DNA of 32,000 nucleotides from Rosenbergiella nectarea (GTDB lineage: Bacteria; Pseudomonadota; Gammaproteobacteria; Enterobacterales; Enterobacteriaceae): NCBI RefSeq assembly GCF_900111105.1, contig NZ_FOGC01000001.1, positions 162,323 through 194,322 of the forward strand. The letters are read 5' to 3'. The first letter of the stretch is position 1. Each line of letters starts with the position of its first letter. This document shows, piece after piece, positions 1 to 32,000 of the stretch. A program made the translations under genes and the position numbers. The notes beneath the pieces were generated by a model. It was not told the origin of the DNA. It was given only the letters and a program-made list of their open reading frames with translations, and did not search any database.

Positions 1-1393
1 GCGCCCAATTATATTTGCGGGTAAAGCGTGACAGATAACAGCCCGCCGTAATCGCGCCGCCAGCTCGTCCACCAATGTTAGCGATATCGGCGAAATTAGA
101 TTCCAGCTGTTCTTGGTACTCATCGGCGAGTGGTAAACGCCACGCGCGGTCGCCCGCTTGTTCCGATGCACTGACTAATTCATGCGCCAGCGGGTTATGG
201 TTAGAGAGTAACCCACTAATATGATGACCCAGTGCCACCACGCAAGCGCCGGTTAAGGTCGCAACGTCGATAACCAGTTCAGGGTCGAAACGTTCGACAT
301 AGGTTAGGGCATCACAGAGCACCAAGCGGCCTTCCGCATCGGTATTTAATACCTCAACGGTTTGGCCTGACATGGTGGTCAGGATATCTCCTGGGCGGAG
401 TGAGCGTCCGTCCGGCATGTTTTCACACCCCGCAAGGATCCCGACTACGTTCAGAGGTAGCTTAAGCTCAGCAACCATACGCATTACGCCGTAAACCGTG
501 GCCGCACCACACATGTCGTATTTCATTTCATCCATGGCTTCGCCAGGCTTAATGGAAATACCGCCGGAGTCAAAGGTTAACCCTTTACCGACTAAGACAA
601 TCGGGCGGCTCTCTGCGTCTGGGTGGCCTTTGTACTCAATGACCGACATTAAGGATTCAAAATGCGATCCCGCCCCTACCGCGAGGTAGGCATTCATGCC
701 TAACTCTTTCATCTGCTGCTCGCCGATTACCCGGGTGGTGATGTGGGTGCTGTTCGCATCCGCCAATTGACGGGCTTGTGAGGCAAGGTAGGCTGGGTTA
801 CAGATATTAGGTGGCATATTGCCGAGGTCTTTCGCGGCTTGAACACCCGCGGCAATGGCTAATCCATGCTGGATTGCGCGCTCGCCACTGGTTAATTCAC
901 GGCGAGTTGGGACGTTGAACACCAGTTTACGCAGCGGGCGACGTGGCTCGACACGGTTACTTTTTAACTGGTCAAAAGAGTACAGTGACTCTTTCGCCGT
1001 CTCAACGGCCTGACGCACTTTCCAATAATTGTTCCGGCCTTTAACGTGTAATTCGGTCAAGAAGCACACGGCTTCCATTGAACCCGTTTCATTCAAGGTG
1101 CTAATGGTTTTTTGAATAATTTGCTTGTATTGACGTTCGTCAAGTTCACGTTCTTTGCCGCAACCGATCAGCAAGATACGCTCGGAAAGTACATTAGGCA
1201 CGTGATGAAGCAGCAGCGTTTGACCGACTTTCCCTTCAAGCTCACCACGACGCAGTAGAGCGCTGATGTATCCGTCGCTGATTTTATCTAGTTGTTCCGC
1301 GATCGGGGATAACCGACGAGGTTCGAACACCCCAACAACGATGCAGGCACTGCGTTGTTTCTCTGGGCTACCGCTTTTTACACTGAACTCCAT
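1..1393 (-). CDS. pepA: Leucyl (cytosol) aminopeptidase PepA, partial (C-terminus lies beyond the left window edge)
   Basis: Reverse translation from the ATG at 1393 reads [28 protein letters not shown]... and stays open to position 1. It contains the M17 peptidase signature NTDAEGRL. The divergent pepA / lptF-lptG arrangement matches E. coli. Confidence 0.93.
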
Positions 1394-1656
1394 GTATTCT
1401 CCTGAATCTTAAAGACAACGACCGTGACACTTAATTAACATACATAACGGCTTAAGTGTATAATGACCGTCAATACTCAACTTTATGCTATTGTCGTTTA
1501 TATTGAAGGGTGAGTGAGCAGAAGCCCTCACCACTGATGCATAAGGTGTATGATACACTGTAACAGCAAAAATGTGTTGATGAAGAAAACCAGCAAATAA
1601 GCGTTGAAATTATCGACTTTCCTGCAAAAAGACAAGTTTTCACAGGCGTATTTAGC

Positions 1657-2757
1657 GTGATAATAATCAGATATTTGGTTCGTGAGACGCTTAAGAGTCA
1701 ATTAGCGATTCTCTTTATCCTGTTACTAATCTTCTTTTGCCAGAAGTTAGTACGTATTTTAGGGGCTGCCGTCGACGGCGATACCCCTGCAAACTTGATT
1801 CTAACGCTTTTAGGTTTGGGTGTACCAGAAATGGCACAGCTCATTCTACCGTTAAGCCTTTTCCTCGCCATTTTAATGACGTTGGGCAAACTGTACACGG
1901 ACAGTGAAATCGCCGTGATGCACGCCTGCGGCTTAGGAAAGAGCGTGTTGGTGAAAGCGGCTCTGGTCTTAATCCTCTTTACTTCTGCGGTTGCCGCGAT
2001 AAATGTGATTTGGGCTGGCCCTTGGTCGGCACGCTATCAAGATCAAATTATACAGAATGCGCAGGCCAACCCTGGAAGTGCAGCGCTAGCGGCAGGGCAG
2101 TTCCGTCCATCCAGTGATGGGAGTTTCGTGCTGTTTATTGATAACGCACGGGGTAACCATTTTAGCGACGTCTTCTTGGCGCAACTTCATCCACGTAATA
2201 ACACCCGTCCTTCAGTCGTGGTCGCGGACCGTGGGCATATGTCGCAGCATAAAGACGGTAGCCAAGTCATTACCCTCGATAACGGCACTCGCTTCGAAGG
2301 GACTGCCATGTTGCGTGATTTCAGGATCACCGACTTTACCCAATATCGCGCTTACGTCGGTTATAAAGAGTCCGTACTTGATCCCAATGATGCGGACGAA
2401 GCCACATTTACCACGCTGTGGCACAGCAATACGCCGCAGTTTAGAGCTGAATTACATTGGCGTTTAACGTTAATTTTCTCGGTGTTAGCCATGGCGCTGA
2501 TGGTCGTACCGCTAAGCGAGGTGAACCCTCGTCAAGGGCGAGTACTGTCGATGCTACCGGCGATTTTACTCTATCTCATTTTCTTCCTGATACAGAGTTC
2601 GTTTAGAACCAATGCCAGTAAAGGAAGGTTAGATCCAGCGATATGGATGTGGAGCGTGAATATTCTCTATTTGGGCCTAGCGGTAGTCTTAAACGCATGG
2701 GATACCTTACCTGTCCGTCGGCTACGCGCGAAAATTAGCCGAAAAGGAGTCGCGTAA
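1657..2757 (+). CDS. lptF: LPS export ABC transporter permease LptF
   Basis: 366-aa ORF with a GTG start. The N-terminus MIIIRYLVRETLKSQLAILFILLLIFFCQKLVRILGAAVDG is near-identical to E. coli LptF as I recall it. It is a multi-TM protein and its stop overlaps the lptG start (TAATG at 2757). Confidence 0.95.
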   Translation: MIIIRYLVRETLKSQLAILFILLLIFFCQKLVRILGAAVDGDTPANLILTLLGLGVPEMAQLILPLSLFLAILMTLGKLYTDSEIAVMHACGLGKSVLVKAALVLILFTSAVAAINVIWAGPWSARYQDQIIQNAQANPGSAALAAGQFRPSSDGSFVLFIDNARGNHFSDVFLAQLHPRNNTRPSVVVADRGHMSQHKDGSQVITLDNGTRFEGTAMLRDFRITDFTQYRAYVGYKESVLDPNDADEATFTTLWHSNTPQFRAELHWRLTLIFSVLAMALMVVPLSEVNPRQGRVLSMLPAILLYLIFFLIQSSFRTNASKGRLDPAIWMWSVNILYLGLAVVLNAWDTLPVRRLRAKISRKGVA

Positions 2758-3833
2758 TGTTTGGCGTATTAGACCGCTACATTGGTAAAACCATCTTCAA
2801 TACCATCATGACGACACTGTTTTTACTCGTGTCGTTATCCGGCATTATTAAATTCGTTGAACAGTTAAGAAAGACGGGGAAAGGGGCTTATAGCGTCTGG
2901 GATGCGGGCTATTTCACACTTCTCAGTGTTCCGACTGACTTAGAGCTGTTTTTCCCGATGGCGGCATTACTTGGTGCATTATTAGGCCTCGGTAACTTAG
3001 CCCAGCGCAGTGAGCTTGTTGTAATGCAAGCAGCAGGTTTTACGCGTTTACAAGTCGCGGCATCGGTGATGAAAACCGCTATTCCTTTAGTCTTTTTATC
3101 AATGGCGGTCGGTGAGTTCTTAGCTCCTGCCGGTGATCAACTGGCGCATAATTACCGTTCAGAACAGATCGATGGCAGTTCGCTTCTGGCAGCGCAAGGT
3201 GGCTTATGGGCGAAGGACGGTAATGATTTTATCTTTATCCAAAAATTACAAGATGAGCGTCATTTAAACGGTGTAACAGTCTACCATTTCAATGATCAAC
3301 GTCGACTTGAGAGCGTACGCTATGCAGCGAGTGCTCAATGGGATAAGCGTCGTAAAGAGTGGAATTTATCGCAAATCGATGAGTCGAATCTCTCCAATCC
3401 AGAGCAAATTACGGGTAGCCAACAAGTCAGTAGTATTTGGAAAACGGCGCTCACCCCGGATAAGTTACAAGTCGTGGCGCTCGATCCGGACTCGCTATCG
3501 ATTCGCGGGTTACATGACTACATTCAATATCTCGACCAGACCGGACAGAAATCAGATATTTATCGCCTGAATATGTGGAGTAAGATTGTACAACCCTTAT
3601 CGGTTGCCGTGATGATGCTGATGGCGCTCTCCTTTATCTTTGGGCCGTTACGCAGTGTCTCCATGGGTCAGCGAGTAGTAACAGGGATAAGCTTTGGTTT
3701 TGTCTTTTATGTATTGGATAAAATTTTCGGCCAATTAAGCTTAGTAAAAGGCTTACCGCCAATGCTTGGCGCGATTGTGCCGAGTGCAGTGTTTCTTGCA
3801 TTGAGTTTAGTGTTACTCATTAAACGGAAATAG
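2757..3833 (+). CDS. lptG: LPS export ABC transporter permease LptG
   Basis: 358-aa ORF translationally coupled to lptF. It begins MFGVLDRYIGKTIF... in the YjgP/YjgQ permease pattern, with TM segments flanking a periplasmic domain. Confidence 0.95.
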   Translation: MFGVLDRYIGKTIFNTIMTTLFLLVSLSGIIKFVEQLRKTGKGAYSVWDAGYFTLLSVPTDLELFFPMAALLGALLGLGNLAQRSELVVMQAAGFTRLQVAASVMKTAIPLVFLSMAVGEFLAPAGDQLAHNYRSEQIDGSSLLAAQGGLWAKDGNDFIFIQKLQDERHLNGVTVYHFNDQRRLESVRYAASAQWDKRRKEWNLSQIDESNLSNPEQITGSQQVSSIWKTALTPDKLQVVALDPDSLSIRGLHDYIQYLDQTGQKSDIYRLNMWSKIVQPLSVAVMMLMALSFIFGPLRSVSMGQRVVTGISFGFVFYVLDKIFGQLSLVKGLPPMLGAIVPSAVFLALSLVLLIKRK

Positions 3834-3861
3834 AAAAAAAGCCCCGTCGTCGGGGCTTTTT
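3834..3861. terminator. Bidirectional rho-independent terminator between lptG and the convergent DUF445 gene
   Basis: An A7 run (3834-3840) is followed by the hairpin GCCCCG-tcgt-CGGGGC (3841-3856) and a T5 run (3857-3861). Confidence 0.8.
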
Positions 3862-3879
3862 ACATTGAGGGATAAGAAA

Positions 3880-5154
3880 CTAGAGTAGTTGAATTAACCA
3901 AGGTAACTGCGATAGAGCAAAAAGTACTAATCCAATTAACCCACCCACCACCGTTCCGTTGATACGAATAAACTGTAGATCCTTACCGATATTCATCTCG
4001 ATCTGTTCCACTAGTAATTTATCGTCCCAGCCTTTAATCGTGTCGCTGATATGGCGGGTTAAGAAACGGGCGCTTTCTGGACCGACCGTGCGTACAGTCT
4101 GTTCGATATGTTGATTAAACGCCTGACGTAGCTGCGGATCACGGCTGAGCGTCTCCCCCATCCATCCAGCAGCGCGTTGTAGCTGTACGCCGATACGTGA
4201 ATCTTCTTGATCTAAATCGTTAGTTAACCAGCTACGAAGATCTTGCCAAATCTGACCAATATAAAGGGCGAAGTGCTCATCTTCTTTCAACCATGTCTTC
4301 ATACGCACCATACGCTCGGTCATCTTCGGGTCATGCTGCAGGTTGTGAATGAACAGCTGTACGGCACGATTAAACGTCCTGCGTAGCTGGTGATCTGGAT
4401 CACGGGCAACGTCTAGTAAAATCTGATCGGTGAGTTTGGCGACTTTGACAGCCCCTTTTTCGCCTAGCCATTCGCTGGAGACAACTCGCGAAATAGTTGG
4501 GTATTCTCGTTGAAACCAAGCCGCTATCTGGCTAGCAACAAATTGGCGGGTCTTGGGTTTTTCAAGTAGCTTAACCACCTGTCTGATGACGGTATCGAGG
4601 ACCGCTTGGTGGCGATTCTCACGGGTTAGGCTCTCCAGTAAGATAATTGCGCTATGACGAAAATCGACCTGATCAATGGCGCGATTCACCGCTTGACGAA
4701 TAAATCGGTTGATTGCATCGTCATTACTGGCGGTCAGTAACCCGCGTAGGACGGCCTTTAGGGCTTGGGCGAAACGTTGCTGGTTTGCAGGTAACGTCAG
4801 CCAATCGGCCATTTTTTGTGAAAGATCGTGCTGTTTCACCAAGCGAGAAAGAGCCTCTGCATTGAGGAAACGCTCTTCAACAAATACGCCTAAGTTATCG
4901 GCAATACGCTGCTTATTACGCGGCACAATGGCGGTATGCCGACTAATAAACGGAATAGGGATGCGTCGAAACAACGCACTGACCGCAAACCAGTCGGCTA
5001 AGCCACCCACCATGGCCGCCTCAGCGACGGACTTAAGGGCTTGCGAACCCAATGTGGGGGGCAGGAATAGACTGAGAATAAAGAGTCCTGTCGCACAAAG
5101 CAGAAGGGATAGGGCGATTCGCTTAGTACGACGGAGTGCATGAGATTTTTGCAT
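3880..5154 (-). CDS. DUF445-family inner membrane protein (YjiN-like)
   Basis: 424-aa ORF with an N-terminal TM segment (IALSLLLCATGLFILSLF), a C-terminal TM segment (VVGGLIGLVLFAL) and a long helical central region typical of DUF445. The family assignment is from memory only. Confidence 0.6.
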   Translation of the reverse strand: MQKSHALRRTKRIALSLLLCATGLFILSLFLPPTLGSQALKSVAEAAMVGGLADWFAVSALFRRIPIPFISRHTAIVPRNKQRIADNLGVFVEERFLNAEALSRLVKQHDLSQKMADWLTLPANQQRFAQALKAVLRGLLTASNDDAINRFIRQAVNRAIDQVDFRHSAIILLESLTRENRHQAVLDTVIRQVVKLLEKPKTRQFVASQIAAWFQREYPTISRVVSSEWLGEKGAVKVAKLTDQILLDVARDPDHQLRRTFNRAVQLFIHNLQHDPKMTERMVRMKTWLKEDEHFALYIGQIWQDLRSWLTNDLDQEDSRIGVQLQRAAGWMGETLSRDPQLRQAFNQHIEQTVRTVGPESARFLTRHISDTIKGWDDKLLVEQIEMNIGKDLQFIRINGTVVGGLIGLVLFALSQLPWLIQLL

Positions 5155-5211
5155 AGCACCTGCTTAGTCGATGAGCGGTGGCAACCGGCCGGCTGCCACC
5201 TGAAAAATAAC

Positions 5212-6738
5212 CTACTTACGACCTCCGAACAGACTCCCTAACACTCCACGAAGGATCTGGTTCGCGACTTGTCGGCCTGCACTTTTTGCCATCCCTTGAA
5301 CGACACCGTCATGGCGTCCGCCACGCGGCCCGGTGTAACCGAACACGACTTTTTTCACTTCATCCATGATACCGCCTTCTTCTTTGACTTCAGACCGTGG
5401 CGCTGATGCACTAGACGACTGCTGGGCATCACTGTTCGCAACGCCTTTTTGGAGCATTTCGAAGGCTGATTCTCGATCGACCGCCTCATCATATTTACCG
5501 TACAGCGGCGAATGATTAATCAGGTCATTACGTTCATCACTGGTCAGTGGTCCCATACGTGAACCCGGCGCAATCACCATGGCGCGCTGCACGACGCTTG
5601 GACTACCTTTTTCATCAAGAAATGAAATAAGCGCTTCACCTGTCGCGAGGGATTGAATCGCTTCTTCAGTATTAAACTCAGGGTTCGCCCGCATAGTGTT
5701 GGCCGCCGCTTTAACGGCTTTCTGATCGCGAGGGGTGAAGGCACGTAGGGCATGCTGCACCCGATTACCGAGTTGTCCTAAGATATTATCGGGAATATCG
5801 GACGGGCTTTGGCTGACAAAGTAGACCCCGACGCCTTTTGAACGGATCAAGCGCATCACTTGCTCAATCTTCTCAAGCAGGACGTCTGGGGCACCATTGA
5901 AGAGTAGGTGTGCTTCATCGAAGAAGAATACGAGTTTCGGCTTCTCGACATCACCCACTTCAGGCAGCTGCTCATAGAGTTCAGAGAGCATCCACAACAA
6001 GCTGGTGGCGTAGAGTTTAGGCATTTGATAGAGCTTTTCTGAGGCAAGAATATTGATGACACCTTTGCCTCGATCGTCGGTCCGCATCCAATCTTTAATG
6101 TCCAGCATAGGCTCGCCAAAAAAGTATTCAGCGCCTTGTTGCTCTAAACTTAATAATCCTCGCTGGATGGCTCCGACCGACGCACTATTGATATTGCCGT
6201 ATTCAGTCGTAAACGATTTCGCGTTATCCCCAACGTACTGTGTTAACGCACGCAGATCTTTAAAATCGAGCAGTAATAGTCCTTGCTCATCGGCAATACG
6301 GAAGATGATATTAAGGACACCGGTTTGGATCTCGTTAAGGTTAAGCAAGCGAGCAAGCAGTAAAGGGCCTAAGTCGGTGACCGTTGCACGAACGGGGTGA
6401 CCCTTCTCACCGAAGATATCCCAAAAAACGGCCGGATTAGTAACGGGCTGCCAGTCAGTGACCCCAATCGCCTCTAACCGTTTGGTGAGTTTTTCTGAAG
6501 CTTTGCCTGCTGTTGCCACCCCGCTTAGATCGCCTTTCACATCAGCCATAAAGACGGGAACACCAATTGATGAAAAGGACTCAGCTAATTTTTGCAGGGT
6601 AACGGTTTTGCCTGTCCCCGTCGCGCCAGTAATAAGTCCGTGGCGGTTGGCAAGGGCTGGCAGTAAGTCGAGCGATAGCGTGTTGGTGCATGCAATACGT
6701 AGCGGTTCTGTCATAATTAGGATCTCATCCATGGACAA
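5212..6738 (-). CDS. yjgR: YjgR-like DUF853 P-loop NTPase (HerA-like ATPase fold)
   Basis: The ORF contains [23 protein letters not shown] (Walker A) and [12 protein letters not shown] (Walker B). Its position next to lptG matches E. coli yjgR. The true start is probably the ATG at 6732 (AGGA 7 nt upstream) or at 6714, not the TTG at 6738. Confidence 0.85.
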
Positions 6739-6800
6739 ATCCTAAGCATGCAATGATCTCGAGGTAGGTGTCAATCAGTAGGATCTGTAACCAAGACTTA

Positions 6801-7484
6801 TCAATGTAAATGAGTGGCAACGTCGACGATGCCATTGATCACAAATTGTATGCCCATACAGACCAACAAAAATCCCATTAAGCGAGAGAGCGCTTCGATC
6901 CCGCCTTTACCTACTAATCGCATGATCGAACCGGAACAGCGCAGCGCTAACCAGAGCATGATGGCCACCAGGAGGAAACAGATGACGGGCGCGACCATCA
7001 GGATCCAGGCTGGATAGTCGATTCCCGATTTTACCGACGCCGCGGTACTGATAATCACCGCGATGGTCCCCGGACCCGCAGTGCCCGGCATGGCGATCGG
7101 CACAAAGGCGATATTGACGGTCTGAGGGCTATGCGGCGTAGCATCCAATTCGTCTTGTTTATGCTGGACTTCAGGCGCTTCATGTACTTGCTGTACCGGA
7201 AACAGCATACGAAAACCAATAAAGGCCACAATCATCCCGCCAGCAATACGTAACCCAGGAATCGAGATACCAAAGGTATTCAATACCGCACTGCCCGCAA
7301 ACCAGGTGATAAGCATAATGAGGAAAACATAGATTGCCGACTGTAAGGCCTGACGATTACGTTGTTGGAAATTCATGTCATCGGCGAGACTGAGAAACAT
7401 CGCCACCGCAGTCAATGGGTTAGCCAGCGGCAAAAGGATCAGGAGTCCCCAGCCGATAGCATCGAGCAGCGTCATCATAGTCAA
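6801..7484 (-). CDS. MarC-family (UPF0056/NAAT) integral membrane protein
   Basis: 227-aa polytopic membrane ORF. The motifs [15 protein letters not shown] and [12 protein letters not shown] are typical of the MarC/YhgN/YchE family. Confidence 0.8.
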
Positions 7485-7607
7485 TCCTTAACGAGAGAAC
7501 AGGTTAAGTAAGCCTAGAACGCCAGGAGGGCAGTTACAATAAGGGGTAAAAAGATTAGGCACAAAACGGCGGTTTAGTGTGGCGAGCGGGCGCTCGCCAC
7601 CCAGTCT

Positions 7608-8147
7608 TTACATCCCGAGGTATTTCTTACCTTGGTCTAGCACCACGTTACAGGCTTTAGTTTTAAGCTTTTTACCCATTTGGGTATTACTCAAGGATTT
7701 TAGGTCGATTTTCTGGTTATTACCGGTGGTCAGTAATCCTTGTAGCCCTTGCAGGTAGCCGTTTTCTTGCTGCGAGCCTGCTGTTTGCGTTGATTGGCTG
7801 GCGGTATCCGTCAAGCCCAATTTACTTTTTAGTTGATCCGTTACCGAGCTGACATTGTTATCAACGATATTGTTTTTCGCACAATATTGCAGGATCCCAG
7901 TAACGTTCGACATGCTGTTGGCGCTGACCGCACTATTTCCACCACCTAGCAGCTGAGTGATCGAGCCGAGCGATAGGCCACCATTTGCTGCCGTACCCGA
8001 TGTGCTGGTTTGGCTATTCCCTGAGTTATTCATCAGGTCTGAAGCGGTACTGCTAAGCTTATCTTGCCAGCTTGACGCTTGCGCGAAAGAGGTGAAGGCA
8101 GCAGCAGCAAAGCCTAGGGCGAGAAGAGTTTTAGATGGAGAACGCAT
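7608..8147 (-). CDS. Secreted DUF2501-like protein
   Basis: 179 aa with a signal peptide (MRSPSKTLLALGFAAAAFTSFAQA), a Ser/Thr/Gly/Asn-rich low-complexity body and two Cys residues. The family name is recalled, not searched. Confidence 0.55.
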   Translation of the reverse strand: MRSPSKTLLALGFAAAAFTSFAQASSWQDKLSSTASDLMNNSGNSQTSTSGTAANGGLSLGSITQLLGGGNSAVSANSMSNVTGILQYCAKNNIVDNNVSSVTDQLKSKLGLTDTASQSTQTAGSQQENGYLQGLQGLLTTGNNQKIDLKSLSNTQMGKKLKTKACNVVLDQGKKYLGM

Positions 8148-8337
8148 AATGTTGCCTCATTGCAGTAGAGAGTAAGTCCAATAGTGATTAGGGCCGTTGT
8201 AGCAAATTAAGTTCAGAATTTCTAACCTAAGCCTAGTCCTATCGGATTTATCTGTCTAACCATCCTTCTACCCAGAGTGCGTTAAAAACGATTCGCCGTT
8301 TTTTTCAGCAATCAAACACGACTTAGTGTGAATCCCC

Positions 8338-8366
8338 TTGCGCCTGCGAGTAAGGCGGGTATAATC
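8338..8366 (+). promoter_or_regulatory. Sigma70-type promoter for tRNA-Leu
   Basis: -35 TTGGCG (8338-8343), a 17-nt spacer, and a consensus -10 TATAAT (8361-8366), about 28 nt upstream of the mature tRNA 5' end. Confidence 0.65.
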
Positions 8367-8393
8367 GGCCACGTTTACACATCCCCTTCAGTG

Positions 8394-8479
8394 CCGAAGT
8401 GGCGAAATCGGTAGACGCAGTTGATTCAAAATCAACCGCCCTTTGGGTGTGCCGGTTCAAGTCCGGCCTTCGGCACCAA
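8394..8479 (+). tRNA. leuX: tRNA-Leu (anticodon CAA), leuX type
   Basis: 86 nt. Acceptor stem GCCGAAG/CTTCGGC followed by ACCA; anticodon stem GTTGA/TCAAC with loop TTCAAAA (CAA); long variable arm. Both ends are near-identical to E. coli leuX as recalled. leuX is a classical P4-integrase target. Confidence 0.95.
8461..8479 (+). repeat. attL core of satellite 1 (3' end of tRNA-Leu)
   Basis: This 19-nt segment recurs at 18776-18793 with a single G deletion. Confidence 0.85.
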
Positions 8480-8641
8480 TCACTCTTCCGGCAACGTCCG
8501 AGAAAGTCTGAAAAATCCTTTTAAATCATACATTACCATCATTTTAGCGTCCGAGGACGTCCGAGAAGTTCCGTTGCAATCCAGACCCTTCTGGGGGCAT
8601 AATTGGGGGCATATTAACTTCGATGGAAAATGTGCCCCCAA

Positions 8642-9895
8642 ATGAAGCTGAACGCCAGACAGGTAGAGACTGCGAAGCCAAAAGATAAGACTTATAAATT
8701 AGCTGATGGTGGAGGGCTATATCTTGAGGTATCAGCGAAAGGATCTAAATATTGGCGAATGAAGTATCGCCGCCCAACTGATAAGAAAGAAGATCGCTTA
8801 GCTTTTGGGGTGTGGCCTATTGTTACGTTGGCGCAAGCACGAGCGAGACGAGACGAAGCTAAAAAATTAATTAGTCAGGGTATTGATCCCAAAGCAGAGC
8901 AGAGAGAGGCTCAATCTGAAAACTCCGGTGCCTATAAGTTTGAGACCATTGCTCGAGAGTGGCATGCCAATAATAAGCGATGGAGCAGTGACCATAGCGC
9001 CCGCGTTCTGCGATATTTAGAGTTATATATTTTTCCGTTTATCGGTGGTGAAGATATACGTCTACTCAAGACAAGTAACTTACTAGCGCCAATAAAAAAA
9101 GTTGATGCCAGTGGTAAGCATGATGTCGCACAGCGTTTACAGCAAAGAGTGACGGCAATAATGCGCTATGCAGTACAGAATGATTATATCGATTCGAACC
9201 CCGCAATGGATATGGCTGGCGCATTGACTACGACCAAGGCTCGCCACTATCCAGCTTTACCCTTTCACAGATTCCCAGAGTTTTTAGAGAGGCTTGCCCG
9301 ATACAGAGGTCGCAAGATAACTCGTATTGCAGTTCAGCTATCACTTTTAACCTTTGTAAGGTCTAGCGAGCTTAGATTTGCTTGTTGGTCTGAATTCGAT
9401 TTAGAACGTGCATTATGGCGTATTCCTGCTAAGCGTAAAGAAGTGGAGGGTATTCGCCATTCCCACAGAGGAATGAAAATGAAGGAAGAGCATATAGTCC
9501 CTCTTAGTTCACAGGCACTCGCCATACTCTATGAGCTTAGACAGATTAGTGGTGATAACCATCGTTTATTTCCGGGGGATCATGATGCAAGAAAAGTGAT
9601 GAGCGAAAATACGGTGAATGCTGCTCTAAGAAAAATGGGTTACGATACCAAAACCGAAGTTTGTGGACACGGTTTTAGAACTATGGCCAGAGGGGCTTTA
9701 GGTGAGTCGAGCCTATGGAGTGATGACGCTATAGAGAGACAACTTAGTCATACGGAACGTAATAACGTTAGAGCGGCCTATATTCATACATCTGAACATT
9801 TAGAAGAACGCCGTCTAATGGTACAGTGGTGGGCCAATTATTTAGATAAGAATATTGATGAGTATATAAGTCCGTATGAATTCTCTCATCCATAG
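8642..9895 (+). CDS. int: P4-type tyrosine integrase (intact)
   Basis: The N-terminus MKLNARQVETAKPKDKTYKLADGGGLYLEV is the DUF4102 arm-binding pattern. The catalytic region has HGFRTMARG (HxxR) and RAAYIHTSEH (Tyr). The ORF is open from 8630; the ATG at 8642 fits the family N-terminus better. Confidence 0.92.
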   Translation: MKLNARQVETAKPKDKTYKLADGGGLYLEVSAKGSKYWRMKYRRPTDKKEDRLAFGVWPIVTLAQARARRDEAKKLISQGIDPKAEQREAQSENSGAYKFETIAREWHANNKRWSSDHSARVLRYLELYIFPFIGGEDIRLLKTSNLLAPIKKVDASGKHDVAQRLQQRVTAIMRYAVQNDYIDSNPAMDMAGALTTTKARHYPALPFHRFPEFLERLARYRGRKITRIAVQLSLLTFVRSSELRFACWSEFDLERALWRIPAKRKEVEGIRHSHRGMKMKEEHIVPLSSQALAILYELRQISGDNHRLFPGDHDARKVMSENTVNAALRKMGYDTKTEVCGHGFRTMARGALGESSLWSDDAIERQLSHTERNNVRAAYIHTSEHLEERRLMVQWWANYLDKNIDEYISPYEFSHP

Positions 9896-9952
9896 AAAAA
9901 ATATTGATAATTAAAATATTAATTGAAAATTTTTAAAATTAGGAAAGTATCT

Positions 9953-12049
9953 ATGATCGAAATATTGGGAATGAAACCTAGGAATCATTACTTAGGTAAT
10001 ATGATTGAGGAAGAGATAAGTAAAATAGAGGGTACCAAAGGATATTACTATAGGGGGTTTCCTGTTATATCCCTCTCTGATAGCGGAATATCTTTAGATG
10101 GAATATTATGCTCCGAAAAACATGGGTTAATTATATTTCATTTCACAGAGGAAAGTGAAATAACTGATGATTACATTGAGTCTATCGATGAAATTCATAT
10201 GAAATTTATATCTAAGATTTCAGAAGTAAAATCATTAACAAAAAATAGAATGTTGAACCTTCCTTTAAACAGTATAGTTTTTTGCCCTAACTCTAGTAAC
10301 CACGAAAATATCGATTTTGATGAAGGACTTTTTTTATCAGATAGAGCAGAAGTTATTTCAGAATTTATGAGTTCAATTAATTGGGGGGATGGTGGGTTAT
10401 TAGAAACCTTATTATCCAACATCCAATCATTATCTAAGTTGAAGTCTAAGAAAAAACGGTTTTATGTCAAGAAAAATGATTCGAAGGGAAGTGTGTTAAA
10501 AAGGTTAGATAGTTCCCTTGCAACACTGGACTCCAGTCAAACAACTGCTGTTCTTGTTAATATAGATGGTGTCCAGAGAATTAGAGGGCTGGCGGGTTCA
10601 GGAAAAACAATTGTTCTAGCTAGAAAAATAGCACATATCCATTCACAAAATCCTGATTGGAAAATAGCTGTAACGTTCAACAGTAGATCGCTAAAAGAAC
10701 AATTAAAATTTTTGATAACAGCATTTTCAGGTGAAGATGGAGTTGATTGGGATAACGTTGAGATAATACATGCTTGGGGAGGAACAAAAATACATGGTAT
10801 GTATTATAAAGCATGCCTTCTGCATAATGTACCTTTTTATGATTTTGGCGAATCTAAAAGTTTAATGGAAGAAGGTGATACTCCATTTCAAGCTGTTTGC
10901 AGGAATTTTCTAGAAGCTAAAAAAGAAGATATACCATTATATGATTTTATATTAGTGGATGAGGCACAAGATTTTTCTGTAGAATTCCTAAGAATCTGTT
11001 ACAGCCTTTTAAAAGATGAAAAAAGATTAGTCTATGCTTATGATGAATTACAAAACTTAGGTGACCAATCCATGCCATCTCCTGAACAAATATGGGGTAA
11101 GAAAGAAGATGGTACACCAGTAGTCTCATTCACTTCTGAAGAACAAGACATAACTTTAGATATTTGTTACCGAAATCCTGGACCTATTCTTACTACAGCT
11201 CATGCCTTAGGATTTGGTATCTACCATACTCCTATGATCCAAATGTTTGATTTTGAGGGGTTGTGGACAGAAATAGGTTATCAAAAAATTGATGGTGAAT
11301 TGGTTGAGGGCAAGGATGTAATTCTTTCAAGAACTCAAGAATCAAGCCCATCTTTATTAAGTTCGCATAATTCAATTGATGAAATGATTAATTTTAATAA
11401 GTTTGTTAATAAAATTGATCAATCTAATTGGATTGCTCAGCAAATTATAAAAAATATAAAAGAAGAAGAGCTCTTACCAAGTGATATTGTCGTTATTCAC
11501 CCCGATACTATGCGGATGCGTAAGGAAGTTGGTTATTTAAGAGATCTCCTTTTTAATAATGGTATTAATAACTCTATTGCAGGTATAACTAGCTCACCTG
11601 ATGAGTTTTTCTCTGATAACTCTGTAACATTTACTTCAATATTTAGAGCTAAAGGTAATGAAGCAGCTATGGTTTATATAATGGATGCTGATTATTGTAA
11701 CGTTGACTATGAACTATCAAAGAGAAGAAATATCCTTTTCACGGCGATGACTAGAACAAAGGCATGGTTGAGAGTCTGTGGAATAGGTCAATTTTTCGAT
11801 GGTTTGGTAACAGAATTCGAGACGGTTAGAAATAAAAACTTCTCATTGGACTTTCGTTATCCAACTGCAGAAGAACGCGATAAAATGAAAGTCGTTAATA
11901 GGGATATGACTGTTCATGAAAGGAAAAGGGTAAGTGCAGCTAAGTTGAATGCTCAAAATCTTAGTAACTTACTTGATGGGCAAGTCAAAATTGAAGACAT
12001 TCCTGAAGACTTGAGGAACGCCTTAATTAGAAAGCTAACTGGTGGATAA
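9953..12049 (+). CDS. SF1 (UvrD/Rep-like) helicase-family ATPase with an unassigned ~200-aa N-terminal domain; satellite hotspot cargo gene 1
   Basis: Walker A GLAGSGKT (nt 10586-10609), Walker B LVDEAQDF (nt 10952-10975), YRNPG, SIFRAKGNEA and LFTAMTRTKAWL (UvrD_C-like motifs). The likely start is the ATG at 9953 after AGGAAA; the ORF is open from a TTG at 9923. Composition is strongly AT-rich relative to the satellite backbone. Confidence 0.8.
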   Translation: MIEILGMKPRNHYLGNMIEEEISKIEGTKGYYYRGFPVISLSDSGISLDGILCSEKHGLIIFHFTEESEITDDYIESIDEIHMKFISKISEVKSLTKNRMLNLPLNSIVFCPNSSNHENIDFDEGLFLSDRAEVISEFMSSINWGDGGLLETLLSNIQSLSKLKSKKKRFYVKKNDSKGSVLKRLDSSLATLDSSQTTAVLVNIDGVQRIRGLAGSGKTIVLARKIAHIHSQNPDWKIAVTFNSRSLKEQLKFLITAFSGEDGVDWDNVEIIHAWGGTKIHGMYYKACLLHNVPFYDFGESKSLMEEGDTPFQAVCRNFLEAKKEDIPLYDFILVDEAQDFSVEFLRICYSLLKDEKRLVYAYDELQNLGDQSMPSPEQIWGKKEDGTPVVSFTSEEQDITLDICYRNPGPILTTAHALGFGIYHTPMIQMFDFEGLWTEIGYQKIDGELVEGKDVILSRTQESSPSLLSSHNSIDEMINFNKFVNKIDQSNWIAQQIIKNIKEEELLPSDIVVIHPDTMRMRKEVGYLRDLLFNNGINNSIAGITSSPDEFFSDNSVTFTSIFRAKGNEAAMVYIMDADYCNVDYELSKRRNILFTAMTRTKAWLRVCGIGQFFDGLVTEFETVRNKNFSLDFRYPTAEERDKMKVVNRDMTVHERKRVSAAKLNAQNLSNLLDGQVKIEDIPEDLRNALIRKLTGG

Positions 12050-12052
12050 TGT

Positions 12053-12706
12053 ATGACACCTAGAGAAACTGTGATGTCTATCAATAAAATTTCATCTTAT
12101 TTGATTAGGGAAGGTTTTAGTGATAGCCAGAATTACCCTCGGCTTTTAGAAGATAATAGGAATTTTTATGTTGATTACTCGGGGTTTTCAGATATTTCAA
12201 AGTCTTTAAAAAATATTGATTATACTGAAATATATGATTATTTAGACGAGAATAATCAATATAATTTCAAGCTAATTGATGGTGCATTAGTTCATTTACT
12301 CTACACTTTCGATAAATCAACAGGTTTTTCTAAACAACGCCTATGCTACTTTCCTGCGCCTAACTTTGAACCATTTCAGAATGATCCAGAGTTATATCTT
12401 GATGAAGGAAATATGTATGCTGATGTTGTCAATAGATCGATTTTACCAGTACCTATTAGAGTAGATTTTGCACCTGATGATGGTAAGGAGATAATTCATC
12501 CTATTTCACATCTTACTTTAGGACAGTATAAAAATTGTAGGATACCGATGACTTCTCCTTTATGTCCTGTGACATTTATGAAGTTTATTTTAAGTTCATT
12601 CTATGGTGCAGCTTTTTTTGAAAGCAAATTTTCTTTATCGCATCATCTATATGACCATACCATCTTTCCAAGTGAAAGAAATGTGCTCCATTTGTCAATT
12701 GAATAA
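12053..12706 (+). CDS. 217-aa partner protein of the helicase (possible DUF2290-family); satellite hotspot cargo gene 2
   Basis: The ATG lies 3 nt after the helicase stop, with GGTGGA as a Shine-Dalgarno sequence inside the upstream gene's end. It shares the AT-rich composition. There is no signal peptide or TM segment. A conserved-looking block is IRVDFAPDD...IIHPISHLTLGQYKNCRIP. The DUF2290 assignment is inferred from the gene-pair architecture and was not searched. Confidence 0.55.
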   Translation: MTPRETVMSINKISSYLIREGFSDSQNYPRLLEDNRNFYVDYSGFSDISKSLKNIDYTEIYDYLDENNQYNFKLIDGALVHLLYTFDKSTGFSKQRLCYFPAPNFEPFQNDPELYLDEGNMYADVVNRSILPVPIRVDFAPDDGKEIIHPISHLTLGQYKNCRIPMTSPLCPVTFMKFILSSFYGAAFFESKFSLSHHLYDHTIFPSERNVLHLSIE

Positions 12707-12749
12707 CATACATATCAAATTGACTATTCGTTGCATGTTGAGATTAAGA

Positions 12750-12790
12750 GTGTGCAGTGCACACGCCCGCCCGCCTGCGCACTTCACTTA
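12750..12790. other. Candidate cos (cohesive end) region of satellite 1
   Basis: A 15-bp palindrome GTGTGCAGTGCACAC (12750-12764) abuts a GC-rich block CGCCCGCCCGCCTGCGCAC. Read on the minus strand, 12757-12775 is the 19-mer GGCGGGCGGGCGTGTGCAC, which shares the GGCG...GCAC ends and the length of the P2/P4 cos as I recall it. It sits in the same position as cos in P4, between the cargo and the late-operon terminator. The block is conserved at 22297-22315. Confidence 0.35.
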
Positions 12791-12939
12791 ACAATGCATT
12801 TTTCATGCACCTGTGATTTTATGCTAAAGCCCATATATCAAGGGCTATAGAGAGAATTTGAGTGCATGAGACTCATGCATTTTCATGCAGCATAGACATG
12901 CACTCAAGAAAAAGAACGCTAGCCAGAAAAAGGAGGTGT

Positions 12940-12962
12940 AAAAAAGCCCAACTTAATTGGGC
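12940..12962 (-). terminator. Rho-independent terminator of the psu-delta operon
   Basis: On the minus strand the hairpin GCCCAA-ttaag-TTGGGC is followed by a T6 run. It lies 38 nt downstream of the delta stop, and a copy is conserved at about 22457-22478. Confidence 0.75.
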
Positions 12963-12999
12963 GTGGAAGATAGTGAGAGGCAGGCTGGAGGCTCATTAA

Positions 13000-13275
13000 T
13001 TAGGTTTGAGCGTGTCGGTCGGGCAACGTGAATGATGAGCCATAACGGCGTAATGATTGACCTTTACGCATCTGCATTTTTGTTTCCTCGACTGTTTGCT
13101 CCTCTATTAGCCGTTCTGGTTTGCTGATAATTTTCTCTACATTTTCTAAAGCCGTAAATGTGCAGGAGCAATCGAGGTTTTTGCATTGGTAATAAATCCG
13201 CTTCACCGAATCAGATAGATACTGACTTGATCGGCAATGCGATATTTGTAAACAAAAGGGGCACTTTATCGCCAT
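13000..13275 (-). CDS. Ogr/Delta-family zinc-finger late transcriptional activator
   Basis: 91 aa: MAIKCPFCLQISHCRSSQYLSDSVKRIYYQCKNLDCSCTF, showing the CxxC...CxxxxC pattern and the YxQCxNxxCxxTF block shared with P2 Ogr. Confidence 0.88.
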   Translation of the reverse strand: MAIKCPFCLQISHCRSSQYLSDSVKRIYYQCKNLDCSCTFTALENVEKIISKPERLIEEQTVEETKMQMRKGQSLRRYGSSFTLPDRHAQT

Positions 13276-13994
13276 TATTTGCCACCTTGCTTCTTCGCTT
13301 CTCTACGAGCTCTGATTTTACTTCTTGCCGCAGGCGTTCCGCCCTTACGATAGTCATAATGCGAAGCGGATGCGGGGTAATGACCTACTAAGGTAAACGC
13401 AGGGTCATTTGGTAACTCGTCATTACTAAATACTCGTGATAAAACTTCATTTTTGACGAAATTAGTCAATGCGGTTTTCTCGTCATAATGGTTTTCAGTC
13501 GAATCCCGTAACGTCTCATTCATTAGAGTGAGTAGCTGTGTTAATTGCGCCCCATGCTGACTCATAAACTCGGCCCAGAGCTGGTTGGCCCGAATTCGTT
13601 TAAAATGTCTGTGTGCACCAATATATTCGAATGCTCTATCGGCAGTATCCCAAGGGATAGTCTCGATTTCTTCCTCAGTAGTTGAAATAAGTTCGTCAAA
13701 TACCTCTAACGATTCGCGATCTAAGGCTACCTCCGAGCGGAGTGCTCGCATTTCTTTTGTCATTTCACCTTCGTTGGCGCGGAACAACTCATGCCAGCGT
13801 TTGTTTTGCGCCTCAGCATTCGCAGCCGCCTCATTACGACGGGCTTTAATTGTGTCCACGCGGGCAGTCGCTTTACTTTCAATTGCTCGGGCGGCTAACC
13901 ATGCGCTCTTTGTCTTTTCAACATCTGCAATGGCGTTTTGTGTCGCGGCGGGTAAATAATTAATGAGGTCGTTTTGTGGGGTGCTCATGGTCAT
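13275..13994 (-). CDS. Psu-like protein (P4 polarity suppression / capsid decoration family), candidate
   Basis: 239 aa, with its stop overlapping the delta start (TAATG). Blocks KSAWLAAR, EFMSQHGAQL and GGTPAARSKI resemble P4 Psu blocks KAAWLQRK, DFMQQHGTAL and KFTPAQ as recalled. It is longer than P4 Psu, and the gene order is psu-delta rather than delta-psu. Confidence 0.55.
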   Translation of the reverse strand: MTMSTPQNDLINYLPAATQNAIADVEKTKSAWLAARAIESKATARVDTIKARRNEAAANAEAQNKRWHELFRANEGEMTKEMRALRSEVALDRESLEVFDELISTTEEEIETIPWDTADRAFEYIGAHRHFKRIRANQLWAEFMSQHGAQLTQLLTLMNETLRDSTENHYDEKTALTNFVKNEVLSRVFSNDELPNDPAFTLVGHYPASASHYDYRKGGTPAARSKIRARREAKKQGGK

Positions 13995-14147
13995 GCTCCA
14001 GTCAGTTTACTTTGTGTAAGTTAATTGTGCTGGAGCAGGCACAAAGGTTCGAGCAGATGAAATTGTATCATCGATAAAACAATTCCCTTTCTGGCTAGCC
14101 AAAAGAAGGTGCTCAAGGGCTTAATCAATTTAAAGTTTAACTATAAT

Positions 14148-14249
14148 TGTTCACCATTGTTCACCTTTAAAGAAAAGATATTAAATACATATAGTTATAG
14201 GGTGAACAATTAAAAATAATCCTTCACCCATTGTTCACCACTCTTCACC
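14148..14249. repeat. P4-type replication iteron cluster (crr-like)
   Basis: TGTTCACC at 14148-14155, 14158-14165 and 14232-14239. The inverted copy GGTGAACA is at 14201-14208. TTCACC variants are at 14223-14228 and 14244-14249. Confidence 0.75.
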
Positions 14250-14551
14250 CTCAATTATTTTCATTGCTTTGGGTAAAGGAATTATTTTTAATCTTTTTTC
14301 TTATATAAAAATCAATATTAATCACTTTATATCATTAGATTTTTCCGTAATGTCAGCGATTTGGCAAACACTGTCAAACCTTTGGAAACCTCATAAAACC
14401 TCAGGCCAAAATCAGTTTTTTTCAAGTGTTTTTTTCTAGTGACTCACACAATCCGACCTTGTTGCTTTCCCTTTAAATATGCTGAAAATAAAGAGCTACC
14501 AGATGCTAGGGAGATGTCCTTAGCACTTACTAGACGATTACGAGGTAGCTC

Positions 14552-14815
14552 ATGTTAGGACAATCATCGCCGTCATTTTCAACTCCATTACCTGCAATTC
14601 CCTTGCCTTCACCCGTGCAAGAACGCTTCATGCGTTTACCCGAAGTTATCCGTGTCAGCGGCCTTTCTCGTGCCACGATTTACGAGTTAATGCGCAAAGA
14701 CGCTTTCCCGCAAAACGTATCGCTCGGCGGTCGCAATGTTGCTTGGCCTGAAAGCGAAATCAATGCGTGGGTAAAAACGCGTATGGCTGCACGCACTCAA
14801 GGAGGCACGCAATGA
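14552..14815 (+). CDS. alpA: AlpA/Vis-family DNA-binding protein (excisionase / transcriptional regulator)
   Basis: MRLPEVIRVSGLSRATIYELMRKDAFPQNVSLGGRNVAWPESEINAWV is the canonical AlpA HTH. The ATG at 14552 has a GAGG Shine-Dalgarno sequence. An internal ATG at 14630 would give the more usual ~61-aa size. Confidence 0.88.
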   Translation: MLGQSSPSFSTPLPAIPLPSPVQERFMRLPEVIRVSGLSRATIYELMRKDAFPQNVSLGGRNVAWPESEINAWVKTRMAARTQGGTQ

Positions 14816-15015
14816 TTACGTTATTTATTGATAACCAGACACACAAATTGTCGCTTGAAGAAGCAAAAAATCTCGCCTTATCAATTGCCCATGAGGTAGA
14901 TGGTACTGGCGGCGTTCAAACCTTTAATACTCAATCACACCGTTTTTCCGTCAAACGCTCTAAGGATGTCGAGGCATCCGCAATGCCGGACTCAACTGAC
15001 TTAACGAACTGTTGA
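14812..15015 (+). CDS. Small hypothetical protein (P4-like early operon)
   Basis: The ATG at 14812 is preceded by AGGAGG and overlaps the alpA stop (ATGA). The protein is 67 aa (MITLFIDNQTHKLSLEEAKNL...). The longer form from 14767 in the ORF track is unlikely. Confidence 0.55.
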   Translation: MITLFIDNQTHKLSLEEAKNLALSIAHEVDGTGGVQTFNTQSHRFSVKRSKDVEASAMPDSTDLTNC

Positions 15016-15226
15016 GGTAGCAATGACCTCATTGATTTCATTCCTCGGCTTGCACGCCGAGGATGTTCTCTGCTACAGTATTTTCACTGTCGCAAAATCG
15101 ATAGTCGGGCGTAGGAACCCGTGTAACTCATTGGTGACACCAGACGCGCCATGCGTCTTTTTTTGTGTCTATGCCTTAGCGCACCTTATTTTTAGACCGC
15201 AAGTAAACTGCTGTCTGAGCAAAATT

Positions 15227-15559
15227 ATGGTGGCTCGGGCGGGGCAGTCTTCGGACTGGCCGGTATCCATTGAGGCCGGTATTCCTACCCCCGTTCGAGT
15301 CACCACCAATGAGCGTAGGAACTCCGGTGGTGGCAATAATCGCTACTCAATGGAGATTGTCGCTATGGCTAACCCTTCCGTATTATCACACCCGAATTTT
15401 ATCTTTGTCTTTGCCGCTATTCGTCGAATCGATACCCAAGCTCGCGTCTGTATGCTTCGCATTACTGCCTGTGATGAACGTAGCGCCCGTATGCAGCTTG
15501 TGCGTGAATACGTTCTGTCGTTGGCCGCCCGTTTGCCTTTATCGGGAGGTATCGCATGA
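15227..15559 (+). CDS. Ash-family / Icd-like (host cell division inhibitor-like) protein
   Basis: MVARAGQSSDWPVSIEAGIPTPVRVTTNE...GGGNN resembles the Ash family N-terminus. MANPSVLSHPNFIFVFAAIRR...RITACDERSARMQLVREYVLSLAARLP resembles Icd-like proteins of P4-type islands. The ORF is open from 15023, but that N-terminal extension looks non-genic. Confidence 0.6.
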   Translation: MVARAGQSSDWPVSIEAGIPTPVRVTTNERRNSGGGNNRYSMEIVAMANPSVLSHPNFIFVFAAIRRIDTQARVCMLRITACDERSARMQLVREYVLSLAARLPLSGGIA

Positions 15560-15780
15560 GTCAGCACATCCTCTCTACTCGTGATTTAGTGTGCCTTGAG
15601 CATATCCGCAATGCAGGGCGCTTTATTAACGAAAGTATCGTCGAGCAAGAAGCCCAGCAAATCTCTTCCCCGTTACAGCGTAGCCAACTGGCCTCGCTCA
15701 TTTTCCTTATGACTGAACAGTTAAATGGCGTGGTGACGCGCTGCCATGATAATTGGATGAATGAAGAGGTGAAATCATGA
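15556..15780 (+). CDS. Hypothetical protein (P4-like early operon)
   Basis: 74 aa, with an ATGA overlap with both the upstream and downstream genes, which indicates translational coupling. Confidence 0.55.
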
Positions 15781-16103
15781 AAGCACAATCTCCTAATACA
15801 GCATTACAACTGGCGTTAACCCGTCGTGCCGTGGCCTGTGCGTGGTTAACTGTTTGTCATGAACAACAGCGCTATCTTCGCCTTACCCTTGTGCGTCTTG
15901 AGTCTTACATTGAAATGGAACTCGAGAACTTCTATCTGCGTCAATACGGCGTGGAACAAGGCCAAGAGATTGCCTGTGCGTTCTTGAATGATTTACTGGT
16001 GACAACGCCTGTTAACGCTACGCCCTGCCTGAGTTTTCTTGGCAATGTTGTGATGGATGAGTTAAGCAGCCGCATTAACCCTGCACCTGTGACCGTTCAC
16101 TAA
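15777..16103 (+). CDS. Hypothetical protein (P4-like early operon)
   Basis: 108 aa, coupled by ATGA to the previous ORF. It ends 11 nt before the AGGAGA-preceded alpha start. Confidence 0.55.
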
Positions 16104-16114
16104 GGAGAAGACAG

Positions 16115-18442
16115 ATGAAAAACTTTGTATCGGAAACCGCGAGTGCGGCACGGGGTAGCTGGGCGCAGGTTTTCCCTGCGTTGGGCTTAAATCTTATTAA
16201 AAATCGCCATACTGAATGCCCGTTATGTGGCGGTAAAGACCGCTTTCGTTTTGATGATGAAGGCGAGCGTGGAACGTGGATTTGTAATCAGTGCGGTGCG
16301 GGCGATGGGCTGGAATTAGCCTCTAAATACCTGAGTGTTAATATTACCGAAGCTGCCCGCCGAGTGAGAGAGGTTATTGGTGAGTGTGAAGCTAATCCTA
16401 CAACCATAATGCCCACACCTACTCACGATAAAGCGCAATTACAGGCGCAAGCGGCAACGATAGCGCAGGAGATTGTGAGTAGTGCTATTGAGTCGGAGAA
16501 TAGCGCTTATTTAACGCGCAAAGGCTGGCAATCAGTCGTCAGTTTAACATTGACTAAAGCGCAAAAAATCGCCCTCACCCAGTATCGTCGAGGGGATTTG
16601 ATTATCCCTCTGCACAATATGGACGGTGAGCTAGTTAATGTTCAGTTGATTAACACTGAAGGTGAAAAACGCACCTTAAAAGGCGGTCAAATTAAAGCCG
16701 CAAGCCACATCTTAGGTGCCGACAAGCCCGCAAAACGTATTTGGCTGGCTGAGGGCTATGCAACGGCGTTAACCGTGCACAAGCTCACAGGCGAACAAGT
16801 GTGGGTCGCGTTCTCGTCTGCCAACTTCCTTTCTCTGGCTAGCTGCATTAAAGAAAAGCACCCAACGCTACCGCTGATTATTGCCGCTGACAGAGACTTG
16901 AACGAGGTAGGACAGCAGAAGGCTCAAAAGGTGGCGGACGAGTTTAACGCTATGCTGGCATTGCCACCGTTATTTGGTGATTGGAATGATGCCTATATTG
17001 AGAACGGTGCTGAGAGGACGACACAGGCATTACGTCAGGCTATTCTCACTCAAAAGCAAAGCCCTTTTGAAGTCATGAGTTCTTCGGAGTTTACTGCGAT
17101 GAGTGTTGATGCGAAAGCCACAGCCATTGCAGAGCATTACCACAATAACCTTGCGATTGATGAAAGTGGCGAGATACTCAGCCGCTATGAAGGGGGCGCA
17201 TGGAAAGTGATTACCGGAAATCAATTTGAACGCGATGTTGTGCAACTCTATCAAGCGATTGGCGCATCGTTCTCAGCAGGTAAAATTTCTGCGTTGATTA
17301 GTACGCTAAAACTCATTCTACCTCAGCAGAAAGCCCCTTCACGCCAACTGATTGGCTTTCTTAATGGTGTCCTTGATACCCAATCCGGCACATTCAAACC
17401 GCATCAGCGTCAAAACTGGTTGCGTACCGTCAATAATGTCGCCTACACCACGCCATTACCCGAAGAGTCGATAGAAAGTAATGCGCCTCATTTTTGGAAA
17501 TGGTTAAACTTCGCCGCCGCAAACAACACAGTTAAGCGTGATGTTATTTTAGCGGCCTTATTTATGGTGCTCGCTAACCGCTATGATTGGCAGTTATTCC
17601 TTGAGATAACGGGACCAGGCGGCACGGGTAAAAGCCTGTTAAGTGAAATAGCCACTATGCTGGCAGGTAATGACAACACCTTCTCAGCAAAAATCGAAAA
17701 CTTGGAGCTATCGCGCGAACGTGCGCCAATCGTGGGGCGTTCACTCATACTGTTACCTGACCAAGAGAAATGGTCAGGTGATGGCGCAGGGATTAAAGCG
17801 ATAACAGGGGGCGATGCCGTGTCGGTTGACCCTAAATATAAAGATGCGTATTCCGCTCACATTCCAGCGGTTATCATCGCCAGTAATAATAACCCGATGC
17901 GATTTACCGATCGCAGCGGAGGTATTTCACGCCGTCGAGTGATATTACATTTCGCACAGATAATTCCTGCCCGCGAACGCGATCACCAACTCGCCGACAA
18001 AATCCGTGAAGAGCTACCTATCATCGTTCGCCAGCTAATGAAACGTTTTGCTGATCCCAATCAAGCAAAAACCCTGTTACAGAATCACCAAAACTCACCG
18101 GAGGCGATAGGCATTAAGCGTGAAGCCGATCCAATGGCTGATTTTTGCGGCTACCTCTTTTCTACGCCGGAAGCAACTGGGCTTTATATGGGCAATGCGA
18201 GTATTAGACCGATGCAGCCAAGACGCTACCTCTATCACGCTTACTTAACCTTTATGGAAGCGAATAACTTTCGTAATCCGTTAAGTATGAAGAGTTTTAG
18301 CCAAGCATTAGAGAGTATCTTGCGCGAATATGGGTTTAAGTATGTTAGTCGCCGGACAAAGAACGGTATACAGACGAATTTAGACCTGAAAGAAGAGAGC
18401 AACGGCGATTGGCTGCCGAAATGCGATGAACCCATGTTGTAG
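16115..18442 (+). CDS. P4 alpha-type bifunctional DNA primase / replicative helicase
   Basis: 775 aa. It has an N-terminal zinc ribbon CPLCGGKDRFRFDDEGERGTWICNQCG, a Toprim-like region (WLAEGYATAL...IAADRD) and a C-terminal P-loop helicase (ITGPGGTGKSLL, LLPDQE). Size and order match P4 alpha (777 aa). Confidence 0.92.
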   Translation: MKNFVSETASAARGSWAQVFPALGLNLIKNRHTECPLCGGKDRFRFDDEGERGTWICNQCGAGDGLELASKYLSVNITEAARRVREVIGECEANPTTIMPTPTHDKAQLQAQAATIAQEIVSSAIESENSAYLTRKGWQSVVSLTLTKAQKIALTQYRRGDLIIPLHNMDGELVNVQLINTEGEKRTLKGGQIKAASHILGADKPAKRIWLAEGYATALTVHKLTGEQVWVAFSSANFLSLASCIKEKHPTLPLIIAADRDLNEVGQQKAQKVADEFNAMLALPPLFGDWNDAYIENGAERTTQALRQAILTQKQSPFEVMSSSEFTAMSVDAKATAIAEHYHNNLAIDESGEILSRYEGGAWKVITGNQFERDVVQLYQAIGASFSAGKISALISTLKLILPQQKAPSRQLIGFLNGVLDTQSGTFKPHQRQNWLRTVNNVAYTTPLPEESIESNAPHFWKWLNFAAANNTVKRDVILAALFMVLANRYDWQLFLEITGPGGTGKSLLSEIATMLAGNDNTFSAKIENLELSRERAPIVGRSLILLPDQEKWSGDGAGIKAITGGDAVSVDPKYKDAYSAHIPAVIIASNNNPMRFTDRSGGISRRRVILHFAQIIPARERDHQLADKIREELPIIVRQLMKRFADPNQAKTLLQNHQNSPEAIGIKREADPMADFCGYLFSTPEATGLYMGNASIRPMQPRRYLYHAYLTFMEANNFRNPLSMKSFSQALESILREYGFKYVSRRTKNGIQTNLDLKEESNGDWLPKCDEPML

Positions 18443-18448
18443 TATCTG

Positions 18449-18472
18449 AACCGGCGAAAGCCGGTTTTTTTT
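18449..18472 (+). terminator. Rho-independent terminator after the alpha gene
   Basis: Hairpin CCGGC-gaaa-GCCGG (18451-18464) followed by a T8 run (18465-18472). Confidence 0.85.
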
Positions 18473-18498
18473 ACCTGCTTTAAAAGGTGTAGGATGAT

Positions 18499-18569
18499 TG
18501 TTCACTCTTCACCTCATTGTTCACCCTTTAACGTCATGAAAAATATGAATAAATCACCAAAGGTGAACA
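18499..18569. repeat. P4-type replication iteron cluster (ori-like)
   Basis: TGTTCACT at 18499-18506, TCTTCACC at 18506-18513, TGTTCACC at 18518-18525, and the inverted GGTGAACA at 18562-18569. The cluster is flanked by GTGTAGGAT copies at 18487-18495 and 18572-18580. Confidence 0.7.
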
Positions 18570-18775
18570 GTGTGTAGGATTTTTCATAAAAAAAACTAAT
18601 TTTTTTATTTTTTCTATCAAAACACATATCCGGTATTTGAAATTGTCTTCTCAAATGGGATTCAAGCTAATAGGTCACATTTGTTATAAGAAAATTGCAG
18701 GGGGCACATTAAGGGGCATATAAAAATAAAAAGAAATTAAAATCGGTTAAATACATATACTTAACCTGTTTTATG

Positions 18776-18793
18776 AGTCCGGCCTTCGCACCA
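18776..18793 (+). repeat. attR of satellite 1 and attL of satellite 2 (copy of the tRNA-Leu 3' end)
   Basis: AGTCCGGCCTTCGCACCA is 8461-8479 minus one G. The downstream sequence is then homologous to the int-upstream region of satellite 1. Confidence 0.85.
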
Positions 18794-18932
18794 ATCACTC
18801 TTCCGGCAACGTCCGAGAAAGTCAAAAAAATCATTTTAAATCATATATTATCATCAGTTCCTCGCCTGAGTATGTCCGAGAAGTTCCGTTGCAATCCAGA
18901 CCCTTCTGGGGGCATATTAACTTCGATGGCAA

Positions 18933-20202
18933 ATGTGCCCCCAAATGAAGCTGAACGCCAGACAGGTAGAGACTGCAAAGCCAAAAGATAAGGTTTATAA
19001 ATTAGCTGATGGTGGAGGGCTATATCTTGAGGTATCAGCGAAAGGTTCTAAATATTGGTGTATGAAGTATCGCCGCCCAACTGATAAAAAAGAAGATCGC
19101 TTAGCTTTTGGGGTGTGGCCTGTTATTACGTTCGCGCAAGCACGAGCGAAACGAGATGAAGCTAAAAAATTAATCAGTCAGGGTATTGATCCCCAAGCAG
19201 AACAGAAAGAGGCTCAATCTGAAAACTCTGGTGCGTATAAGTTTGAGACTATTGCCCGAGAGTGGCATGCCAATAATAAGTGATGGAGCAGTGGCCATAG
19301 CGCCCGCGTTTTGCGATATTTAGAGTTATACATTTTTCCGTTTATCGGCAATGAAGATGTACGCCTACTCAAGACAAGCCATTTATTAGCGCCAATAAAA
19401 AAGTTGATGCCAGTGGTAAACATGATGTCGCACAGCGTTTACAGCAAAGAGTGACGGCAATAATGCGCTATGCAGTACAGAATGACTATATCGATTCAAA
19501 CCCTGCAATGGACATGGCTGGCGCATTGACTACAACCAAGGCTCGCCACTATCCAGCTTTACCCTTCCACAGATTCCCAGAGTTTTTAGAGAGGCTTGCC
19601 CGATACAGAGGTCGCAAGATAACTCGTATTGCAGTTCAGCTATCACTTCTAACCTTTGTAAGGTCTAGCGAGCTTAGATTTGCTTGTTGGTCTGAATTCG
19701 ATTTAGAGCGTGCGTTATGGCGCATTCCTGCAAAGCGTGAAGAAGTGGAGGGTATTCGCCATTCTCACCGTGGGATGAAAATGAAGGAAGAGCATATAGT
19801 CCCTCTTAGCACACAGGCCCTCGCTATACTCTATGAGCTTAGACAGATTAGTGGTGATAACCCTCGTTTATTTTCGGGGGATCATGATGCAAGAAAAGTG
19901 ATGAGCGAAAATACGGTTAATACTGCGCCTCATACAATGGGTTACGACACCAAAACCGAAGTTTGCGGACACGGTTTTAGAACTATGGCGAGAGGAGCTA
20001 TAGGGGAATCAGGTTTATGGACTGGTGACGCTATAGAGAGGCAACTCAGCCATACGGAACGCAATAATGTTAGAGCGGCTTATATTCATACTTCTGAGCA
20101 TTTAGAAGAACGCGTTTAATGGTGCAGTGGTGGGCTGATTATTTATCCAGTATTACAAATAAATACTTAACGCCTTACGAATTTGCAAAAAAAAGCGCGT
20201 AA
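18933..20202 (+). pseudogene. P4-type integrase pseudogene
   Basis: Collinear with 8630-9895 at high identity but carries three lesions. CGA is changed to TGA at 19281-19283. An A7 run is shortened to A6 at 19397-19402 (a -1 frameshift; A7 in the intact copy at 9094-9100). A 1-nt deletion creates a TAA at 20117-20119, while the remaining C-terminal coding sequence continues to 20202. Confidence 0.92.
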
Positions 20203-20345
20203 CTGGTTTTGTACCGTCCTTTTCAGTTTATTATTGTGTAGATAATCCTACAAGCCCTAGGGCATGAATTAGGTAAGTAAAGGCGTTAGTTTTGTCCTGA
20301 CCGCGGCACAATTAACGCTTATTCTTATTCACAGTGAGAAATTAT

Positions 20346-20588
20346 ATGAGCAAAACCCTCAATGGCGTTCCTGACGCTTCCGCCCTTGTCGAGGGTGTTA
20401 GCGCTACGGAGTGCTTTACATTTGGTGATCCCATTCCAGTACTCGACAGAAGAGAGTTACTTGATTACGTCGAATGCGGGCGATATGAGCATTGGTATGA
20501 GCCACCTATCAGTTTTGACTGGTTAGCCCGCACATTCCGCAGCGCCGTGCATCACAGCTCACCGATTCAAGTAAACGTAATATTTTAA
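20346..20588 (+). pseudogene. N-terminal fragment of a P2-like (PBSX-family) phage portal gene
   Basis: CFTFGDPIPVLDRRELLDYVECGRYEHWYEPPISFDWLARTFRSAVHHSSPIQV matches the conserved portal N-terminus as recalled. The ORF ends after about 80 aa, where the composition drops to AT-rich. Confidence 0.6.
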
Positions 20589-20768
20589 TCGGACTAACTA
20601 ACCAGCCTTTAGAATTTTTTCACATGAAAGGAGATTATGCCTAGAAAAAAGATTTCAAGATGCCTATTAATTTTTTTAAAAAAAACCTTCAAATTCCCGA
20701 TCAAAATCAATGAAGTGCCAAAAAAAGTTCGTAGTATGTTTGACTCTGAATAGATAAAGGATGAAAAA

Positions 20769-21416
20769 ATGCTAGGACCAGAAAAAGGAATGCTGACATT
20801 CAAGGCTGAAGGCAATAATTTAAAATCAAGTAGGGATTATTCAAGAATCATACACTGGCCTGGAAGCTCATTATCATGCAAAAAGAATAACTCAGGGGTC
20901 ACTATTGGTAGAGGGTTTGATCTTGGTGATAGAACAAAGGTAGAGGCATTAATAATTTTAAAAAAAGCGGGGATAGAAAAAGAAAAAGCAGAATTCATAG
21001 CTGAAGGTGCGAAATTAAAAGGATGTTTAGCTAATAACTTTGTTGCTAACCAAAGGAATGCTATTAATGAAATTACGGAAAGGCAGCAATTAAATTTATT
21101 AATTATAAACTACAATGAATCAAGAAAAGACGTTGAGAGAATATGTAAAAGTATATTCACAATACAAAAGTACCACTCAAAACCTAATACATCACCAGCT
21201 GAAGCCTGGGGTAACATCCCAGATAAAATAAAAGAAGTACTAGTAGACTTACGCTTCCGTGGTGACTACAGCAAAAGAACCAGAAAGTACATACAAAAAT
21301 TGGCATACGATGGAGACATAAAAGGATTCGGGAAAGTGATCTCAGATAGGAAAGTTTGGGTTGAAGTTCCGTATGACAGGTTCAAAAGAAGGATTGATTT
21401 TTATGAAAATGAATAA
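20769..21416 (+). CDS. Pesticin-C-terminal-like (T4-lysozyme-fold) muramidase; candidate antibacterial effector
   Basis: 215 aa. FKAEGNN...NNSGVTIGRGFDLGDRTK parallels pesticin GFEGFN...STGVTFGSGVDLGQRSK (catalytic Glu plus the Gly-rich turn). There is no N-terminal delivery or receptor-binding domain and no signal peptide. Confidence 0.6.
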   Translation: MLGPEKGMLTFKAEGNNLKSSRDYSRIIHWPGSSLSCKKNNSGVTIGRGFDLGDRTKVEALIILKKAGIEKEKAEFIAEGAKLKGCLANNFVANQRNAINEITERQQLNLLIINYNESRKDVERICKSIFTIQKYHSKPNTSPAEAWGNIPDKIKEVLVDLRFRGDYSKRTRKYIQKLAYDGDIKGFGKVISDRKVWVEVPYDRFKRRIDFYENE

Positions 21417-21756
21417 TGCGATTCTCTTTTTGTTAATATATTCGTTTAATGTTTGTGCAGCTTTTACAGAACCAGAAATGAGTCAATTAGCAGAGATAAA
21501 TAAAAATTCCATTGAAAAAACAAAAAGGGAGAAAAAAAATCTCGAATTGATCATAATAAAAACAATAAAAAACCTCCCAGAACAAAAGAATAAAATAATT
21601 GACCTGAATAAATCATGGAGCGAAACCATTAATAAAAAATGTAAGCTTTCAATATTTGAGTCAATAAATACAGACGCAGAAATAGCAGAGGAAAACTTAT
21701 GTTTATACTCTGAATACAAATTAGAAGCGGATTTCTTTGACGGTTTGAATTATTAA
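21403..21756 (+). CDS. Periplasmic LprI/DUF1311-like protein; candidate cognate immunity (lysozyme inhibitor-like)
   Basis: The ATG at 21403 overlaps the muramidase gene's end by 14 nt. It has a signal peptide MKMNNAILFLLIYSFNVCAA, and LNKSWSETINKKC...EENLC fits the DUF1311 W...C...C pattern. Confidence 0.55.
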   Translation: MKMNNAILFLLIYSFNVCAAFTEPEMSQLAEINKNSIEKTKREKKNLELIIIKTIKNLPEQKNKIIDLNKSWSETINKKCKLSIFESINTDAEIAEENLCLYSEYKLEADFFDGLNY

Positions 21757-22516
21757 TTGACAATGTGAGGTGCGTGAAAAACATCTCATGATTTTTGTAA
21801 AAATACCACTTACTTTCTCAATGCTGTCAGGGTGTAATAGGTTATTGTTAGGTTTTCGATGGAAAAGGTTATCGAGCTTCGATAAATGGACATCATCAGA
21901 TTGGATACACTATCAGGATAGGTGGTTTTAAAACTAAACAGACAAATCATAGTTGGTAACGGCATTTCTTTTAATCTAAATTCGAGTGTGGGGGATTAGA
22001 TGAATAACAGGAAAACTGTTTAAATACCTAAGATATCTGGAAGGCCATTTAAATATATTACAAGTACCGCCCAAATGCTTTATAAAAGATTATATGCGTA
22101 ATCCATTATAACTATACGTCTTCCGCTCTTAAAACCGCTAAAAATGACTTAGATGAATTCTGATGCCATGAATCGTTATATATCCAACTGAGTAGCCGCT
22201 GATTCCATAACTGTATGACAACAAAATATCAAACTATAATATGGCCTTACACCTGCGTTTTCTGCGGAGCGTCAAATCCGGCGCTTTACCCCTCTGCGCC
22301 CGCCCGCCTGCGCACTTCACTTAATAATGCGTTTTTATGCTAAAGCCCATATACCAAGGGTTATAGAGAGAATTTGAGTGCATGAGACTCATGCGTTTTC
22401 ATGCAGCGTAGACATGCACTCACGAAAAAAATGCTAGCCAGAGAAAGGAGGTGTAAAAAAGCCCAATTTATTTGGGCTTGAGGAGAGAATGAGAGTCAGA
22501 ATTGATACCCATTAGA

Positions 22517-22792
22517 TTAGGTTTGAGCGTGTCGGTCAGGTAAATTGAATGATGACCCGTAACGGCCTAATGATTGGCCTTTGCGCATCTGCATTTTCGT
22601 TTCCTCGACTGTTTTCTCCTCCGTTAGCCGTTCAGGCTTGCTGATAATTTTCTCTACATTTTCCAAAGCCTTAAACGTGCAAGAACAATCGAAATTTGTG
22701 CATTAGTAATAAATCCGCTTCACTGAATCAGATAGATACTGGCTTGAACGGCAATGCGCCATCTGTAAACAAAAAGGGCACTTTATCGCCAT
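22517..22792 (-). pseudogene. Ogr/Delta-family activator pseudogene
   Basis: Same length as 13000-13275, but codon 30 is TAA (22705-22703) where the intact copy has CAA. It translates as MAIKCPFCLQMAHCRSSQYLSDSVKRIYY*. Confidence 0.88.
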
Positions 22793-22997
22793 TATTTGCC
22801 TCCTTGCTTCTTCATTGCTCTGCGAGTCTTGATTCTACTTCTTGCAGCAGGTGTTCCCCCTTTATGAAAGTCATAATGAGAAGCTGACTCAGGGTAGTGG
22901 CCTACTAAGGTAAACGCAGGGTCGTTTGGTAACTCGTCGTTACCAAAGGCTCGTGACAAAATTTTACTATTAACAAAATTGGTTAACGCGCTTTTAC
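22792..22997 (-). pseudogene. Psu-like gene remnant (C-terminal ~68 codons only)
   Basis: It translates to ...LTNFVNSKILSRAFGNDELPNDPAFTLVGHYPESASHYDFHKGGTPAARSRIKTRRAMKKQGGK*. Homology to 13275-13481 stops abruptly near 22997. Confidence 0.85.
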
Positions 22998-23209
22998 TGA
23001 TCCTGAATTAAGTCAATTGGCAGGAATAAACCAAAAATACATTAAGGAAGCTAAAGATTCTAAACGCCTGTTAGAAGAAAAAAATACAAGAGACAATTGC
23101 AAATCTCCCAGAGCAAAAGAGCAAGGTAGTCAACTTGAAAAACTCATGGAATAACACAATAGTGAAAATGTCGTCTTTTTATAGTTTAATCACTCAATGC
23201 TATCGTTGA
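22996..23209 (+). pseudogene. Fragment of a second LprI/DUF1311-like immunity gene (no signal peptide, frameshifted)
   Basis: TDPELSQLAGINQKYIKEAKDSKRLLEEK, then after a +1 shift in an A-run, IQETIANLPEQKSKVVNLKNSWNNTIVK. This parallels residues FTEPEMSQLAEINKNSIEK...IKTIKNLPEQKNKIIDLNKSWSETINKK of the 21403-21756 product. Confidence 0.7.
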
Positions 23210-23307
23210 TAGATACCAGTGAGTAATCCTTTTTTCAGTAGTGAGCGACGTATAGGACAGTTTACTTATTAATAATAACGATGATATTGATAAGTTTAAA
23301 CAATCCC

Positions 23308-23742
23308 TCAAAACTCTCTCTCAACAATCAAGTACCCATTGAACCTTACAGAGCACTCATATTTATTTTGTAGGCTAGAAGTAATGAAAGTGTTTTTTTG
23401 ATTTTTTTCATTTCTATAGATATATTTTGCAATGATTACTTCGGTATTGTCTGTAGAGTAACCTTCGATATAATTATTAAGACTGAGTATATGAGTGTTC
23501 AGTTTTTTATAGTCCTCTTTGGCCAGTTGCTCAGCATAAATTTTCGTGATAGGTGATACTGAAATAACCTCAACGCTGACATTTTTCTGGATAATCTGAT
23601 CTCTACTAATATTCATATCCTCAACGATTGCGTCGGTTAACCCTATATACATCGAGGCACCGATTTTAGCGCAGCCAACATTGTTACTGGCGACTGATTG
23701 GGTGGATAACATTACTAAAAGCAGCCCAATAAATTTATTCAT
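23308..23742 (-). CDS. Secreted protein; candidate immunity (Tldi-like) for the upstream Tlde1-like effector
   Basis: 144 aa with a signal peptide MNKFIGLLLVMLSTQSVAS. Its start overlaps the effector stop (TAATG). It is AT-rich. Confidence 0.6.
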   Translation of the reverse strand: MNKFIGLLLVMLSTQSVASNNVGCAKIGASMYIGLTDAIVEDMNISRDQIIQKNVSVEVISVSPITKIYAEQLAKEDYKKLNTHILSLNNYIEGYSTDNTEVIIAKYIYRNEKNQKNTFITSSLQNKYECSVRFNGYLIVEREF

Positions 23743-24107
23743 TACTCAACCTCTAATAAATTATCATTACTGTCAGTTAATAATTTTCTAAAAGCAAAAT
23801 CCAAAATAATACACCCCTCCGAAGCTTCGCCAGGATGTTTTTGACTGTCACCGTGAATCATAAAACCGCTTCGACCACACATCTGATTGGAGGGTGAAGG
23901 CGTCAGTCTCAACGTCAAACGGCCTGTTTTGGGGTGATGGAAAGGTTTACCAATGGTATAAGTGCCTTTAGGAATGGGGCCTTTTGCTTTCACACATTGG
24001 TTGTCACTATTATCTTGGTAGCCGGGACGGCCTGAATATCTTGCTGAAAACCGGTAATATCCATTAAGAAAAAACTGCTTAGTACTGACTCGATATAACC
24101 ATGCCAT
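23742..24107 (-). CDS. Tlde1-family (DUF2778) L,D-transpeptidase-like peptidoglycan effector
   Basis: 121 aa. GPIPKGTYTIGKP...LTPSPSNQMCGRSGFMIHGDSQKHPGEASEGCIIL carries the YkuD-like H-x(n)-GC catalytic signature and the DUF2778 layout. Confidence 0.78.
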   Translation of the reverse strand: MAWLYRVSTKQFFLNGYYRFSARYSGRPGYQDNSDNQCVKAKGPIPKGTYTIGKPFHHPKTGRLTLRLTPSPSNQMCGRSGFMIHGDSQKHPGEASEGCIILDFAFRKLLTDSNDNLLEVE

Positions 24108-24671
24108 AACGTTATCCCTATCATTTGGGGTATCATCAGGGTGTTATATAGCGTAGATGTACTATTGTATATTTGAATATTTTCGAAGTACGATTATTTA
24201 TTGGACTTAATCTTAATAGCTAAAATGTTATTGCTATTAATCTCGGAAAGTAGTGTAAGTGAGATAGTTATCTATATAGATCAAGGATAGAAAGTCTTCA
24301 AAAAATCCTGTTTATCCATTCGATGATATCTTGAGCTTCTTTCGTTATTTAACCTACTGCTGACAAGTATATGTTCTTCCCAGTATCTATGTTTTTTTCT
24401 TCAATATTAATAGTAACTGAGTATCCACCCTGCAAATAACCTGCTCCTTCAATGGGCAACATTGCTGGCTGAAAAAAAGAGAATTGCTTCATCATAATCC
24501 CCTGACTTCGTTCACTATAGAGAGTAATGAAGAATTTATCGATAGGACGTTTATCGATAAGATAAATTTTTTGGATAAAACGATCAGGGAAGGGGTAAAG
24601 ATTGTGGGTGAAGTATCGCCCAGTAAATATAAGCCATGATGACTGACTTCACTGGGCGATAAGTGGGTAAC

Positions 24672-25703
24672 TTATTTATTCAATAACTCATTACGCACAA
24701 TAGCCGCACCGGCACTTAACGCACGTAACTTCGCATTGGCGACGTCACGAGACAGAGGCGTCATTCCGCAGTTGGTGCTAGGGTAAAGCTTATCTGCATC
24801 AACAAATTGTAGGGCTTTACGCAGTGTTTCGGCCACTTCTTCTGGCGTCTCGATAGTATTAGTCGCGACATCAATGGCGCCGACCATTACTTTCTTACCA
24901 CGAATTAATTCGATTAACTCCATCGGTACTCGGGAGTTCTGACATTCCAGAGAGACGATATCGATATTCGATTGTTGTAACTTTGGAAAAATCTCTTCGT
25001 ATTGACGCCATTCTTCACCGAGAGTCTTTTTCCAATCGGTATTTGCCTTAATACCGTAGCCATAGCAAATGTGGACCGCCGTCTCGCATTGTAAGCCTTC
25101 GATCGCTTTCTCCAACGCGGCAATACCCCACTCGTTGACTTCATCGAAGAACACGTTAAACGCAGGTTCATCGAACTGGATGATATCGATACCCGCCGCT
25201 TCCAGTTCTTTCGCTTCTTGATTCAGAATCTTTGCGAATTCCCATGCCAATTTTTCACGGCTCTTGTAATGCCCATCATAGAGGGTATCAATCATGGTCA
25301 TTGGACCAGGGAGTGCCCATTTAATCGGCTTATCAGTCAGCTGACGTAAGCGTTTCGCATCTTCAACAAATACCGATTTAGGACGAGAAACGGGGCCGAC
25401 CACGGAAGGAACGCTCGCTTCGTAGCGGTTACGGATTTTGACGATTTCGCGTTTTTCAAAATCAACGCCGTCTAAGTGTTCGATAAAGGTCGTCACGAAG
25501 TGTTGGCGCGTTTGTTCGCCATCACTGACAATATCAATACCAGCGCGCACTTGGTCATCTAAACACAGGCGTAACGCATCATTTTTACCATCAACCAGCT
25601 CTTGGCCTTCTAGCTTCCAAGGCGACCATAATTTTTCTGGCTCAGCAATCCAAGACGGTTTTGGTAAGCTGCCCGCTGTGGAGGTAGGTAATAAAATTTT
25701 CAT
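24672..25703 (-). CDS. Core (single-domain) cobalamin-independent methionine synthase-like protein, MetE C-terminal fold (MesD-like)
   Basis: 343 aa: MKILLPTSTAGSLPKPSWI...DIVSDGEQTRQHF...HICYGY...ECQNS...STNCGM, the MetE_C / UROD-like zinc-site pattern. It is paired with a DUF1852 gene. Confidence 0.8.
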   Translation of the reverse strand: MKILLPTSTAGSLPKPSWIAEPEKLWSPWKLEGQELVDGKNDALRLCLDDQVRAGIDIVSDGEQTRQHFVTTFIEHLDGVDFEKREIVKIRNRYEASVPSVVGPVSRPKSVFVEDAKRLRQLTDKPIKWALPGPMTMIDTLYDGHYKSREKLAWEFAKILNQEAKELEAAGIDIIQFDEPAFNVFFDEVNEWGIAALEKAIEGLQCETAVHICYGYGIKANTDWKKTLGEEWRQYEEIFPKLQQSNIDIVSLECQNSRVPMELIELIRGKKVMVGAIDVATNTIETPEEVAETLRKALQFVDADKLYPSTNCGMTPLSRDVANAKLRALSAGAAIVRNELLNK

Positions 25704-25730
25704 AACAGGTGACCTTATCGTTTTGATTTA

Positions 25731-26711
25731 TTAGTAAGCTTGCTGAGCTGACCATTGTTCGAGTTGTGCTTGGTTAGGTTTAATAAAATGTTCTTCAGTA
25801 AATTTACCTTGCTCGGTCGCCAAACGCGTACGTTCTTCACGGTCATATTCAATCACCGTTAATGAGTGATCTTGATGATTCAATGCCGGTTGATAGCATA
25901 ACCCTGCCGGTGAATTGGCATTATAAATTTCTGGGCGATAAATTTTCTGGAACGTTTCCATGGTGCTAATGGTACTAATAAGCTCAACGTTGCTGTAATC
26001 GCTGAGTAAGTCACCGTGGAAATAGAAAGCCAGTGGCGCAACGCTGTTGGCAGGCATAAAATAACGCACCTTCAGCCCCATCTTGCCGAAGTAATCATCG
26101 GTTAACGACGGGTTATCTTGTTGGTACTCGATTCCTAGTATGGGGTGAATATTACCGGTACGGTGATAAACATTCTTACTGGAAACACTTAAACAGATAA
26201 CGGGTTGTTTACTAAAATGCTGCGAATAGGTGTCAGAATTAACGAATGCTTTAAAAATATTACCGTGCAACACACCGTAATTCTCGGGAATTGAGAACTG
26301 GGCTTTGTCTTTATTAAATTCTGGCAGTACGACGCTAAAATCGTAGTCGCGCACATAGGAAGAGAAGTTATTCCCTACAATGCCTTCAATACGCTGTCCG
26401 GTTTCGGTGTCCACAACTGTGGTTTTTAAAATCTCGATCACCGGGAAACTCTCTTGACTGCTGGCATTGATTTTCATGCCGACTGAAACAATTTCCAGCT
26501 CAACCGTGTAACGGTCTGACTTTGGGTTATCCCATGTCGCCAATGAATTAAAACGGTTATTAATCATCGTTAATGCATTACGAAGATTCTGCTGGCGTTT
26601 TTCGCCGCGGGCAAGGTTAGCGAAATTGGTGGTGATACGCGTACTTGCTGAGGGATTGTAATGCTCATCTAACTTAAGGCTACTGATACTGAAGGAAAAT
26701 GCGTTATTCAT
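25731..26711 (-). CDS. DUF1852-domain protein (MesX-like partner of MesD-type methionine synthase)
   Basis: MNNAFSFSISSLKLDEHYNPSASTRITTNFANLARGEKRQQNLRNAL matches the DUF1852 N-terminus as recalled. The ATG at 26711 (AGGA upstream) is preferred over the GTG at 26753. It lies 27 nt upstream of the MetE-like gene. Confidence 0.75.
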   Translation of the reverse strand: MNNAFSFSISSLKLDEHYNPSASTRITTNFANLARGEKRQQNLRNALTMINNRFNSLATWDNPKSDRYTVELEIVSVGMKINASSQESFPVIEILKTTVVDTETGQRIEGIVGNNFSSYVRDYDFSVVLPEFNKDKAQFSIPENYGVLHGNIFKAFVNSDTYSQHFSKQPVICLSVSSKNVYHRTGNIHPILGIEYQQDNPSLTDDYFGKMGLKVRYFMPANSVAPLAFYFHGDLLSDYSNVELISTISTMETFQKIYRPEIYNANSPAGLCYQPALNHQDHSLTVIEYDREERTRLATEQGKFTEEHFIKPNQAQLEQWSAQQAY

Positions 26712-27164
26712 TATTATTGGTATCCTAATTCTGTTGTGATGCCTGATTCGCACGCTGACTATAATTATTTTCTAAGCGCGTTGAGTTCAGTGAAACATAC
26801 TGTCTGTCGCCAATGACTTATTTATGCCAGAGTCGAGACGACAGGGGAAGTGACTTAATTTCACTTCTGTATGAGTCATCTTCATGTTGTTGCATGTTTA
26901 GAAGGGGATAAGAGGATTGTGGTGTGTTGAACTGATATAACTCTCTGTTCTTAAAGTTTATTATGGTTTTTTTACCGTATGAGAATAGTTCATGCGTCAG
27001 CCACCACCCTAGGCGGTCCGACTACTCAGCTCATCGCAACAGCCTCTACCCGGGCCGGTTTCTGTAAAAAAGTATCATGACGACGCTTCATGTTGAGAAT
27101 AAGCCAGAATACCTCGCGATAGAGATGGTTAAGTGGGCAGTGTATTTCTGGCGGTGCGAGGGTT

Positions 27165-27614
27165 CTATGCTTTCACTATGCGGTTAGCCAACTCACGTCT
27201 TGCTGCTTGAGCAAGAAAATGGCTTCTATCTTTATAATCTAAACGATGTCCGGCAACAAAACCGTCGATACGTTTTACGAGAATATCGGGTAGCGTAATA
27301 TTAAGTCGCTGCTGCTTGCCTTCGAAAAGAGATAAGTCGATGTCGAGCATAAACCATGTCTCGCAGTGACGGTAATCGACAGATTTTGAATAAGATGCTA
27401 CGCCATCATCGGTAATCTCCTCGATGGAATAGGTGCCTGCTAGCATTATTTCTTCGATAATAGTCAGGATAGCTTCTCTTGCCATAACCGGAATATCCGC
27501 TTGTTCATCGGCAGCAGAGACGCAACCGTAGCCGTACTTATCGAAAGTGGGAATAGACAGGCCATATGCAGTATTTGCTTCGTGAGGTGTTTCGATACCG
27601 ACTGTAAAAAACAT
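27165..27614 (-). CDS. hicB: HicB-family antitoxin (N-terminal HicB fold plus C-terminal RHH-like DNA-binding tail)
   Basis: MFFTVGIETPHEANTAYGLSIPTF...GCVSAADEQADIPVMAREAI...RLNITLPDILVKRID...HFLAQAARREL. It lies directly downstream of hicA. Confidence 0.85.
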   Translation of the reverse strand: MFFTVGIETPHEANTAYGLSIPTFDKYGYGCVSAADEQADIPVMAREAILTIIEEIMLAGTYSIEEITDDGVASYSKSVDYRHCETWFMLDIDLSLFEGKQQRLNITLPDILVKRIDGFVAGHRLDYKDRSHFLAQAARRELANRIVKA

Positions 27615-27639
27615 CTTTTACCTCCATTGATTACAGGGA

Positions 27640-27822
27640 TTAAATGCCTGCCATTCTTCTGATTGAGTTGATTGTTCCTGGCGGGAGATTTTTCTTTGGA
27701 TGCGGCACTGGGAACGTTTTCCCGGTTATCGGAGACCACCAAATCTGATGACTTCCACCGTTATGTCGTTTCAGCTTACACCCCACTGTCATTAATTCCT
27801 TTATTAGCTCAGCGGATTTCAT
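27640..27822 (-). CDS. hicA: HicA-family mRNA interferase toxin
   Basis: 60 aa: MKSAELIKELMTVGCKLKRHNGGSHQIWWSPITGKTFPVPHPKKNLPPGTINSIRRMAGI, the canonical HicA dsRBD-like sequence with the catalytic His. Confidence 0.9.
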   Translation of the reverse strand: MKSAELIKELMTVGCKLKRHNGGSHQIWWSPITGKTFPVPHPKKNLPPGTINSIRRMAGI

Positions 27823-27845
27823 TTCTTCTCCCTACTCTTAATGAG

Positions 27846-27867
27846 TATACACACATATGTGTGTATA
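27846..27867. promoter_or_regulatory. Perfect 22-bp palindrome; likely hicAB operator overlapping the -10 element
   Basis: TATACACACATATGTGTGTATA lies 24 nt upstream of the hicA ATG. On the minus strand, the hexamer TATACT (27849-27844) overlaps one arm and is followed by GGGAGA as a Shine-Dalgarno sequence. Confidence 0.65.
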
Positions 27868-28225
27868 AAAAGTGTTTTGACTGATTTTATGTGTAGGATC
27901 AAGATTGTCTGAGCGTCTAGCAAAGTGGTTACTGTCTAATTCAGAGGGTGTTCACAGTTTTATTTTTAGCATCAACGGATGGCTGAATTCCGGCGAGAAC
28001 TGCATCTGGCTATTGCCGCTGAGCGGTTACTCACAGATGCACTGATAACTTTTAATGTGTTATCAATAGTGTGAGTAGGGTAAGCCCTCAATAGCAGCGA
28101 AAGCATAGCGTAGTAGACATTCATAATGTGGCCGTAACGAAATCGCAGGTGTGACGAGTGACCTCATCAGTGACCCCGCGCAATGAGTGTTATCTCCATC
28201 AAAATAGTTAATGTTAAGGACCAAC

Positions 28226-28957
28226 ATGACGCGAGTTAACGTATTTCAGCAACCGATTGGTGAACCGGTAGAGAATTGGCAAGGGGCGCAACTCCCGAGT
28301 AAGACAGTGATCGATGGCCACTACTGTCGGCTCGAACCGATTAGTGTCGCCGCACATAGCCAAGAACTGTTCGACGCATTGAGGCAAGCAGAGGATGAAC
28401 GGGATTGGACCTATTTACTCTCTGGACCTTTTCGTGATCTGGCGGAGTATCAAACCTATCTGGCTCGTTTGGAAACACTCAATGACCCTTTGCATTACGC
28501 GATTGTCGATTTAAGTACGCAACAAGCGGTGGGAAGTATTGCGCTGATGCGTATTGATGCTCAGCAAGGTGTGATTGAAATTGGTCATGTTACATATTCA
28601 CCGCAGCTTAAACGTACGCGATTAGCGACAGAGGCTATCAGCCTATTGTTGCATTACACCTTGGGCGAACTCGGTTACCGGCGTGTGGAATGGAAATGTA
28701 ACGCTCATAACCATCCGTCACGTGCTGCAGCATTGCGATTAGGCTTTAGTTACGAAGGGCTTTTTCGACAAGCCATGGTGGCACGGGGCCACAACCGTGA
28801 TACCACTTGGTATTCTATTATCGATAGCGATTTTCCCGCCTTACAGGTGGCTTACCAGCAGTGGCTGGCACCAGAAAATTTAGATAAGCAAGGGCAACAG
28901 CGACAGAAGCTTGGCGAGTTAATCGAAACTCAGCGTCGTGCCGCAATTAACCCGTGA
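28226..28957 (+). CDS. GNAT-family N-acetyltransferase (RimJ/RimL-like)
   Basis: MTRVNVFQQPIGEPVENW...LEP...GSIALMRID...IEIGHVTYSPQLKRT..ATEA...GYRRVEWKCNAHNHPSRAAALRLGFSYEG. The ATG at 28226 follows AAGGA. Confidence 0.82.
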   Translation: MTRVNVFQQPIGEPVENWQGAQLPSKTVIDGHYCRLEPISVAAHSQELFDALRQAEDERDWTYLLSGPFRDLAEYQTYLARLETLNDPLHYAIVDLSTQQAVGSIALMRIDAQQGVIEIGHVTYSPQLKRTRLATEAISLLLHYTLGELGYRRVEWKCNAHNHPSRAAALRLGFSYEGLFRQAMVARGHNRDTTWYSIIDSDFPALQVAYQQWLAPENLDKQGQQRQKLGELIETQRRAAINP

Positions 28958-29318
28958 GTGAGCTATCGCCATTGGTTTTTCGCGCGAAGCAAATCGCTTC
29001 GTGATGGGTATCTGCCCATTCAACCAGTTGTCGCAGAGGCTGTAGGAAAGATTCACCCAGTGCAGTGAGCCGATACTCGACCCGTGTCGGCACCTCTGCG
29101 AAAACGGTGCGGGAAATGTAGCCGTCAAACTCTAACCTTTTTAAGGTTACCGTCAGCATCTGCCGTGAGATATCGCCAATTTCGCGATGCAGCGCATTAA
29201 AGCGATACGTTTCATTCGCCAAGGATTCCAAGATCAGTAAACTCCACTGGTCACCAATACGATCTAATACATCACGAATCGGGCAAGGATGTCCAAATTC
29301 CGCATACTTATTTGCCAT
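28947..29318 (-). CDS. HxlR-family winged-helix transcriptional regulator
   Basis: CPIRDVLDRIGDQWSLLILESL...FNALHREIGDISRQMLTVTLKRLEFDGYISRTVFAEVPTRVEYRLT is the canonical HxlR domain. It is divergent from the reductase gene. Confidence 0.9.
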   Translation of the reverse strand: MANKYAEFGHPCPIRDVLDRIGDQWSLLILESLANETYRFNALHREIGDISRQMLTVTLKRLEFDGYISRTVFAEVPTRVEYRLTALGESFLQPLRQLVEWADTHHEAICFARKTNGDSSLTG

Positions 29319-29466
29319 AACACTACCTTCCTTCTGCTGAGGCAGTCAGTTTACCCTGACTTAGGGTCAAGAGGGCAACCTCTTGCAAAGATTTCAGCGG
29401 CACAGTAGCATTAATTTATCTGGTCTACAATTAAGACCTGGTCTTCATTCTATCAAGGGGGTTATC

Positions 29467-30078
29467 ATGGTTTCTGTAGCAGTCGTTGGGGCGTCAGGTC
29501 AGGTAGGTTCACGTATTGTTAAAGAATTATCACAACGCGGCCACAAGGTGACGGCAATCGCTCGTCAGCCTGAGTCTATTCCAAACTTGCCGAACGTCTC
29601 GGTGGTAAAAGGAGATATTACTGATACCCAAGTCTTTATTGACACGTTAGCGGGGCATGAGGTTGTGGTCAGTGCAGTGAAGTTTGCCCAGGTGTCACCG
29701 GAAACGCTGATCGATGCGGTAAAAGCCTCTGGTGTATCGCGTTATCTGGTGGTCGGCGGTGCCGGAAGTCTCGAAGTGGCACCAGGCCAGTTGCTTATCG
29801 ACCAACCTAATTTCCCCGAAGCCTATCGGCAGGAAGCCCGCGCCGGACTCGATTTTTTGAATCGTTTACGTGAAGAAAAAACATTGGATTGGACTTTTAT
29901 CTCGCCGTCGGCGTTGTTCGAGGCGGGGGAGAGAACGGGCAACTTCCGTTTAGGCCGGGATACATTATTAAGTAATGAACAGGGTAGTCGTATCTCGTAC
30001 GAAGATTATGCAACCGCTCTCGTCGATGAAATTGAACACCCAGCACATTCGCGTCAACGTTTTACTGTCGGTTATTAA
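29467..30078 (+). CDS. NAD(P)H-binding atypical SDR (NmrA/YwnB-like putative flavin reductase)
   Basis: MVSVAVVGASGQVGSRIVKEL contains the Rossmann GxxGxxG motif. The ATG at 29467 follows AAGGGGG. The product is about 203 aa, and the gene is the typical divergent partner of HxlR regulators. Confidence 0.82.
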   Translation: MVSVAVVGASGQVGSRIVKELSQRGHKVTAIARQPESIPNLPNVSVVKGDITDTQVFIDTLAGHEVVVSAVKFAQVSPETLIDAVKASGVSRYLVVGGAGSLEVAPGQLLIDQPNFPEAYRQEARAGLDFLNRLREEKTLDWTFISPSALFEAGERTGNFRLGRDTLLSNEQGSRISYEDYATALVDEIEHPAHSRQRFTVGY

Positions 30079-30551
30079 GTTAGGGGCATCATTATTCATA
30101 AAGCTAAAACGTTACTCCTGACGGCAGTGACCGACGTTTGTGCCCGAGCTAACCATAATTGGCTCGCGGTAGGGTAGAGGATGGTAACGAGCCCCATTAG
30201 TAGGATCAGTAGCGATGAACACAAGAATACAGGGAGATTCACGCGTACGGGGGAGGTCGATTTAACAGGGGGATTGAGTCGCGCCATACATTTTCCTGAG
30301 TCAATTTTTAAACAAAAATGAAACATTAATTTAACTTTCGGCGATTATGGGTTTATTTGATTAATCGTTCAATTAAAAAAATCAGTTTTAAGAGGTCGGT
30401 AGCAAGATTTGGCGGCTCGTTAAAATTCTGGCTTAGTCACAGTGTGAAGAATCTTCATCATCGATATTTCGGTTTAGTGCGCTAATCGACAGATTAAAAT
30501 GGAAATTCCCTATTTGATAACTCCCTTATTCATTTCAATAAGGTGGCAAGC

Positions 30552-31580
30552 ATGACGCTGTCTACTCACTCCTGCGTAGTGAAAGGAAAACATGAGGTCG
30601 AAGTTATTAGTCAGAGAGTGACTTATCAAGGAGAAGGAACCTTGGTAAAAATTTCGCGTGGTGTAATTTGTGGTTCAGATCTGCACTATTATCAGCATGG
30701 GAAGGTCGGCAACTATGCCATTCAGATGCCGATGATCCTTGGCCATGAAGTGATCGGAACGGTAGAGAAAACCAACATCTCTGTACTTAAGCTTGGACAA
30801 AAAGTCGCGATCAATCCGTCAAAAGCCTGTGGTGAATGCCAATACTGTTTAGCCGATGACACGAATCAGTGCCTAGCGATGCGCTTTTTCGGAAGTGCAA
30901 TGATGTGTCCAGATGTCGATGGGGGGGGCACCCAATATAAAATTGTCGACAGCGCGCAGTGTGTTCCCTTCGAGTCTTCGCTCGACGACCGGATCATGGT
31001 GTTCGCTGAGCCTTTAGCAGTTTGCCTGCATGCACTGAATCAGGCCGGTGGCGTTGCGGATAAGCGTGTTTTTGTATCCGGTGTGGGGCCAATTGGATGT
31101 TTACTGGTCGCGGCGGCGAAGGCGAGTGGTGCTAAAGAGATTATCTGCAGCGATATTAGTGCTCGTGCGCTGGCGTTAGCTGAAAATTTGGGGGCATCTG
31201 TAACCTTATTGGCTGACGATGAGATGATGTTTTATCGTGCTCAAAAAGGGTTCTTCGACGTGAGCTTTGAAGCGTCAGGCCATCCCAGTGCTTTAACTCG
31301 CTGTATCGATGTGACCCGGGCAAAAGGTTGTATTGTCCAAGTCGGTATGGGTGGCGATATCCCACAATTTCCGATGATGACAGTTATCGCTAAAGCGTTG
31401 CGTATCGTCGGGACCTTTCGTTTTACACATGAATTTACCACGGCAGTTGAATGGCTGGCGAGTGGCACAATTAATCCCCTAGCCCTGTTTAGCGGTGAGT
31501 ATAGCTATCGAGAGGTCGACGAAGCCCTGCAATTCGCCGGGGATAAACAACGCGCATCGAAGGTCCAGTTAGTTTTCTGA
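30552..31580 (+). CDS. idnD: L-idonate 5-dehydrogenase-like zinc-dependent dehydrogenase
   Basis: Collinear with E. coli IdnD as recalled: THSCVV, GVICGSDLHYYQHGKVGN, PMILGHEV, AINPSKACGEC.YC, MRFFGSAM, the ending GDKQRASKVQLVF, and the same length when started at the ATG at 30552. Confidence 0.85.
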   Translation: MTLSTHSCVVKGKHEVEVISQRVTYQGEGTLVKISRGVICGSDLHYYQHGKVGNYAIQMPMILGHEVIGTVEKTNISVLKLGQKVAINPSKACGECQYCLADDTNQCLAMRFFGSAMMCPDVDGGGTQYKIVDSAQCVPFESSLDDRIMVFAEPLAVCLHALNQAGGVADKRVFVSGVGPIGCLLVAAAKASGAKEIICSDISARALALAENLGASVTLLADDEMMFYRAQKGFFDVSFEASGHPSALTRCIDVTRAKGCIVQVGMGGDIPQFPMMTVIAKALRIVGTFRFTHEFTTAVEWLASGTINPLALFSGEYSYREVDEALQFAGDKQRASKVQLVF

Positions 31581-31673
31581 TGTTAACACCGTGTCGGGAC
31601 GACTAAAGGCTTAAGCTAAAGGCCATCGCGCCCCCGCATTCCACCAAAATAATAATTTAATAAGGTAGGTTAT

Positions 31674-32000
31674 ATGCCTATTACCATCATTGCCCTGGGT
31701 GTTTTACTGTTACTCGTATTAATGATTGTCTTTAAGGTGAATGGTTTTCTTGCGTTAATCTTTGTCTCTGCCGTCGTCGGGATCGCTGAAGGGATGACGC
31801 CACTGCAAGTCATTGCTTCTATTCAAAAAGGCGTAGGCAGTACCTTGGGTGGATTAGCGATGATTTTAGGCTTCGGCGCCATGCTGGGTAAATTGGTTTC
31901 TGATACCGGTGCTGCGCAACGTGTTGCGATGACCTTGATCGATGCCTTTGGTAAACAGCGCGTTCAGTGGGCGATGATGGTGACGGGACTTATTGTCGGT
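31674..32000 (+). CDS. GntP-family gluconate/idonate:H+ symporter, partial (runs off the right window edge)
   Basis: MPITIIALGVLLLLVLMIVFKVNGFLALIFVSAVVGIAEGMTPLQVIASIQKGVGSTLGGLAMILGFGAMLGKL is the GntP N-terminus. It lies downstream of idnD, as in idn/gnt loci. Confidence 0.85.
   Translation, partial: MPITIIALGVLLLLVLMIVFKVNGFLALIFVSAVVGIAEGMTPLQVIASIQKGVGSTLGGLAMILGFGAMLGKLVSDTGAAQRVAMTLIDAFGKQRVQWAMMVTGLIVG

What the first reader, a model, noticed from the sequence alone, without database searches (positions are those of the whole stretch)
20637..21756. Bare pesticin-like muramidase plus overlapping periplasmic LprI/DUF1311-like gene, in the hotspot position of the dead satellite
The 215-aa protein consists essentially only of a T4-lysozyme/pesticin-type catalytic domain (AEG...SGVTIGRGFDLGDRTK). 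It has no signal peptide, no receptor-binding or translocation domain, and no PAAR/Rhs/MIX-type delivery domain. The next gene overlaps it by 14 nt and encodes a signal-peptide protein with a DUF1311-like W...C...C core. That is the arrangement of a peptidoglycan-hydrolase toxin with its periplasmic immunity. The pair occupies the int-to-cos slot that carries the helicase system in satellite 1, so a satellite hotspot here carries an interbacterial-competition-type module, or a lysis/superinfection module, rather than a classical defence system. A 38-aa basic ORF with a strong GGAG Shine-Dalgarno sequence (20637-20753, MPRKKISRCLLIFLKKTFKFPIKINEVPKKVRSMFDSE) lies just upstream and is unexplained. 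No T6SS genes are present in the window, so the delivery route is unknown.
Basis: partly seen in the sequence, partly recalled or inferred. Interest (0 to 1): 0.62.

Follow-up and report, generated by a model that had tools for sequence, protein, structure and literature searches.

The report
Orphan T6SS muramidase toxin–immunity pair
This is a small cell-wall-cutting toxin gene and the gene for its periplasmic antidote, most likely fired at rival bacteria by the host's type VI secretion system; pairs of this kind are already known, and the only unusual point is that this one sits in the cargo slot of a decayed phage satellite.

Summary
Window 20769-21416 encodes a 215-aa, signal-less protein that consists only of a pesticin-type muramidase domain. 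The evidence is a Pfam PF16754 hit just over threshold, a profile hit to Y. pestis pesticin with T45/D51 on T201/D207, and an AF2 model (pLDDT 93) whose best PDB matches are pesticin.

Window 21403-21756 overlaps it by 14 nt and encodes a 117-aa Sec-signal protein. It has no Pfam hit, but its model best matches the DUF1311 structure 3GI7.

- The genome (Rosenbergiella) has three T6SS clusters and seven pesticin-like genes.
- 215-aa orthologues in Pantoea cypripedii sit in tandem units, each facing an orphan hcp.
- A Vibrio VgrG carries the same domain, followed by a homologous immunity gene.
- All 16 pesticin-positive genomes among 121 sampled have TssC.

The pair lies between int and cos/psu of decayed P4-like satellite 2. 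Sister satellites carry Helicase+DUF2290 or PARIS in that slot.

The 38-aa upstream ORF is not conserved as an ORF.

Known relatives are TssI2-TsiI2, VgrG3cp and Pantoea Pse15/Psi15. Verdict: new member of a known kind, moderate interest.

The parts
20606..20768 (+). Conserved AT-rich leader/promoter region of the cassette. It contains the 38-aa ORF 20637-20753, which is probably not a gene.
   Evidence: DNA similarity to the paralogous cassette (about 72%) begins at 20606. In the homologous leaders of C19b, L019 and L022 the ATG is ACG, ATA or GAG, the AGGAG is absent, and L019 and L022 carry stops or a frameshift. No Rfam hit. No sigma-70 consensus hit in the simple scan.
20769..21416 (+). 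Effector: 215-aa (24.7 kDa, pI 9.6) free-standing pesticin-type muramidase with no signal peptide. Putative catalytic residues are E14, T45 and D51.
   Evidence: PF16754 at 26.1 bits against a cut-off of 25.8. Profile against PDB pesticin 4aqn gives E 8.5e-5, with T45/D51 aligned to T201/D207. AF2 pLDDT 92.9. Foldseek top 11 hits are all pesticin, TMq 0.55-0.61. F11, G15, T45 and D51 are invariant and E14 is at least 90% conserved. dN/dS 0.10-0.20.
21403..21756 (+). Immunity: 117-aa Sec-signal protein (mature 11.4 kDa, pI 5.1), a three-helix DUF1311/LprI-like fold, translationally coupled through a 14-nt overlap.
   Evidence: No Pfam hit at E<=1. AF2 pLDDT 80. Foldseek top hit is 3gi7, a DUF1311 protein, with TMq 0.68, TMt 0.77-0.81 and rmsd 2.1. 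W72/C80/C100 are invariant and align to the W/C/C of a PF07007-positive paralogous immunity. It is 30% identical (E 5e-16) to the gene downstream of a Vibrio VgrG-pesticin. dN/dS 0.14-0.33.
18775..18797 (+). Internal att copy (3' end of tRNA-Leu, one base deleted) that opens satellite 2.
   Evidence: Fuzzy match to 8459-8482, the end of tRNA-Leu(CAA) at 8393-8478.
18933..20119 (+). Frameshifted P4-type integrase of satellite 2.
   Evidence: Arm-DNA-bind_3 and Phage_integrase hits fall on two separate ORFs. It is 91-93% identical to the satellite-1 integrase.
20334..20588 (+). N-terminal fragment of a P2-type portal gene (84 aa) between int and the cassette.
   Evidence: phrog_8392 portal, E 4.8e-29. 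It is 69% identical to a portal gene in C16. The same int + fragment + cassette order occurs in R. metrosideri.
22258..22998 (-). cos region, intact orf91 (22520-22792) and the C-terminal 68 codons of psu (22795-22998). This is the right-hand remnant of satellite 2.
   Evidence: 84.5% identity to satellite 1 and 87% to the C11 satellite. tblastn: orf91 89%, psu residues 172-239 at 76%.
22990..23227 (+). Remnant of a second immunity gene, left from the resident (pre-satellite) cassette.
   Evidence: 77-80% nucleotide identity to the immunity gene of the R. epipactidis and R. australiborealis cassettes at this same chromosomal site. That is higher than the 67-68% between those cassettes and the intact pair.
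23308..24107 (-). Neighbouring Tlde1-family effector (23742-24107) and its signal-peptide immunity (23308-23742). Together with the muramidase pair these form a small effector-immunity island.
   Evidence: PF10908 Tlde1_dom, E 1.2e-14. The pesticin-pair / Tlde1-pair arrangement is conserved in R. epipactidis and R. australiborealis. Other Tlde1 paralogues in this genome sit next to orphan hcp genes.

Best explanation
The two genes form an orphan (auxiliary) type VI secretion effector-immunity pair. The 215-aa protein is a bare pesticin-type N-acetylmuramidase made in the cytoplasm without a signal peptide. It is most likely loaded non-covalently as cargo on the T6SS tube/spike, probably inside or with an Hcp ring (24.7 kDa), and fired into the periplasm of neighbouring Gram-negative cells, where it cleaves the glycan strands of peptidoglycan. 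The overlapping gene makes a Sec-exported, acidic, three-helix DUF1311/LprI-fold protein. This protein sits in the producer's periplasm and blocks muramidase arriving from sister cells. The cassette has its own AT-rich leader, 32% GC against 44-46% around it. It arrived as cargo in the int-cos slot of a P4-like satellite that has since decayed. Shown here: the fold, the conserved catalytic Thr/Asp (and a conserved Glu), the export signal, the DUF1311 fold, purifying selection, T6SS presence, the genetic linkage of relatives to hcp/vgrG, and the satellite position. Inferred: T6SS dependence, the Hcp route, enzymatic activity and neutralisation.
For: Fold and active site. Immunity.

T6SS machinery in this genome: 3 TssC, 5 Hcp, several VgrG, 4 PAAR and 2-3 TssM.

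Linkage of relatives to T6SS genes:
- In Pantoea cypripedii, two tandem units consist of a 215-aa orthologue plus immunity, each convergent with an orphan hcp. Pantoea sp. App145 has the same layout.
- Vibrio pacinii has VgrG-PG_binding-Pesticin (1045 aa) with hcp upstream, and the downstream gene is 30% identical to this immunity.
- Hcp, VgrG or PAAR lies within 8 kb in 14 of 80 related loci.

Co-occurrence: all 16 genomes with a pesticin-like gene, out of 121 sampled (one per genus), have TssC, against 42 of the other 105 (Fisher p about 2e-6).

Genomic company: a Tlde1 pair lies next door and the arrangement is conserved across the genus. Tlde1 paralogues lie next to orphan hcp genes.

Experimental precedents from papers:
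- V. fluvialis TssI2-TsiI2: pesticin domain, periplasmic 127-aa immunity, Kd 1 nM, 36% GC module (PMC9620997).
- V. cholerae VgrG3cp (PMC9927483).
- Pantoea agglomerans orphan Pse15 (pesticin domain) with Psi15 (LprI), shown to be T6SS1-dependent (bioRxiv 10.64898/2026.08.01.741415).
- LprI genes downstream of lysozyme-like effectors in Pantoea hcp islands (PMC9796082).
Against: - No secretion or toxicity data exist for this protein.
- No hcp, vgrG, PAAR or adaptor gene lies in the window or next to any of the seven paralogues in this genome.
- The protein has no known T6SS delivery marker (MIX, FIX, PIX, WHIX, PAAR).
- The Pfam score is barely over threshold (26.1 against 25.8).
- The immunity fails the LprI HMM.
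- The same toxin-immunity module also occurs in non-T6SS vehicles: a colicin-like plasmid protein, gpV tail spikes and eCIS-core fusions. The domain alone therefore does not fix the route.
- Whether Pse15 belongs to the same subfamily could not be checked.
Confidence: 0.75

Rival explanations
1. The pair is a relic of a colicin-like bacteriocin. In this reading it is the killing domain and immunity of a pesticin-type bacteriocin that lost its receptor-binding and translocation domains, and it is now kept mainly for the immunity gene, which defends against neighbours' toxins.
For: The nearest multi-domain relatives in Enterobacter, Citrobacter and Ewingella (42-45% identity) are 379-774-aa proteins followed by a homologous immunity, 39-42% identical. 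A 6.2-kb mobilizable Enterobacter plasmid carries a 734-aa 'pesticin C-terminus-like muramidase' plus an LprI protein. An orphan immunity remnant lies at 22990-23227.
Against: The 215-aa length and the MLEPxxGxLTF start are kept in more than 25 sequence clusters from Erwinia, Rosenbergiella, Pantoea and Mixta. The effector has dN/dS of 0.1-0.2, as low as the immunity. There is no trace of upstream coding sequence. Intact orthologues are paired with hcp. The Ewingella relative itself lies between vgrG and PAAR.
Confidence: 0.07
2. The pair is a satellite or phage lysis or superinfection module. In this reading the muramidase is an endolysin used for release of the satellite or helper phage, or it acts on incoming phage, and the exported protein regulates it.
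For: The pair lies inside a P4-like satellite next to a P2 portal fragment. The fold is T4-lysozyme-like. There is a weak hit to phrog_24780 of unknown function. Xenorhabdus relatives are fused to a gpV tail spike.
Against: There is no tblastn hit in 50,697 phage genomes and none in 2.9 million IMG/VR contigs. No holin or spanin is adjacent. Orthologous pairs sit in plain chromosomal sites with no phage or satellite: E. tracheiphila between housekeeping genes and IS1, R. epipactidis directly after tRNA-Leu, and P. cypripedii between pgm and kdpE. A tight periplasmic inhibitor is the opposite of what a lysis enzyme needs.
Confidence: 0.04
3. The pair is an anti-phage defence system, as expected for a P4 hotspot. 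In this reading a cytoplasmic muramidase reaches the wall only when a phage holin opens the membrane, which causes premature lysis (abortive infection).
Against: There is no PADLOC hit. The co-expressed periplasmic inhibitor would block the proposed effect. The linkage of relatives is to hcp and vgrG, not to defence islands. A preprint reports that T6SS effectors and defence systems alternate in the same hotspots in Pantoea, so the position does not imply defence.
Confidence: 0.04
4. The protein is an antibacterial muramidase delivered by a route other than T6SS, for example a tailocin or eCIS particle, outer-membrane vesicles, or release by lysis.
For: Relatives are fused to eCIS_core domains and to gpV spikes. 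This copy has no delivery marker.
Against: A free 25-kDa protein cannot cross a target outer membrane unaided. No eCIS or tailocin genes are adjacent. The close 215-aa orthologues are linked to hcp specifically.
Confidence: 0.08

Closest known systems
Pantoea agglomerans Pse15/Psi15 (bioRxiv 10.64898/2026.08.01.741415)
   Same: It is an orphan bicistron in the same bacterial group (Erwinia/Pantoea relatives). It has a pesticin-domain effector plus an LprI-type immunity, lies in a variable hotspot that in other strains holds other cargo, and has its own promoter. It was shown to give T6SS1-dependent killing.
   Different: The Pse15 sequence (WP_062758233.1) was not available here, and none of the named homologues found was from P. 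agglomerans. Subfamily identity is therefore untested. Psi15 is a Pfam-detectable LprI, whereas this immunity is not. No satellite context was reported for Pse15.
Vibrio fluvialis TssI2-TsiI2 and V. cholerae VgrG3cp (evolved VgrG with a pesticin domain)
   Same: The toxin domain is the same (the V. pacinii VgrG of this type is about 40% identical over residues 6-214). The immunity family is the same (30% identity, E 5e-16). The immunity is a periplasmic Sec protein of about 120 aa, and the module has low GC. Periplasmic toxicity, muramidase activity and nanomolar binding were shown experimentally (PMC9620997).
   Different: There the domain is covalently fused to the VgrG spike behind a PG_binding_1 domain. 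Here it is a free-standing 215-aa protein that must be loaded as cargo.
Yersinia pestis pesticin (Pst) and its immunity Pim
   Same: The muramidase fold is the same and the Thr/Asp positions align. Immunity is periplasmic.
   Different: Pesticin has an N-terminal FyuA-binding and TonB-dependent translocation part and is a diffusible bacteriocin. This protein has neither part. Sequence identity is only 17-19%.
DUF1311 / LprI family (PF07007; structure 3GI7, PP0307)
   Same: Three-helix fold, TM 0.68-0.81. W...C...C core and signal peptide. PF07007-positive proteins follow three paralogous muramidases in this same genome.
   Different: No PF07007 hit even at E<=1 for any of 13 homologues. hhalign against a PF07007-positive paralogous immunity is weak (E 0.0018, probability 15%).
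P4-like satellite int-cos hotspot cargo (anti-phage systems such as PARIS)
   Same: The physical slot between int and cos is the same.
   Different: The cargo here is an interbacterial toxin-immunity pair, not a phage-defence system. This satellite is dead: int is frameshifted and everything beyond psu is deleted.

Membership tests
Pesticin C-terminal muramidase domain (PF16754) | Matches the family HMM above the curated threshold | tested here: met
   26.1 bits against a cut-off of 25.8, E 9.6e-6, so only just over. It is backed by a family profile hit to PDB pesticin at E 8.5e-5 and by 1281 representative relatives.
Pesticin C-terminal muramidase domain (PF16754) | T4-lysozyme-like pesticin fold | tested here: met
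   AF2 pLDDT 92.9 and pTM 0.86. The 11 best Foldseek PDB hits are all pesticin, probability 1.00, TMq 0.55-0.61. T4 lysozyme comes far behind.
Pesticin C-terminal muramidase domain (PF16754) | Catalytic Glu / Thr / Asp (pesticin E178, T201, D207) | tested here: met
   T45 and D51 align to T201 and D207 and are invariant. E14 lies in the invariant F-x-x-E-G motif and is at least 90% conserved, but it falls outside the HMM alignment to pesticin. Its equivalence to E178 (TssI2 E844) is inferred.
Pesticin C-terminal muramidase domain (PF16754) | Cleaves the MurNAc-GlcNAc bond of peptidoglycan | not testable with these tools
   This needs an enzyme assay.
T6SS cargo effector with cognate immunity | Complete T6SS in the same genome | tested here: met
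   3 TssC, 5 Hcp, 3 or more VgrG, 4 PAAR and 2-3 TssM on C11, C13, C18 and C20.
T6SS cargo effector with cognate immunity | Genetic linkage of the family to hcp, vgrG or PAAR | tested here: met
   Not in this genome, but in relatives: P. cypripedii tandem effector-immunity/hcp units, a Vibrio VgrG fusion, and 14 of 80 loci with T6SS genes within 8 kb.
T6SS cargo effector with cognate immunity | Adjacent immunity gene whose product goes to the target compartment (periplasm) | tested here: met
   14-nt overlap. The Sec-type signal was read from the sequence, not run through a predictor.
T6SS cargo effector with cognate immunity | Recognisable delivery domain or adaptor (MIX, FIX, PIX, WHIX, PAAR, DUF4123, DUF1795, DUF2169) | tested here: not met
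   Pfam finds only Pesticin and homology starts at residue 3-6. This is not required for Hcp-loaded small effectors.
T6SS cargo effector with cognate immunity | T6SS-dependent secretion and killing, neutralised by the immunity | not testable with these tools
   Shown only for relatives in papers.
LprI / DUF1311 (PF07007) | Matches the family HMM | tested here: not met
   No hit at E<=1 for the protein or for any of its 12 homologues, and none in the whole-genome PF07007 scan at E<=0.1.
LprI / DUF1311 (PF07007) | DUF1311 fold with a conserved Trp and Cys pair | tested here: met
   Foldseek top hit 3gi7, rmsd 2.1 A over 94 columns. W72/C80/C100 are invariant and align with the W/C/C of a PF07007-positive paralogue's immunity. 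It is best called a DUF1311-fold protein that is too divergent for the HMM.
Pse15/Psi15 subfamily | Significant sequence similarity to WP_062758233.1 / WP_122459110.1 | not tested
   The sequences are not held and no supplement is available. No homologue named from P. agglomerans appeared.
Colicin-like bacteriocin (pesticin type) | N-terminal receptor-binding and translocation domains | tested here: not met
   The protein is the toxin domain alone.
Phage endolysin / lysis cassette | Occurs in phage genomes next to holin or spanin genes | tested here: not met
   No hit in the phage collection or IMG/VR. No holin-like or spanin-like neighbour.
Cargo of the P4-like satellite int-cos hotspot | Lies between the satellite integrase and the cos/psu late region | tested here: met
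   att 18775-18797, int 18933-20119, pair 20769-21756, cos/orf91/psu' 22258-22998. R. metrosideri has the same int + portal fragment + cassette order. A paralogous cassette also lies beside psu/orf91 remnants.

The most novel reading that the evidence does not exclude
P4-like satellites of Rosenbergiella use their int-cos hotspot to carry and spread T6SS effector-immunity cassettes as well as phage-defence systems. A cell that loses the satellite also loses immunity and is killed by its siblings. The cassette would therefore act as a T6SS-enforced addiction module for the satellite, and helper-phage transduction would become a route for exchanging interbacterial weapons.
Probability: 0.2. Interest if true: 0.6.

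Novelty: new member of a known kind. Interest (0 to 1): 0.36.

Why it matters
The finding adds a well-delimited family to the known pesticin-type T6SS effectors: a minimal 215-aa muramidase with no delivery domain, restricted to Erwinia, Pantoea, Rosenbergiella and Mixta. Its tandem association with orphan hcp genes in Pantoea makes it a clean candidate for studying Hcp-dependent loading.

One genome shows the same satellite slot filled in three satellites by Helicase+DUF2290, by PARIS and by a T6SS toxin-immunity pair. This gives a concrete satellite example of the 'armoury hotspot' idea recently proposed for Pantoea.

The immunity protein is a DUF1311-fold member that the Pfam model misses, which is useful for improving detection of orphan immunity genes.

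None of this overturns current understanding.

Tried and rejected
- Pfam, NCBIfam and PHROGs on the immunity protein and on the 38-aa ORF gave nothing meaningful.
- A profile of the immunity against PDB sequences gave only chance hits such as troponin. Only the fold search was informative.
- hhalign of the immunity profile against the two LprI-positive paralogous immunities was weak for one (E 0.0018) and failed for the other.
- Rfam (E<=0.1) and the promoter/terminator scan on the leader and intergenic DNA found nothing.
- PADLOC found no defence-family hit for either pair.
- The phage collection and IMG/VR hold no relatives, so I dropped the lysis-module reading.
- I tried to tie the protein to Pse15 through named homologues, cluster accessions and the paper's supplements, without success.
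It was replaced by the real tRNA end.
- I considered the 38-aa ORF as a small regulator or chaperone and rejected it, because its start codon, Shine-Dalgarno sequence and frame are not conserved.
Full report
**What is there**

ORF 20769-21416 (+) encodes 215 aa. ORF 21403-21756 (+) encodes 117 aa and overlaps it by 14 nt. The cassette, from 20606 to 21756, has 32% GC against 44% for the window and 46% for the core flank. The window is G000:C19:162323-194322 of a 3.29-Mb genome.

**The first protein is a bare pesticin-type muramidase**

- Pfam gives PF16754 at 26.1 bits, just over the 25.8 cut-off.
- A profile of 26 homologues hits Y. pestis pesticin in the PDB at E 8.5e-5. It aligns GVTIGRGFDLG with pesticin GVTFGSGVDLG, so T45 and D51 fall on the catalytic T201 and D207.
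- The AlphaFold model is confident (pLDDT 92.9). Its 11 best PDB matches are all pesticin chains (TMq 0.55-0.61, probability 1.0), with T4 lysozyme far behind.
- F11, G15, T45 and D51 are invariant, and E14 is conserved in at least 90% of sequences. E14 probably corresponds to pesticin E178 and TssI2 E844, but this is inferred.
- There is no signal peptide.
- In 1281 representative relatives the homology starts at residue 3-6 of this protein. The 215 aa are therefore the toxin domain and nothing else.

**The second protein is an exported DUF1311-fold protein**

- It begins MKMNNAILFLLIYSFNVCA|AF.
- It has no Pfam, NCBIfam or PDB-sequence hit.
- Its model (pLDDT 80) is a three-helix bundle.
- The best PDB match is the DUF1311 protein PP0307 (3gi7; rmsd 2.1 A, TMt about 0.8). 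The next matches are an entry described only as an effector-immunity complex (4nso/4nsr).
- W72, C80 and C100 are invariant.
- In this same genome three paralogous muramidase genes are followed by proteins that do pass PF07007. One of these aligns weakly to this family over the W/C/C core.
- Both genes show dN/dS of about 0.1-0.3.

**Delivery route**

The evidence now points to T6SS.

- The genome has three TssC, five Hcp, several VgrG, four PAAR and TssM genes.
- It has seven pesticin-like genes. Six are roughly 200-215-aa proteins, five of them followed by a signal-peptide gene, and one is a 307-aa form.
- In Pantoea cypripedii two 215-aa orthologues (57-61% identical), each with its immunity, sit in tandem between pgm and kdpE. 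Each faces an orphan hcp.
- Pantoea sp. App145 has one such unit, with a stop codon in the effector.
- In Vibrio pacinii the domain is the C-terminus of a 1045-aa VgrG with hcp just upstream. The next gene is 30% identical to this immunity.
- Fourteen of 80 related loci have Hcp, VgrG or PAAR within 8 kb, even though only Rosenbergiella seeds were used for detection.
- Among 121 genomes (one per genus of the family), all 16 with a pesticin-like gene have TssC, against 42 of the other 105. Many T6SS-negative genomes are reduced symbionts and relatives are not independent, so this is a passed refutation test, not proof.
- The window also holds a Tlde1 effector pair 2 kb away. The two pairs are neighbours in two sister species.
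- Tlde1 paralogues elsewhere in the genome lie beside orphan hcp genes.
- Papers show T6SS delivery, periplasmic action and tight immunity binding for pesticin-domain effectors in Vibrio (PMC9620997, PMC9927483). A preprint shows T6SS1 dependence for an orphan pesticin-domain/LprI pair, Pse15/Psi15, in Pantoea agglomerans.
- LprI genes behind lysozyme-like effectors in Pantoea hcp islands were noted earlier (PMC9796082).

**Other vehicles for the same module**

- A 734-aa protein plus LprI on a 6.2-kb mobilizable Enterobacter plasmid (colicin-like).
- 647-774-aa proteins in Enterobacter and Citrobacter with a homologous immunity.
- gpV tail-spike fusions in Xenorhabdus.
- Fusions to eCIS_core, PG_binding_1, SH3, CHAP, Amidase_2 or TseH.

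The domain is thus a polymorphic-toxin cassette. The route for the free form rests on the hcp linkage of its close orthologues.

**Rivals**

- Phage lysis role. This is disfavoured. There is no relative in 50,697 phage genomes or in IMG/VR and no holin or spanin nearby. Orthologues sit in plain chromosomal sites.
- Defence role. There is no PADLOC hit, and a periplasmic inhibitor argues against it.
- Bacteriocin relic. This is contradicted by the fixed length, the conserved start and the purifying selection.

**Satellite context**

- tRNA-Leu(CAA) is at 8393-8478 and its 3' end recurs at 18775-18797.
- After the second copy come a frameshifted integrase (91% identical in nucleotide sequence to satellite 1's), an 84-aa P2 portal fragment, the cassette, then cos, an intact orf91 and the last 68 codons of psu. 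Homology stops at 22998. The cassette therefore occupies the int-cos slot.
A third satellite on C11 carries PARIS AriA/AriB.
- R. metrosideri has int (93%, intact), the portal fragment and the cassette in the same order, with a frameshifted effector.
- The paralogous cassette at C19:475877-477007 also lies next to psu/orf91 remnants.
- R. epipactidis has no satellite. There the tRNA is followed directly by an orthologous cassette, the Tlde1 cluster and the same core flank.
- The immunity-gene fragment at 22990-23227 of the window matches that resident cassette better (77-80%) than the intact pair does (67-68%).
- The simplest history is as follows. A resident effector-immunity island lay at tRNA-Leu. 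A satellite bringing its own allele of the cassette integrated there. A deletion then removed the satellite from psu onward together with the resident effector.

**The 38-aa ORF**

The about 165 nt upstream of the effector are conserved at the same about 72% as the genes. In the three homologous leaders, however, the ATG is ACG, ATA or GAG and the AGGAG is missing. Two of the leaders also carry stops or a frameshift. It is most likely a chance ORF in a promoter/leader region. Pse15 was likewise cloned with 261 bp of its own upstream DNA.

**Limits**

No experiment was possible. Hcp loading, enzymatic activity and neutralisation are inferred.

**Verdict**

The thing is an ordinary but well-documented orphan T6SS muramidase/immunity pair. 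The satellite-hotspot location is the only modestly new aspect.

Noticed in passing
G000:C11:170940-180485 (locus L115 = C11:170000-176500): A third, apparently intact P4-like satellite (alpha 98%, psu 93% identical to satellite 1, and a different integrase at 37%) carries PARIS (AriA 340 aa, AriB 330 aa) in its int-cos slot.
   Followed up: partly
window 22990-23227: This frameshifted, signal-less immunity-gene remnant abuts the truncated psu. It is the orthologue (77-80% nucleotide identity) of the immunity gene of the cassette that R. epipactidis and R. australiborealis carry at this same site. It marks a displaced resident cassette.
   Followed up: yes
window 22096-22207: A 112-nt repeat has copies at 79-80% identity on C4:5-115, C13:1885-1996 and C9:37430-37524. 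The C13 and C9 copies lie within about 0.5 kb of Tlde1 paralogues. It may be a cassette-flanking or promoter element.
   Followed up: no
G000:C22:67996-80409 (locus L117): Another integrase/primase element (int 35%, alpha-like primase 30%) ends with a Tlde1 effector (122 aa) and a signal-peptide gene (117 aa). This is a second case of an effector-immunity pair riding on an integrative element.
   Followed up: no
G000:C13:9552-10327 and C11:73685-74925: Orphan hcp genes lie directly next to Tlde1-domain genes. These are Hcp-effector auxiliary modules in the same genome.
   Followed up: partly
G000:C12:27960-28990; C17:271085-272103; C25:4046-7074; C12:19850-20868: Further pesticin-like genes: a 307-aa form with an N-terminal extension plus LprI, a 205-aa form plus LprI flanked by transposase fragments, and two divergently placed copies on C25. 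One C25 copy has an LprI immunity carrying a (QAG)n repeat; the other has no downstream immunity ORF. Several of these genes sit beside integrase genes.
   Followed up: partly
G000:C19:474138-475300: A 264-aa protein with a PG_binding-like N-terminus, plus an overlapping 123-aa signal-peptide gene, is inserted between the paralogous cassette and its psu/orf91 remnant. It is probably another cell-wall effector-immunity pair.
   Followed up: no
L118 (Pantoea cypripedii CP024768.1:1166371-1181018): A tandem duplication of the unit [215-aa muramidase + immunity, convergent hcp] lies between pgm and kdpE. It is followed by a transposase fragment.
   Followed up: yes
L113 (NZ_CP074164.1) and L114 (CP057981.1): A 6.2-kb mobilizable Enterobacter plasmid encodes a 734-aa pesticin-like protein plus an LprI protein (bacteriocin-like). 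E. coli IncF plasmids carry a 277-aa relative, annotated as 'calcium sensor EFh', plus a DUF1311 gene.
   Followed up: partly
L029, L030 (Xenorhabdus mauleonii, X. santafensis): A P2 gpV-type baseplate spike (Phage_base_V, Phage_spike, Apex) is fused to the pesticin-like domain (466-473 aa). This is a tail-spike or tailocin lysozyme of the same family.
   Followed up: no
window 20334-20588: An N-terminal P2 portal (Q) fragment is kept between int and the cassette in two Rosenbergiella species. This suggests that the cassette, or the slot, once recombined with a P2-like helper near its cos/Q hotspot.
   Followed up: partly
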